Of a stretch of DNA of 64,000 bases, positions 1-64,000 are shown in pieces (positions within the stretch are counted from its first letter, which is position 1; the number at the start of each line of letters is the position of its first letter). The notes beneath the pieces are model-generated. The model made no database searches and was not told the DNA's origin. It was given only the letters and a program-made list of their open reading frames with translations. The translations under genes and the position numbers were made by a program. The stretch is from Candidatus Moanibacter sp. (GTDB lineage: Bacteria > Verrucomicrobiota > Verrucomicrobiia > Opitutales > UBA2987), in assembly GCA_965215885.1 (NCBI GenBank), contig CBDCEW010000091.1, forward strand, positions 43,775 to 107,774, read 5' to 3'.

Positions 1-281
1 TCCGAGAAATCACTCTTACTACTCTCCATTTTACTTTGATCGAGCGTCAGCTTTGATTCTTGACCTGTTTCGAGAATCCCCGTGAGCGGGATCCCTCGGA
101 GCGAAGCAATCTTAGCCAGACGTTCTGAGCAGAGCGAATCGAGGACGAGCATGAGGACGATTACGAGAACGAAAAGTAGGATACTCCTGTAGAGTAGATT
201 CCCAGCTGGTCGTTCGCCGCCCGCCAGGGACGGCTTGCAACGCGCCTGGTGGGGTATAACATTTGAGCGACATTCTTTCAA

Positions 282-1092
282 ATGAGAACCTTTAAACTGG
301 GATACGCCACCCTGCATTGGCGGAACGCGGATCTGGAACCCGCTCTGCGAGAACTACAGGAAGCCGGCTGGGAGGGTTGGGAGGGTAGGATGGGGCAGGA
401 AGCGTTGGGTCCTCCCGAACATCTCAAGCGGATATGCGAGGATACGGGTATGCCGATGGTGGTGTACACGGCGGCCGGGTCGCCTGACAATCGCGAATCG
501 GAGAACATCGAGCGAAACAAGCGGAGAATGGATTTCGCCGCTGCCATGGGAGTCGATTGCTTCATGTACATGAGTGGTCGCAGACCGAAGAATTCCATCG
601 TTAGTCGTGATGATATTCAACGAGCGGCCGAGGATGCTGAAACATGGGCGGAGTACGCGAGTGGTTACGGACTCGAATTGTCTTACCACATCCACACAAA
701 TATGCTCGTGGATTCGATCGAGGAGTGGAAGTTCTATATGAGCTTTCTGGAGAAATCAAAGCTCTGCATCGACGTCTCGCACGCGGAACTGTGGGGTTAC
801 GACCCGGTGCAGGCGATCGAGGATTTCCGTGACCGGCTCAACTATATTCATCTCCAGGACTACTCATCCTGCACCGTGCGGGAAAAAGGAAAGTACAATC
901 CGACTTGGGTGCCTGTGGGAGAGGCGGAGTGTCTCGATTTCGCAGGAGTATTACGGAAATTGGAAGAGATCGGCTACGATCAGCTGGGTCACGTCGTGTC
1001 CCGGAACGCCCCCTCCGTCCGGCGAACCGGCCTTCGAGGAAGCACGCCGCAGTCGCGGGATGCGGGAGTATTTGCGCGGGCTGGGATACTAG
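282..1092 (+). CDS. Sugar phosphate isomerase/epimerase (xylose-isomerase-like TIM barrel), frameshifted near 985
   Basis: Motifs GWEGWE, LSYHIH, LCIDVSH, IHLQD. The natural C-terminus (WVTSCPG...REYLRGLGY*) continues in the 829..1092 frame. Confidence 0.8.
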
Positions 1093-1337
1093 GTCATTCC
1101 GAGATCGGCGAGGGTATTTTGTACAACCCATCCGCGGAAAAAGGGATTGTCAAAGGTATACCCCACGGCGCTTTCGGGCGTCTTCATCAGTGTCCCTGCT
1201 TCCACCAGAGCAGCGGCAGCGTTCGCGGTGGTACCGCTGTCGCCAAGGGCAAATTGCTGGCGGATCCGCTTTGTCGTGATACCGGCATCGCCGGCGGCCA
1301 CAGACCTGAGCACATTCTGCTGGTGACGGGTAAAATT
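1089..1337 (-). pseudogene. C-terminal fragment of an ATPase/wHTH-type protein, truncated by an IS end
   Basis: LNFTRHQQNVLRSVA...GYTFDNPFFRGWV resembles the C-terminus of archaeal-type ATPases. The ORF abuts the IS stub at 1338. Confidence 0.5.
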
Positions 1338-1388
1338 CAGACCTCACTATATTGCCCCTCTAAAGGCACTATGCAATCGCAAGTTTAA
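1338..1388 (-). mobile_element. 51-bp end stub of the 733-aa-transposase IS
   Basis: CAGACCTCACTATATTGCCCCTCTAAAGGCACTATGCAATCGCAAGTTTAA is identical to the sequence starting at 29246 and 41379. Confidence 0.9.
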
Positions 1389-1526
1389 TTCTTTCGAAGG
1401 GTTTACTCGGCTTCATTCCGACAGGCTGCTAGACCACTTTTTTTCACTAAATTCAGAAGGAAACTTTAAACGCCAAGGCTCAGGGGCACGGTTTACCGCA
1501 TCCACCGCAGTAATTCGTTAGGCACT

Positions 1527-2693
1527 ATGCAGGGCTCTCGTTACCGATTTATGCGGATGCTGACGGCGGCATGTCTGCCATATAGCATCGCGATAGCTGA
1601 AAGTCCGGACACGGAGAAGGGTGCGCCACCACCTGCCGTAGAGACGGAACCAAAGAGCGTCTACGAGCAGATATGGAGTCTCGCTGAGATCTACAAAGAC
1701 GAGAAGAATTCTCTACTGCAGTCGTTCGTCGTAACTGGCCGCGAACAAATTGATTACGCGACATTTGATGCCGAGCAGGGAGATTACGCAGACTGGGTGG
1801 TACGCAGGACCAGGCTTGGTTTCGAGGTAAAGATGCTTGATTCGATTACGCTGCGTTCAGAGGTGGATCTCGATCTGGAGAATGCGGACCCGCTCTATAA
1901 GCGCCTGACTGATACTTACGTTGCCTGGTCGCCAAGTGATACCTTCACGATGAAGATCGGGAAACAGGGCGTCCGGTTCACCCTGGATGGCGCGACCTCG
2001 TCGAAAAAGCTGCTCACCATCGACCGGAGCAACTTGTCGAATAACCTGTGGTTTCCCCAACAATATATGCCTGGGATAACGATTGGCGGCCGGATGGAAT
2101 CCTGGAATTATCTAACCGGCATATTCTCCGCGGGAAGCGCTTCACGCGAATTCGGTCACTTTGACGGGAGTTACTTCTTGCTCGTCTCGATCGGCTATGA
2201 TTTCACAGATGCCTGGGACGTTGAAGAAGCTCTTTTGTCATTGGATTACGTCTATCAGGACCCGGATGAGAACAACACGTTTACGCGTCCGCTGGGGCAC
2301 ATCGCTTCGCTGAATTTCCGTTACGCCACGGGAATGTGGGGATTCCGGTCGGACTTGACGCTCGGGGAGGGATACCGAGGTCAGAGTGATCTGTTTGGGT
2401 TGGTGGCGATGCCGTCTTACAATATAAGCGGCAAGGTTCAGATTGTGGGGCGTTACACCTATCTGAACAGTTCGCAGGAAAACGGAGTCCGGCTAGCCCG
2501 TTATGAGAACCGAATCGTTTCCGGTCGCGGCGACGAATACAACGAATTCTATCTCGGGCTGAACTGGCTTCTTTACGGCCATTTGCTGAAGTTACAGAGC
2601 GGGATCCAATATGCCACCTTGAACGACGGAGCGAATGACGGTGGAGAATATGATGGCTGGGGCTGGACGACGGGTCTGCGAATCAGTTGGTGA
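1527..2693 (+). CDS. Outer-membrane porin, OprO/OprP-like
   Basis: Signal peptide, VRRTRLG motif, amphipathic beta-strands, terminal W. Confidence 0.8.
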   Translation: MQGSRYRFMRMLTAACLPYSIAIAESPDTEKGAPPPAVETEPKSVYEQIWSLAEIYKDEKNSLLQSFVVTGREQIDYATFDAEQGDYADWVVRRTRLGFEVKMLDSITLRSEVDLDLENADPLYKRLTDTYVAWSPSDTFTMKIGKQGVRFTLDGATSSKKLLTIDRSNLSNNLWFPQQYMPGITIGGRMESWNYLTGIFSAGSASREFGHFDGSYFLLVSIGYDFTDAWDVEEALLSLDYVYQDPDENNTFTRPLGHIASLNFRYATGMWGFRSDLTLGEGYRGQSDLFGLVAMPSYNISGKVQIVGRYTYLNSSQENGVRLARYENRIVSGRGDEYNEFYLGLNWLLYGHLLKLQSGIQYATLNDGANDGGEYDGWGWTTGLRISW

Positions 2694-3142
2694 TCGATGA
2701 TCCTGACGATCAGATAGCTTCAATTATCCGAAACTGTGTTACGAAGCGAATCGTAAGAGAAACTCCCTCTGAACGAGCACCCTCTACTTCAAACATCTGA
2801 AAAACTAACCTGACCGAATTTAGATTTCCGATGATACCTGATTGATCGCAGCGTTTCGACTATCTAAATTCTCGTTATGCTAAGTACCGGGAAAGGAATC
2901 ATCCTCCTGGTCAGTTGTTCAATTCTGGTCATCACTCTCGCTATTGCGTGTCTAATCAGAAAACACCACGTGTCCGCAATCCCTGAAGAAAACCGTGCTT
3001 GTCAGTGAGCCTCGCTCCCCTGATCGAACAGAGACTCGGTTGAGCTTTCCTCCTTCATCGATCGATCACCACAAGGAACAGTGGTATGGCTACTGCATCA
3101 GCGGGATAGGCTCAATCCTTCTCGTAATCGTCCTCGTGATTC

Positions 3143-3949
3143 GGCCACCGCACCTCCCATGACGATTGGCCGCCGCTTGCAAAATGGCAGGAGCGCCCGC
3201 CCCGCGGGATGTGGAATTACCTGTTCTGGAGCGACGACAACGGCAGATCCTGGAGCGAGCCGGTAGAATGTGACGAGGTCGGCGGCGAACCGGGATATAT
3301 CACCGAATTGCACGACGGGACGCTCCTCTATACCCGAACCGAATCGGCGCGTTCGGACTTGCTGAAAGATGGACCATTGCCCTGGGGCGATGTCTATTAT
3401 CGCAATCGGGCCGTGTTTTCCGACGACGGAGGAAAGAGCTGGGAACGAACGTCGCTGATAACCGACGCGCCGTTCCAAAGCGATTGCGAGACCGGCGTGG
3501 TGGAGTTGGAACCCGGTCATCTGCTGGCGGTGACGCGCATCGGGTTCGGTGGCGGTCGCTTCGGGCAGCCCAGCCGGTTCGTGCACAGTTATGATGGCGG
3601 GCGCACCTGGGAGCATCCGACCCTGTCGCCGATCTACGGCCAGCGGGTGATCGTGCGCATGCTGCGGTCGGGCAGGTTGCTCGCGACCTACCGGAATCGA
3701 TGGGGAACGCCGGCGAGCTACGCGTTTGTCTGGGACCCGGACGAGGTTTTTGACTACGAGCCCAGTTCCTACCTTTGGGATGAATCCAGCTGTACCCTGG
3801 ACGACGGTGTTATGACCTTGAAGACAAGCGGAACTTCGGAGACGCAGGCGATATTTGGGTTTTACCCGGCGTTGCGCGAGGAATCCGAAGTGGATCTCAG
3901 CGTCAACATGCGCTCGTCCGCCTCAAACGCATGTTCGGAAAGAAGATGA
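3143..3949 (+). pseudogene. Sialidase/BNR (Asp-box) beta-propeller fragment
   Basis: Three Asp boxes (SDDNGRSW, SDDGGKSW, SYDGGRTW). The frame is open upstream of 3209 only to about 3143, and both ends appear truncated. Confidence 0.65.
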
Positions 3950-4092
3950 TGATAAAGATTATGATGACGATGATGAGGGTATCCGCCCGGTTTGTGAGAT
4001 TTGCGGACTAACTGGTACTCCCAGCCTACCAATTGAAAAGCGTCGAATCGATTTCCTCCTTGGGATGGCCTATTTTTCGAATGCACGTCGCC

Positions 4093-5527
4093 ATGGAATC
4101 GGTTACCTATCACAGATCCCTTCCGTTACTCGACGAATACGAGGTGATCGTTTGCGGGGGCGGACCCTCCGGTATCCCGGCGGCGCTGGCTGCGCGGCGC
4201 GCCGGGAAGAAGACGTTTGTTGGTTGAAGGTACGGGCCAAATGGGCGGGGTGGGGACGTCGGCGGGCGTGTCGCACCTGCTGGCCAGCCGAACGAACGAC
4301 AACCAGGTCTGCGTGGCGGGAATTTTCAAGGAGATTACTGAGGAACTGGCGGCGCGGGGCGGAGCCGTCAATCCCGACACCATCGAGACGCCGGGCAAAT
4401 TCAATCCTCACGGTTGGACGGGGAAGGTGAGCAACCTCACCTACGGCGTTCCGTTCGACCCCATTCAGATGGCGATTCTTTTGGATGAGAAGATGCTCGA
4501 GGCGGGGGTTGATGTGTTGTACTTTACGAGCGTCGTGGACGTCCTTCCGGATCCTGGCGGCGGTGAACGACTGGGCGGGATAGTGGTCTCGAACAAATCG
4601 GGGCTGCAGGCGGTTACGGGAAGGGTGTTTGTCGACGCCACGGGAGACGGGGACGTGGCGGCGCGAGCCGGGTGCGAAGTCGTCAAGGGGCGCGCCGAAG
4701 ACGGCCTTATGACACCGGCTTCATTGATCTTTCATGTCGAAAATGTGGATCAGGACGCGCTTTCCGAATACATCCACGACACCGAGGAGAATCGGTTCCG
4801 GAATTTGATTGAAGACCTTCGCCGGCGCGGTGAATGGGATTTCCCCTACGAGATCTTTATCACCGTGCAATTGACGGACAAGGGCACACTCATGGTCAAT
4901 ACGACCCGCATCTGCGACGTTGACGGAACGGATGGCCGTTCGATTTCGCGGGGCATGATGCAGGGCAGGCGGGAGGTTAACCGGCTCTTCGATCTCATGA
5001 AGCGACACTTTCCGGGATTCGCGAAGGCGCGCATCAAGCTGGTGGCGCCGGTGCTGGGAATCCGCGAAACGCGGCGAATCGTGGGCGATTTCGTGATGAC
5101 GGTCGAGGACCTCGTTGAAGGCCGCAATTTCCCGGACACGATTGGATTCAGTGGTTATGGGTGGGACCTGCCGGACCCGAAAAAACCGAGTATCCAGACA
5201 ATGCACGGCATAGAGCGGAAGAGGAACTACACGCCCATACCGTACCGCGTGATGGTTCCTCAGCCAATAAAGAACATAATCTGCCCGGGCCGGGCAATCA
5301 GTGTGGAGCGGCACGTCCTCGGGCCGTTGCGGGAACAGGGCGCGTGTTACGCCATGGGCCACGCCGCCGGACTGGCGGCTGCGATGGCGGCTGAAAACGG
5401 AACTGCTTTTGCCCGGATCGACGTGGGAGCATTGCGGGACCGCCTCCGGAAGGAAAATGCGAAAGTCGATTGGGACCAGGAGATCCGGCCCACGTGTTGG
5501 TCGGTTGATCGGGTGAATTCGGGGTGA
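4093..5527 (+). CDS. FAD-dependent oxidoreductase (FAD_oxidored-like), +1 frameshift near 4216
   Basis: VIVCGGGPSG in the 4033 frame joins LVEGTGQMGG...DATGDGD...RETRRIVG in the 4217 frame. Confidence 0.85.
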
Positions 5528-5551
5528 GGGGAATGCGAAAAAGGACAAGCG

Positions 5552-7562
5552 ATGGATAAAAACGATTTCGACCTCGTCGTAGTGGGCGCCACGCCCGGGG
5601 GAATCTCCTGTGCGGTCGCGGCGGCTCGGGCCGGTTTGACGGTCCTATTGACAAACTGGAACGAGCGCCCGGGCGGATTTTTCGTCAATGGCGGCAGTGT
5701 CCTCGACACAATATACGAGGGCAACCGCGCTCCACTTTTCGCGGAGTTCCTGGAGCGCATTCGGGACTTCAACAAATGCAAATACGGCGAAGACTCGGAC
5801 CGCTACCGCGAAACGTTTTACGGTGACCGGCTCGATTCGAGCGCCCGTCCGCGTATTCGCAATGAGGCGGCGGCAACGGTGTTCCGCGAGTGGATTGAAG
5901 CGGAACCGAAGTTGTCGCTTTTGAGCGGGGTGATTCCCGTAGCCGTGGAACGGTCCTGCAGGCACTTGACGGCGGTCTTCCTGAGCGAGTTGGCGAATGG
6001 GAAGCGCCGACGGTATTGCGGACGGATCTTCGTGGATGCCACCTACGAGGGCGACCTCGCGGCGGTCGCGGGCGTGGAATACCGGGTGGGAAGGGAGTCC
6101 CGGCAGGCATTCGGCGAGCCCCACGCAGGCAAAATCTGGCGCGATTACGTGGAGGGGAGAAGACGGACACTTCCCCCGGGAGGCGGCCGAGGGGCTGATT
6201 AACACGCGGATATTCCGCCTCACCAATAAGCAGATATTCGCAGGCAGCACGGGTGAGGGCGATGGCGCGATTCAGGCCTATAACTATCGGATGGCCCCCA
6301 CGAATGACCCGGAGAAAAGGCGCCCCATCACGCGTCCGGACAATTACGACCGGGAACGTTATGCCGGGATTACGGGGAGCGAACAGGCCAGATTGGAGAA
6401 ATCCTTTCCCATCAAATCCGACGCCCTTTACAACGGGGTGGAGAAAGTCGGGATGGGCGGGCAATATCACTGTTACCCAGGTGGGAACCATGAATATCCG
6501 GAAGCTGACTGGCAAGGACGCCGCGAAATCCTGAAGGCGCACGCGGACCACATGCACGGGTACTTTTATTTTATTCAGAACGACGACTCGGTTCCGGAAG
6601 CCATCCGGGAGCGGAATCTGCAGTGGGGGCTGGACAAGACCCTTTATCCGGATAACGACAACATCCCGTATGAAATCTACGTCCGGGAAGCACGTCGCAT
6701 CCGGGGCCGTTATGTCTTCCGGGAACAGGATGCCACACTGGCGGAGGGGTATGGCCGGGCGCCCGTGCACAGCGATTCCGTCGGAGTCACCGAGTGGCCC
6801 ATGGATTCCCACGATTGCACTACCGAGATGGTGCCCGGAAGCCTCCACGACGGTGTCCTGTTGCTGACCGAAGAGACACGCCCGGGACAGATTCCCTATC
6901 GCTCCCTCTTGCCGAGGGATATCGACAACCTGATCGTACCGGTTTGCCTCTCGGCCACCCACGTGGCCTGGGGCACGGTCCGGCTGGAGCCGGTGTGGAT
7001 GCCCTTGGGGGAGGTCGCCGCCCACGCGGCCGCGCTCTCGCTTCAGCTCGGAACAACGCCCGGAGAACTCGACCCGGAGCACCTCCAATTCCGCCTGGTG
7101 GAAAATCGGATCATGGTGTCGTTCTTCAACGAGTTCGATATGGCTACGGAAGAGCCGTGGGTGCCCGCTGTTCAGTATCTCGGAACGAAGGGGTTCTTCG
7201 ACGAATATGATGCGCGGCCGGAGGCGCCTCTGACTGGTCCGGTGGCGCGGGAATGGGCGCACGCTTTTGCCGATTTATGCCAGGGAAATTGCGATTCGCA
7301 CGCAGTCGCAGGAGCGGTTCACCGGGTAGCCGGCGATTCCGATCCGGCCGTTAGTGTTGCCGAATTTCTGACTCTCCTGGAAAAAGAGGCGGCTTATCGC
7401 GGGTTGCCGGATTCGCTCGTAGGTCGTGAGGCGGAGGCGATAGGATGGAACGAGGAGGAATCTGTTACGCGCAAAGACGCCTGCCGGTTGATCTTTGCTC
7501 TCATTCGCCGGATTCTTTACCCGGGTGAATCGACGATTAGAGAGCCCATTATTGAAAGGTAA
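5552..7562 (+). CDS. FAD-dependent oxidoreductase, frameshifted near 6140-6160
   Basis: VVVGATPGG, DATYEGD, VREARRIRG, VRLEP. Collinear with the paralogues at 18161 and 32007. Confidence 0.85.
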
Positions 7563-7597
7563 CCTGGAGAGCAGACATTTTCATCTGTGAAGGTGAG

Positions 7598-8335
7598 ATG
7601 ATAGACATTCAGGATCGAGTAGTGCAGGAAAATATGGATACTCTCTCTGCCGCGTTTGATCGCGATGGTTTTGTGATTCTTCGGCAATTCTTCGATGCCT
7701 CAGTAATTAAGCGTCTGAATGGTGAAATTGAACGCTACCGAGCCGTTCGGCTTCCTGATGGTGCGCCCGCTGGATACGAAAATCCTTCAGTTCCGGATAG
7801 CCTGAAGTCGATGCGGCTGATGGAAAAACACGACCCGTTTTTCCGAGAATTCTTCATCGGAAATGATCGCCTCAGGGAGTTATCACGTGCGCTGTTGCAC
7901 TATCCCGAGGTTGAACTCGCCTTTGTGCAATGGTTTGACAAGCCGCCTCGGATTGGGTCACCCACGCCGGCTCATCAGGACAACGTATTTGACCCATTTG
8001 AACCTCCCGAAGTGCTCACCTTTTGGATCGCACTGGACACAGTCGACGAGGGTAATGCCTGTTTGCGTTACGTTCGCGGTTCGCATCGAGGACCGCTTCG
8101 CGAACACGAGGAATCGCCACACTCAGGTTTCAGTAGAGTGGTCAAAGATTATACTGATCAGGACAGAGCAAATGAAGCCGCCATTCTGCTTCTACCCGGA
8201 GACATCGCGGTGCACCATTTTATGACCATCCACCGCACGGATCCGAATCGCAGCGACCGTCACCGCCGGGGAATCGGATTTCGGGTCAAAAGCACGCGGG
8301 CGAAAGCGCTGAGTGAGCGTCAACTCGCTGGGTAG
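7598..8335 (+). CDS. Phytanoyl-CoA dioxygenase (PhyH) family Fe/2OG enzyme
   Basis: FDRDGF, PAHQD, WIALD, GSH, H-x-N-x-S-x3-R motifs. Confidence 0.85.
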   Translation: MIDIQDRVVQENMDTLSAAFDRDGFVILRQFFDASVIKRLNGEIERYRAVRLPDGAPAGYENPSVPDSLKSMRLMEKHDPFFREFFIGNDRLRELSRALLHYPEVELAFVQWFDKPPRIGSPTPAHQDNVFDPFEPPEVLTFWIALDTVDEGNACLRYVRGSHRGPLREHEESPHSGFSRVVKDYTDQDRANEAAILLLPGDIAVHHFMTIHRTDPNRSDRHRRGIGFRVKSTRAKALSERQLAG

Positions 8336-8419
8336 TTTGCATTCCGAGGTTGGTCCCGCGTTCTGCCGGACGGCAGAGTGCTACAAACGTGTTTCCCATT
8401 GGCGGTCGATCCTTATTTT

Positions 8420-8443
8420 TTATTTTCAATAAATTGAAAATAA
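8420..8443. promoter_or_regulatory. AT-rich dyad, candidate operator
   Basis: TTATTTTCAAT-AA-ATTGAAAATAA with perfect 11-bp arms. Confidence 0.35.
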
Positions 8444-8761
8444 TAGCGAATTATCATTAAGAATTAGAGGCTCGGTGCTAGGAATAAGAAACCGATTTGG
8501 ATCCGGATGTTGTTACTCCAATTCGTGATTACGATGCGGTCCCGGAAAACCTACCCTTAACCCGAAAATCTCGCTACCGATCGCGCTCAGCGGCCCTGCA
8601 ATAGGGCAGGGTCTTGCAATTTTCGGCTTCTAGTCCGCTTAATCTGCGAAATAAGCGGACTAAATATGCGAAACAGCGCGAAAAAGGGTGGGTTCGAGTC
8701 GAGGCCGTGCATGAATTAGTCTTGCAAGAATGGAATGGCGCAGACAATGGTGGGCAGGCGA

Positions 8762-9001
8762 ATGGATCCCTTGATCAACTTACAAGACCCGGTTGCGAAG
8801 GTGGTAGGGAAACGAAGGCCGCCGCGCGATTCCTTCAGTGCGGGTATGGACCTCCAGGACACCGTGGTGGCGCTCTACCGTTCCCAACGCATGGGCCTAG
8901 TGCCGAAGGGAGTATACCGGTTCAATTCTCACGAGGAAGCCGACGAATGGATGTGGGCGATGCTGGCAAGGCGCAGGAAACGGGAGCCGACGACGAGCTA
9001 G
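8762..9001 (+). CDS. Small hypothetical protein, partner of the downstream nucleotidyltransferase
   Basis: 79 aa with PKGVYRFNSHEEADEW. Overlaps the start of the next gene. Confidence 0.6.
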   Translation: MDPLINLQDPVAKVVGKRRPPRDSFSAGMDLQDTVVALYRSQRMGLVPKGVYRFNSHEEADEWMWAMLARRRKREPTTS

Positions 9002-9483
9002 AGTCGCGTGCTCCGCGCGAAGACGATCTCGTTCTGATCTGCCGGCGTCTCAACGAACTGGAGGCCGATTACATGGTAATCGGAGGATTCGCGATTATCA
9101 TGGCTGGATTCCCGCGAGCCACAGTCGATATCGATCTCCTGGTGGCGACCGATCCGGAAAACGAAGCCCGCGTGCTTGAGGCACTGGAGATCCTTCCCGA
9201 TCGAGCTGTCAGGGAGCTGAAGATCGGCGAGATCAACAGTTACGAGGTTGTCCGTGTCGCAGACGAAGTGGTGGTCGATCTTATGAAGAGCGCATGCGGA
9301 ATCGACTACGCGGAAGCGGCGCGCGATGTTGTTATCCGTCAGGTCAAAGGAGTCCCCATCCCATTCGCGTCGCCTCGTCTTCTATTCCGCATGAAAAGAG
9401 CAACCCATAGGGAAAAAGATGCCGCCGATCTTGTTTTTCTTAAACGGTATCTCGCCCAACGCGGCGGCGAGGAATCAGAGTAG
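8947..9483 (+). CDS. Pol-beta-fold nucleotidyltransferase
   Basis: VIGGFA...RATVDIDL and C-terminal K-x4-REKD-x2-D. Start set at ATG 8947. Confidence 0.75.
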   Translation: MDVGDAGKAQETGADDELESRAPREDDLVLICRRLNELEADYMVIGGFAIIMAGFPRATVDIDLLVATDPENEARVLEALEILPDRAVRELKIGEINSYEVVRVADEVVVDLMKSACGIDYAEAARDVVIRQVKGVPIPFASPRLLFRMKRATHREKDAADLVFLKRYLAQRGGEESE

Positions 9484-9550
9484 GGCGTCCACAGGCCTTC
9501 GCCTCAAGAAACTGCGAAGCAGTTTCCCATAACCGGCGCGCCAGCGCCGG

Positions 9551-10387
9551 TTATCCTTTGACCCCGCCGAGCTGGATACCCGCCACGATCTGTTTCTGCA
9601 TGAAAACAAAAAAGACCACTAGCGGCAGGACATACATCACGGTGGCCGCCATGAGCAACTCGGTCTGGGCGGCGTAGTCCGATCGAAAGCTCATGAGGCC
9701 GATGGGGAGGGTGCGCAGGTAGTCGTCCTTGATCATCACCAGGGGCCAGAAGAAACTCTGAAAATTGCCCAGATAAGTGAGGATGGCGAGGGTCACCAAT
9801 CCTGGCCGGGACAGTGGTAGGATGACGTCGAGAAAAATCTGCAGGTGGCTGGCGCCATCCATTTTGGCGGCCTCATCATAGGAGCTCGGTAAAGTGAGCA
9901 TGAATTGCCTGAGCAAGAACGTGCCGAAGGTGGTGAAAGCCTGGGGCAGGATCAGACCGGTGTAGGTGTTGACCAAACCAAGGCCCACCATAATTTGGTA
10001 ATTCGGAATGAGCAGCACGATCCCGGGAATCATCATAGTCGAGAGGTAGAGGAGGAAAACCTTGTCGCGTCCCGGCCAATGGATGCGCGAGAAGGCGTAG
10101 GCGGCCATTGCGCTGGTCAATACCTGCAGTGCGGTCACCCAGGAAGCGACGAAAAGGCTGTTGAAGTACCATTTGGGAAAATCCAGATCGAGGAACTTCT
10201 TCGTGTAGGGTTCGGGGGCCATGCGCAGGACCACGCCGAAATTCTCGACCTGGGCCGATTCCGGCAGCAACTTCAGGGAGAAAATCTCCGGCCGCGACTT
10301 AAGGCTGGCCGCAAGCATCCAGAGAAACGGAAAAATCAAGAGGGCCGCGAAAAAGACCATGAGAAGATGTTTGAGCATTATCTTCAT
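9551..10387 (-). CDS. Carbohydrate ABC transporter permease (MalG-like)
   Basis: EAAKMDGAS loop, about 6 TM segments, C-terminal GGVKG. Confidence 0.9.
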   Translation of the reverse strand: MKIMLKHLLMVFFAALLIFPFLWMLAASLKSRPEIFSLKLLPESAQVENFGVVLRMAPEPYTKKFLDLDFPKWYFNSLFVASWVTALQVLTSAMAAYAFSRIHWPGRDKVFLLYLSTMMIPGIVLLIPNYQIMVGLGLVNTYTGLILPQAFTTFGTFLLRQFMLTLPSSYDEAAKMDGASHLQIFLDVILPLSRPGLVTLAILTYLGNFQSFFWPLVMIKDDYLRTLPIGLMSFRSDYAAQTELLMAATVMYVLPLVVFFVFMQKQIVAGIQLGGVKG

Positions 10388-10792
10388 TGATTTCTTAGCG
10401 CATTAAATTCGGAACCAAATTGGAAGGTCCTTCCGTAGTGAAAAGATTTGAACAGAAGGAAACAGAGATAAACGAAGAGGGATGAGAGAAGAGGAGTAAC
10501 CCACGGATGGCTCCGCTGTACCACGGATGGAAAGAGTGAAATTGGAAAGCGAAAGGGAGCCCTTCATTCATTCGTTGCTGACTCATCTTCCCGCTCAGTG
10601 GGATTGCGGCTTTGCGTGAGATTTTTTCCCTTTTCCTCTCCGTAAACAGATTGGGTTTATCCTCCAGGAGCAATGGGACGATTTCGGGAAGCTGACGATG
10701 CTCAAGCGGGGCCGCAAGGCGGCCGACTCACTAACGGGGGAACTGAGCCATCTTGAAGAGGGCCTGTCGATGGATTCACTGCCTTGACTCTA

Positions 10793-10996
10793 TCGGGTAC
10801 AAGCCACAACTGGTTCGCAGCGAAAACGGTTTTGTCACCAGCCTGATCGTACCGCAAGGCAATGCGGCAGACTCCATTGAGCTGGCGCCGGCCATCGGCG
10901 ATTCGATCAAGCGCACCGGTGTCATTGCTGAACTGATCAGCACCGATGACGGATATGCTTCGGCGAAGGGGCGCAAGGAGGTGCTGAGCATGGGGG
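10793..10996 (+). pseudogene. Internal DDE transposase fragment
   Basis: IGYKPQL...PQGNAADS...STDDGYAS, typical of the second catalytic Asp region of IS5/ISNCY-like enzymes. Confidence 0.65.
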
Positions 10997-11269
10997 TAAA
11001 CGAAGTCGTGCGCTTCGCGGCCGTAGCGCCAGTTGACCAGGGTGAGCGCGAAAATGATGACAAACAAAACCCAGGCGATAGCGGATCCGTAGGCAAGGTC
11101 CAGCCGTTCAAAGCCTCTGTCCTGTTCAAAATAGCTAAAGGTTTGACTCTAAACGAAGTCGTGCGCTTCGCGGCCGTAGCGCCAGTTGACCAGGGTGAGC
11201 GCGAAAATGATGACAAACAAAACCCAGGCGATAGCGGATCCGTAGGCAAGGTCCAGCCGTTCAAAGCCT
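10997..11269. repeat. Exact 120-bp direct repeat of the permease 3' end
   Basis: 10997-11116 equals 11150-11269, with a 33-bp spacer. Confidence 0.95.
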
Positions 11270-12255
11270 TGTTGGTAGATATAGTAAACGAGGGTGGTGG
11301 TGGTGCCCGGACCGCCGCCGGTCATGAGACGGACCGCTTCGAACCCGCCCTGTAAACCGCCGATGACTCCGGTAACAACGAGAAAGAACGTCACCGGGGC
11401 GAGTTGCGGGATCGTGATGTAGCGGAGTTTCTGGAGCCAGTTGGCGCCGTCGATATCCGCCGCTTCGTAGAGTTCCGGCGGGATATTAGCGATACCGGCG
11501 AGGTAGAGCAGCATGTGTGTGCCACCGATGCCGGCCCACAGGCCCATGATCATGATCGCCTCTCGGGCGCCGAGGCCGAAGCCGCCGTTATTGAAATAGT
11601 CGGGCAGCGGGAGGAAACCGAGGAGCGATTTCGTGCTGCGCAGCCAGGTGGGCATGTCCACGTCGAGACCGAAAAAGCCGGTGATAGATCGAAGGACCAT
11701 GTTGATAAATCCAAAATCCGGGTTGTAGAGCTGCGCCCAGAGCAGAATCGTGGCGGCGCCGGCGGTGAAATGAGGAAGGTAGAAGACCGTGCGGTAACTG
11801 ACCGAACCGAAGCGAAATCCCAGAGCGATGATCAGACCGAGCGCGCAGAGGAAATAACCAACGTCCGCGTAGCCGGCGAGGGCCAATCCGGCGGTGGAGA
11901 ATAATGCGATCGCCAGACAGATGATGGCGGAGCTCCGGTTCCGGGAGGGATCCCGAAATTCGAACTTCTCGCTCAAGTAGACCGCGGCAAGAAGGGAACC
12001 GAAGATCGACAGGGGCAAGGCGGAAAGTAGATAAATCGTGTTAAAGAAATAAAAGAGGACATAGCGATCTTGAAAGAGTCGCTTGTAATTCTCCAGACCG
12101 ACAAACTCCAGCGGCACGGAAACCTGCAGGCTCCATGTGGAAAAGCTGCCGAGAAAACTCATGATGACCGGCACTGACGTAAAGGCCAGAAACCCAAGGA
12201 AATTCGGGGCCAGGAACCCGATGGCGATAAGCGTTTCTTTGCTGCGAGTGGTCAT
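11149..12255 (-). CDS. Carbohydrate ABC transporter permease (MalF-like)
   Basis: FLAPN, GLENY, YEAADIDGA, TGGGP motifs. Confidence 0.9.
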   Translation of the reverse strand: MTTRSKETLIAIGFLAPNFLGFLAFTSVPVIMSFLGSFSTWSLQVSVPLEFVGLENYKRLFQDRYVLFYFFNTIYLLSALPLSIFGSLLAAVYLSEKFEFRDPSRNRSSAIICLAIALFSTAGLALAGYADVGYFLCALGLIIALGFRFGSVSYRTVFYLPHFTAGAATILLWAQLYNPDFGFINMVLRSITGFFGLDVDMPTWLRSTKSLLGFLPLPDYFNNGGFGLGAREAIMIMGLWAGIGGTHMLLYLAGIANIPPELYEAADIDGANWLQKLRYITIPQLAPVTFFLVVTGVIGGLQGGFEAVRLMTGGGPGTTTTLVYYIYQQGFERLDLAYGSAIAWVLFVIIFALTLVNWRYGREAHDFV

Positions 12256-13724
12256 GGAGACGACCCCTTTCCGGCAGGGCCAAGGCTTGCGATTTCCTCG
12301 GCCCGGCGGCGCGACTCAACCAGGTCCTGGTAACGCTTTCGCAACCCCGGGTTACGCGACAGGTTCAATGCGATCAGCGCTTCGGCTTCTTGCTTCGCCT
12401 GACGTAGCGCTTCGCGCGTGTCGAGCGCGGGGTTGGCATTCAACCGCTCAAGATGCCTGGTGATGACCCGATTCAGGTCGATAACGGAGAGAAACGGGCT
12501 CTTGCGCGGGCTGTAGCCGTAGGCGAGCGACTCCACGTTGGCCCGGTGTACTTTGATTTCGGACAATTCGGGATAACCTGGGGATAGGCCGGCGTCGACG
12601 AATTCCGGGATGGGTGGCAGGTAGTCGAGGGTCTGGTTTACGATCCGGCAGTATTCCTCGCTCCTGAGAAACGAAAGGAACCGCAGGACGGCTTCGCGTT
12701 TCGTGCTTTGCCGGTTCACCGCCACGGAACGGGCGCCCACCCCGATTGCCGGGGGCAAACCCTCAAAGTGCGGCATGAGAGTCGCTCCCACTCGGATGAC
12801 CTCGGGGCGCGGCTTGTTCCCGCGGTCAGGGTCCGCTTGCCATTTCTCGAGCTGGTCCCGCTGATGGTCGACTGCCTGGCGGAGGTAGGCGAGGAGCGAT
12901 TTCGGGCGCACGATCATGGCGAACCTCCCCTGGGCGAAGAGTTCCTGGGAGACATCACCCCCGCTTCGGCCCGTCAATTCGGCAAATTCGTCTGCATTCA
13001 ACCGCACGCCGTGCACGTCGGCGAGGTCGCGGTAGAGCTGGACGGCCCGTACCATGGCATCGCTGTCCACCAGGACTTCGGTACCGTCCGGCGAGAAGAA
13101 TTCCCCGCGCAGGGTGTGAAAGATGTCGGTGTGGCCGAGTTTGACGATCCCGTAAATCGAGTCGTAGGGATTTTCGGCCATGTAGGTGACGTTCTTTGCG
13201 ATTTCAATAAACTCGCGCCACGTCAACGGAGCCTCGGGGTAGGGAACATTGAACCGATCGAAGATATTCTTGTTGTAGAACAGAATTCGCCCGTTAACCG
13301 AGAGCGGCACGCCGTACTGTTTACCGTCAAAACTCACCTGTTCGCGCAGCCCGGGTCACGCGGTCGCATCGTCGATTTCAAGGCCGTATTGGTCCAGGTA
13401 GGGGTCGAGTTCAAGAACAATGCCCGTCTCGGAACCGGCTTGAATGTAGGCGTCGTAAAAGGACTCAAACATATCGGGCCCGACACCGCTGCTGCACTGC
13501 AGGATCAGTTTGCGGAAGTCGCCGAAGTTGGCGAAATCCGCAATGATTTTGAGGTCGGGGTTGGCCTGGTTGAAAGCCGCGATTTGGTCCGCCCGGGCGG
13601 GCGTGCTGTTAGTGGCGTAGACGATGGCGTTTTCGCCGGCGCTTGGGCTCGGAGGTACCAGCAGTTTAGCGATGATGGTCCAGACCGCGAGACCGACAGC
13701 AATCGCAGCAAGAACGGTTTTCAT
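12252..13724 (-). pseudogene. ABC sugar-binding protein with one in-frame TGA at 13356-13358
   Basis: ORFs 13356..13724 and 12252..13337 are in the same frame (DATA*PGLREQVSFDGKQYGVP). LFYNK motif present. Confidence 0.8.
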
Positions 13725-15280
13725 AAGTCGTTTCGTGGGCTGAAGGATGCGCGGAACAGGTCATCATCGAGCCATTCCACCACGCGATTGGGATCGCGAG
13801 GTATGCCGGCGGCATCTTCAGCAGGAAGAAACCGCCGCAAACGGTTAATAACCCGCCGATGCTCCCCTTTGGAGGCGACATTCCGCCACTCGTGCGGATC
13901 GTCGCTGTGGTCGTACAGTTCCTCGCTTCCGTCCGCGTACCGGATATACCGCCAACGAGGTGATCTCAACGAATGGTTGCCGCGACCGTAGGTTGTAAGA
14001 ACGGGGGACCGGCGTCCCTTTCTTGGTTTTCTGGTCATTGGGGATATGTCCTCGCCTTCAAGCCGGTGGGAAGTCGGATGCGGAAGACCGCACAAACGAG
14101 TCAATGTTGGATAGATATCGATGAGACTGACAGGCGTCGAACAGTCGGATGGTTCTCTCTGTGTCTGTCCCGGCACGGACACGAGGAGCGGCACACGCGC
14201 ACTTCGCTCCCAGAGCGTAAATTTGTTCCAATGCTCTTTTTCTCCGAGATGATAACCGTGATCACTGCACGAAACGATAATGGTGTTGGAATTATGCGGC
14301 GAGGCTTCCAGGGCGTCGAGAACGCGCCCGATTTGCTCGTCTGCGTACGAAATCGATGCGCAGTAGGCTTGGATTGCGTGCAGCCAGAGGCCTTTTTCGA
14401 CGAGTGTGCGATGTGTGTCGGGCGTAACATTGCGGCTCGCCAGCCACCGGGCCGGAGGCGGCAGATCGTCAAGATCACCGTCGGTGTAGCCGGATGGTGT
14501 CCTGAGTTCGCTTACCGGATATAGATCGAAGTAACGCTTGGGTACGAACCATCTGGAATGCGGCCGAAAAATGCCGAGCGCGGCGAAAAAAGGAGTATCC
14601 TGAACCGTTTCGATCACTTCAGCCGTCCGTATGGCGTAGCGGGTGTCCTGCTGCATCCTGTCTGGGTCTTCCCGATCCCAGCTATCGGGTAGCGCGCCCC
14701 AGGAATAAGGCCAGACCGGATCAATGCTCGTGACGGATTCCGCTTCCGCGTAAAGTCCCCTCTCGCTTCCCTGTCCGGCGTAGTAACCGTCGCTCCAGGA
14801 ATGGGCGTCCCGGTCCTGGTACCTCCCGTGAAAGATCTTGCCGTAACCGGCCGCGAGGTAGCCGTTGGCCTTGAAATGCTGCGGAAGGTTGACGACCTCG
14901 CCTAACCAACCGCCCGCGTCGCGGTAGGATTGGTTGTTGAAATATACGCCCGAAGTTGACGGCCGTATGCCGGTCAGAAAACTCGTGCGGGACGGGCCAC
15001 AGGCTGGGGCCGAACAATAGGCGCGTGTAAACACGGTGCTGCGCTTGGCCAGTCGTTCGAGATTCGGAGTGTAGACACGGGTATCGCTGAGCAGCGGGGT
15101 CCAGTCGTTCATGTCGTCGAATACGATCATGAGGACGTTTGGCCTGTTTGCAGAGCCGGTTTTTGGGTTAAGTTTTGACAATCCGAAATGAGGAACCGTG
15201 ACCACAGCGCCGGCGGTCAATGTAGCGCGTTTGAGAAACGATCGCCGACTTTCCGATTGCGCCGTGTCCTTAAAATCCAT
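13721..15280 (-). CDS. Tat-exported sulfatase (iduronate-2-sulfatase/choline-sulfatase-like)
   Basis: SRRSFLK Tat motif, PNVL..DD, CGPSR, GKIFH, SDHGYHLGEK. Confidence 0.9.
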   Translation of the reverse strand: MDFKDTAQSESRRSFLKRATLTAGAVVTVPHFGLSKLNPKTGSANRPNVLMIVFDDMNDWTPLLSDTRVYTPNLERLAKRSTVFTRAYCSAPACGPSRTSFLTGIRPSTSGVYFNNQSYRDAGGWLGEVVNLPQHFKANGYLAAGYGKIFHGRYQDRDAHSWSDGYYAGQGSERGLYAEAESVTSIDPVWPYSWGALPDSWDREDPDRMQQDTRYAIRTAEVIETVQDTPFFAALGIFRPHSRWFVPKRYFDLYPVSELRTPSGYTDGDLDDLPPPARWLASRNVTPDTHRTLVEKGLWLHAIQAYCASISYADEQIGRVLDALEASPHNSNTIIVSCSDHGYHLGEKEHWNKFTLWERSARVPLLVSVPGQTQREPSDCSTPVSLIDIYPTLTRLCGLPHPTSHRLEGEDISPMTRKPRKGRRSPVLTTYGRGNHSLRSPRWRYIRYADGSEELYDHSDDPHEWRNVASKGEHRRVINRLRRFLPAEDAAGIPRDPNRVVEWLDDDLFRASFSPRNDL

Positions 15281-15417
15281 CGGAAGTGAGTGTGTACTAC
15301 GGGAAGATTGAATCAATAGTCGACGCGAGGTCAAAAATTGAAACCACGATCTGGCATGGGAGCTGGTCGAAAATTCTTAACGCCCTTCGTTCCTCCCGAC
15401 TGCGGGGTTTATTCAAC

Positions 15418-16350
15418 TTACTCATCCAATCCGCTGACTTTGCTTCGCGCGTCAACGTCGGGATAAAATCCGAAGATGCGCAATTTGTCTGACAGCAGCC
15501 TGTCCAGGGCTGGAAGGTCGTGTGGATACACGGAGATCAGGCGCTTGCCTTCTTGTTGGTAGAGAGTCTGTTTCTTATACATGCTCATCTTGTACTGATG
15601 TGTGTCGAGTCCCCAGTACTCAACGTAGACATCGAGCTCGGGCAGATAAAAGTCGGGCCTGATCTGGAACTCGGCAATGATGCGGAACTTGCCGTCGTAG
15701 CGATACCCAAGGCCGTGCGCCGTAAGCCAAGTCGCGATGCGCCTTTCTCCTTCGGACTGCACTACCGTTCCGTCCCGTGCCTCAATGGTCTTGTTGATCT
15801 CGACCTGCGCCTCGAAGTTTCGCCGCTCAAGGAATACCTCGTCGAAGCACCGGTCGCAGAATACGCGCTGGAATGCCTGTTGCGAGCGCCCAAATTCGTC
15901 AGTCGTAACTTGCGCGTTGCATCGCTGACAGCGTTTCTCGGCGGCGGAAACACTGATTCGCACGGCTTCCTCGATAAATTCCACTGCCCCGGCTGCATCG
16001 CGCTGGATGTAGTGCTTTTCAGTAGGGTTCATTGCCATATCACGTAGATCGGACAGGCATTCTTGCGCCGCCGCGCCGTAAGCTTTCAACGCCTTAATTG
16101 CGTATTGGCGGGTCTGTGGATGCGGATCCCGACAAGCAACCGATGCAAGCGCTTCTACGGCGGTCGCCTGATCCACTCCCATCCAGGCCAATTTGCCCAG
16201 CGCCGAAGCCGATAGCCTACGCACGTTAGCGGACGAGGACCGCAGCAGCTCAAGCAACTCTTGGAATGCTTCGACCTCACCTTCGCGACCGATCGCTGCG
16301 GCGCGGGCCGAAAGCCGCTTGGCAAATTGCTTGTCCATGGGATTCTTCAT
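15418..16350 (-). CDS. HEAT-repeat / C4 zinc-finger / PD-(D/E)XK-like nuclease fusion
   Basis: VRRLSASALGKL and TRQYAIKAL HEAT-like repeats, CQRC...CDRC, and SEGERRIA...PDFYLP...VEYWG. Confidence 0.7.
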   Translation of the reverse strand: MKNPMDKQFAKRLSARAAAIGREGEVEAFQELLELLRSSSANVRRLSASALGKLAWMGVDQATAVEALASVACRDPHPQTRQYAIKALKAYGAAAQECLSDLRDMAMNPTEKHYIQRDAAGAVEFIEEAVRISVSAAEKRCQRCNAQVTTDEFGRSQQAFQRVFCDRCFDEVFLERRNFEAQVEINKTIEARDGTVVQSEGERRIATWLTAHGLGYRYDGKFRIIAEFQIRPDFYLPELDVYVEYWGLDTHQYKMSMYKKQTLYQQEGKRLISVYPHDLPALDRLLSDKLRIFGFYPDVDARSKVSGLDE

Positions 16351-16393
16351 TTGTTCGCCGACATCGGCGTCGACGCGCGTAAGCAAAGTCAGC
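15433..16393. repeat. 29-bp imperfect inverted repeats around the HEAT-nuclease gene
   Basis: 15433-15460 GCTGACTTTGCTT-CGCGCGTCAACGTCG versus the reverse complement of 16365-16393 GCTGACTTTGCTTACGCGCGTCGACGCCG (26/29). Confidence 0.85.
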
Positions 16394-16545
16394 CGCTGCC
16401 GTCCAAGATCTCAATCGGCTTCTTAGTCACATGGTTAGTCAATGATCCGCGTTTTCATAGAATGCTGTCGTTTGATGAAATGGAAGCAGAAAGTCTGAAC
16501 CATCTATGAAGAGTTCGAGAATTCCGGTAGTGGTCCGACAGAATT

Positions 16546-18159
16546 CTAAGCGGTGTATATAGTTAAACCATCCAGCGTTTTTCGGTCACCGCGAAAAGCC
16601 AGGCTGGCGACATACCCAATCAGATAGCAGGAAGCCATTCCCGTGAAAATATAAACAAAGAAGTGCAGAGGGCTATGCATTTTCACAAAGTACTGTATCA
16701 CACCGCTTGCGAAGAACCCGACGAGTACGCCGGCGCCGTTGGCGCGGGTCGTAAGCACGCCGAGCAGGAATACCCCGCCCAGGCCGCCGCCGAAAAGGCC
16801 GAAAAATTCCATCGTTTTGTCGAACAGGGATCGAATCTCGAAGGTTGCGAGGAAGAGCGCGACCCCGGTTCCGAAGAAACCTAGCACCGCGGTCAGTAAA
16901 CGTCCGGACAAAAGATAAAAGCGTTCGCTCGCGGGCGGGCGCAAGCGGCGCTGCAAATCTGTGACGATGACCGCCGATGAGCTGTTAATGGCGCTGTCGA
17001 GGCTGGACATGGCGGCCGAAAAAATAGCCGCGATGAGAAGTCCGGCTATTCCTGCCGGCATCTCGTTGACGATGAATGTGGGAAAGATTTCGTCGGGCGT
17101 GCCCATGGACGCGTCGGCGCGCTCCGGAAAAGCGCGGTAGTAGCCGTAGATGGCGGTGCCCACCGCCAGGAGGAGCCAGCTTGTGAGAACACCGACGAAC
17201 CCGGCAAGCCAGACGCTGCGGGCAGCCTGTTTTTCGTCCCGCGTCGAGATATACCGCTGAACCAGCGTCTGGTTGGCGATGTAGTTTTTAAACCCGCCGA
17301 CCCAATGGAGCATGAAGACCCAGACGGTTGCGGTCGTAAGATCGAGGTTCCAGTCGAACGCCTTGAGTTTTCCGGCTTCCGACGCGGCGGTGATAATCTC
17401 CGGCGCGCCACCGGGTACTCGGGAAGCGACAAGAATAATCGCAAGCAATGCGCCACCCATCATCACCAGAACCTGCACGAAATCGGTCCAAATCACCGCT
17501 TCCACGCCCCCCAAGAGGGTGTATATTGTCGCGATCACCCCCATGATCGCGATGCAGACAAAAATATTCATGTCCGCGACGACGGCCAGAGCGATCGCGG
17601 GAAGCAGGAAGAGGATGCCCATGCGGGCGATTTCGTATACCAGAAACGCGGTGCTGCCGACGATCCTGACGCTCAGATCAAAACGCGCTTCCAGGTACTC
17701 GTAAACGGTGGTGATATTCAGGCGGCAGTAGAACGGGATGACGAGCTTCGCGACGAACCAGGCGGCCGCCAGATTTCCGACCGGGAGCAGGAAATACAGC
17801 CAGTTGGTGTCGAAGGATTTAGCGGGCAGCGACATGTAGGAGACCGCACTCAGTTTCGTCGCCACGATGCTCAGACCGGCTGCGTACCAGACCACCCTTT
17901 TGCCTCCGCGGAAATAGTCATCGGTCGACTTTTCCCACTTGGAAAAATAAAAACCGACGAGGAGCAGAAAACCGAAGTAAGCGGCCAGCGCGAAATAATC
18001 CATCGATCCGAGACCACTCGATTTAACATCAGCGACTTCCCCTACAGTCGCGATAGGGGTTACCGCGAGCGCGGGGTCGACGGCTCCGAACGCGCTCGGC
18101 ACGACCGTGAGACAGAGCAGAAGCCGGAGAACGAGAGAACGTCGAAGCGAAAGCAGCAC
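16546..18159 (-). CDS. Sodium:solute symporter (SSS)
   Basis: DDYFRGG, YEYLEARF, AVIWTD, QRY, AAMSSLDS. Start probably GTG near 18159. Confidence 0.9.
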   Translation of the reverse strand: MLLSLRRSLVLRLLLCLTVVPSAFGAVDPALAVTPIATVGEVADVKSSGLGSMDYFALAAYFGFLLLVGFYFSKWEKSTDDYFRGGKRVVWYAAGLSIVATKLSAVSYMSLPAKSFDTNWLYFLLPVGNLAAAWFVAKLVIPFYCRLNITTVYEYLEARFDLSVRIVGSTAFLVYEIARMGILFLLPAIALAVVADMNIFVCIAIMGVIATIYTLLGGVEAVIWTDFVQVLVMMGGALLAIILVASRVPGGAPEIITAASEAGKLKAFDWNLDLTTATVWVFMLHWVGGFKNYIANQTLVQRYISTRDEKQAARSVWLAGFVGVLTSWLLLAVGTAIYGYYRAFPERADASMGTPDEIFPTFIVNEMPAGIAGLLIAAIFSAAMSSLDSAINSSSAVIVTDLQRRLRPPASERFYLLSGRLLTAVLGFFGTGVALFLATFEIRSLFDKTMEFFGLFGGGLGGVFLLGVLTTRANGAGVLVGFFASGVIQYFVKMHSPLHFFVYIFTGMASCYLIGYVASLAFRGDRKTLDGLTIYTA

Positions 18160-18160
18160 G

Positions 18161-20161
18161 TCAACTATGGGCGGAAACGCTATACAGAATTGCGCAAGCA
18201 CGGCCCCTCGTGCAAGGCTGGGTGCCGTCGCCGGCCCGATCGAACGCGGTTTCACAGGCCTCGCCGAATTCCCCGTAGGGAGCGAACGCCGTCCTCGCGA
18301 TGGTCCGAAACTGATCCAAAGTAAGCGTTTCTACGGGATCATCCGACTTGCTGCGCCGGTAAACCTGCGCGTTTTCCGGTTGCTGCCCGCCGCCGGCTAT
18401 GAGCGCCGCGGTCGTTTTCGCCCATTGGCTGGCAGTGTCCGCGTTTAAGGGCGCTTCCGGTCGAGCGTTGTAGCCGTGAAAGAATCCTTTCGTTCCGAAA
18501 TACTGCACCGCCGAAACCCAATCCTCGCGACAAGCCATATCAAAGTCGTTAAAGAAAGAGATCATGATTCCATTCTCGACAAGCTTGCGTTGAAGTTCGT
18601 CGCACTTCAGTTCAGCGGGCGGGCATTTCCTGGCCGAGGCCAGGGCGGCGGCGTAACCGGCGGACTCGCCCACGTGCATCATGACCGGCTCTACACGCAG
18701 TGTTCCCCAACCGACATGGCTCGAAGAGAGGCAGCCGGTGACTATCAGATTATCGATCTCCTTCGGAAGCAGTGTCCTGAATGGGATCTGTGACGGACGG
18801 GTAAGCTCAGAAAGTAGAATCTTCCCGTCGCGGCGACTCCCCGGTCGCGCTTCAAAGCTGACGGAATGCGAATCCATCGGGTGTTCGGCAATGGCGATGC
18901 TGTCGTGGTGGATGGGCGCGCGTTTCAAGCCTGGCGCGAGGGTGGCGTCGTGCTCCGTGAATACGTATCTGCCGACAATGCGGCGCGCTTCGCGCACATA
19001 CAATTCATAGGGGACGTTCTCGTTATCGGCGAACTCGTCTTTCGCCAGACCCCACTGCTGCGCTTCTTCGCGAAGCGCTTCTGGAACCGCTTCGTCGTGC
19101 TGCAGAAAGTAGAGAAATCCCAATGCGTGATCTCGATGCCGCTTCAGGATCGCTTTTCTCGTCTCCCAATCACCGTCGGGATAGTCGTCCGCGCCACCTG
19201 GAAGATTGGCGGCATTCCATTTCATTTTTCCGTTGGCCAATCGAGTGCCGAGACCCCACCGGTTTCGCATTTTGAGAAAGACTTCGCGGTCATATTCGTC
19301 GGGCTTTGCCGGGAGGACACGGTTGTCCGGATGAGAACAGAGACATATGCGCAGGTTGTAAGCCTGAACCTTGCTGTCGCCTGTCCCCGTACTGCCGGCG
19401 AAGACTTCACCGGTGCATCCGTCGTAAGGGACCAGGTTCAGCTGACCCTCCACGGCTTCACGTGGATAACCTCCTTGGCCTATGCGTGAGAATTGTAGCG
19501 AAGTGAAAATCTTACCAGCGTGAAACTCGCCATATTCGCCGCGGCTTTCCCGACCCACACGGTACGGTATCCCTGCCGCCGCCGCAACGTCCCCCTCGTA
19601 GGTGGCATCTACGAATAACGGTCCGGAGACATTCAAGTCGGGCCTGCCATCAAAGTAACGGAAGATGACGGCGTCGATTGCCCGGCCACATCGTATAACG
19701 GAAAGGGGGTAGCACCCTCGCTCGATTGAAATGAGGCTTTCCGCCTCGACGATTCGGCGGATTGCTGCTTCTCCGACATGCGGTTCGTAGTGGAGCCGCC
19801 CGTAGTAGCCTTTTGAGGTATCCTCAACAGGGCGGTCTTCTTCTAGAACCGTTGTCGCCTTTTGATCGATCCAGTACTGCGACGGTGCTCGCGTCAGACA
19901 CGATCGGTATTCATCGGAGTCCTCGCCATATTTCTTTCGGTAGTGATTAAGCACCCCTTCACAGAACTCACTCAGGACATTGCATCTCCGCCCGGTGAAC
20001 TGCGTATCCAGGGTACTGAGACCGCTACTGAGGATGCCGCCAATATGGTCGTGATAGTGAGTCAGAAGGACCTGTAATCCTTCACGGGCTGCCCGCACCG
20101 AGCAAGCAATGCCGCCCGGAGTAGCTCCCACCACAATGAGGTCGAACTCTTTCCTTTTCAC
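18161..20161 (-). CDS. FAD-dependent oxidoreductase
   Basis: IVVGATPGG, DATYEGD, VREARRIVG, LRVEP. Confidence 0.9.
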   Translation of the reverse strand: MKRKEFDLIVVGATPGGIACSVRAAREGLQVLLTHYHDHIGGILSSGLSTLDTQFTGRRCNVLSEFCEGVLNHYRKKYGEDSDEYRSCLTRAPSQYWIDQKATTVLEEDRPVEDTSKGYYGRLHYEPHVGEAAIRRIVEAESLISIERGCYPLSVIRCGRAIDAVIFRYFDGRPDLNVSGPLFVDATYEGDVAAAAGIPYRVGRESRGEYGEFHAGKIFTSLQFSRIGQGGYPREAVEGQLNLVPYDGCTGEVFAGSTGTGDSKVQAYNLRICLCSHPDNRVLPAKPDEYDREVFLKMRNRWGLGTRLANGKMKWNAANLPGGADDYPDGDWETRKAILKRHRDHALGFLYFLQHDEAVPEALREEAQQWGLAKDEFADNENVPYELYVREARRIVGRYVFTEHDATLAPGLKRAPIHHDSIAIAEHPMDSHSVSFEARPGSRRDGKILLSELTRPSQIPFRTLLPKEIDNLIVTGCLSSSHVGWGTLRVEPVMMHVGESAGYAAALASARKCPPAELKCDELQRKLVENGIMISFFNDFDMACREDWVSAVQYFGTKGFFHGYNARPEAPLNADTASQWAKTTAALIAGGGQQPENAQVYRRSKSDDPVETLTLDQFRTIARTAFAPYGEFGEACETAFDRAGDGTQPCTRGRACAILYSVSAHS

Positions 20162-20439
20162 GGATTGGTCGTTAATCCGTCATTCACGATTGGTTGAAGG
20201 GAAGGAGAATTCACTGGACCTTATTGAAGGGTGACCGGAGAAGGAAGCTTGAAGAGAAAATCTGCCGATTTTGATCATCCTTTGAGTGGCAGTGTGATTA
20301 TGCCGCCAAGACTTCAAGCGAGGCCGGAGGCCTCGCTGATTAGGAATCTGTCGGTGCAAGCTCGACCGGGAAGTAGCCTCGTCACCTCAGATTCCGAACG
20401 TCAGCAGTGTAACGAAAATCCAACGCCGACAGATTCCTC

Positions 20440-22803
20440 CTAGAAGAAGTAGCTGAACTTTACGCGATAGCGGATTCCCGGGCCCGGGCGCATGAATTCG
20501 GTGCTGACGGACTCACGCACATACTCTTCATCGGAGGCGTTTTCAATTGTACCGTGAATGCGCCAGTGCTCGCGACTGTAGGAAAAGAAGAAGCCCAGGA
20601 GGTCATAGCCGGGAAGCCGAAAAGTATCGCCCGCATCTCCGCCTCTCAGGCCATCGATATTTTCATAATTGAAGCCCGCTGAGAATCCATTGAGGGGTCC
20701 ATCGAGAAAACTGTACTTTGCAATCGCTTTGAAAGAACCACCCTGTGGCACGCCTCGTTGACCGATTCCTTGGGGATTGCCCAAACTCTTGGCCAGCGAC
20801 TCGATATCTTGGAAGGCGAAGAGAAAACTGAGATTGTCGATTGGCTGAATAGCGATGTCGAGGTCCACCCCTTTGGTCGTGTTATCCGGAACAAAGGTTG
20901 TGATGATGTCGCCGTCATCCGTAATCTGAATGACGGGGCGATTCTGGAGCAGCATGTCGTAATAAGCTACGGTGGAGACGACTCTCCCCCCGAAGAGGCC
21001 GAATTTAACGCCTACTTCGTCGCTTTCACCGGTCAGTGAAGGAATGATCAGGTCTGCCAGGGTGCGGCCTCCCCCCGGTATGAAGGTCTCGCCGTGATTA
21101 TAATAGATCGAAACTCCCTCGACCGGCTTGACGACAACGCCGTAATTGTAAGTCCAGTCGCGGCTCTCCACTTCCGGGCTGGCCGATCCCCGGCCGCTTG
21201 GCCATTTGGTTGCCGGGATTCCGTCGGCGTCGGCTCCGTCGACGATGCAGCTTCTACCTACCGCTTCGCAGTGATTGAAGACGTTGGTTTTCCCATAGTT
21301 GTAGCGTGTTCCAATAACGACATTAACGCGATTGTCCAGAAAGCTCACATTATCCTGGATGGCCCAGTGAAACCCTTCGCTGTCGGTCGTTCTCCACTCT
21401 CCGTTGCGGGTTTGCGGAGCGGAAGTGAGCACCTCCGAGGGCGGTCGGGAAATCATATCAAAGATACTGCGGTCTTCCAGGTCCCAGTTCTGCCGCGTGC
21501 GAAAGATGTTGTTCTCGCCCTGTGTGTAGCCGGTATAAGTGATAAAATTGTGAGTTATCCCTCCCGTTTCAAATTCGGAAGCCAGATCGAGGGTGAAACT
21601 CTGATTATCGATCTCGTCAAAACGGAGATCCCTGCGCAGGCTACGCATAACGATGTCGTCAAATCCCGCCGCCCTCGCTTCGGCGAAGGTCGTGACACGC
21701 CGGGAGTAAAGACAGTTGCTTGCGCTTGGCGGGTTACAAGCGGACCCCGCCGGATCGAGTTGCAGGCCGACACCCCCTCTGAAGAAATAGCCACCGAAAC
21801 CTAACCAGACCCGCCTCAACGATTTGCGCTCGCTGTGCCGGGCGAGGAAACGGGAATTCCAGTCGGTACCGAAGAGATTAAACTGCTGGCGCCATCCCGC
21901 CTCGATACTCCACACGTCCTGGCCGCCCTCGTCGTGCCCCGGATTGCTGTTGTTGTTGTCTACCGGGATAATACCGAAGGGAGGCGTGCCGTCGGCGTCC
22001 GCGAACCACGGATTGACCGCGGAAGCCTCCGTGGTTTCCTGATAGACGAAACGAGCCCAGACGCTGGTCTTTTCGTTGAAATTATAGGTGAACATAGGCG
22101 CCACGACCCAGCGGTCATCAGCCCCGCCGGTCCAGATCTCACTGTCTTGATAGGCTCCGACAACTCGATAGAGAAGCTTGTTGTCCGGGCCAAGCGGCCC
22201 CGTCGAATCATACTCGGCTCGAATCCGGTTGTCGGTCCCGAACTCAATTCCCACTTCCGTCCGTGCCACTGAACTCGGCTTTTTCCCGATTCGATTAATC
22301 AGTCCGCCCAATGAATGGGAGCCGTAGAGTACGCCGTTCGGCCCCTTGATCACTTCAAGACGTTCGGTTAAGATTGGGTCCTCCTTATTCCCTTGAAATC
22401 CGCTTTGCGGATCAGCGATACCGTCTCTGAAGCCAAATATATTCGCTACAATTCCGCGCACCGAAATTCCCGAAGTGACATTGGTGACACCGCTGGCAAA
22501 GCGCAGGGCATCTTCCAACTCACGAGGATTTATATCCTTAATGACCTCTTTATTCAGCGAAATCACGGAAATCGGTACGTCCGCCAGGGCAGAATTGATG
22601 CGCGTGCCGCCAACCGTATGCGTGGCGCCGTAACCGCGATCACCTTCCTCGTTCACCGTAAACGGATCGAGCTCTATCAGTTCGCCTTCCTCTTCGGATT
22701 TCGCCTCTTCCGTCTGTGCCGAAAGGGAGAGCGGAAGGGTGACCAGAGCGAGAATCGAGACGAAATAACGGATTTTCAGTAGTTCTTCATGTAATCGTTT
22801 CAT
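20440..22803 (-). CDS. TonB-dependent receptor
   Basis: Signal peptide, IELDPFTV...GYGAT...GTRI, plug motif RLEVIKGPNGVLYG..GGLIN, terminal F. Confidence 0.9.
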   Translation of the reverse strand: MKRLHEELLKIRYFVSILALVTLPLSLSAQTEEAKSEEEGELIELDPFTVNEEGDRGYGATHTVGGTRINSALADVPISVISLNKEVIKDINPRELEDALRFASGVTNVTSGISVRGIVANIFGFRDGIADPQSGFQGNKEDPILTERLEVIKGPNGVLYGSHSLGGLINRIGKKPSSVARTEVGIEFGTDNRIRAEYDSTGPLGPDNKLLYRVVGAYQDSEIWTGGADDRWVVAPMFTYNFNEKTSVWARFVYQETTEASAVNPWFADADGTPPFGIIPVDNNNSNPGHDEGGQDVWSIEAGWRQQFNLFGTDWNSRFLARHSERKSLRRVWLGFGGYFFRGGVGLQLDPAGSACNPPSASNCLYSRRVTTFAEARAAGFDDIVMRSLRRDLRFDEIDNQSFTLDLASEFETGGITHNFITYTGYTQGENNIFRTRQNWDLEDRSIFDMISRPPSEVLTSAPQTRNGEWRTTDSEGFHWAIQDNVSFLDNRVNVVIGTRYNYGKTNVFNHCEAVGRSCIVDGADADGIPATKWPSGRGSASPEVESRDWTYNYGVVVKPVEGVSIYYNHGETFIPGGGRTLADLIIPSLTGESDEVGVKFGLFGGRVVSTVAYYDMLLQNRPVIQITDDGDIITTFVPDNTTKGVDLDIAIQPIDNLSFLFAFQDIESLAKSLGNPQGIGQRGVPQGGSFKAIAKYSFLDGPLNGFSAGFNYENIDGLRGGDAGDTFRLPGYDLLGFFFSYSREHWRIHGTIENASDEEYVRESVSTEFMRPGPGIRYRVKFSYFF

Positions 22804-22930
22804 GTTTCGAGAATATCTTTGCGGTTTATGGTTAGATCTGTTGCTTCGTTGAGGTAGTTGAAGCAAAGGATGCTGGGTTAATTATCCTTGAAAAGGTAGA
22901 TGTTAAGGCTGCGACTACAATGGGAAGAGT

Positions 22931-22951
22931 CTGGTATACTTTAAGTACCAG
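22931..22951. promoter_or_regulatory. Candidate GntR-type operator upstream of the TonB receptor
   Basis: CTGGTA-N9-TACCAG dyad, with a further CTGGTAC half-site at 22974. Confidence 0.35.
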
Positions 22952-23009
22952 CAATCTAAGGCATGACGCTAAACTGGTACAAGCAGAGTCCTACAGGTGC
23001 CGATAACGC

Positions 23010-24108
23010 TCAGACGGTAGTTACTTCACGTGGTCGAGCTAAAGACTGCCCACTCTTAATATCAGGTAAGATGAGCGTTTTACTATTACCCGAGATATCG
23101 CCGTCAATGACACCAACAACGGCCCGAAGAAGCTTTGTAGTATACGTTGCGGGATTGATGCTGTAAAAGGTCGGGACGGGAGTCAGGAACTGCAGAAACG
23201 GATCGGCGTCCCGGCAAACAAGGGAAACATCTTCCGGAACTCTGAGTCCCAGTTGCGCGGCCCGGCTGACCAGGGTCAGGTATAATATATGATTTCGCGA
23301 CGAGGATCGCCGTCGGTGGTTGAGGGGCCTTAAATATGTGGTCAATAGTGAGACAAATTTCCTGAAGCGCATTGCCATGCCGAAGGACAGGTGCAATAAT
23401 GTCCGGTTGATGCGATAATTCCAGACCTTCCTGAAAACCCGCCTCGCCTTCAAGATCGCCAGGGTTCGTGGTCTCAGGGTTGAGCATACAGACCCTTCGG
23501 TGGCCCCGGCTCAACATTATTCCGGCGGCATGCCGGCAGAGCGCCCGGTAGTCGATATCTACCGACGGCAATGCGATTCCCTCGTAGGTTGATCCGGCTA
23601 TAACACAGGGGATTCGTCTCTCTTCAAACCATTCCTGCATCGGTCTGGTGGAATTCGGAAGGATCCAGCAAGAGGGGCTATGGTGTTTGTGGAGCGATTC
23701 AAGGGCGGGCCCAGGATCCCGTCGGAAATATTGGCTTCCGTGATAAATTCTCAGAAGAAGACCCGCTTCAAAGAGCCGCTCTCGCAACTCATCGATCCAG
23801 ATTGCGGTGGTTGGGCGAACCTGCTCGATCGCTCTTGAGCTAATAAAACCGACGACGGCTTCACGGTTGGGTTCGCGCTCGACCTGCTGAGGCGTCCCGG
23901 TGATCCGGGTTCCTTTGCCGTGAACGGCTGTGAGGACACCTTCCGACTCAAGCCGGTTGAGCGCCGCCCGCAGGGTATTTCGGCTCACTCTGTAAGCTCC
24001 ACAGAGAGCCCGTTCACCGGGAAGCCAATCGGTCCACAGCCCTTCGCGAATCCCGTTTCGCAGAATCGATGCCACCTGATGAACCAGACTTTGTTTGCGG
24101 GGGATCAT
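23010..24108 (-). CDS. GntR wHTH + LacI-type ligand-binding regulator, frameshift near 23285
   Basis: LPGERAL..VSRNTLRAAL. The C-terminus LRVPEDVSLVCRD is in the 23010..23453 frame. ATGA overlap with the upstream paralogue. Confidence 0.85.
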
Positions 24109-25193
24109 GGCGGCGGTCCCAGCGAGTTGCCGGGAACGATTTCGGGAACGACCAGCGTGTGCGCTGGTTTGATCGGCTCTTCGTGAATGAGCTTTGTTAT
24201 CCGTTCGACGAGCAGATCGCCATAGACGATAGGACTTTTCTTGAAGCGGGTGGGTTCGGGCAGGAGGTACTCCAGGTAGGGCTCGCTGTCCCGGCAAACA
24301 AGAGAAACTTCCTCCGGCACGCGGATCCGGCAAGCCATGAGATAGCTTACCGTTCGCAAATACTGATCCGACTCGTTAATAAAAATGGCGGTTGGTGGGT
24401 CTCGTCTCTTTAATACCTGTGCGAGATTCCGGTGAAAGACATCTGCGTCATCGTGGTATTGAGCCAGACTGAGGTCGATCCCCTCGCAGTGGTGACTCTT
24501 CTGAAACGCCTCGATGCCGTGGATGAACCCGTTTTCGGCTGCCCCCGGCGTTATCAGAAGAATCCGGCGGTGGCCCGCTTCAAGGATCAGCTCAGCCGCT
24601 TTCCGACCGAGCGCTTCGCTGTCTACCGATACTGCCGGGAGGGTTACTCGCGGATCTCGGATTCCGGAAACCAGCGTGGGGATGCTTCGTTGTTCGAACC
24701 AGCGCTGAGCCCCGTTTGCCAATCCGCCGCACAGCAACCAGCAGGAATGCGGCGCCCTTTCGATGAGACGCTCAAGGGCTTTGTAGGGGTGCGACTTGGC
24801 ATATTGCCGCCCTGAGTAGAGCTGCATCTCGATCCCCATGTCATAGAGGAGGCTGCGCACCTCATCAATGAACAGGGAGGTAAATTGGCGGGAGCCATGC
24901 ACCTCCTTCGTTACGAGCACACCTACAGTCTTCGTTCTCGGTTCTTTGGCGGCCGCTCCCGCCGCGGAAACGATTCTATGGCCTCGTCCGTGGACCGTTT
25001 CGATCAAACCGTCGCTTGCCAACCGCCGTAAAGCGATGCGAAGCGTGTTTCGGCTTACGTGGAGCCGTTTGCTGAGCGTCCGTTCATCAGCTAGCCAGCC
25101 CCTCCATGTTCCCTCAAGGATCTCTCGCTCCAGGAGGCGGGTAACGTTTTCTGCCAACGACTGTCGACGCGGGATGAGGTCTATTGAGGGCAT
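24105..25193 (-). CDS. GntR wHTH + LacI-type ligand-binding regulator
   Basis: ERTLSKRLHVSRNTLRIAL, PPTAIF, IRVPEEVSLVC. Confidence 0.9.
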   Translation of the reverse strand: MPSIDLIPRRQSLAENVTRLLEREILEGTWRGWLADERTLSKRLHVSRNTLRIALRRLASDGLIETVHGRGHRIVSAAGAAAKEPRTKTVGVLVTKEVHGSRQFTSLFIDEVRSLLYDMGIEMQLYSGRQYAKSHPYKALERLIERAPHSCWLLCGGLANGAQRWFEQRSIPTLVSGIRDPRVTLPAVSVDSEALGRKAAELILEAGHRRILLITPGAAENGFIHGIEAFQKSHHCEGIDLSLAQYHDDADVFHRNLAQVLKRRDPPTAIFINESDQYLRTVSYLMACRIRVPEEVSLVCRDSEPYLEYLLPEPTRFKKSPIVYGDLLVERITKLIHEEPIKPAHTLVVPEIVPGNSLGPPP

Positions 25194-25335
25194 GTGTTGA
25201 ATGAAGCTTCACTTCATAGTTCGACTAATTTGCCAAATAAGACTCTGCTGAAAAAGTCGTCGCTTCGAACACCACTTTCTGACGAAAGCGGCTACAAATA
25301 TCAACGACTTACTCTGCCGTACGGCAGAGTAGCCG

Positions 25336-26965
25336 TCCCGCTGAGCGCATACGCGTAAACCTTATTTTCGCAACTTAGTCAGATTCAAAGACTTGCGAGG
25401 TATTTTGCGGCGGAGTATGAGGGTGTCTCTATCCTCGAGGTTCCACTCCATTTGTTCGCCCTTTTCTATTTGCTTCGTTTCGACCACAGCGGTGAGGAAA
25501 TTCGCAGTTGAGCGAGTGCATTTTGGCCGGGTTATCTTCTCTACTTTTACCGTCTACCCCATTTTTTTTCACTTTGGCAGCATTTTATACTGTACATTCG
25601 TTCATATATAGGATTTATCCTTCGGATGCAAAGTATAAAAAAAGCTGATTGTATCCGTCAAACCTTCCGTAAGTTGAACCTCACAGCCCTCGCTAAACAG
25701 AGTGGTTTTAGAGAGAGGAAATCGCGCAAGATCTCCCCTCTGAACTTTGTTTTGGCTTTGCTGGCGATGGCTTCTAAGGGGGCCTTGTCCCTTGGCAAAG
25801 AAGCCGAGCTTATTGGATTCTTAGCCAACCGCACCATTTCCAGACAAGCGGTCCAAAAGTGCGCCAAAAAAGCCACCGCTTTTATGACCTTAGTGCTCCT
25901 GAGGCTTTTAGAACTTAAAGCTTATGGGCCTGTGGGCAGAGCTGTTCCAAATTGCATGAGGAGCTTTGAACGGGTTCTCATTGCCGACAGCACTTCGATT
26001 GGCTTGCCTAAGGTCCTGGCCCCCTTCTTCCCCGGAGCGTCCAATCAGACAGGCTCCAAACAGGCTCAACTGAAGATTCAGGCCTATTACGATCTGCGCA
26101 ATGAATCCTTCGTTGACTTCAGCCTCAGTAGCTTCCGAAAAAACGATCAGGCTGCTTCCAAAGACATTCTCGCTCTCGCTCAACCCAACGACTTGATCCT
26201 GCGCGACTTAGGCTATTTTGTCCTCGATGTCTTTAAGCAACTCGATCAGCGCGGCTGCTTCTTTGTGAGTCGTTTGAAAACCGGCACTTGCCTTTTAGCC
26301 AACGAAGGCGATGAAGAGCTCGATCTACGCAAACTTTTACGTGGCCAAAAGCTTCTCGATATGCCCGTTCGGGTGGGTAAAAAAGCCAAGCTTCCGGTTC
26401 GTCTGATCGCCGTCAAACTCCCTCAGAAGGTGGCCCATAAACGCCGCCGCGAGCATAGACAAAACCGCGACAATAGACTTCGATATACCAGCCGCACCAG
26501 CTTCCTTCTCGGTTTCCAAATCTTTATTACAAACCTCCATCAGAAAGACTTTAGCCCTAAGCAGATTCTGAGCTTTTACGGGCTTCGCTGGCGCATCGAA
26601 ATTTTCTTTAAGGCCTTTAAGCAACATCTTAATCTCGGTCAGGTCAAAGAGACTACTCCCTACCAGGTTGAGCTTCTTATCTACGCCCGTCTCATCCTCA
26701 TTACCCACTTACTCAACTTCGTCTATGGTCCCCTTAGACACTATTCGAATACCAGTTTGTCCTCTCCTCTGAGTATCCTTAAATTCTCCTACTGGTTTGG
26801 CTTCTTTGCTCCCTACTTCTTCATCCTCTCTCACATTCCCAAAGATCAGATCATCCCCCGATGGCTCAAACAAATCCCCAAACACTGCACCTATGAAAAG
26901 CGTTCTCGACTTGATTTCCTCTCTTGTTTCTTCTCCTTAGGTTAACGCAAATGCGCCCAGCGGGA
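25336..26965 (+). mobile_element. IS4-family element, copy 1 (1630 bp)
   Basis: TIRs TCCCGCTGAGCGCAT / ATGCGCCCAGCGGGA. Near-identical to 52201-53829. Confidence 0.9.
25626..26945 (+). CDS. IS4-family transposase (439 aa)
   Basis: ADST, RDLGY, and Y-x2-RW-x-IE-x2-FK-x2-K (YREK) motif. Confidence 0.95.
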   Translation: MQSIKKADCIRQTFRKLNLTALAKQSGFRERKSRKISPLNFVLALLAMASKGALSLGKEAELIGFLANRTISRQAVQKCAKKATAFMTLVLLRLLELKAYGPVGRAVPNCMRSFERVLIADSTSIGLPKVLAPFFPGASNQTGSKQAQLKIQAYYDLRNESFVDFSLSSFRKNDQAASKDILALAQPNDLILRDLGYFVLDVFKQLDQRGCFFVSRLKTGTCLLANEGDEELDLRKLLRGQKLLDMPVRVGKKAKLPVRLIAVKLPQKVAHKRRREHRQNRDNRLRYTSRTSFLLGFQIFITNLHQKDFSPKQILSFYGLRWRIEIFFKAFKQHLNLGQVKETTPYQVELLIYARLILITHLLNFVYGPLRHYSNTSLSSPLSILKFSYWFGFFAPYFFILSHIPKDQIIPRWLKQIPKHCTYEKRSRLDFLSCFFSLG

Positions 26966-27161
26966 TCAGAACGTGGTGTTTTTTCAGCGGAATTCAAATA
27001 TGCCGACTGACTGTGGACAATAGCACAGGGTGCCCTCCAAGGAAAGGTGAAATCCGGTTTAAAAGTTGAACCAGTGAACCACTTCGAGCAGATCGGGTAC
27101 TTGTGGTTCCTAAAAGGAACATTTCCATTTTTCGTTTTCAAATTCCCGAGCGGCGGCCAGA

Positions 27162-28248
27162 TTGTCCCTCATGAAGGGCGATCACGCAATGCCGGTTGGG
27201 ATCATCGGATCCGGGTTCATGGCGCGGACTTACGCGGAGTGCCTTGCGCGATATGTCGAGGGCGTCGAGCTTCGGGTTGTGGCGGGTGGGAGTCGGGCTC
27301 CAGGATTGGCCCGCGAGTACGGAATCGAGCGACTCGACAGGGCCGAGGAGGTGTTTGATAGGGAAGACATCGAGGCAGTGATCATCGCCACACCGGAGAC
27401 GATTCACCCGGTGCAGGCGATTGCGGCGGCACAGGCCGGCAAGCATGTTCTTGTAGAAAAGCCCTTGGCGCCGACCCTCGAACAGTGTAACGCCGTGATT
27501 GACGCGTGCCGGAATTCGGGGGTGCGCCTGATGCAGGTTAAGCACTGTCGCTTTCGCGAAGTGCATCGGCGGGCAATCGAATTACTGCGCGAGGGAAACC
27601 TTGGGCCTGTGCGGCAGATACATAATCGTACAATGGTGCCGGTCCAATCATCGGAAGCGGGCGTGAGAAAGAAGCCGTTTTACCTCGATCCTTCTGGCGG
27701 TGGGCTTTTCATGGGATGCTGCACCCACAATTTCGACCTCGTCCGATGGTTGGCGGGCAGCGAGCCGAAACGGGTATTTGCTACGGTCACTTCATACGGT
27801 GACCATGCCATCCCGGAATTGACATCGATGGCGCAGATAGGCTTCGCCAATGAAGCGAAGGCTGCAGGTATGGATAACGGCGGAACTGCCGGATCCTGCG
27901 TTTGCGCAGAGCTTGTTCCGTACTGAGCTTGTTTGTGAAAACGGCGTCCTCGATCTTGACGGGGTAGGGCAGATTCAAGTCGGACAGGACGGTGAATGGC
28001 GTAGCATCTGGGAAGTAGCGAGGTTTGATCCGCAAGATCCCCTGGATCCGCGGAGCCTGGAGGGCTTCTCGGCCATGTTGCAGGAGTTCATCGACGCCAG
28101 TCGTGAAGACCGTGAACCATTAGTGACCGGAGCGGATGGTCGGGCTGCGGTAGAACTCTGCCTGGCGGCGCGTGAGTCGGCGAAAGCAGGGGTGTGCAGT
28201 CGATTTGCCGTTGGGTGGTTAACCGAGAGCATGCGATTCACGCATTAG
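27162..28248 (+). CDS. Gfo/Idh/MocA oxidoreductase, frameshift near 27860
   Basis: GIIGSGFMA, GKHVLVEKP, H-x2-D. C-terminus in ORF 27850..28248. Confidence 0.85.
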
Positions 28249-28391
28249 CGCAGAAACCGTAACTATCCCCCTCCTCAAGATCCTCCGGGCTCGCCCCGGA
28301 GAGTCTCAGGTTTTCTGGCTAAAGGGACCGAACCTACCTTTCCTCAAGATCCTCCGGGCTTGCCCCGGAGAGTCTCAGGTTTCTTAGCTAC
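28245..28391. repeat. TTAG-hairpin repeat cluster 1 (one partial plus unit, two minus units, 69-bp period)
   Basis: AAGATCCTCCGGGCTYGCCCCGGAGAGTCTCAGGTTT at 28277 and 28346. The last unit overlaps the tnpA stop codon. Confidence 0.9.
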
Positions 28392-29239
28392 AGCCGCTCC
28401 CACCGATCGAGATATCTCTTTAACGCTCGCGAATTCAGGTCCCCATACCCGCCGACGTAAGCACTTGGCGTAAAGAGACGATCTACTCCTGCTTGAATAA
28501 CGTGCTCGCTATGCCTTTCCCACATTACCTCTTCAGCAAGGTTCATCAATTCGGACACGATTTTTTCCGGTGCAATTGAAGGATGTCCCCGCATCGCCAA
28601 ATGCACGTGATCCGGCAAAAAGGACACCTTGAGGAGCTTAAACTGATTCTCCTGTTCAGCTTTCTGCCAGCATCGGGTCACAGCAGGACCCGATTCCGAA
28701 CCGAAAATTCCCTTTCGGGCTGTTGTTGCGATGACAATGTGGTAACGAAGACAAGTCACTGCATTCGGATTGAGCCGCGATTCATCGCCTGCCTCTTCCG
28801 GGAACTCCCGTTGAAAGACAGGCGGTATGGCTCTGTCTTCATAACCGTGATGGCGGCTCTGCTTGGAAAGGTATCGGATTACTTGCGACTTTATACTCTT
28901 CCCGGATGTGGCTGCGAAATAGCCGCGTGAGAAGAGACGGGATTTCTCCCGTACTTCGTGGTCTGTCCGTAGGAATTTGCTGACTCGGCCCTTCAGTTTA
29001 CTCGCTGTTGCGGATACGGTATCGGTTGGTTTCAGGCTCACTAGCGCTAGGCAGTTTCTTTCATCGGCGGAGAATTCGAGAAGGTGAATTCCGTAAGGAT
29101 CCAGTAGTTTCTCGATGCGTTCTTTGTCGAGAGATTTCAGCTCGGACACGGACTTACGGCGATGCGTGTTCCACCGCAGGTAGCAGTGAATAGAGTAAGC
29201 GAAGGTTAATGATTCGGCTGTGTAGGGAGTACGGTGCAC
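28388..29239 (-). CDS. tnpA: IS200/IS605-type HUH (Y1) transposase with two tandem TnpA domains, 5' end abutting an IS
   Basis: Domain 1: LKGRVSK, LFSRGYF, VIRYLSKQ. Domain 2: YHIVIAT, PDHVHL, LFTPSAY, LKRYLDRW. Confidence 0.85.
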   Translation of the reverse strand: MHRTPYTAESLTFAYSIHCYLRWNTHRRKSVSELKSLDKERIEKLLDPYGIHLLEFSADERNCLALVSLKPTDTVSATASKLKGRVSKFLRTDHEVREKSRLFSRGYFAATSGKSIKSQVIRYLSKQSRHHGYEDRAIPPVFQREFPEEAGDESRLNPNAVTCLRYHIVIATTARKGIFGSESGPAVTRCWQKAEQENQFKLLKVSFLPDHVHLAMRGHPSIAPEKIVSELMNLAEEVMWERHSEHVIQAGVDRLFTPSAYVGGYGDLNSRALKRYLDRWERL

Positions 29240-29245
29240 AAACTT

Positions 29246-31619
29246 CAGACCTCACTATATTGCCCCTCTAAAGGCACTATGCAATCGCAAGTTTAAATCC
29301 CTATTTTTTGCCCAGTCGGAAGATGATTCTTCGGCCTGAACCGTCGGGCATCAGTAAGGGCTTCTCATTGAGAGTTTGCAGATACTCAAGCACCACCGCT
29401 TGCACCCGAGGGGGATAAGTTGCGGTGGGGAATAAATGCGCTTCGACCGCACAGCCCCTCTCTATAAGAACGCCGTCACTGTGAGTCAAATTGCGAAACA
29501 GATCGTGGTCGTCACGATAGTTGTTGTAGCGAGCTTTAAAGGGTTCGAGCTGCTTGTAGAAGCTGTTACGGGCGAAGATTTTCAAGGCATCCATGAGGGA
29601 CTTGTTAGCGGTGTCCAGGCGGACATAGTTTTCATCAATGAGGCGCTGCAGCCTCGAGCATTCGGTGTCGATTTGCTCCAGTTCGAGTTGGAGGGCTTTG
29701 AGGGCCTGATCGAGTCGACGGATCTTTTCGCCCCTTGAGGCGCTTTTGCCCGGGTGGGCATGCTCGGCCAGGAGCAGTCTTTTCAATTCTTCGGTGCATT
29801 GCTGTTTTTGCTTCAGGAGGGCTTTGGCGGCACCGCTTTTCTCCTGCTTCTCCTCAAGGTGTTGGGCTAATCGCTTGTAGTGGACGGTGCGATAAGAGGT
29901 GATCTGATTAATCCCAAAGTGCTTATCGAGGTATTTGAAGTCATTCTCCTGAATCCAGCGACTGAACATCCCTTTGATTACCTCTTCATTTCGGGCCTGC
30001 TGATCGGTCGCCAGGATGCTCACGGTAATGGTTCGATTTTTTGGATTGGTCGCCTCCACGATCCACTGCACCAGTTGAGGATTTTTCTTCCAGGGGCCCC
30101 GCTGATAGCGAAGATGATACTCCTGGAGATCTTCGGCATGGTTGCGCGCGCGCTGCAGGCGCAACTGCCCGTCGATCCGTTGGAGGGGCTGGGCGCTGGC
30201 CTTGTAACCTTTTTCCCAGGTAATGATTTCGAGTTGAGGATGCTCCACGATGGCTTCGTAAAACCACTCCGCGGCGATCGCCCGGTCCACGTAAATGCTC
30301 ACCTTCTTATCAGCCGGCAACTGCACCAGCTCGAGCATCGCTTCGCAGTTGGGGATAAACCGTTCCCTTATATCCTCATAGTTGTCAGTGCTCGCAAAAT
30401 AGACCGGATAGCCCTTGAGGGTATGAATAAAATCGCTGTGGAGCGCTTTGTCGGCCAGACGGATACCCGGACACCATCCCGCCAGCACCTTGCTCATTCC
30501 GGTGTAATGTTTGGTGTGCGGATCATAATAAAAGCTCTCTTCATCCGAAGCATTCAGGCCCCTCGCGTTCACTCTGAGGATCTCTCTTAAAAGCCCTTCA
30601 TCGGCCAGGGCGCTAAGGCTTTGGCGTTGCAGATAGGGGGTATACAGGACTCGCCCGATGAGTTTTTGCAGGTCTTCGAGATCGAGCAGTTTGCTCTGCT
30701 CGATATTGACCGCGGCCAACAACCCGCAAGCCACCCATTGTTTCAAAAGCCAGCCCTCTTCGCGATCAATCTGAGCGACTTCTCTGAGCGCGGCACTGAA
30801 CAGAAGTACTCCCAGGTGCCGATACCATTGCACCGCTTCGGAGCTCTCCCTCGAAAAATCGGGAGACTCCTTGCGATTGTCCCCTTCGCTTTCGGGGCTA
30901 TTTTCTGCTTCTTGCTCCTGTTCGTCCCTCCCCGAGTCCTCCGGGCAATCCCAGGGAGTCTCCCGATTTTGCGCCCTCTCGGCTTCGGCCTCCTTTGCCC
31001 GGGCCTCTTTAAGCTCCTTAAAGACAGGGCGCAAAGTTTCCCCACTGAGGTTAACTCCGAACACCTCCTCGATCTCCCCCCGTATCTTCTTGCTGTAGCC
31101 ATACCGACTCTCCCCATAGATCTGCCCGAAGCGCACCCGCCCAAAACTCCGGATTTCCCTCGTCAATTTGCGATGAGCGCTGCGTCCCGCCAGCACTCGC
31201 GCTAAGGTCTCGGCATCTCCGCTTTGAAGCGCCTCCCCCCACCGCTTCATCGTTTTGGGGTCAACCTCAAATTGCTTCTCTAAGCGCCCTTTCTTCAACC
31301 CCGCATTGTAGAGGCGCCCCACCAATAGCTTGAATTCAACTTGCTCCCGATCGTCCTCTACGACTTCAAAAAGCTCATGCCCGTAATAGACGTGCAGTTT
31401 GCCTTCGCTCAGATCCCGATAGACCGTGATCGAGGGATTACCCTTGTCCACTCCAAGGATGCACTGTAAGAAGGTCTCTTCTTTGACGGTAGGTTTCTCC
31501 ATTTTTCTTCGAATTTGATGGTTCGAAGATGAAGCCTACCGTTTTCTTTAGCTCTTAAAAGCCGGGAATTGTATCTGCGATTGCCCCCTGCCCGCCAACC
31601 CGCATGATAGCGAGTTCTG
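29246..31619 (-). mobile_element. Unclassified DDE IS, copy 1 (2374 bp)
   Basis: TIRs CAGACCTCACTAT / CAGAACTCGCTAT (11/13). Flanks AACTT and TGGTT do not match. Confidence 0.9.
29301..31502 (-). CDS. Large putative DDE transposase (733 aa)
   Basis: FYYDPH, IYVDRA, RWIQENDFK. N-terminal HTH-like region and coiled coil. TCG>TAG relative to copy 2 removes the last 8 aa. Confidence 0.85.
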   Translation of the reverse strand: MEKPTVKEETFLQCILGVDKGNPSITVYRDLSEGKLHVYYGHELFEVVEDDREQVEFKLLVGRLYNAGLKKGRLEKQFEVDPKTMKRWGEALQSGDAETLARVLAGRSAHRKLTREIRSFGRVRFGQIYGESRYGYSKKIRGEIEEVFGVNLSGETLRPVFKELKEARAKEAEAERAQNRETPWDCPEDSGRDEQEQEAENSPESEGDNRKESPDFSRESSEAVQWYRHLGVLLFSAALREVAQIDREEGWLLKQWVACGLLAAVNIEQSKLLDLEDLQKLIGRVLYTPYLQRQSLSALADEGLLREILRVNARGLNASDEESFYYDPHTKHYTGMSKVLAGWCPGIRLADKALHSDFIHTLKGYPVYFASTDNYEDIRERFIPNCEAMLELVQLPADKKVSIYVDRAIAAEWFYEAIVEHPQLEIITWEKGYKASAQPLQRIDGQLRLQRARNHAEDLQEYHLRYQRGPWKKNPQLVQWIVEATNPKNRTITVSILATDQQARNEEVIKGMFSRWIQENDFKYLDKHFGINQITSYRTVHYKRLAQHLEEKQEKSGAAKALLKQKQQCTEELKRLLLAEHAHPGKSASRGEKIRRLDQALKALQLELEQIDTECSRLQRLIDENYVRLDTANKSLMDALKIFARNSFYKQLEPFKARYNNYRDDHDLFRNLTHSDGVLIERGCAVEAHLFPTATYPPRVQAVVLEYLQTLNEKPLLMPDGSGRRIIFRLGKK

Positions 31620-31622
31620 TGG

Positions 31623-31817
31623 TTAGCTTAGAAACCTAATAATCCCCAGGGCAAGCCTGGGGGATTTGAAAATATGGGGTCTCCCGAATTAGCGAAGGAA
31701 ACCTAACCATCCCCGGGACGAGCCCCGGGGATTGCCCTTCCGACTACCGGCACCGACCCAACCCATTCTCAAAGATCCTCCGGGCTTGCCCCGGAGAGTC
31801 TCAGGTTTTCCGGCTAA
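31623..31817. repeat. TTAG-hairpin repeat cluster 2 (two plus units, one minus unit)
   Basis: TTAGCTTAGAAACCTAATAATCCCCAGGGCAAGCCTGGGGGAT at 31623, a variant at 31689, and an inverted unit ending CTAA at 31817. Confidence 0.9.
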
Positions 31818-31827
31818 AGAGCCTGTA

Positions 31828-31892
31828 TCACTTAGACAGTTCGAAACCGGCAATCAGGAAGTGTGGGTGACGATTGAAAGCGCGGGTGATTC
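31828..31892 (-). pseudogene. 3' remnant of a vapC paralogue
   Basis: ITRAFNRHPHFLIAGFELSK* versus ITGAFSFDHHFLIAGFELFE* at 34332. Confidence 0.75.
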
Positions 31893-32006
31893 AGTTATTA
31901 AACCACGTGTTGACGGTTGCCCTTGGATATCTGGCCAGTATAAGTCGGTAGGCATGGAAGTTAATCAGGTTATCGGTGCACAATATAAGGATCCGGGACA
32001 GCGCCA

Positions 32007-34037
32007 ATGAGCAAAGAATTTGATCTGGTAGTAGTCGGCGGCACGCCTGGGGGCGTGGCTGCCGCTATACGCGCGGCCCGGGAAGGCCTGCGTGTTCTTC
32101 TCACGCATTATCACGCTCACCTTGGCGGCCTTCTTTCCAGCGGTATTGGGGCGTTGGATACACAATACGGTGGTAAGCGCGCTCCCATCCATGGCGAATT
32201 CTGTGAGCGCCTGATTGACCACTACCGCGATACCTATGGCGCCGGCTCAGAACAGCTGAAGATCTGCCTTTACCATGGGCATTCCAAGTTCTGGGAGTTG
32301 GAAAAAGACCGTGGAGGAAAACTCGTGGAAGAGGTCGATGAACGCGAAGTGGCGGCGTTGCCGAACGAGTCGGCCTACTACTACGGCAAGATGCGTTTTG
32401 AGGCGAAGGTGGCGGAGAAGATCATCAACGAACTGGTCGCCTCCGAAGAAGGTATCGAGGTCTGGAAGAACTGCTATCCGACGGAGGTGGAACGGACCGG
32501 CCGGATGTTAACCGCGGTATACCTGAAATGGTTCGACGGCCGGGAACGCGCGCGGGTGGAAGCAAAGGCGTTCATCGACGCCTCCTATGAGGGCGACCTC
32601 ATGGCGGCGGCTGGCGCCCCTTACCGAGTCGGCCGGGAAAGCCGATCGGAATTTAACGAGATCCATGCCGGCCGGATATTCACGGCTCTGCATTTCGCCG
32701 ATGATGAGGAAGTCGGCTATCCAAGTGAGGCTGTCGTGGGCAAGCTGAACCTGGAACCCTACCGGGCCATCTCGCAGCAGATTCTGGCCGGAAGCACGGG
32801 CGGTGGAGATCACAGGATTCAAGCTTATAACTACCGTGTTAATCTCAGTTCGGATCCCGAAAATCGATTGATGCCGGAGAAACCTGCCAATTATGACCGC
32901 GACACCTACCTCGCACTTCGGGATCGATGGAGTTTGGGAATGGTGCTCCCAAACAAGAAACGCGGTTGGAATACGGCCAACCTGCCGGGTGGCGGCTATG
33001 AGTATCCGGACGGCGATTGGGAGACGCGCCGAGCGGTCGCACAACGGCATAAGGACCATGCTCTCGGGTTGCTCTATTTCCTGCAGCACGACGAGGAGGT
33101 TCCGCAGGCCTTACAGGAACAGTTTCAGCAACTGGGTTTGCCGGAGGATGAGTTCACGGAGAACGGGAATTTCCCTCACGAAATGTATGTGCGCGAAGGC
33201 AGGCGGCTGGAAGGGCGCTACATGCTCAAGGAATCTGATTGTACGCTCGCCCCGGAACTTGGCCGAGCTCCCATACTTCACGACAGTATCGCGATCTGCG
33301 AATGGTCCATGGATTCGCACTCCGTGAGTTTCGAAAAGATGCCCGGCGGAAGGCACGAAGGTAAAATCCTGCTCACGGAGATGACCCGGCCGTCTCAGGT
33401 ACCTTACCGCACGCTCCTCCCACCCGACATTGATAACTTGCTCGTGCCGGTCTGTCTTTCGGCGACCCATGTCGCATGGGGCACGGTCAGACTGGAACCG
33501 ACCTGGATGCACATCGGAGAGTCGGCAGCGCATGCTGTCGTATTGGCTCTGGAGAACGGCGTGGCTCCGGCCCATGTAGATGTTAACGAGCTGCAGAGGC
33601 GATTAGTCGAAGCCGGAATAATGATTTCGTTTTTTAATGAATTCGATATGGCAACCGGGGAACCGTGGGTGCCCGCCGTTCTGTATCTCGGAACGAAGGG
33701 ATTCTTTGCTGACTACGATGCCCGCCCGAATGATCCGCTCACTGCCGCCGAGGCCATAGTCTGGGCAAGCGCATTTGCGGAGCTATTGGATGGGAGCCTT
33801 GACACGACCAAACTGGCGAGGCGCATCCATGGGCTGAGTGAGAAAAGAGATGCCGTAACCGTTACCGAATTCGCCAGGCTTCTCGAGGACGAGCTTCGCT
33901 ACCGGGACCGGTTGCCTTCGGAAGGCGTCGCTCGGGGCGTCGGGCGGAACCATGAACCCGACCACCCCATTCTCAGGAAGGAGGCCTGCCGTATATTGTA
34001 TGACTGGCTGAAACACGTTAATGTACGTATTGGTTAG
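32007..34037 (+). CDS. FAD-dependent oxidoreductase
   Basis: VVVGGTPGG, DASYEGD, VREGRRLEG, VRLEP. Confidence 0.9.
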   Translation: MSKEFDLVVVGGTPGGVAAAIRAAREGLRVLLTHYHAHLGGLLSSGIGALDTQYGGKRAPIHGEFCERLIDHYRDTYGAGSEQLKICLYHGHSKFWELEKDRGGKLVEEVDEREVAALPNESAYYYGKMRFEAKVAEKIINELVASEEGIEVWKNCYPTEVERTGRMLTAVYLKWFDGRERARVEAKAFIDASYEGDLMAAAGAPYRVGRESRSEFNEIHAGRIFTALHFADDEEVGYPSEAVVGKLNLEPYRAISQQILAGSTGGGDHRIQAYNYRVNLSSDPENRLMPEKPANYDRDTYLALRDRWSLGMVLPNKKRGWNTANLPGGGYEYPDGDWETRRAVAQRHKDHALGLLYFLQHDEEVPQALQEQFQQLGLPEDEFTENGNFPHEMYVREGRRLEGRYMLKESDCTLAPELGRAPILHDSIAICEWSMDSHSVSFEKMPGGRHEGKILLTEMTRPSQVPYRTLLPPDIDNLLVPVCLSATHVAWGTVRLEPTWMHIGESAAHAVVLALENGVAPAHVDVNELQRRLVEAGIMISFFNEFDMATGEPWVPAVLYLGTKGFFADYDARPNDPLTAAEAIVWASAFAELLDGSLDTTKLARRIHGLSEKRDAVTVTEFARLLEDELRYRDRLPSEGVARGVGRNHEPDHPILRKEACRILYDWLKHVNVRIG

Positions 34038-34053
34038 GGTGGGGCCTCGCCGG

Positions 34054-34320
34054 TTAGCATAGGAACCTAACTATCCCCAGGGCAAGCCTGGGGGATTTGA
34101 TGTTGTGAGGGAGGACTCCTGAAGTAGCGAAGGTAACATAAGCATCCCCGGGACGAGCCCGTGGGATTGCCCTTCCGGCTACCCGACCGACCCAACCCAC
34201 TCCAAAAGATCCTCCGGGCTTGTCCCGGAGAGTCTCAGGTTTTTCGGCTGCCCGGACCGATCGACCCACTCCAAAAGATCCTCCGGGCTTGTCCCGGAGA
34301 GTCTCAGGTTTTTCGGCTAA
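34054..34320. repeat. TTAG-hairpin repeat cluster 3 (two plus units, two minus units)
   Basis: Collinear with cluster 2, with one extra 69-bp unit. Confidence 0.9.
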
Positions 34321-34331
34321 AGAACTCAGAG

Positions 34332-34764
34332 TTACTCAAACAGCTCAAAACCGGCGATCAGGAAGTGATGATCAAAGCTGAAAGCGCCGGTGATTCCCAA
34401 TTTCTTCATAACGGCGAAGGAAACGCCATCGACCATGCTGATATCCTGCCCCCGATATTGTGCCATTAGATCGAGGCCGGCCGTCTCATCTTTTCGCGAT
34501 GAGTCGTGAATCACAAAGGAGCCCGATTGGTAAATAGACCGGATTCTCTTAACCGCAACATCGGCGCTGCTTCTCCGCGAAAGGAGGGTTGCTGTCTCAA
34601 CCAGGACCAGATTCGTCGTCACCAGGGGTATCGCTTCTTTCCTGATTGATGACCAGCGTGACTGCGCATCATCGAAATATTGATCACGCTTCAGGTAACT
34701 GAGGTTAATATTGATCACGCTTCAGGTAACGAGCAAGAAAAGCGCCTGTGTCTACGAAGATCAT
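34332..34764 (-). pseudogene. vapC: PIN-domain toxin disrupted by a 31-bp insertion
   Basis: MIFVDTGAFLA from ATG 34764, VLVET, SMVD, FSFDHHF. Duplication 34676-34699 / 34707-34730 gives a stop after codon 19. Confidence 0.85.
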
Positions 34765-34997
34765 TCCTTTCTTCCGTAGAGGTATTCATCGTGACTTGCC
34801 GCGAAGTCGGTTGGACCGCTGTCGTCTATGACTTCACTGTCCGCCCAGAATGGATCCGTTTCCGAGGCCGGTTTGAGAGACACCTCTTTCTCAAGGGATC
34901 TGCGGATAAGCTGGCTCAAGGAGATTCCTAGCCGTTTTGCGCGCACCTCCGCTTTGGCTTTGACTTCCGAGTCGAGTAAAATGGTCGTTCTATGCAT
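34761..34997 (-). CDS. vapB: RHH antitoxin
   Basis: MHRTTILL...GISLSQLIRRSL. ATGA overlap with vapC. TTGACA (35033-35028) and dyad GCCATAcaTATGGC upstream. Confidence 0.8.
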   Translation of the reverse strand: MHRTTILLDSEVKAKAEVRAKRLGISLSQLIRRSLEKEVSLKPASETDPFWADSEVIDDSGPTDFAASHDEYLYGRKE

Positions 34998-35083
34998 AGC
35001 CATACATATGGCGTAGCAACTAGCTTCTGTCAAGCGGATCGTAGGAAGCTTATGGAAGAAAGCGGCTGATTCATAAACTGGAC

Positions 35084-35815
35084 TTGCCTTTCATTCGGCT
35101 CTTAACTTTTGAGGTCCGGTCTCTTCACCATCTGGAGGACGCAATTCTGAACAGCTTATTCGGATTACGATTACTGCGCCGACGCCCGGTTCGACTGATG
35201 CTGATTGGGTCAGTGGGAATCCTGCTCTTCATTTTGGTTGCACAGTTTCGGATTTCGCAACTTCCCGAGCCAGCTCCGGAGAAGTTTCAGGTGTCCGGGA
35301 AGGAGGTCATTCGTGACGAATTGGAGCGTATCCGGGAGTCGTCCTTCGGCGGATCGCCGCGAGGCAGGATCCTCTGTAACAGGGTGGAGAATTTCCTCGA
35401 GGAGGGGCGCATTATTTTCAGTTCCAAACTGGGAGGTCCTCGCGGTGTGTGGCACCAGAGTATTTTCGGGAGAGAGAAAATCTACGTGAGAATCCTTGAA
35501 ATGAATAACGCCCGCTTTATTCATCAGCTGCCCTACCAAATGATGGAGGCGATTGTCCATGAAGGCGTGCATTCTGCCCACGGCAGGTTTCACCGCAACA
35601 GCATCGAGGAAGAATGCGATGCCTTCGTCGCGGGCATGACCGTCGAGGCGCTGATTAAGGATGAAGATGTGCCCAACGTGTTCACGATCGATGGCAAGAC
35701 CCTGGGTAGCTATCTTCTGGCGGCCTATTCCGATCTTCGAAGAAACCCTTACTATCGTCCCATCGGCATTTCCCTTGAGGAGATCTACCGTCGCTCGGGC
35801 CTAGAGGGGCCTTAG
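35084..35815 (+). CDS. Membrane-anchored hypothetical protein with HExxH motif (start uncertain)
   Basis: One TM segment and IVHEGVHS...EEECDAF. Confidence 0.55.
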   Translation: MPFIRLLTFEVRSLHHLEDAILNSLFGLRLLRRRPVRLMLIGSVGILLFILVAQFRISQLPEPAPEKFQVSGKEVIRDELERIRESSFGGSPRGRILCNRVENFLEEGRIIFSSKLGGPRGVWHQSIFGREKIYVRILEMNNARFIHQLPYQMMEAIVHEGVHSAHGRFHRNSIEEECDAFVAGMTVEALIKDEDVPNVFTIDGKTLGSYLLAAYSDLRRNPYYRPIGISLEEIYRRSGLEGP

Positions 35816-35992
35816 TCCCGGCAAGCCGGGATCTGACCGATTCAATTTCTTTTCAATTCCGTCTTGCCGGGAAACTTCGAACACCGAAAGTCCCTACTTC
35901 GATGTTGGACGTTGAAAAAATCCGCGGTATTTTCGACTTTACGACGAGTCCGAATTTTTCACAGATTTGCGGACTGGAAAACGGAGAGCGAT

Positions 35993-36407
35993 ATGGCGTC
36001 GAACAATGAATCGAAGAGACAGCCGCGTAAAGGGCTCGAGCGAATTCTTTTCGCTACTGTTTTCTCTATCGATGGGATTCGTTCGGCGTTTAAGTTGGAG
36101 GAAGCGTTTCGCCAGGAAGTTTACCGGGCCCTCGTTCTAACGGTTGTTGCTGTGATTCTTCCGGTAGGGTTGACGGCGAAAGCAATCCTGCTTGGAAGTG
36201 TCTTCCTTGTCCTGATCGTCGAGTTGCTGAATTCGGGTCTAGAGACGACGATCGATTACATTTCTTCGGAGGAACATCCCTATGCCAAGCGTGTGAAGGA
36301 CATGGGGAGTGCGGCGGTTCTTCTCAGCCTGGTAAACCTGTGCGCTCATGTGGGGACTGGGGATCATCGATAACTGGGGTCTCATCGTTAGTCACTGGTC
36401 GTTCTGA
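35993..36407 (+). CDS. dgkA: Diacylglycerol kinase, frameshift near 36345
   Basis: EEAFRQE, VELLNSGLE..ID, AKRVKDMGSAAV. The last TM helix continues in another frame to TGA 36407. Confidence 0.85.
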
Positions 36408-36408
36408 C

Positions 36409-37188
36409 ATGACGCCTGACACGTACGTCGAAAAGGGATCCGGTCCCGCGGTGGTATTGAGCCACGGGTCGATGATGGCGTATGCCATGTTCGAGCGGCA
36501 GATTGAACACCTGGCGTCGCACTATCGAGTGATCGCCTACAACAATCGGACCTGGTTCCGTCCCGACGAAACCCACAGCCTCGACGATCTGGTGGAGGAC
36601 TGTCTCGATTTGCTGGATGAACTGAATGTTGGCAGTTGCGTCCTCTTCGGGATGTCGATGGGTGGGCACATGGCGATCCCTTTTGCCCTAAAATACCCGG
36701 AGCGTCTCGATGGTCTCGTATTGATGGGCGCGGGAGCGGCCGCTTTTCCACCGGAAATACAAGCCATTACCGGCGGGAGCTTCGCCGAACTCGATATCGA
36801 CGGGACGGTGCCGCGCGAGTGGGCTGAACAGACCATCCCAGTCGTCTTCGGAGAGACCACTATGGCAACCAACCGCCCCCTTATCGATCACTGGATCGAT
36901 CGGTGGACAGCAGCGCCGGCACGTGTCGTCTATCGCCAGGGTATGAGTTGGATATACAAGGAGGATCTCTCCGGCAGAATGGAAGACATCAAAATTCCCG
37001 TTCAAATTATCCACGGGGAGGAGGAGACGGCCTTTCTGATGGACTGGGTATTGCCGATGCTGAAGGCGCTCCCGGACTCGGCGTTAGCCCGGATAACCCG
37101 AGCCGGACACTTCGCGAACCTCGAAAACCCGGATGCGGTCAATGCCGCGCTCTCTTCTTTTCTGGAACGGGTCTATCCAAGCGATTGA
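36409..37188 (+). CDS. Alpha/beta hydrolase
   Basis: LSHG, GMSMGG, AGH...ENP. Confidence 0.9.
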   Translation: MTPDTYVEKGSGPAVVLSHGSMMAYAMFERQIEHLASHYRVIAYNNRTWFRPDETHSLDDLVEDCLDLLDELNVGSCVLFGMSMGGHMAIPFALKYPERLDGLVLMGAGAAAFPPEIQAITGGSFAELDIDGTVPREWAEQTIPVVFGETTMATNRPLIDHWIDRWTAAPARVVYRQGMSWIYKEDLSGRMEDIKIPVQIIHGEEETAFLMDWVLPMLKALPDSALARITRAGHFANLENPDAVNAALSSFLERVYPSD

Positions 37189-37456
37189 TCGGACCTCGGT
37201 TCTGGTGGGAGTTGAGGCATCTTTTTCGGTGATTGAACCACCGCCTCGGACCTATTTCCTTGAAACTGAACTTTTGAATCTGCCGGTTAAATTCGTAGTG
37301 GTCACCGAGTTCATTGAGGATGAGATCAATATTTTTCTTTTTCGTCTTCACTTTGAAGTGTTTCGATAGCAGCCTGATCGATCTTGTGGAATTCAAAGAA
37401 GACGTTCATTCAAATTGGTAATTCTCAGGAGCTTCCTTCACTCCTCGCGTTGCGCG

Positions 37457-38353
37457 TCAGGCTCCTTCCGGCCGCTCCCCAATCGCGGCGAGGCGCCGGG
37501 CGGCTTCGGCGTAGACATTCTCCGGCAGCGGACCGGCCTGTGCCGCCGCGACGTTGGCGCGCAGGTGCTCGAGGTCGGCGGTTCCGACGATGGTAGTGTG
37601 ACAATCCCGATGGCTTAAAGTGTAGCGGAGCACGAATTCATGGCGGTTCATGCCGTCAAGGAGATCATCCATTTCCGCCTGCTCCCACTTCGCCCGACGT
37701 TCGCCTGATTCCCGGTGCCCTTTGGCGACCCCTCCCCGAATGATGATCCCGGCTCCCAGACGTGCGGCCTCGCGAATCATATCTTCGTGCTGGCGCTCGA
37801 GGAGGGAATAGGGAATCTGAAAGGAGTCAAATACCCCCATGCGCGCGAATTCCAAAAGGTTAGGAGCAGTCGAGGAGACGCCTATAAACCGCGTCTTTCC
37901 GGAGGCCCGGATCTCCTCGAGGGCCTCGACGAGACCATTCCGCTCGACGTCCTCGACGGACGGGTTGTGCATCTGGAGAATGTCGACATGGTCGACCTTC
38001 ATCCTTTTGAGGCTATGCTCAATATTGCGACGGAAAACATCGCCTTGCCACAGGTGGGACGGCTCCTGCCGTAGCCCTTCCGGATAGGTGATGTTGCATC
38101 CGCACTTAGTGGAGAGAAAAAATTCGTCCCTCCGGTGGCTGATGTGCTTGCCGATGCGCTCCTCGCTGAGCCCGTAATCCGGAGAGCTGTCAATAAACGT
38201 GATCCCGGAATCGAGGACGGAATTGAGAACATTTTCGGCGTCCTTCTCGCTAATATCTTCCCGCTTTCCGCGAAGTTCCATCGCCCCGTAACCGAGTTGC
38301 GTGACTTCCAGGCCGGTTCGCCCGAGGGTTCGTTTGTTTAGGTAATTTCCCAT
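37457..38353 (-). CDS. Aldo/keto reductase
   Basis: LGRTGLEV, DSSPDYG, STKCG, DILQMH. Confidence 0.9.
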   Translation of the reverse strand: MGNYLNKRTLGRTGLEVTQLGYGAMELRGKREDISEKDAENVLNSVLDSGITFIDSSPDYGLSEERIGKHISHRRDEFFLSTKCGCNITYPEGLRQEPSHLWQGDVFRRNIEHSLKRMKVDHVDILQMHNPSVEDVERNGLVEALEEIRASGKTRFIGVSSTAPNLLEFARMGVFDSFQIPYSLLERQHEDMIREAARLGAGIIIRGGVAKGHRESGERRAKWEQAEMDDLLDGMNRHEFVLRYTLSHRDCHTTIVGTADLEHLRANVAAAQAGPLPENVYAEAARRLAAIGERPEGA

Positions 38354-38416
38354 AATCCAGACGCTGGGTCAGGGACCCTGTAAAGTCAACCGAACGCGGC
38401 GTTCTCGGTAGCGGAA

Positions 38417-38578
38417 CTTCGCCTCGACGAGAACAGAATCGTTGAATCCGAAGAGGTGCGTCCAGGGGTGATCCTTGACTTTGACGAAAGCGACCGCGTT
38501 GTGGGCGTCGAGTTTCTGAACATTTCCACTCTCGCTACTCCAGACGAACTCTCGTCGATTCAATTCCAGTCAACCTGA
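38417..38578 (+). pseudogene. DUF2283-like small protein lacking its N-terminus
   Basis: LRLDENRIVESEEVRPGVILDFDESDRVVGVEFL...*, translated by hand. No start codon. Confidence 0.65.
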
Positions 38579-38922
38579 CTCTGATGGCCCTAAATTGCGG
38601 CAGGAATCGCTCGCGAGCGAGCTTCCTACGATTTGTGTTAGCTGTTGTAGGAAGGCCGCTTGTCGAAGACTCTTCCGTACGGTAGAGCGGCCGAATCGGA
38701 AACGTCGGTGATAACTGTGAAGAGTCCCTAATTTGGCGACGTTCAGGCCTGACCCTTTCGGCCCTGGAACGAACGTTTCAGAATGGACTGGCTAAAATCG
38801 GCCGTTTCCTCTTCAGTGCAATGCACCGGGTTTGATACACGACATTTAGTCCGGAAATCTCACTGTGAGATAAGCGGGTTAGTGCAGATTCCCTTTCGGC
38901 AGCAGACAACGGATAGCGACCG

Positions 38923-41278
38923 ATGATTGGCCAGACCATCACCCATTACCGCATTACGGACAGGATCGGCGCAGGTGGCATGGGCGAGGTGTACCGGGCC
39001 ACCGACACGGTTTTGAAGCGTGAGGTAGCGCTGAAGTTTTTGCCCGAGGAACTGGCGCGGGATGAGGTGGCCCGCCGTCGCTTCCTGCGGGAAGCCCAAT
39101 CCGCCGCTGCTCTCGACCACCCGTTTATCTGTCACATCCACGAAATTGGTGAAGCCGACGGCAAGGACTTTATCGCCATGGAATATGTCGAGGGCCGGAC
39201 TCTTAGGGACCGACTGGCTCCGGGGCCGCTCGCCATTGCAGAGTGCCTCAAGATTGCCCTGGAGATCGCTGAAGCCCTTGAGAAGGCACATCAGAACAGG
39301 ATTGTACACCGGGATCTCAAACCCTCCAACATCATGCTGACACCGGACGGGCACGCTAAGGTGATGGATTTTGGTCTGGCCAAGCGTGTGGCGCGAGAGG
39401 AGGAAAATAGCGAAGAAGCGACCCTGACCGGTCTGACGCGGGAAGGATCGACCGTCGGCACCGTACCCTACATGTCGCCTGAACAACTCAAGGGAGAAGA
39501 GGTGGACACCCGATCCGACATCTTCTCCTTCGGGATCATTCTTTACGAGATGCTGGCCGGGGTGCACCCGTTCCGAAAGCCCGAGGGGATAGAGACGGCG
39601 GGAGCGATTCTGCACAATGAGCCGGCGCCGCCGGCACGTTACCGGGAGGGGGTCTCCGAAGTTCTGGGACACATGCTCAGAAAGATGCTGGCGAAGGATC
39701 CCGGCGACCGCTACCAGTCGGTGCACGAGGTGCAGACTAACCTCAGGATGGTGAGCGGCGAGTCGGTGCCGCCCGACCGGGATGAAGAGCCGCGACCGGC
39801 ACTCCGCAGATCGAAAAAGAGTGTCGTCCTCCTGTCGGTGCTCTCGGTGGTGGTGTTAGCGGGCTGTATTCTGCTTTGGGTGCGTCAGGCTGAGGAGCCG
39901 CCAGCGGTCACCGTGGAAGGAAAAGCCGACTCTGGAAAGGTGACGGTGGCACAGTCGGAACCCACACCGGGCATCGCGGATCACGCATCTCGTATCCCGT
40001 CGGAGCGTAGCGCAGACCCTGAGCCTGCCAGCCCCGAGCCCGGTCGAGGGGTCGAAGGGGATCCCGCATCCCGTCGAAGCGTAGCACAGACCCTGAGCCC
40101 GTCGAAGGGCATCGCGCATCCCGCATCTCGGGACAGATCCATCGCCGTTCTCCCTTTCGCCAATCGAAGCAACCTTGAGGAGGACCTCTTTTTCACGGAC
40201 GGGATCCACGACGACCTACTCACCCGCATCTCGCGCATCCCCGGAATCAGGACGATCTCGCGGACCTCGGTCATGCGTTACCGGAACCCGGTCCAGAACA
40301 TGCGGACGATTGGAGAGGAACTCGGCGTAAGTCACATCCTGGAAGGGGGCGTCCAGCGCGCGGGCGACCGGATCCGCATCAACGTGCAGTTGATCGACAC
40401 TCTGGCCGATGCGCACCTCTGGGCGGAGACCTACACCAAGGTGCTGACGGCTGGGAACGTCTTTGAAATCCAGAATGAGATCTCCCGGGCGATCGTGGAC
40501 ATCTTACGGGTGATACTGTCTCCCGAAGACAGGGAACGCATGGATCGATTGCCCACGGAAAACCTCGTGGCCCTCGAGTCCTATTTCAAGGGAAAAGTAG
40601 GTTTCTTTTTGTACACCCTCCAGGGAGCGGAAGAGGCGGTCGTTCATTTCGGAAAGGCGGTCGAGTTGGACCCCGGGTTCGCGTCTGCCCAAGCTATGCT
40701 CGGTCGAAGCTTGCTGAGAAAATTCTTTTATGCCAAAGCTCATTCCGACGATCAGCCGGTCATCGAAGCAGAGTCCCATATCCTGAGGGCGGTGGAGTTG
40801 GACGACTCGTTGAGCGAAGCCTATGCTGCACTGGGAGGCTGCCTTTCCTTCTCTTTTCGATCCGTCGGTTGAGCTCAATTATCGGAATTTCCACGCCGCG
40901 AAGGAGGTCGCTCGGGTATTGATGGCGATGGGCGAAAGCGATCAGGCCAATCAACTGATTGAGAAAGCCCTTCCGCTCGCGAAATCACTTCTGAGAGGGC
41001 CTGGCTATTTTGAGATCCCTCGTGTCTTTGAGGCAACCCTTCGCTCCATTGAGGGCGACGAACGGGAAGCGCTGGACGCGATCAGGCGATCTTGGGGTGG
41101 TCGGTGGTCTCCATACGAACTCTTGCTGATCGATGAGCTGAAGCCAATTCTGGACCATCCCGAGTACCAGGCGATGGCCGCGAAGCGAAAGGCCGAGCTG
41201 GCGGTCCAGTTGGAGCGTATCCGGGAGATGGAGGCCAACGGTGAACTGGCGCGGATTCCGGTGTTGGAAGGGGAATAG
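38923..41278 (+). CDS. Ser/Thr protein kinase - TM - TolB-N-like - TPR protein, broken near 40845
   Basis: [35 protein letters not shown], TPRs. C-terminus in ORF 40823..41278. Confidence 0.85.
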
Positions 41279-41378
41279 GGCAATTGCGTGGATCCTTTGT
41301 TTTTCACGATTTTTGGAACTACGAATAGCGCGAATCTGCGCAAATGGGGAATGAATCCGTCCCGGTCGGACCGAAGCT

Positions 41379-43754
41379 CAGACCTCACTATATTGCCCCT
41401 CTAAAGGCACTATGCAATCGCAAGTTTAAATCCCGATTTTTTGCCCAGTCGGAAGATGATTCTTCGGCCTGAAACCGTCGGGCATCAGTAAGGGCTTCTC
41501 ATTGAGAGTTTGCAGATACTCAAGCACCACCGCCTGCACCCGAGGGGGATAAGTTGCGGTGGGGAATAAATGCGCTTCGACCGCACAGCCCCTCTCTATA
41601 AGAAACGCCGTCACTGTGAGTCAAATTGCGAAACAGATCGTGGTCGTCACGATAGTTGTTGTAGCGAGCTTTAAAGGGTTCGAGCTGCTTGTAGAAGCTG
41701 TTACGGGCGAAGATTTTCAAGGCATCCATGAGGGACTTGTTAGCGGTGTCCAGGCGGACATAGTTTTCATCAATGAGGCGCTGCAGCCTCGAGCATTCGG
41801 TGTCGATTTGCGCCAGTTCGAGTTGGAGGGCTTTGAGGGCCTGATCGAGTCGACGGATCTTTTCGCCCCTTGAGGCGCTTTTGCCCGGGTGGGCATGCTC
41901 GGCCAGGAGCAGTCTTTTCAATTCTTCGGTGCATTGCTGTTTTTGCTTCAGGAGGGCTTTGGCGGCACCGCTTTTCTCCTGCTTGTCCTCAAGGTGTTGG
42001 GCTAATCGCTTGTAGTGGACGGTGCGATAAGAGGTGATCTGATTAATCCCAAAGTGCTTATCGAGGTATTTGAAGTCATTCTCCTGAATCCAGCGACTGA
42101 ACATCCCTTTGATTACCTCTTCATTTCGGGCCTGCTGATCGGTCGCCAGGATGCTCACGGTAATGGTTCGATTTTTTGGATTGGTCGCCTCCACGATCCA
42201 CTGCACCAGTTGAGGATTTTTCTTCCAGGGGCCCCGCTGATAGCGAAGATGATACTCCTGGAGATCTTCGGCATGGTTGCGCGCGCGCTGCAGGCGCAAC
42301 TGCCCGTCGATCCGTTGGAGGGGCTGGGCGCTGGCCTTGTAACCTTTTTCCCAGGTAATGATTTCGAGTTGAGGATGCTCCACGATGGCTTCGTAAAACC
42401 ACTCCGCGGCGATCGCCCGGTCCACGTAAATGCTCACCTTCTTATCAGCCGGCAACTGCACCAGCTCGAGCATCGCTTCGCAGTTGGGGATAAACCGTTC
42501 CCTTATATCCTCATAGTTGTCGGTACTCGCAAAATAGATCGGATAGCCCTTGAGGGTATGAATAAAATCGCTGTGGAGCGCTTTGTCGGCCAGACGGATA
42601 CCCGGACACCATCCCGCCAGCACCTTGCTCATTCCGGTGTAATGTTTGGTGTGCGGATCATAATAAAAGCTCTCTTCATCCGAAGCATTCAGGCCCCTCG
42701 CGTTCACTCTGAGGATCTCTCTTAAAAGCCCTTCATCGGCCAGGGCGCTAAGGCTTTGGCGTTGCAGATAGGGGGTATACAGGACTCGCCCGATGAGTTT
42801 TTGCAGGTCTTCGAGATCGAGCAGTTTGCTCTGCTCGATATTGACCGCGGCCAACAACCCGCAAGCCACCCATTGTTTCAAAAGCCAGCCCTCTTCGCGA
42901 TCAATCTGAGCGACTTCTCTGAGCGCGGCACTGAACAGAAGTACTCCCAGGTGCCGATACCATTGCACCGCTTCGGAGCTCTCCCTCGAAAAATCGGGAG
43001 ACTCCTTGCGATTGTCCCCTTCGCTTTCGGGGCTATTTTCTGCTTCTTGCTCCTGTTCGTCCCTCCCCGAGTCCTCCGGGCAATCCCAGGGAGTCTCCCG
43101 ATTTTGCGCCCTCTCGGCTTCGGCCTCCTTTGCCCGGGCCTCTTTAAGCTCCTTAAAGACAGGGCGCAAAGTTTCCCCACTGAGGTTAACTCCGAACACC
43201 TCCTCGATCTCCCCCCGTATCTTCTTGCTGTAGCCATACCGACTCTCCCCATAGATCTGCCCGAAGCGCACCCGCCCAAAACTCCGGATTTCCCTCGTCA
43301 ATTTGCGATGAGCGCTGCGTCCCGCCAGCACTCGCGCTAAGGTCTCGGCATCTCCGCTTTGAAGCGCCTCCCCCCACCGCTTCATCGTTTTGGGGTCAAC
43401 CTCAAATTGCTTCTCTAAGCGCCCTTTCTTCAACCCCGCATTGTAGAGGCGCCCCACCAATAGCTTGAATTCAACTTGCTCCCGATCGTCCTCTACGACT
43501 TCAAAAAGCTCATGCCCGTAATAGACGTGCAGTTTGCCTTCGCTCAGATCCCGATAGACCGTGATCGAGGGATGACCCTTGTCCACTCCAAGGATGCACT
43601 GTAAGAAGGTCTCTTCTTTGACGGTAGGTTTCTCCATTTTTCTTCGAATTTGATGGTTCGAAGATGAAGCCTACCGTTTTCTTTAGCTCTTAAAAGCCGG
43701 GAATTGTATCTGCGATTGCCCCCTGCCCGCCAACCCGCATGATAGCGAGTTCTG
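41379..43754 (-). mobile_element. Unclassified DDE IS, copy 2 (2376 bp) with 5-bp target duplication
   Basis: Same TIRs as copy 1. AAGCT at 41374-41378 and 43755-43759. Confidence 0.92.
41410..43637 (-). pseudogene. Transposase copy 2 with two +1 homopolymer insertions
   Basis: Extra A near 41473 and 41604 relative to copy 1, otherwise near-identical. Confidence 0.8.
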
Positions 43755-43770
43755 AAGCTACTGAACCCCT

Positions 43771-44052
43771 TCATTCATGTTGTTTCATCCAGTAATCTCT
43801 AAACGCTCGAAGCCGAGGAAGCGTCTCGCGATCGCTAATCCGGTCAGCTGCTGTCTTGCTGGCAATTATGTCATCGAGATGACACACCGGGAAGCCCTCC
43901 ACTTCGACATGCCGATTCCAGGCTTCCTCGAAATCTTCTATTCCGTCTGGCGCAAATATCAGATCGAGGTCGAAAGGACCATTCTTCAGCTGAACATTGT
44001 CTTTACCGCTCTCAATTTCAGCGGCCTGGACATAATCAAAGCGTGCGGCCAT
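43771..44052 (-). pseudogene. Nucleotidyltransferase-like gene lacking its catalytic N-terminal half
   Basis: Retains DIIASK-x4-R-x2-DRE but has no GG/DxD segment. An overlapping remnant CEENLPNWLGYGR lies upstream. Confidence 0.55.
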
Positions 44053-44277
44053 AACCCAACCAATTCGGAAGATTCTCTTCGCATCAGAGCAGGTATTGAG
44101 CTGTCGACTCAAATGACCGGAAGGCTGCATCATCAAGCACAGGTTTATAACTGTTCCTCTCCTTTATTTGATAACTACGAATAGCGCTGCAGTTCGACGG
44201 TGCTCACCACAGGCGATCCGGCTACACCTATCCGCGTCATAATCTATCTTACTATCTGGACCCCGGCAGGCCGGGGT

Positions 44278-45321
44278 TCAGCGCACCTCTTCCGCTTCCA
44301 CCTGATCCGGAACCACTACCGTCTTGATATGATTACCGGAAGGTGAGGCGACCACTTCCGCGTAGCGCTCGAGATTAACGGTGCGTGTGACGAGAGGGTC
44401 GACCTGAATCCTCCGGGAAGTGATGAGGTCCAGGGCGGCGCCGAAAGTGTTGTTGAAAGAACGTCCGCCGATCAACTGAATCTCCTTGCGCCAGATGATG
44501 TGCGGTTCGATTGGAACGGTCTTTCCCGCGCTCGCGACGCCATAGCAGAGAAGGCGTGCACCGATTGCGCAGAGCTTGAAAGCCAGTTCGGTAAATTCCA
44601 TCGATCCCCGGGTGTTGATCACGATGTCGGCTCCCTGTGGAAACTGACGCTCGATTTCCTCGAAAGTTGTGACAGATGTGTCGATAACCTCGTCCGCGCC
44701 CAGGGCAGACGCCATTTGCAGCCTTTCTTTTATGCTGTCGATCAGGACCACCCGTCGGGCTCCCTTGAGATGGGTCAACTGGACAAATACTTGGGCGTTC
44801 AAGCCGCCGCCGAGGATTGCGACGCAGTCTCCCTGCTGGACATTAAGTCGGCTCGTCGAGTGCAGGCAGCAGGCGAGGGGTTCAGTGACGGCGGCTTCGA
44901 CCAGGCTTGTTCCCTCATCGATGAGGTAGCACTGCTCGGGAAATACGGCGGTATATTCGGCGAATCCACCACCCTTCAGGCGCGGGTGTGGTACCCGATT
45001 TTCGCAGAGGTGGGACATTCCTTTGTGGCAGGGTGGGCAGCGTCCACAGGGGCGATGCGGACTCACTGCCACCCTGCTGCCGATTGGCAATCCCTGAACT
45101 TCCTCACCGCATGCGGCAACGGTACCCGCCACTTCATGCCCCGCGATAGCCGGCTCCCTGCGGTTTGCCAATTTTTTCGCGCCCGATTTATGGCCGCTGT
45201 AATCGCCGCCACAGATCCCGCAACCGCCCACTTTGACGAGGACCTCTTCCTCACCCGGGACGGGATCGGCCATGGATTCCACGCGAATGTCTCTCGGACC
45301 GAAAGTTAGCGCCGCTTTCAT
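44278..45321 (-). CDS. Zn-dependent alcohol dehydrogenase (MDR)
   Basis: CGICG, GHE, CGRCPPC..C, EPLAC. Confidence 0.9.
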   Translation of the reverse strand: MKAALTFGPRDIRVESMADPVPGEEEVLVKVGGCGICGGDYSGHKSGAKKLANRREPAIAGHEVAGTVAACGEEVQGLPIGSRVAVSPHRPCGRCPPCHKGMSHLCENRVPHPRLKGGGFAEYTAVFPEQCYLIDEGTSLVEAAVTEPLACCLHSTSRLNVQQGDCVAILGGGLNAQVFVQLTHLKGARRVVLIDSIKERLQMASALGADEVIDTSVTTFEEIERQFPQGADIVINTRGSMEFTELAFKLCAIGARLLCYGVASAGKTVPIEPHIIWRKEIQLIGGRSFNNTFGAALDLITSRRIQVDPLVTRTVNLERYAEVVASPSGNHIKTVVVPDQVEAEEVR

Positions 45322-45392
45322 ATTCGTGTACAGAGTAGTGGCTGTTTGAAGCCTCACGCAAGTCTTAGTCTTGCCGAACAGTGGTCCAGACT

Positions 45393-45517
45393 GTAGGATT
45401 CTGCCGTACGGCAGAACGGAGGTTACCAAAATGCCACGGTCCTTTGAAAATCCGGCTACAGATGGCGTCATTCTTGTAGCCGCGTTCGCAAGAACGTGGG
45501 GTGTTTTCAATAGAATT
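45393..45517. repeat. GTAG-type REP cluster
   Basis: GTAGGATTCTGCCGTACGGCAGAA and GTAGCCGCGTTCGCAAGAACGTGG. Relatives at 8361-8384, 25272-25331 and 38604-38690. Confidence 0.7.
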
Positions 45518-45524
45518 ATTCTTT

Positions 45525-46843
45525 CAGTACTGTCCGGTTATAAGTCAAACAACTCCAACTGTTTAGGAATGCGGTGTTCATTGAAAGTGTAATCGGTTTC
45601 TGTAAGTAGTTCAGTCATAGGAGTTTTCTCAAATAGGGTGAAGCTGAGAATCTGTAGGATTTTGTGCAAACTGATCTCCAGGCGAAGGCGTTTGCGGATG
45701 ATGGCGATGAGCACATAGACGCTGACGGCAATCCAGATTTGAGTCTTCACAGCATTCTCGGAGGTGCCGAAAAAGCTCTTGATGCGCAAGTGCTGTTTGA
45801 TCCATTTGAAGAACAATTCGATCTGCCAGCGTAAACGGTAAATCTGGGTGATGATTATGGCTGGGAGGGCAAACTGGTTGGTGAGAAACACGAAGCGCTC
45901 GGAACTGTCGGGATCGAGGTAAGTGATACGCCGGAGTCTTTCGGGGTAGGCCTTGGCAGGATAGAAGCTGACCAGGGCAACGGTCTGGTCCGAACGCAGA
46001 CCGGTTGATTTGTCGACCTTTTGAGAGTAGAGGCGGCGAAACTGAAAGCCGCGGCGGGCGCGTGTGACGAAGAAAGAACCGCATTGTGCGATCCGATAGA
46101 GGCGCTCGTAATGCAGATAGGCTCGGTCCATTACATAGTAAGCACCGGCCTCGGGGATGATGAGATCCAGAATGTTTACGTCGTGAACTTTTCCATCGGT
46201 AATCTCGATAAAATAAGGGATAGAGCCTCTGAGATCGAGAAGCGTATGGACCTTCACCGCCCCCTTGTGCTTGCGGAAACGTGCCCACGGGAAGAGTGAT
46301 AGACATAGATCGATCGTGGTGGAGTCCAGAGCGTAGAGCGTATTGTCCAGGTCGATGCCCAGATCCTCGTTTGAATACAAAGGACGAGCCATTGCGATGA
46401 GGACCTGTGCAAAGTCGGCGTAGATGCGCCAGTCTCGTTTCTCGTTGGCATCGGCGAGCGTGCTTTTGGATACTCCGCTTCGAATCCCTGCGTGGTATAG
46501 TTTTGGTTGTACTGCCCGCAGGCAGGTTTCGATGTCGCGCAGACTCTCCCGGTAGGTCAACTCGGCAAAACCCATGCAGAGAAATTGTTCGAAGCAACTG
46601 AACTTTTGAACTTTGTAGTCGCCTCCGTAGCGTTGGACGCAACGATGGAACTGATGGCGCGGAAGATAATCTATGATTTGAGAAAAAACGAATCGACCTG
46701 TATACATGATTTGGACCCTCGAAATTTTTGAGAGTCCACAAGGCTTTTTGCAATTTCAAGTCGAAAACAGCAGAAATCATATGTAAAATGTTGGTTATCA
46801 ATCGATTAACCTGCGTTCCTAGAAAAACAACCGGACAGTAGTG
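45525..46843 (-). mobile_element. IS4-family element (1319 bp) with 9-bp target duplication
   Basis: TIRs CAGTACTGTCCGGTT / CACTACTGTCCGGTT. TTATTCTTT at 45516-45524 and 46844-46852. Confidence 0.95.
45538..46707 (-). CDS. IS4-family transposase (DUF4372-type N-terminus)
   Basis: LDST, MDRAY, YRLRWQIELFFKWIK. Confidence 0.95.
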   Translation of the reverse strand: MYTGRFVFSQIIDYLPRHQFHRCVQRYGGDYKVQKFSCFEQFLCMGFAELTYRESLRDIETCLRAVQPKLYHAGIRSGVSKSTLADANEKRDWRIYADFAQVLIAMARPLYSNEDLGIDLDNTLYALDSTTIDLCLSLFPWARFRKHKGAVKVHTLLDLRGSIPYFIEITDGKVHDVNILDLIIPEAGAYYVMDRAYLHYERLYRIAQCGSFFVTRARRGFQFRRLYSQKVDKSTGLRSDQTVALVSFYPAKAYPERLRRITYLDPDSSERFVFLTNQFALPAIIITQIYRLRWQIELFFKWIKQHLRIKSFFGTSENAVKTQIWIAVSVYVLIAIIRKRLRLEISLHKILQILSFTLFEKTPMTELLTETDYTFNEHRIPKQLELFDL

Positions 46844-46850
46844 TTATTCT

Positions 46851-47243
46851 TTAGCTTAGAAGCCTAACGATCCCCAGGGCAAGCCTGGGGGATTCGAGAG
46901 TCTCAAGTTTTTCGGCTACCAAGACCGATCCAACCTTTCCAGAAGATCCTCCGGGCTCGCCCCGGAGAGTCTCAGGTTTTTCGGCTACCAACGCCGCTCC
47001 AACCATTCCAGAAGATCCTCCGGGCTCGTCCCGGAGAGTCTCAGGTTTTTCGGCTACCAACACCGATCCAACCATTCCAGAAGATCCTCCGGGCTCGCCC
47101 CGGAGAGTCTCAGGTTTTTCGGCTACCAACGCCGCTCCAACCATTCCAGAAGATCCTCCGGGCTCGCCCCGGAGAGTCTCAGGTTTTTCGGCTACCAGCA
47201 CCGATCCAACCATTCCAGAAGATCCTCCGGGCTTGACCTGGAA
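46851..47243. repeat. TTAG-hairpin repeat cluster 4: tandem array with 69-bp period
   Basis: One plus unit at 46851, then minus units starting 46943, 47012, 47081, 47150 and a degenerate one at 47219. Confidence 0.95.
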
Positions 47244-47273
47244 AGCATTCTGGTTTAGACGCTTCAGGCACGT

Positions 47274-48123
47274 ATGAAATTCTCGAGACTTGAAAACGAG
47301 CAGAGGGAGTTCTTCGACCAGAACGGATACATGGTCGTGCGCAAGGCTTTGGACGCCGATATGTTGGAGCGGGTGACGGCGGCATGTGACGGAGTGGTGG
47401 AGAAGAATTACAAGGATCTCGGCTCCCGTCGTGCTAGCCTATTAAACGTCCTTCCCGAGGATGATGTCTTCCTGACCCTCCTTACGTGGGAAAAAACCGT
47501 GCCGCTGGTTGTCCAGTTGCTGAGTTTCGACCTTCGCCTCGCAAAGTCACACCTCATCTACAACTTCCCGGACCCTCCGAATGCCAAACCGCCGACCAAC
47601 TGGCACCGCGATTTCACGGAGAGTCCATTTGATCTCGGTCCCCACCGCTACCCGCGTCTGCTCATCAAGATCGCCTATCAGTTGACCGACACGACTTCGC
47701 TCAGCGGGAATACGATTCTTGTGCCCGGGAGCAATAACTACAACCGGCGACTCGAAATTCCAGAGGGGCAGAACGACCCGGATGGCGCCGTCGAGCTCGA
47801 ACTTCAAGCGGGCGACGCCTTTCTCTTCGAGAGCCGTACTTTCCACCGAATCGGGCTCAATCGAAGCGAAGTCCCCAGAAAATGCCTGATGATGGGATAC
47901 TCCTATGGCTGGATCAGTCCGCTCGACTACGACGTGCAGCCGGATTGGCTGTTGGAGAAGGTAACCGACCCCATTGCGCGGCAACTCATCGGCGCCAATA
48001 AAAGGCGGGAGTACGGAAGTAGACCCATGGGCGCTTAGAGAATGGGCTGAAGAGCACGGCATCGAGCGTTCCTCTGATATCGAGTACGAGCGGGTGATGG
48101 CGAGCGCCGCGCCAGGGCCGTAG
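47274..48123 (+). CDS. PhyH-family dioxygenase, probable frameshift near 48010
   Basis: FDQNGY, WHRD, VPGS, FH..N.S...R. An alternative frame continues ALREWAEEHG to TAG 48123. Confidence 0.8.
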
Positions 48124-48281
48124 CTCTTTGAGGGGGTTTTTCCGGAGGCGTTATCGGAGAGCTTGATCGCCTTACCCAAAAGAAGAGGTAAGGTACCAGA
48201 CTTATTTGCGCTAAGAAAAGGGTCTATCACTCGCGAGCGAAGGTTAGTTATTCGGAGGTATAGTTAGTACGGTAGACGTCT

Positions 48282-48326
48282 TTAGCGTAGATACCTAGCT
48301 ATCCCCAGGGTAAGCCTGGGGGATTT
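48282..48326 (+). repeat. Single TTAG-hairpin unit (cluster 5)
   Basis: TTAGCGTAGATACCTAGCTATCCCCAGGGTAAGCCTGGGGGATTT. Confidence 0.85.
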
Positions 48327-48445
48327 GAGATTATGGGGGGAGACTGCCGACACGGCTTCTCTTCTCCACGGATGGACTTACCAGTTTAGATGCGGCTTCC
48401 CCTATATGTTACACTAACGCGGGTGCAGGAACGTTCGAAGCAAAC

Positions 48446-50242
48446 ATGAAGATCATTCTGCGTATCATCGGCATCGCGCTCCAGCACCGCTGGTATATGG
48501 TGGCGGCGTTTACGGCCATGTGTGGGGCAACAACGGCCTACATGTTCCTGCCGAAGTACATCGGAGCCGCGGTTGACAAGCTCGCAGAGATCTTCCGGGA
48601 CGGGGGCGGTTCCCCATCCGATCTGTTTTCCATAGCGTTGACGATAGTGGTTCTCTACGTCGTGAGAGGGCTTCTTTCCTATTTGCAGATGTACTTCGGC
48701 GACGCTCTGTCGCAGTATGTGGCCTACGACATTCGCAACAAGTTCTACGATCATGTTCAGCACCTGAGCTTCGGAAGCCACGATCGGCTCCATACTGGGA
48801 ATCTGATGTCGCGCGCCATTGTGGATGTGGAGAACATCCGGCGATTCATCAACATGGGATTGGTTCGGGCTCCCTATTACGGCGCGCTATTCCTCATTAT
48901 CGCGATCATCCTGATTCGGCTCGATTGGCTCCTTGGACTGGCCAGTGTCAGTTTCCTTCCCCTGGTTGCCTACCAATCCGGGTCGGTTCGTTTAAAAATG
49001 AGGAAGTTGTGGCTCGTCGCCCAGGAGAAGATGGCCGATTTGACCACTGTTCTGCAGGAGAACCTCACCGGAGTGCGGGTGGTGAAGGCATTCGCATCGG
49101 AAAGCTATGAGGAGGCGCAGTTCGACTCCCGGAACGTGGAAGTCGCCACCGGAATGGTGGCGGCGGAGAAGCTTCGCGCCGAGAATATGGCGTTTACCCT
49201 GTTCACCTTTCAAGTCTCTCTGGGGCTGATCCTCTGGTTTGGCGGTTGGCGGGTCATGAATGGGCACCTGTCGCTCGGTGGGCTGACGCAGTTCATCATC
49301 TACATGCAAATGATGGCACTGCCGGTACGATTGATCGGGTGGATCGTGAACGCTTACGCTCGAGCGGTCTCAGCTGGGGAGCGGTTTTTTGAGATTCTCG
49401 ATGCCGAATCGGAGGTCAGGGAGCTGCCAGGCGCCGCGGAGATGCCTCGAGTGAGCGGTCATGTTCAGTTCAACAATCTGAATTTTGAATACGACCGTGG
49501 CGCGACGGTACTCAACGGGATCGACATCGATGCGAGTCCGGGAAATGTAGTCGCGCTCCTGGGACCACCGGGAAGTGGAAAGACAACAATTGTAAACCTC
49601 CTTTCGCGTTTTTACGAAATCGGGCCGGGCGAGATCACGATCGACGGCATCGACATCAGAACCGTCACGCTCGAATCATTGCGTCGCAATATTGGAATCG
49701 TTCATCAGGACGTTTTTCTATTCTCCACTTCGATACGGGAGAACATCGCCTACGGACGTGCCAACGCTTCCATGGAAGCTATCATTCGGGCAGCCAAAAT
49801 CGCACAGCTCCACGATTTCATCGAGAGTCTCGACGAGGGTTACGACACGGTCATCGGCGAACGTGGCTCAACTCTATCCGGCGGACAACGACAGCGGCTA
49901 TCGATCGCCCGTGCGATCTTGCTCGATCCCCCGATATTGGTCCTCGACGATTCAACCTCAAGCGTCGATGCCGAGACCGAGCACCTCATTCGCCAGGCGA
50001 TGGAATCGGTCATGCGGAACCGAACAACCTTCGTCATCGCGCATCGGCTGAGTACGATTCATCGGTCAGATATCATTTTGGTTTTACGAAACGGCTCAAT
50101 CGTGGAACGAGGCACGCATCGGGAACTCCTCGCAGCCGACGGTCTTTACCGTGAGATCTATGAGCTGCAGCTGCGTCCACAGGAAGAGGTGATGCGCGAT
50201 TTCGAAGTCCCGGTCGCGATTCCAGGGGAGGCAACCGGATGA
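48446..50242 (+). CDS. ABC exporter, fused permease/ATPase (degenerate-site subunit)
   Basis: GPPGSGKT, LSGGQ, Walker B LVLDD. Confidence 0.92.
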   Translation: MKIILRIIGIALQHRWYMVAAFTAMCGATTAYMFLPKYIGAAVDKLAEIFRDGGGSPSDLFSIALTIVVLYVVRGLLSYLQMYFGDALSQYVAYDIRNKFYDHVQHLSFGSHDRLHTGNLMSRAIVDVENIRRFINMGLVRAPYYGALFLIIAIILIRLDWLLGLASVSFLPLVAYQSGSVRLKMRKLWLVAQEKMADLTTVLQENLTGVRVVKAFASESYEEAQFDSRNVEVATGMVAAEKLRAENMAFTLFTFQVSLGLILWFGGWRVMNGHLSLGGLTQFIIYMQMMALPVRLIGWIVNAYARAVSAGERFFEILDAESEVRELPGAAEMPRVSGHVQFNNLNFEYDRGATVLNGIDIDASPGNVVALLGPPGSGKTTIVNLLSRFYEIGPGEITIDGIDIRTVTLESLRRNIGIVHQDVFLFSTSIRENIAYGRANASMEAIIRAAKIAQLHDFIESLDEGYDTVIGERGSTLSGGQRQRLSIARAILLDPPILVLDDSTSSVDAETEHLIRQAMESVMRNRTTFVIAHRLSTIHRSDIILVLRNGSIVERGTHRELLAADGLYREIYELQLRPQEEVMRDFEVPVAIPGEATG

Positions 50243-52080
50243 GAATGAGCGGCAGCATGTTTCACGGTGTCCGGGATGGACCGGCGGACGAAGATATTTT
50301 CGGCCAGGTCTATGACCGCAGAGTGGTTGCGAGGATGCTCCCCTACCTGCGTCCCTATGTGGGTCTGGCGGCGCTTGCGACTGTGGCCATGCTGATCTAT
50401 ACGGCCACACTGGTCGCGATTCCCTACCTTATAAAATACGGCATCGACGGATTCATTGTGGGAGGAAATCGATCCGACTTCTCGGGATTAACTCTGGTAT
50501 TTGCGTACTTTCTCCTCACTGCAGTGGCCAACTGGGCGAGCAACTACACCCAACAGTGGGCCATGATCAGAGTCGGACAGGGCGTTCTCTACAGCATGCG
50601 CCGGGACATGTTCAGCCACTTGCAGAAGCTGTCGCTGCGCTACTTCGACAGGACCGAAGTGGGCCGCATCATTTCCCGGGTAATGGGCGACGTATATCAG
50701 CTGCAGGAATTCATGTCGCTTGTCGTGACCACCCTGGGCGACTTCCTCGCCCTCATCGGTGTCGTCACTATGCTGTTGGTGCTGAATCTGAAGCTCGGCC
50801 TGATTTCCATGGCCGTCGTGCCGGTACTGGTGCTGATCATGGCGGTTTGGCAAACCTATGCCAGGCGGGCATTCATGCGCGTTCGACGGTCAATTGCCAT
50901 CGTAAACTCCGCCCTGAACGAAAACATCAGCGGTGTCCGCGTGGTTCAGAGCATGAATCGCCAGAAGCGCAACATGGAGATTTTCGACGAAAAAAACTCG
51001 GAGAATCTGCATGCTTCTTTGTCCGCCATCCGTCTCAGCGCCATCCTCATGACACCGGTCGATATCCTCACGGGAATCGCCATCGCTTCGGTCCTTTACT
51101 TCGGCGCAGGCATGGTTACCGGCGAGACACTGGGAATTGGTGGGTTGATCGCTTTCGTCCTCTACATCCAAAGGTTCTTTGACCCGATCCGAAACTTGAC
51201 CATGCAATACAGCCAGTTCCAACGGTCGATGGCATCTGGGATTCGTATATTCGAACTTCTGGATACCGAAATGGACATAACGGATGCCGACAATGCGGAA
51301 GCGATTCCTCCAATGAAAGGCGGCGTGGAATTTCGGGAGGTCAGCTTTGGGTACGATTCGGGTGAGGATGTGCTCAGGAAGGTCAATCTGAAGATAGAGG
51401 CCGGCGAAACGGTGGCGATCGTGGGTCCCACTGGCGCCGGGAAGACAACCCTGGTTTCGCTCATCGCGCGTTTTTACGATGTCCCGCCCGGCCGCGGCGC
51501 AATTCTCGTGGACGGTTTTGACATACGGGACGTAAAACGGGACTCGCTCGCGGGACAGATGAGCATGGTCTTGCAGGAGCCGTTCCTGTTCTCCGGAACG
51601 GTCGCTGAGAATATCCGATACAACCGCGTGGACGCCAGTGACGAGCAGGTGGTCCGGGCGGCCAAAGCGGTTGATGCCCATGGATTCATTGCCGATCTGG
51701 AGAATGGCTATGATACACTCCTGGCGGAGCGAGGTGTCAACCTCAGTGTGGGGCAACGCCAGTTATTGAGTTTTGCCAGAGCCATTGTGGCCGACCCGCG
51801 CATCCTCATCCTCGACGAAGCTACCGCCAACATCGACAGCCACACCGAGCTGCTCATTCAGAGAGCCCTGCGGAAACTCTTGCAAAACCGAACCGCGATT
51901 GTTATCGCGCACCGCCTCTCGACCATTCGCGGGGCGGACAAGATTGTGGTACTGCATCACGGTGAGGTCGTGGAAACAGGCACTCATTCGGAACTGGTGT
52001 CGAAGAGTGGACTCTATCAGCACCTTTACCAGATGAATTACGCCGCTATCGAGGAGCCGCTAGCCCAAACATCTCGCTAG
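50239..52080 (+). CDS. ABC exporter, fused permease/ATPase (partner subunit)
   Basis: GPTGAGKT, LSVGQ, LILDE. ATGA overlap with the previous gene. Confidence 0.92.
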   Translation: MRMSGSMFHGVRDGPADEDIFGQVYDRRVVARMLPYLRPYVGLAALATVAMLIYTATLVAIPYLIKYGIDGFIVGGNRSDFSGLTLVFAYFLLTAVANWASNYTQQWAMIRVGQGVLYSMRRDMFSHLQKLSLRYFDRTEVGRIISRVMGDVYQLQEFMSLVVTTLGDFLALIGVVTMLLVLNLKLGLISMAVVPVLVLIMAVWQTYARRAFMRVRRSIAIVNSALNENISGVRVVQSMNRQKRNMEIFDEKNSENLHASLSAIRLSAILMTPVDILTGIAIASVLYFGAGMVTGETLGIGGLIAFVLYIQRFFDPIRNLTMQYSQFQRSMASGIRIFELLDTEMDITDADNAEAIPPMKGGVEFREVSFGYDSGEDVLRKVNLKIEAGETVAIVGPTGAGKTTLVSLIARFYDVPPGRGAILVDGFDIRDVKRDSLAGQMSMVLQEPFLFSGTVAENIRYNRVDASDEQVVRAAKAVDAHGFIADLENGYDTLLAERGVNLSVGQRQLLSFARAIVADPRILILDEATANIDSHTELLIQRALRKLLQNRTAIVIAHRLSTIRGADKIVVLHHGEVVETGTHSELVSKSGLYQHLYQMNYAAIEEPLAQTSR

Positions 52081-52200
52081 CCCGCATGTCTCATGTACTT
52101 GATCATTCCCTGTCTCGGCATGCCGGAACACGGTTCCGAAAAATCACCTCGTGAGACAACACTCAGTCCCGAAGAGTAACAGGCCGTAGATTCCCCGTAG

Positions 52201-53829
52201 TCCCGCTGAGCGCATTTGCGTTAACCTAAGGAGAAGAAACAAGAGAGGAAATCAAGTCGAGAACGCTTTTCATAGGTGCAGTGTTTGGGGATTTGTTTGA
52301 GCCATCGGGGGATGATCTGATCTTTGGGAATGTGAGAGAGGATGAAGAAGTAGGGAGCAAAGAAGCCAAACCAGTAGGAGAATTTAAGGATACTCAGAGG
52401 AGAGGACAAACTGGTATTCGAATAGTGTCTAAGGGGACCATAGACGAAGTTGAGTAAGTGGGTAATGAGGATGAGACGGGCGTAGATAAGAAGCTCAACC
52501 TGGTAGGGAGTAGTCTCTTTGACCTGACCGAGATTAAGATGTTGCTTAAAGGCCTTAAAGAAAATTTCGATGCGCCAGCGAAGCCCGTAAAAGCTCAGAA
52601 TCTGCTTAGGGCTAAAGTCTTTCTGATGGAGGTTTGTAATAAAGATTTGGAAACCGAGAAGGAAGCTGGTGCGGCTGGTATATCGAAGTCTATTGTCGCG
52701 GTTTTGTCTATGCTCGCGGCGGCGTTTATGGGCCACCTTCTGAGGGAGTTTGACGGCGATCAGACGAACCGGAAGCTTGGCTTTTTTACCCACCCGAACG
52801 GGCATATCGAGAAGCTTTTGGCCACGTAAAAGTTTGCGTAGATCGAGTTCTTCATCGCCTTCGTTGGCTAAAAGGCAAGTGCCGGTTTTCAAACGACTCA
52901 CAAAGAAGCAGCCGCGCTGATCGAGTTGCTTAAAGACATCGAGGACAAAATAGCCTAAGTCGCGCAGGATCAAGTCGTTGGGTTGAGCGAGAGCGAGAAT
53001 GTCTTTGGAAGCAGCCTGATCGTTTTTTCGGAAGCTACTGAGGCTGAAGTCAACGAAGGATTCATTGCGCAGATCGTAATAGGCCTGAATCTTCAGTTGA
53101 GCCTGTTTGGAGCCTGTCTGATTGGACGCTCCGGGGAAGAAGGGGGCCAGGACCTTAGGCAAGCCAATCGAAGTGCTGTCGGCAATGAGAACCCGTTCAA
53201 AGCTCCTCATGCAATTTGGAACAGCTCTGCCCACAGGCCCATAAGCTTTAAGTTCTAAAAGCCTCAGGAGCACTAAGGTCATAAAAGCGGTGGCTTTTTT
53301 GGCGCACTTTTGGACCGCTTGTCTGGAAATGGTGCGGTTGGCTAAGAATCCAATAAGCTCGGCTTCTTTGCCAAGGGACAAGGCCCCCTTAGAAGCCATC
53401 GCCAGCAAAGCCAAAACAAAGTTCAGAGGGGAGATCTTGCGCGATTTCCTCTCTCTAAAACCACTCTGTTTAGCGAGGGCTGTGAGGTTCAACTTACGGA
53501 AGGTTTGACGGATACAATCAGCTTTTTTTATACTTTGCATCCGAAGGATAAATCCTATATATGAACGAATGTACAGTATAAAATGCTGCCAAAGTGAAAA
53601 AAATGGGGTAGACGGTAAAAGTAGAGAAGATAACCCGGCCAAAATGCACTCGCTCAACTGCGAATTTCCTCACCGCTGTGGTCGAAACGAAGCAAATAGA
53701 AAAGGGCGAACAAATGGAGTGGAACCTCGAGGATAGAGACACCCTCATACTCCGCCGCAAAATACCTCGCAAGTCTTTGAATCTGACTAAGTTGCGAAAA
53801 TAAGGTTTACGCGTATGCGCTCAGCGGGA
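52201..53829 (-). mobile_element. IS4-family element, copy 2 (inverted relative to copy 1)
   Basis: TIRs TCCCGCTGAGCGCAT at both ends. Confidence 0.9.
52221..53540 (-). CDS. IS4-family transposase (439 aa)
   Basis: Protein identical to 25626..26945. Confidence 0.95.
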   Translation of the reverse strand: MQSIKKADCIRQTFRKLNLTALAKQSGFRERKSRKISPLNFVLALLAMASKGALSLGKEAELIGFLANRTISRQAVQKCAKKATAFMTLVLLRLLELKAYGPVGRAVPNCMRSFERVLIADSTSIGLPKVLAPFFPGASNQTGSKQAQLKIQAYYDLRNESFVDFSLSSFRKNDQAASKDILALAQPNDLILRDLGYFVLDVFKQLDQRGCFFVSRLKTGTCLLANEGDEELDLRKLLRGQKLLDMPVRVGKKAKLPVRLIAVKLPQKVAHKRRREHRQNRDNRLRYTSRTSFLLGFQIFITNLHQKDFSPKQILSFYGLRWRIEIFFKAFKQHLNLGQVKETTPYQVELLIYARLILITHLLNFVYGPLRHYSNTSLSSPLSILKFSYWFGFFAPYFFILSHIPKDQIIPRWLKQIPKHCTYEKRSRLDFLSCFFSLG

Positions 53830-53890
53830 CGGGGAGTAGGCTTGTTAAGAGTGTCGTTCAATTTCGTGGGAATTGCGTCCTCCACACTAG

Positions 53891-54073
53891 CCCGAACATT
53901 TCACAAACCTTCTACTACGACCGCGGATCTCACTGCGTATCAAAGCCTTCCCTTGCACGGCGACCTCAGAGGGTTCCAATCCCGGCAAGCCGGGATCGCC
54001 CGCCGCCCTGCTGAAAGGCATTGATACGCACCAATCTACGCAGTCTCGCTACGAAGTGTGTGAAATGTCCGGG
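53891..54073. mobile_element. 183-bp MITE
   Basis: TIRs CCCGAACATTTCACA / TGTGAAATGTCCGGG (14/15), CTAG on both sides, no ORF. Confidence 0.75.
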
Positions 54074-54287
54074 CTAGATGGCGTGTCGCTCAAACATGGG
54101 TGGCTTTGCTGGAACAACGCCACTATCGAGGGCTAAAGCCTCTCCTGTAACCAGCCAGGGACCAGAACCCCAACCCGCCTATTCCACTATCTCAAGTCGG
54201 TGCAACCCACAACAGTAGACGGGTTAGAAAGTGAATTCCCGGCGTTCCGGAAGTATTCTGTCAGAAAAGGAAGGTCTGATCCAAAAA

Positions 54288-54337
54288 GTTACTGCAAATC
54301 TTTATGATCCGATCGGATCATAAAGATTTGCAGTAAC
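54288..54337. repeat. Perfect 50-bp palindrome without spacer
   Basis: GTTACTGCAAATCTTTATGATCCGA|TCGGATCATAAAGATTTGCAGTAAC. Confidence 0.95.
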
Positions 54338-54758
54338 ATAGAGAGTCTAGGGAAGATATTCTTGTGTGAATCCTGTGTGGCAGGGCGCATCGGCGGAGTT
54401 ACTTGCATTCCTAATTTGGCAAGCAAGCGTGAGCAGTAACAATTGCAACCCGTTGTGCGTGATAGGCGGGGTAGGGAAGCTGAAAGTGCGGATGAGAGCG
54501 AAATCCTGGTCCGCTATTGGTGCGCCAATGTTTCAATCCCTCAAAAACGACATCTCGCATTTCTTCACGGATTCCAAGGACTACCAGGCGAGGTTGGCCC
54601 AGATGAAGGCGCGAGATTGAGACTCTTGGGCGAATGAAGCGCGGCAAGGAACGCGCCGGGGGACATACAGATCGGTATCTGGGGGGGGGGGGATCGTGGT
54701 CCGGAATGTCGCTATATTAGGCTTTTTCGTCACGAAAATTCTTCTACAATCGAATTCC

Positions 54759-55610
54759 ATGTTCAGAAAGGTCAAAGTTGCCGCGATCTCGTTTATGCCG
54801 GTAAAGTGGGAAATCGAGTCCAATGCCAACCGTCTCGAGAAGGCATTCCGGAAGGCCGCCGGGAAGGGAGCCGAACTGGCCCTGGCTCCGGAGGGCGTTT
54901 TGGAGGGCTATGTCGTCAACCAGATCGTGGTCGACGGGGTGCCGGCCGAGCGGATGCGCGAAGTCGCGGTGTCGATCGCCGGCCCTGAGATTGAGAGATT
55001 CCGCTCCTTGGCGGCCGAACTCTCCATCTGTCTGGTTTTCGGATTTGCCGAGCTGATTGGAAAGGATGTCTTCAACTGCGCCGTCTTCATCGATCAGATG
55101 GGCCGCATTCGCGGGAAGTATCACAAAATGCAACTGGCTGAGGGCAATGATGAGTCGTGGTGGTTTAACCGTCTCGGTGAAAAGAGCCGGGCCTTCGGCA
55201 CGCCCTTCGGTCGATGCGGCATGATGATCTGCAACGATCGCTGGAATCCCGATCTCGCGCGAATTCCCGTGCTCGATGGCGCCCGCTATCTGTTGATTCC
55301 TTCGTTTGGTAGCCGCTCGAAAAAGCAGGATCTAGCGGTGCTGGCTCGAGCTCGTGAGAACGGCGTCCCCATCGTCGAGGCCAACGTCGGGGTTACCCTG
55401 ATCATCAGCAAGGGCGAAGTGGTGAAGTTGTCCCGCAAAGAGGATACAATCACCTACGGTTCCATAGATGTACCGTTGCCGCCTTCACGCCAGAGTCGGG
55501 ATATCCATGAGGGAGAGTTTCTCGAATGGCGGAAAGAAGAGATGCCGAAGCGGCGGCGCAAGAGGAAGAAACGGCGCGCGGAAGAAAAGAAAGAAGCCAA
55601 GTCAAAGTGA
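54759..55610 (+). CDS. Carbon-nitrogen hydrolase (nitrilase family)
   Basis: Glu-Lys-Cys triad: APEG, YHKM, ICND. Confidence 0.88.
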   Translation: MFRKVKVAAISFMPVKWEIESNANRLEKAFRKAAGKGAELALAPEGVLEGYVVNQIVVDGVPAERMREVAVSIAGPEIERFRSLAAELSICLVFGFAELIGKDVFNCAVFIDQMGRIRGKYHKMQLAEGNDESWWFNRLGEKSRAFGTPFGRCGMMICNDRWNPDLARIPVLDGARYLLIPSFGSRSKKQDLAVLARARENGVPIVEANVGVTLIISKGEVVKLSRKEDTITYGSIDVPLPPSRQSRDIHEGEFLEWRKEEMPKRRRKRKKRRAEEKKEAKSK

Positions 55611-55829
55611 CTGGGCTATCGTATCGGGTCGGCAGCGACCTTGAGGCGCCCGTATTAGGCGCTTGTTTACGATGGTACGGGTTCGGAGGGAAGCGCATCG
55701 GGAAGCACTTCTCATAGCAGGATGACGCGCGGCAATTGAAGAACTTGGAGGAGTTCGAATCGCTTGACGCCAACGGGCTCAGGCCGTTGGGGACGAGGTT
55801 GAGGCACGCAATCATTTCGGATGAAGGTA

Positions 55830-55858
55830 TTGACAACTCCCATATTTATGGGAAACTA
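55830..55858 (+). promoter_or_regulatory. vapBC promoter with overlapping operator
   Basis: TTGACA at 55830 and dyad TCCCATA-TT-TATGGGA at 55838-55853. Confidence 0.6.
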
Positions 55859-55863
55859 AGTGG

Positions 55864-56118
55864 GTGAAGACAACCTTTGAACTTCCGGACCGGCTTTTTC
55901 GCGAAGCCAAGGCAACAGCTGCCGCGCGGAGTCAGTCCCTGCGCCTATTTTTCACCGACGCCATTGCGGAGAAATTGAACTCAGTGAAGGCGATGCAGGT
56001 GGAAAAGCCGTGGATGAAACACTTTGGCGCCCTGAAAGTATACAGCGAGGAGTTGCAGAGAATAGAACGAGTCATCGAAAAGGAGTTTGAATCGATCAAC
56101 CCGGATGACTGGAAGTGA
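55864..56118 (+). CDS. vapB: RHH antitoxin
   Basis: MKTTFELPDRLFREAK. GTGA overlap with the PIN gene. Confidence 0.8.
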   Translation: MKTTFELPDRLFREAKATAAARSQSLRLFFTDAIAEKLNSVKAMQVEKPWMKHFGALKVYSEELQRIERVIEKEFESINPDDWK

Positions 56119-56492
56119 TTCTGGATACCAATGCGCTGTCTGACTTTTTCCTGGAAGTCAAAGCCCTTGAGCCTCATCTCGCGCAAGCCGATGTCGTTTG
56201 CCTGCCGGTTATAGTCTTAGGGGAGTTTCGTTTTGGGCTGAAGAGTTCTAAGAAGCATCGCGTCCTGAAAGCGAAGTTGGATGAGTTTGTGGAGGAGACT
56301 TCAGTTTTGGCGATCGAAGAAACGACGACACATCATTATGCCGATGTACGCAGAGAGCTGAAGGATGCCGGCACACCGATACCGGAGAACGACGTGTGGA
56401 TCGCGGCCTTGGTTCGACAGCATAGATTGCCCTTGTTAAGCAATGATCGACACTTCGATTATGTGAAAGGCATTGAAAGGCGGAATTGGTGA
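56115..56492 (+). CDS. vapC: PIN-domain toxin
   Basis: ILDTN, VLGE, PENDVWIAA, SNDRHF. Confidence 0.92.
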   Translation: MILDTNALSDFFLEVKALEPHLAQADVVCLPVIVLGEFRFGLKSSKKHRVLKAKLDEFVEETSVLAIEETTTHHYADVRRELKDAGTPIPENDVWIAALVRQHRLPLLSNDRHFDYVKGIERRNW

Positions 56493-56560
56493 ATCCTCTC
56501 TTCGTGTTGTACGCTGTGCAAATCCGAAGCAACGATCTTTTGCAAAGCGCTTAGCGTCTG

Positions 56561-57805
56561 ATGAAGAGATACGACTGGGTAATAAGAGGCGGTCACGTCA
56601 TCGATCCGGCCAACGACAGGAACGGTGTGTTCGATATTGCCATCGCGGCAGGAAAAATCGCGGCGGTGGAGGAGGCTCTCGAGGCCGATTTGGCGGAGAA
56701 TACTTACGAAGCCCGAGGCAAACTGGTTACGCCCGGCCTCGTTGACCTGCATATGCACGGTTATCATCTGGCCACTCCCCTCGGCATCGATGTCGATCAC
56801 TATTGCCTGGGTCGTGGGGTTACGACCGCCGTCGATGCCGGTAGCGCGGGCTGTGACACCTTTCCCGGGTTTCGGGCATTTGCGGCAGATCGATTCCAGA
56901 CGCGTTTGCTGGCATTCCTCCATATCTCGCGGGCCGGCCTCTCCTTTGCCCGCCTGGCGGGAGGTGATGCACTGGGCGAACTCGAGTCGGTGAAACTGAT
57001 CAACTCCCGCGACTGTATCGATTGTATTGAATCCAACCGCGATCTGCTCGTGGGCGTGAAAGTCCGGCTGACCGATACCATTGCCGATAATGGGCGCAAC
57101 GAAGCGGCCGCCTACCAGAGCGCCTTGGAAGCGGCCGCCGCAAGCGGGCTTCCCCTGATGGTTCATCACTGCTTTTCCACCGTGCCTTTGGAGGATTGTC
57201 CGGGAGGGATGGCGCCTGGCGACATCTATACCCACGCCTATCAAGGCTTTGCCAGTACAATAATTGAACCAAGTTCCCGGCGGGTCCATCCAGCAGTGCT
57301 TGCAGCCCGCGGGAAGGGTGTGCTTTTCGACATCGGCCACGGCGCGGGATCCTTCAACTGGACGGTGGGAGAAATCTGCGCCGAGGAGGATTTCCGGCCC
57401 GATGTCATCAGCACCGACTTGCATAGTCTAACGTGCGAAGGCTCTGCCTACGACATGCCCACCGTGATGACGCGAATACTCCATCTTGGAATGTCGTTGG
57501 AGGACGTAATCCGCTGTTCCACGATTTCGCCGGCGTCGGCCATCGGCTGGGATGACCGCATCGGTACCCTGGGCGTTGGACGCGAAGCTGATGTTACCGT
57601 CCTCGCGCTCGAAGACGTCACAATGGAACTCGAAGATAGCAACGGACAGATGCGTTCCATCAGACAGCAAATCATACCGCACGCCGTCTGGCGCTCCGGC
57701 GACCCGGGTGAAATCACTCGGCCGAGATGTTTACCCAATGTGGAGAGTATCGCGTCGGGGAGGAGGCTGTTGGACCGGCTTGTCATACGCGACGAACCTC
57801 TCTAA
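56561..57805 (+). CDS. Amidohydrolase/deacetylase (dihydroorotase-like)
   Basis: PGLVDLHMH, GVTTAVDAGS, GHGAGSF, ISTDLH. Confidence 0.88.
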   Translation: MKRYDWVIRGGHVIDPANDRNGVFDIAIAAGKIAAVEEALEADLAENTYEARGKLVTPGLVDLHMHGYHLATPLGIDVDHYCLGRGVTTAVDAGSAGCDTFPGFRAFAADRFQTRLLAFLHISRAGLSFARLAGGDALGELESVKLINSRDCIDCIESNRDLLVGVKVRLTDTIADNGRNEAAAYQSALEAAAASGLPLMVHHCFSTVPLEDCPGGMAPGDIYTHAYQGFASTIIEPSSRRVHPAVLAARGKGVLFDIGHGAGSFNWTVGEICAEEDFRPDVISTDLHSLTCEGSAYDMPTVMTRILHLGMSLEDVIRCSTISPASAIGWDDRIGTLGVGREADVTVLALEDVTMELEDSNGQMRSIRQQIIPHAVWRSGDPGEITRPRCLPNVESIASGRRLLDRLVIRDEPL

Positions 57806-57818
57806 CCCAAAAAGGACA

Positions 57819-58910
57819 ATGTTATCAGAAAAACGATATCGAGCAGGCGCCATCGGCAGGACGGGGAAAGGCAACTTCGGTCACGGCCTTCACGTCTGCT
57901 ACAATGAGGTCGACCGGGTCGACTTTGTGGCGGTCGCCGATGAGGATCCCACAGGACGCCGGAAAGCTGCGGAAGAGACCGGCGCCAAGCGAACGTATGC
58001 CGACTACACAGAGATGCTTGCGGTAGAGGATCTGGATATCGTCAGCGTCTGTCCGAGATGGGTGGACTGTCACGAGGAGATGGTGATGGCGTGCGCCGAG
58101 GCGGGGTGCCACGTCTACTGCGAGAAGCCGATGGCCGCCAGCCTGGACTCGGCCGACCGGATCGTCGAAGCCGCCGACCGTGCGGGCGTCAAAGTGGCCG
58201 TCGCCCATCAAGCCGTCTACCTCCCCCAGGTCCAGCGTATCAGGGAGATGGTGGAGGAAGGGAGGATCGGCAGGATCCATTCCTTCCATTCTTCGGGTAA
58301 GCAGGACCACCGTGGGGGCGGAGAGGATCTGATGGTGCTGGGTACCCATCTCTTCAACCTGATGCGCTTCTTCGCCGGTGATGTGGCCTGGATGTTCGGC
58401 CACGTGACGGCGGAAGGCAGGGACATCGAGGCGTGCCACGTTCGCGAGGCAGGAGAGCCCATAGGACCGATCGCCGGCGATTTCGTGGAGACCAAGTACG
58501 CGTTCAAGAGCGGTGGGACGGGCCACTTCATCTCTCGAGCCAGAGGGGACAACAGCGGCGGCCACTACGGGCTCGAGATCGCCGGGGAAGCCGGCCGTAT
58601 CGCTTTCAACGCGAATGCATCTATGGTGACACTGATGGACGATGCTGCATACAGACCGTGGGACAGTGGACAGAAGCGCGAGGCTCTCTCGCTGGGAGAT
58701 AGCCCGCTTTTCGAAGGAAACCGACTCGCCATTCTCGACCTGATCGACGCGGTCGAGAACGACCGAGACCCGAGGTCAAGTGCGCGCGACGCCCGGTCCG
58801 CTCTGGAGATGATCCTAGGCGCCTACGAGTCGCAGATCACGGGGGGACGGGTTACCCTCCCAATGGAAGACCGCCTGCATCCTCTCGAACGCTTGAGGGA
58901 TTGTGGGTGA
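57819..58910 (+). CDS. Gfo/Idh/MocA oxidoreductase
   Basis: GRTGKGNFGHGLH, HVYCEKP, VLGTH. Confidence 0.88.
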   Translation: MLSEKRYRAGAIGRTGKGNFGHGLHVCYNEVDRVDFVAVADEDPTGRRKAAEETGAKRTYADYTEMLAVEDLDIVSVCPRWVDCHEEMVMACAEAGCHVYCEKPMAASLDSADRIVEAADRAGVKVAVAHQAVYLPQVQRIREMVEEGRIGRIHSFHSSGKQDHRGGGEDLMVLGTHLFNLMRFFAGDVAWMFGHVTAEGRDIEACHVREAGEPIGPIAGDFVETKYAFKSGGTGHFISRARGDNSGGHYGLEIAGEAGRIAFNANASMVTLMDDAAYRPWDSGQKREALSLGDSPLFEGNRLAILDLIDAVENDRDPRSSARDARSALEMILGAYESQITGGRVTLPMEDRLHPLERLRDCG

Positions 58911-58942
58911 GGAAGAGGCGGCGCTGGAATACCGAGTGGCCG

Positions 58943-59358
58943 AAGGGGTCAGGCTTTTTATTCATGTGTTTCATGTTATCGCTAAGAGTTGGATTGGAAT
59001 TCCTCATGCCTCGTTCGGTGCGGGGTCTCTTTCGTTGTGCCATATATCACGAGGTGAACTGTGGCATTGTGCCTCCGGCAACTACTGCCTGAAATAGGTA
59101 CCATCAGGATCTGTTCACGGTACATCTCTCCTGCGTTGCGTTCGAGAAGACGCTCGTCGGAGCCTTTTAAGAGAAAGAACAATTTTTTGAACCGGAGCGA
59201 GCAGCTAATTCGCCACCCGAGAATCCGTGCTTATTCGAAAGAACAATTTTTTGAACCGGAGCGAGCAGCTAATTCGCCACCCGAGAATCCGTGCTTATTC
59301 GGTACGTCGCATGATGCGATTGCTTCAAGTAACACTTAGATAATAAGCCTGTCCCCTT
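58943..59358 (+). mobile_element. Relic of a REP-associated tyrosine transposase locus with 19-bp inverted ends
   Basis: AAGGGGTCAGGCTTTTTAT versus AAGGGGACAGGCTTATTAT (17/19). MPRSVRGLFRCAIYHEVNCG at 59006. Confidence 0.55.
59173..59300. repeat. Exact 64-bp tandem duplication
   Basis: 59173-59236 equals 59237-59300. Confidence 0.95.
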
Positions 59359-59381
59359 ATAGACGCCCTTGTATTCAAAAG

Positions 59382-60434
59382 TCATGATCGCGTGTTCCGG
59401 TTGTGAAGCCGGGTCAAGCCGGCGAGACCCTTGCCCCGCGGTTTGATGGCGCCGGTGGCATTTTCCCAGTTCGTGACGGTGGCGGCGGATACGCCGACGG
59501 CGCGGGAAAATCCGGCCTTGCTCATGCCAAGCCGACGCCGCAGTCCGGCGACCGAGCGAGCGGTCGGCTTGAACGGCGCGGCTTTCCGGGTTCGAGATGT
59601 GCGGCGTTTCGCGCCGCCCTTCTTCCGCTTGGTTTTGCGTGTGGCCGCCCTGCGTTTAGGCGTCACAATGGGCGCAACTTCCGGCGTGTCGTCCAGTTCC
59701 ACACCGAACACGCTCTCAAGGTCTTTGCCGGAAAGGGACCGCCGCCGGGCGCGATGCGATCCGCTGCCGGCAATCGCATCGGCGGTTGCATCGGCAGTAA
59801 TCAATTCCTCGTGGTCAACACCGCGAAGTAAGAAGAGTAACTCCGGCTGGGTGTCCAGGCGGGCTCCGATGCCGTACATGATCGCGGCGATGTGTTTGCA
59901 CATGTCGGCCCAGTCGGGGCAGTCACACGCATACCGGATTTCGCCGGGCAGCGGAAAGAGTCCATGCTCACGGTCGGTAACGGTGCGCATGATTTCCTCG
60001 GACAGCTTTCCCTGCAGCAGTTCAATGAGCGAACCGATCTTGCCCGTGCAGCGTTGCTTCAGCGTGTTCCACTTTTTCTTTTTAAGCGGCGTGATATCGA
60101 CGGTTATGCGATACAGTTCCGATCCGGAAACCATGGCCTCAACCTTTCCCTTCTTGATGCCGAGATGGCAGACCGACCCGTTGCGCACGTAGGTTCGGCC
60201 GCGCGGCAGGCGGTTGCTGTAGTCTCCAAACGATTCCAGGTGCGTACACCAACCCTTGCCCCAAAAGCTGCGGGCGATCGTGCGCCCTTCTATCTCGACT
60301 GGCTGGATATCCTTTCCTTTCCTGCGCAGTTTGCTCATCTCTCGCTTCGCTTGCGAGCGTCGCCGTGCCACCGGCACATAGGGCGTCCACTCATCGTAGT
60401 CGCTGTATCCTCTTCGTCTTCTCATCGCAATCAC
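59382..60434 (-). CDS. SWIM zinc-finger protein with C-terminal HTH
   Basis: NRLPRGRTY, CDCPD...CKH, LFLLRG, basic linker, and LRRRLGMSKAGFSRAVGVSAATVTNWE. Confidence 0.88.
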   Translation of the reverse strand: MIAMRRRRGYSDYDEWTPYVPVARRRSQAKREMSKLRRKGKDIQPVEIEGRTIARSFWGKGWCTHLESFGDYSNRLPRGRTYVRNGSVCHLGIKKGKVEAMVSGSELYRITVDITPLKKKKWNTLKQRCTGKIGSLIELLQGKLSEEIMRTVTDREHGLFPLPGEIRYACDCPDWADMCKHIAAIMYGIGARLDTQPELLFLLRGVDHEELITADATADAIAGSGSHRARRRSLSGKDLESVFGVELDDTPEVAPIVTPKRRAATRKTKRKKGGAKRRTSRTRKAAPFKPTARSVAGLRRRLGMSKAGFSRAVGVSAATVTNWENATGAIKPRGKGLAGLTRLHNRNTRS

Positions 60435-63133
60435 ACCCTCGCACGTTCAATGTCCAGTGAGACCATATCGAGTATTTCGTCGTCACTCATTTCTGTTAAG
60501 GCTTTCTCCGCGCCCCCTTCGAGCAGGGCATCGGCCATATCCTGTTTTTCGCGGATCAGGGCATCGATCTTCTCCTCTATCGTGCCTCGCGTCACAAACT
60601 TGTGGACCAGTACATTGCGCTGCTGACCGATGCGGAACGCGCGATCGGTGGCCTGATTCTCGACGGCGGGGTTCCACCAGCGGTCGAAGTGTATGACATG
60701 CGAGGCCGCCGTCAGGTTCAGTCCCGTGCCGCCGGCCTTAATGGACAGCACAAAGAAGGGGGGACCGTCTTCATGCTGGAAATCCGTCACGAGCAACTTG
60801 CGCTTTTTGACAGCCGTTCCACCATGCAGCACCAGCCCTTCACGACCGAATACCGTGGCCAGAAACTCGGCCAGCGGACCCGCGATTTCGCGAAACTGTG
60901 TGAAGATCAGCGCCTTCTCGCCGCGCGACGCAATTTCGCCGCAGAGCGCTCCCAACCGGTCAAATTTGCCGCTCGCTGCTGGGTCATAAGAGCCATCCCC
61001 CGTAAGTTGACTGGGATGGTTGCAGATCTGTTTGAATCGCATCAGGTAACTGAGGACGAGGCCCCGGCGCTGGATGCCTTTGCCATCGGTTTGGTCGAAG
61101 GCCCTGGTCAGCGCGGTCACACTCTGCTTGTAGAGCACAGCCTGGGGCTTAGCCAGGCCGCAGAAGACCTGCATCTCGGTCTTGTCCGGCAGGTCGGGCG
61201 CAATCTCGGGGTCGGTCTTCATTCGGCGCAAAATGTAGGGCACGACTAGATTGCGAAGGGGGGCGTAGCGTGCGTGTTCCCGGCTCTCCAACGCTTTAAC
61301 GAAAGACTTGAAACGCGAGGCGCTCCCAAGCAGGCCGGGGTTGAGAAAGTCAAAGATGGACCAAAGGTCCCCCAGACGGTTTTCAATGGGCGTCCCCGTC
61401 AAGGCCACACGAGCGTTTCCCTTGAGTTTCTTGACGCCCCGGGTTTGTCGCGCGGACGGGTTCTTGATCGCCTGGGCTTCGTCGAGGATCACCCAATCCC
61501 ATCCGAATGAGAAGAGCCAATCAAGGCGAGAGACCATGCTGTAGGTCGTGATCACGAGGTCCCTACCTCGCAGACTATCCGCCGGGGCAGTCGCCAGCTC
61601 GGACAGCGCCTGTTTGGGTGTTTCGGAGGTGTGCGCGATCAGCAGATTCAAGCTTGGGGCGAAACGGGCCGCTTCAGCCTTCCAGTTGCCGATCAACGAT
61701 GCCGGGACGACCAGCAAGGATGGCGGCGCCGTTTTCCTTGATGCTTGCTGCCTGTGTCGCAGCAATGCGGCGAGGACCTGAATTGTCTTGCCCAGCCCCA
61801 TATCATCAGCCAGGCAGGATCCAACGCCGATCCGTGAGCATAGCCAAAGCCAGTTTAATCCGGCGAGTTGGTAGTCACGGAGCTTTCCGTGAAATCCCGG
61901 TGGGGGCGGCCCTGTCAGTCCATCGGGTGTGCGCAACCCGGTCAGCGTTTCTCGGAGGCTCTCTCCTGCCTCCACGAGGACCCATGACGCATTTTTGTGA
62001 ATCGCCTCGTTTTCTTTCAAATCAGCGGATGCGCCAGCGAGGAGGCGCATACCTTCGATGAAGGAAACACCCTCGGCTCCAACCTGCTGCTCGATCTGCT
62101 GCCAATGCGCCAGCGCTTCGCGCAGTTTCTCGCTGTCCACTTCAACCCATTCGCCCCGCAACAGGACGAGCCCCTGGGTAGTATTCAGAAGCGCCTCCGC
62201 TTCCTCCGCGGACAGTTGCTGATCCCCCAGCGCCAGCGACATATGGAAATCAAGCAGCGCGTCCTTTCCCAGTGCGGCATTCTTTGCGCTGTCCAGGGTT
62301 ACGGTCACGCGTGGCCGCGCCCGTTTGCGCCACCAATTGGGAAGCCGGGCAACAAGCCCACATTCCTCATAGATAGGAATTTCCTGGAGGAACGCATAAG
62401 CCTCTCCAGGTGTCCAGACGAGCGGATGAAAGACGTCGCCGGTTTCTACGAGATCCGCAACCAGATCACTGCGCTTGGCTGCGGCATGTAAAGGCGAGAG
62501 CAATTTCAGCAACTCGGGTTTCTTGCGCGCACCGGCATATTCCTGCAGCGCACGCCCCAACGGAAGACGGCGCACTCGCCCTCCCCGGGTCAGACCGGCG
62601 GCATATGTAGCCATGAAAGCAAACGGGTATTCGGCGTCTCCCTTGTTTTCCGCCAAATGCAACGTCACACGTCCGACGCGGGACCATTGCGGTGCATACG
62701 TTCTTAGAAATGTACTTAATCCCCCGCATTCTTTCGCCTGTGCCACCGTCCAGTCCAACAGGCGTTGCCTCACGTTACGCAGTATTTCGGGGGTCAGATA
62801 TTCCGCCCCCTGCATCGGTGGCGCGTTCAGAACCCCCTCCGCCAACAGGGCTGTGGCGGGCGGCTCGATGGCGTTGTGCGCAAAAGGCTCAGTCTCGGGT
62901 AGATGGCAAAGAGACCGCAAGAAATCCGCCGCAATATCGCGCCAGAACAAAACGGATGCGTTCGCGTGATGGGGCACACTCGCAGCAGCCAAAGCGACCA
63001 GTCCCGCGGCTTCATTTTCTGAAAAACGAGACGCCACACCGCCAGCCCAACGCTCGTTCCCATCGTAGGGCCGCGCCGCCACCACACCTTGTGGCATCAT
63101 CCGCAGTTCAAGCGAATCCATCTCGCCACTCAT
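60431..63133 (-). CDS. SNF2-family helicase/ATPase
   Basis: LADDMGLGKT, DEAQ, TGTPIEN, GLNLT, QATDRAFRIGQ. Confidence 0.95.
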   Translation of the reverse strand: MSGEMDSLELRMMPQGVVAARPYDGNERWAGGVASRFSENEAAGLVALAAASVPHHANASVLFWRDIAADFLRSLCHLPETEPFAHNAIEPPATALLAEGVLNAPPMQGAEYLTPEILRNVRQRLLDWTVAQAKECGGLSTFLRTYAPQWSRVGRVTLHLAENKGDAEYPFAFMATYAAGLTRGGRVRRLPLGRALQEYAGARKKPELLKLLSPLHAAAKRSDLVADLVETGDVFHPLVWTPGEAYAFLQEIPIYEECGLVARLPNWWRKRARPRVTVTLDSAKNAALGKDALLDFHMSLALGDQQLSAEEAEALLNTTQGLVLLRGEWVEVDSEKLREALAHWQQIEQQVGAEGVSFIEGMRLLAGASADLKENEAIHKNASWVLVEAGESLRETLTGLRTPDGLTGPPPPGFHGKLRDYQLAGLNWLWLCSRIGVGSCLADDMGLGKTIQVLAALLRHRQQASRKTAPPSLLVVPASLIGNWKAEAARFAPSLNLLIAHTSETPKQALSELATAPADSLRGRDLVITTYSMVSRLDWLFSFGWDWVILDEAQAIKNPSARQTRGVKKLKGNARVALTGTPIENRLGDLWSIFDFLNPGLLGSASRFKSFVKALESREHARYAPLRNLVVPYILRRMKTDPEIAPDLPDKTEMQVFCGLAKPQAVLYKQSVTALTRAFDQTDGKGIQRRGLVLSYLMRFKQICNHPSQLTGDGSYDPAASGKFDRLGALCGEIASRGEKALIFTQFREIAGPLAEFLATVFGREGLVLHGGTAVKKRKLLVTDFQHEDGPPFFVLSIKAGGTGLNLTAASHVIHFDRWWNPAVENQATDRAFRIGQQRNVLVHKFVTRGTIEEKIDALIREKQDMADALLEGGAEKALTEMSDDEILDMVSLDIERARV

Positions 63134-63338
63134 CTATCTCTACACTGTTCGTTCACACCGATTTCCAGCCGGCTATGCTGCGATGCTCGTTGTAAAGGGC
63201 AATTCTGTCGTCGGTGCTTTTCACGGCATCCGAGAGAACGCATCTTTCCACACTGAGGCAAGACGCGTGATGAACACGCCTTGTAGTGCAACAACGTACG
63301 TGCATTGTCGGGTTGAGAAATCTTGGAACTACCGCCCT

Positions 63339-63660
63339 TCAAAGGGGCGAGCCTGATCCCGCGAAGGGATCCACGAGAAATGCTCTATTGTTTCCGCTTA
63401 TTGTGACAACACGTCTGGGGAATACCAGAGGGAGCTCATTCGCCACTCGCGACTTGGACTTCCTGTGTCGGACGGGACTGAAATCGTGCCACACGAATCC
63501 GTTGTTCACGGTTATCGCAATCCGGTGCCGAAACTGGAGATGCTCTTCCAGATAAGGACTGAGGCGAACGGCCCACTTCGGGATGAGGTACACGTACAGG
63601 GCTCCGCCCTCCTTCAGTATCTCTGCGCAACGGGCAATGACTTGCTCCATGTAGCGGAGT
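63339..63660 (-). pseudogene. Decayed N4/N6 DNA methyltransferase
   Basis: ILKEGGALYV and LVDPFAGSGS. No DPPY motif, internal deletion. Confidence 0.65.
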
Positions 63661-63776
63661 GGTTGATGACTTTGACGGCGATTTCGCCGGTTTCGGGTTT
63701 GCCAAGCTGTGCCAACCAGTGCAATAGTCCACAGGACTATGCAACATGGCGCGGGGAGAGACAAGAGGATTCTCTG

Positions 63777-63971
63777 ATGAGGAATGAGCCTTGGGTTTCG
63801 CTTGATGCCATTGCCCGGCATCTCGATGTGAGCAAGAACACGGTGTATCGTTGGATTGACCAGCGGGAAATGCCGGCTCACAAGGTGGGGCGGCAATGGA
63901 AGTTCAAGATTTCGCAGGTAGATGAGTGGGTACAGGCAGGGAATGCCGCAGTAAGAAACAAGCGTGAGTAA
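63777..63971 (+). CDS. Excisionase-like HTH DNA-binding protein
   Basis: IARHLDVSKNTVYRWI...PAHKVGRQWKF. Dyad ATAGTCC-ACA-GGACTAT at 63724-63740 upstream. Confidence 0.85.
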   Translation: MRNEPWVSLDAIARHLDVSKNTVYRWIDQREMPAHKVGRQWKFKISQVDEWVQAGNAAVRNKRE

Positions 63972-64000
63972 GAAAGTCCAGAAATCAGTTCAGGGAACGC

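Follow-up and report, generated by a model that had tools for sequence, protein, structure and literature searches.

A tandem IS200-type TnpA with complementary domain motifs and associated REP-like hairpin repeats in Candidatus Moanibacter

A gene in a 64,000-nucleotide stretch of Candidatus Moanibacter sp. DNA (contig CBDCEW010000091.1 of assembly GCA_965215885.1, positions 43,775 to 107,774; this whole stretch is called the window below) encodes two Y1 transposase domains in one chain, the first with the Tyr-x3-Gln motif and the second with the HUH motif. We consider it probable that the product is a single-chain pseudo-dimer of an IS200/IS605 Y1 HUH transposase that is associated with REP repeats and is RAYT-like in function. 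The evidence comes from profile searches, a predicted structure, the conservation of the two motifs among homologues, and the hairpin repeats that accompany the gene. The features are collected in Table 1.

Table 1. Features of the tandem tnpA locus and of the repeat clusters in the window
Feature	Position	Strand	Remarks
Tandem Y1 (IS200-type) TnpA gene	28388..29239	-	283 aa, GTG start
Domain 1 (residues 1-140)	28820..29239	-	Y1 fold without HUH, invariant Tyr helix; 43.6 bits alone (Pfam)
R61-N62-C63-L64, equivalent of D-H-V-H, HUH lost	29048..29059	-	hhalign column equivalence
Y123-L-S-K-Q127, putative catalytic Tyr and metal-ligand Gln, then H130-H131	28859..28873	-	family conservation
Domain 2 (residues 146-283)	28391..28804	-	Y1 fold, intact HUH; 56.8 bits (Pfam, 141-283 alone); structural match to IS608
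H211-V212-H213, HUH metal-binding motif	28601..28609	-	family conservation
Y276-x3-W280, degenerate Tyr helix of domain 2, Trp for Gln	28400..28414	-	Y276 at 28412-28414, W280 at 28400-28402
Two head-to-tail REP units directly 3' of tnpA	28277..28391	-	7-bp stem and 5-nt loop each, ssDNA folding
High-copy IS, unrelated to the tnpA system	29246..31619	-	carries 733-aa transposase (29301-31502); about 40 near-identical genome copies
REP cluster beyond the inserted IS	31623..31817	.	+ units 31623-31668 and 31690-31735 facing - unit 31772-31817
REP cluster	34054..34320	.	2 units +, 2 units -, 69-nt period; extragenic, after ORF ending 34037
REP cluster	46851..47195	.	1 unit +, 4 units -, 69-nt period; between divergent ORFs

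Two unlike Y1 domains in one chain

The whole 283-aa protein matches both the Pfam profile Y1_Tnp (PF01797; 96.3 bits, E 1.8e-27, cutoff 23) and the NCBIfam IS200 model (NF033573; 104.4 bits, cutoff 55), in each case in two stretches. A preliminary description of the window, made from its letters alone, had read the gene as two IS200-like TnpA domains in tandem and had proposed that a Y1_Tnp search should hit it twice, as it does. The tandem reading is borne out further by the separate halves, each of which passes the Y1_Tnp cutoff of 23 by itself (scores in Table 1): residues 1-140 match profile positions 5-121 of 121 with an E value of 3.7e-11, and residues 141-283 match with an E value of 3e-15.

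Direct BLASTP comparison of domain 1 with domain 2 gives no significant match (E 0.16), and profiles built from the family for each half align over 114 columns with 97.9% probability (hhalign, E 5e-13). In that alignment, R61-N62-C63-L64 of domain 1 falls on D210-H211-V212-H213 of domain 2, and Y123 falls on Y276. The HUH motif is found only in domain 2 and the Y-x3-Q motif only in domain 1, so that neither domain holds the two together. The preliminary description had seen RNCL in place of DHVH and a retained Y-x3-Q in the first domain, and HVH with a Y-x3-W in the second; the profile-profile alignment supports the one, and the residues H211-V212-H213 and Y276-x3-W280 the other.

Predicted structure and a putative composite site

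An AlphaFold2 model of the two-domain chain has a pLDDT of 89.8 and a pTM of 0.88, with the lowest confidence in the last two 10-residue blocks, which form the Tyr helix of domain 2 (mean pLDDT 64 and 50). The best structural matches are the TnpA proteins of IS608 and ISDra2 (Foldseek, 2xqc_D, E 3.4e-7, TM 0.85), and these cover domain 2, the evidence for domain 1 being that of the sequence profiles. IS608 TnpA (2vju_A) superposes with 128 of its 129 residues on model residues 150-281, its swapped helix included (Z 11.4, rmsd 2.4 A); for the E. coli RAYT structure (4er8_A), Z is only 5.5. A homodimer prediction with two copies of the chain (alignment A1) scored 0.00 against a mark of 0.42, a result with no bearing either way on the oligomeric state.

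In the TnpA dimers of IS608 and ISDra2, the Tyr helix of each subunit is swapped onto the HUH site of its partner. If the same swap holds between the two halves of the tandem protein, the chain would form one composite site (H211/H213 of domain 2 with Y123/Q127 of domain 1) and one dead site. The pTM of the two-domain chain and the superposition of domain 2 on an IS608 chain with its swapped helix give indirect support to such a meeting of the motifs. We infer a trans site of this kind with Y123 as the nucleophile, and the presence of two unlike halves in a single chain argues, at the level of its motifs, for one active site. Such a protein probably arose through an ancient tandem duplication of a Y1 TnpA followed by complementary loss: domain 1 would have lost the HUH metal site but retained the Tyr helix, with both nucleophile and Gln, and domain 2 would have kept the HUH as its own Tyr helix degenerated. 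With domain 1 as the only query, proteins of 77-245 aa yielded a single fragment and no single-domain ancestor. Genes in two genomes (G420 and G173) that had been considered as split domain-1-like and domain-2-like forms were rejected, as each is a normal IS200 TnpA of one domain that holds both motifs; one of these ORFs adjoins a tnpB-like ORF.

Conservation of the asymmetry

Both domains are present in 121 of 126 homologues, and the counts that follow refer to those 121. The Tyr and Gln of domain 1 are kept almost throughout (Y123 in 118, Q127 in 120), as are the two His residues that follow them (H130 in 116, H131 in 119) and the HUH of domain 2 (H211 in 118, H213 in 116). At the positions of domain 1 equivalent to the HUH, His is not among the six commonest residues: position 62 holds D, E, N or Q in 104 of 121 homologues, and position 64 holds R or L in 93. 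No H-x-H occurs in the short database fragments that BLASTP aligned over these positions. The Tyr helix of domain 2 is looser, with Y276 kept in 97 (F in 10, S in 3, A in 2 and T in 2) and Trp at position 280 in 81. A deeper alignment of 28 sequences, with identities as low as 19%, shows no change at Y123, Q127 or H211, while Y276 becomes F, A or S; in a distant branch of the family Y276 is replaced by F, S, A or T while Y123 and Q127 do not vary.

Residues linked to dimer formation are also retained. The dimer determinants of IS200/IS605 TnpA are given as T115 and P73 in Messing et al. (2012; PMC3479197). The equivalent of the dimer Thr, T111, is retained in 97 of the 121 homologues and replaced by S in 19; of the equivalents of the Pro in the 43-sequence alignment A1, P71 reaches at least 90% conservation and P220 does not vary.

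The preliminary description had set a conserved asymmetry against homologues that keep both HUH motifs or decay at random, and had named the Tyr of domain 1, not that of domain 2, as the catalytic one. On both points the family agrees with it: His is uncommon in domain 1 where H211 and H213 of domain 2 persist, and the Tyr of domain 1 is the conserved one. As judged from these alignments, the complementary loss of motifs is a conserved family trait, not decay.

The same data bear on two other readings of the protein. The first is that domain 2 is a self-sufficient RAYT-like monomer that uses Y276 in cis, with domain 1 as a DNA-binding or regulatory appendage. In IS608 TnpA the Gln four residues past the Tyr is a metal ligand, and domain 2 has a Trp at that position. 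The helix concerned is the part of the model with the lowest confidence, and Y276 itself gives way to F, S, A or T in 17 of 121 homologues, as it does across the distant branch, which sets it apart from Y123 and Q127. A non-catalytic domain 1 would also not be expected to keep Y-x3-Q-x2-HH near-invariant. Persistence of Y276 in most homologues does speak for this reading and makes some role for Y276 possible. The activity of E. coli TnpA-REP as a monomer (Messing et al., 2012; PMC3479197) points the same way. As an account of the whole protein we hold the cis reading to be very unlikely.

The second takes the gene for a chance fusion of two neighbouring tnpA genes or for a pseudogene in decay. 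Unusually long TnpAs were set aside by Quentin et al. (2018; PMC6006769) as "gene fusions or annotation errors", and an IS abuts the gene here. The conservation data refute this reading and leave it a negligible probability: the 121 two-domain homologues are collinear, come from several phyla and share the same asymmetry, 23 columns are invariant among the 43 sequences of alignment A1, the frame is open over all 283 aa, homologues align with the N-terminus (MHRTPYT) from residue 1, and the predicted fold is confident.

Neighbourhood of the gene

The neighbours of tnpA are an IS transposase, a split GFO/IDH/MocA oxidoreductase, a DDE transposase and an FAD oxidoreductase. No tnpB is among them, in keeping with what the preliminary description had said. 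The IS that carries the 733-aa transposase ends 6 bp upstream of the tnpA start codon, and this copy has no target duplication, whereas 5-bp target duplications flank all 13 of the 13 other copies checked. The 733-aa neighbour was considered as a partner gene and rejected: it belongs to the high-copy IS, which is absent from the other tnpA loci compared, including that of the related genome G006 and those of the phylum.

REP-like hairpin repeats

The repeat unit has the order GTAGC, AACCT, a 7-bp stem, an RCRAG loop, the second arm of the stem and GAT, with GTAGC 16 nt from the stem, and it is 46-69 nt long. The TAG stop codon of tnpA is the TAG within the GTAGC of the first downstream unit. 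A motif scan found 50 hairpins in the genome of the window and none in the reversed genome. Compensatory changes occur in 5 of the 7 stem pairs. Pairing among the repeats of alignment A3 is 98.5%, a value that holds by construction because the filter that chose them demanded a paired stem, so that only the compensatory changes count as evidence.

A search of positions 26000-48000 against Rfam gave no family match at E up to 0.1. A CRISPR-like array was considered and rejected, as the period is a constant 69 nt and the spacers are related to one another. The repeat arrays also yield spurious ORFs (for example, 34161-34469 and 46851-47213).

Repeats and gene across genomes

Among 41 related genomes, the full-length gene is found only in that of the window (G000) and in G006, and a covariance model of the repeat (R1) shows the same restriction, with matches at 55 places in G000 and 121 in G006 and at none in the remaining 39. 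The repeats are thus present with the gene and absent without it, as in RAYT systems, with the qualification that R1 was trained on repeats from G000, G006, G215 and G280, so that its silence in the other relatives partly reflects sequence specificity. The G006 orthologue is 57% identical and has the same repeats against both gene ends.

The association extends well beyond these relatives. In 46 of 49 homologous loci from several phyla, at least one such hairpin lies within 400 nt of the gene (none in the other 3), which matches the RAYT pattern of a single-copy gene flanked by its repeats. Hairpin density over the 49 loci is 5.5 per kb near the gene and falls to 0.21 per kb at more than 1 kb from it; the reversed control of the scan gave 1 match. 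Of the loci of the distant branch, 7 of 9 examined have GC hairpins with RCAAG loops. The repeats also vary with the gene or with the side of it: two paralogues within one genome each have their own repeat variant, and at one locus (L052) the units are CCTAA..GAT on one side and CGTTA..CAT on the other, with the same stem. Spread of the repeats through the genome is not universal, as R1 finds a single match in G194 and in G280 and none in G072 or G350.

Copy number and mobility

A tblastn search finds one match to the gene in its own genome. A survey of 401 genomes of the phylum found 15 end-to-end places in 14 genomes, 13 of which have a single place. Four genomes of the cross-phylum comparison have two loci each, and of these same-genome pairs three are only 51-55% identical and one is 96% identical. 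The many near-identical copies typical of an insertion sequence were thus not found. The gene is patchy across phyla and is not syntenic between G000 and G006; therefore the gene itself moves or is transferred. Among 72,556 plasmid records and 50,697 phage records, none covers at least 80% of the protein.

These observations bear on a further reading, in which the gene is an autonomous IS200-like element whose flanking hairpins are its own ends and whose dispersed hairpins are MITE-like derivatives or scars. Hairpins do lie on both sides of the gene in most of the 49 loci, and the patchy, non-syntenic distribution implies that gene and hairpins move together between genomes. The genomes with two loci, above all the pair at 96% identity, point the same way, as do those in which the hairpins are confined to the gene: with genome-specific patterns they are found solely beside it in G280 and G194, and all 8 matches in G434 adjoin it. 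The ends of IS200/IS605 elements, on the other hand, are both on one strand, and here the flanking hairpins stand in arrays, and in 32 of 49 loci those upstream of the gene have the opposite orientation to those downstream. An autonomous element also fits poorly with one copy in the gene's own genome and one place in 13 of 14 genomes of the phylum, with no tnpB nearby and no plasmid or phage record that covers at least 80% of the protein. Same-genome pairs of mostly 51-55% identity contrast with the 99.4% listed for IS200 subclass 1.1 (Quentin et al., 2018; PMC6006769, Table 1). We regard an autonomous element as unlikely.

Discussion

In the reading that we prefer, a REP-associated pseudo-dimer, the protein would most likely bind the GC-rich hairpin with its conserved RCRAG loop, and would cleave and rejoin single-stranded DNA of the 46-69-nt unit. 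Units would spread in this way, giving rise to dispersed copies, inverted pairs and head-to-tail arrays. The tandem TnpA would then be the probable agent that cuts and mobilises the repeats. The proposal of the preliminary description, that a RAYT-like domesticated nuclease arose here independently, is strengthened by a single-copy gene that is flanked by REPs and co-occurs with them, yet is IS200-type by sequence. The preliminary description also suggested that such an enzyme might nick one end at a time, not excise two. A more detailed version may be offered tentatively, as a possibility that we would not yet favour. Here the protein would have been domesticated independently of the class 2 RAYTs as an obligate single-chain "heterodimer" with one composite site, each half might bind one hairpin and so pair the two repeat flavours that occur on opposite sides of the gene, as at L052, and the single Tyr would act at the conserved GTAGC tag, moving units of 64-69 nt through successive cleavage and strand transfer. 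Transfer of this kind would explain the head-to-tail arrays of constant period.

The tandem TnpA resembles the TnpA of IS608 and ISDra2 (2vju, 2vjv, 2xqc, 2xm3) in fold, sequence family, HUH and Y-x3-Q motifs, the dimer Thr and Pro, and hairpin DNA as the (here putative) substrate. Those proteins form homodimers, each chain being about 130-150 aa long, and have two equivalent composite sites, whereas the tandem TnpA is one chain of unlike halves with a single predicted site. IS200/IS605 genes are multi-copy and often lie beside tnpB, whereas the tandem gene is single-copy without tnpB, and its flanking hairpins, unlike those of IS608 and ISDra2, form arrays that are mostly inverted across the gene.

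In genomic setting the likeness is to RAYT, or TnpA-REP (E. coli YafM, 4er8): a single-copy gene, flanking inverted extragenic palindromic repeats that number from tens to more than 100 and are confined to gene-bearing genomes, BIME-like clusters and inverted pairs, and a tag that contains GTAG. The proteins differ. The tandem TnpA scores 26.2 bits against NF047646 (cutoff 80), it has Y-x3-Q (YLSKQ) where Table 1 of Quentin et al. (2018; PMC6006769) gives Y-x3-NP for class 2, and it has two domains where RAYTs are described as one-domain monomers (PMC3479197). GTAGC is also 16 nt from the stem here and adjacent to the stem in the E. coli REP (Messing et al., 2012; PMC3479197).

Two other groups in the classification of Quentin et al. 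(2018; PMC6006769) invite comparison. TnpA-Y1 subclass 1.2 has the signature Y---Q--HH, which corresponds to Y123, Q127, H130 and H131 of domain 1 in a likeness of motif alone, and it is likewise described there as low in copy number and without IS-like behaviour. Its members, most of them from Cyanobacteria and Bacteroidetes, differ in being single-domain proteins of 148 aa in which DH[IV]H and the Tyr motif stand together, and they have no reported repeats (PMC6006769). Class 3 resembles the tandem TnpA in being found in Planctomycetes and Acidobacteria, but is listed with 178 aa, one domain, NHVH, Y----Q and a hairpin foot CnGA (PMC6006769), none of which is seen in the tandem protein. In a search of open-access full texts and bioRxiv, no tandem or pseudo-dimeric Y1 TnpA was found described, and databases annotate the homologues only as "IS200/IS605 family transposase", "putative transposase" or "RayT".

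In the current view of IS608-type transposases, each active site combines the HUH of one subunit with the Tyr of the other. The tandem TnpA is a natural test of such a trans active site, with one HUH and one conserved Tyr-Gln pair kept in different halves across several phyla. What a single-site enzyme can do is left open for the monomeric E. coli RAYT in Messing et al. (2012; PMC3479197), and a single-site Y1 enzyme of the present kind could reveal what such enzymes are capable of. The undescribed family also gains a specific candidate substrate, GTAGC - AACCT - 7-bp stem - GCAAG loop - stem - GAT. Taken with the RAYTs, the family suggests that repeat-spreading domesticated transposases arose more than once, by convergence.

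Two Y1 domains in one protein

The 283-aa ORF of tnpA was confirmed; it has a GTG start codon and an unbroken frame with the full length of its homologues. The preliminary description read it as two IS200-like domains in tandem, and profile searches bear this out: Pfam Y1_Tnp (E 1.8e-27) and the NCBIfam IS200 model (104.4 bits, cutoff 55) each matched two stretches of the protein. The two Y1_Tnp matches that had been expected were also obtained when each half was scanned alone (residues 1-140, 43.6 bits; residues 141-283, 56.8 bits), and each half spans nearly all of the 121-position profile. The halves are too diverged for BLASTP (domain 1, the N-terminal half, against domain 2, the C-terminal half: E 0.16); profiles built from the family aligned half against half with 97.9% probability (E 5e-13, 114 columns), pairing R61-N62-C63-L64 with D210-H211-V212-H213, and Y123 with Y276. 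The motifs and coordinates first assigned to the two domains are correct.

Features at the tnpA locus and in compared loci
Feature	Sequence	Position	Strand	Remark
tnpA	window	28388-29239	-	283 aa
YLSKQ, domain 1	window	28859-28873	-	Y-x3-Q motif
HVH, domain 2	window	28601-28609	-	HUH motif
Y276-x3-W280, domain 2	window		-	
IS with 733-aa transposase gene	window	29246-31619		~2,374 bp; unrelated to tnpA
Second copy of this IS	window	41378-43754		
439-aa DDE_Tnp_1 transposase	window	25626-26945	+	IS4-like
GFO/IDH/MocA oxidoreductase	window	27162-28248	+	ORFs 27162-27926 and 27850-28248
Repeat cluster	window	28277-28391		
Repeat cluster	window	31623-31817		
Repeat cluster	window	34054-34320		
Repeat cluster	window	46851-47195		
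102-aa ORF	window	34161-34469	+	
120-aa ORF	window	46851-47213	-	
Tandem repeat	window	59173-59301		64-nt unit
492-aa DDE transposase ORF	L006	4808-6286		
492-aa DDE transposase ORF	L006	10637-12115		
Repeat array	L052	2511-2889	-	
Repeat array	L052	3875-4411	+	

Conservation of the motif asymmetry

A word-indexed search gave 95 relatives of about 285 aa, and phmmer, run exhaustively against 1.84 billion representatives, gave 300 proteins at E <= 0.001 (32 at E <= 1e-30). Invariant residues in 43 close sequences include Y123, Q127, H131, H211 and H213; in a 28-sequence alignment reaching down to 19% identity Y123, Q127, H167, H211 and G266 are still invariant and Y276 gives way to F, A or S. 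Pooling the homologues of 265-370 aa gave 126 proteins, of which 121 had both domains. Among these two-domain homologues, Y123 is kept in 118, Q127 in 120, H130 in 116, H131 in 119, H211 in 118 and H213 in 116, against 97 for Y276 and 81 for W280. The domain-1 equivalents of the two HUH histidines are D, E, N or Q in 104/121 (first) and R or L in 93/121 (second); His is outside the six commonest residues at both positions in the 121 homologues, and no short database fragment whose BLASTP alignment spans them shows H-x-H. Because of these pooled counts and the fragment check, two of the three outcomes that would speak against the original reading can be answered: the homologues neither keep both HUH motifs nor show random decay, and the domain-2 Tyr is not the better kept of the two. 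The HUH/Tyr asymmetry is conserved in the family.

Predicted structure

An AlphaFold2 model built on the 43-sequence alignment had a pLDDT of 89.8 and a pTM of 0.88; blocks that contain the domain-1 helix (117-125) average a pLDDT of 92, and the domain-2 helix that bears Y276 falls in the final two 10-residue blocks, with means of 64 and 50. The best Foldseek matches were ISDra2 and IS608 TnpA (E 3.4e-7, TM 0.85 relative to target). IS608 chain 2vju_A aligned over 128/129 residues onto model residues 150-281 (Z 11.4, rmsd 2.4 A), whereas the E. coli RAYT structure 4er8_A reached a Z of only 5.5. As Messing et al. (2012, PMC3479197) describe them, IS200/IS605 transposases are obligate interwoven dimers with a domain-swapped catalytic-Tyr helix, and T115 and P73 are dimer determinants absent from monomeric RAYT. 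The equivalent of T115, T111, is T in 97/121 and S in 19/121 homologues; P73 has as its equivalents P71 (conservation of 90% or more) and P220 (invariant across the 43 aligned sequences). The structure matches and conserved dimer determinants fit a predicted IS608-like pseudo-dimer, in which we infer that a single active site forms in trans, from H211/H213 and Y123, the putative nucleophile.

A hairpin repeat family beside the gene

Two repeat copies lie directly 3′ of tnpA, and the TAG stop belongs to the first. In order, the unit has GTAGC, AACCT about 5 nt on and, after 6 nt more, a hairpin with a GC-rich 7-bp stem and an RCRAG loop, followed by GAT. The stem-loop-stem-GAT core was found 50 times in the 6.36-Mb assembly and not once when the genome was reversed; an AACCT-like element lies upstream in 48/50, and the stems come in compensatory variants: CCCCGGC (15), CTCCGGG (12), CCCCGGG (8), CCCCAGG (7) and CCCCACG (4). 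Units in the window form extragenic clusters of opposed orientations plus 69-nt head-to-tail arrays; folded as single-stranded DNA they give the expected hairpin (z-scores modest, -1.7 to -2.1) and matched no Rfam family. The 102-aa and 120-aa ORFs that cross repeat arrays are probably repeat artefacts. The window also holds a perfect two-copy tandem repeat (100% match) that has no relation to the REP repeats.

Among 28 aligned units taken from four genomes, 5/7 stem pairs have changes on both sides; the selection filter makes the stem pairing percentage high by construction. R1, a covariance model of the REP-like unit trained on repeats of G000 (the own genome), G006, G215 and G280, matched at 55 places in G000 and at 121 in G006, and had no match in the remaining 39 related genomes; only G000 and G006 among these 41 have the full-length gene. 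At the G006 orthologue (57% identical), three units lie inverted immediately upstream and a single direct unit overlaps the 3′ end of the gene; a G006-specific pattern has 79 sites in that genome versus 0 in the control. In G215, R1 matched 75 times, and a pattern scan gave 35 sites against none in the control. At 46/49 loci from public genomes (Planctomycetota, Acidobacteriota, Victivallales/Lentisphaerae, Heliobacteria/Clostridia, Anaerolineales and Armatimonadetes) at least one hairpin (7-bp stem, RCRAG loop) lies within 400 nt; such hairpins occur at 5.5 per kb close to the gene versus 0.21 per kb beyond 1 kb, and the reversed control gave one match. The common layout has direct units downstream (38/49) and inverted units upstream (32/49). 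Across phyla the GTAGC tag, loop and spacing are kept and the stems vary; 7/9 distant-branch loci examined have GC hairpins with RCAAG loops.

Two paralogues in one genome (L068 and L071, 51% identical) differ in the repeat variant that flanks them: at one the stem is CCACCGG and the tag GTAGT, at the other CCCCAGG and TTAGCC, which suggests cognate protein-repeat pairs. At three other loci (L052, L080, L043) the arrays on the two sides share stem and loop, and both flanks differ together (at L052, ..CCTAAcgat-stem..GATT on one side and ..CGTTAgcat-stem..CATT on the other). This difference between the sides is reminiscent of the left and right end sites in an IS and could correspond to two contexts for recognition or cleavage. 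Spread of the repeat in gene-bearing genomes is not universal: hairpins in G280, G194 and G434 occur only beside the gene, R1 has no match in G072 or G350, and the complete genome behind L080 has 29 matches, some clustered near the gene and some dispersed. The tandem TnpA would cleave or mobilise these repeats.

Neighbouring insertions, copy number and mobility

No tnpB lies nearby, as had been noted. The unrelated IS, whose transposase has a weak Pfam Transposase_29 match, has ~40 near-identical copies in the assembly. Its end lies 6 bp before the tnpA start codon, and therefore the native promoter region is gone. A 5-bp target duplication flanks 13/13 other copies checked; the copy adjoining tnpA has none (AACCA versus AAGTT), which suggests recombination between IS copies. 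The nearby oxidoreductase gene is split into two overlapping ORFs, likely a frameshift, pseudogene or assembly error. The IS4-like transposase (E 1.5e-26) belongs to a different IS, and the G006 locus (L006) has IS copies alongside, with two transposase ORFs of the same length; in both genomes, insertions seem to be drawn to the repeat-rich tnpA locus.

The gene is single-copy in its own genome. Among 401 phylum genomes sampled, 14 had an end-to-end match over both domains (15 places) and three further genomes had matches beginning inside domain 1; same-genome pairs were 51-55% identical in 3/4 cases. No plasmid or phage record covers at least 80% of the protein. In these respects the gene is closer to a domesticated RAYT than to an IS. 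The gene's distribution across phyla is patchy and the G000 and G006 loci lack synteny; therefore the unit has been transferred or relocated at some rate.

Relation to known systems

By sequence and fold the protein belongs with IS200/IS605 TnpA. Its domain-1 motif equals the Y---Q--HH signature given for subclass 1.2 by Quentin et al. (2018, PMC6006769), who class those TnpA as low-copy and non-IS; no subclass in their Table 1 contains a two-domain protein. It resembles RAYT/REPtron systems in genomic behaviour but fails the RAYT model (26.2 bits versus a cutoff of 80) and lacks the Y-x3-NP motif of class 2 RAYTs. No description of a tandem Y1 TnpA was found in full-text searches of open-access papers and bioRxiv or by term look-ups in individual papers. 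The observation of a fused two-domain TnpA with split motifs is confirmed and its interpretation supported, and the finding now extends to a cognate repeat family conserved across phyla.
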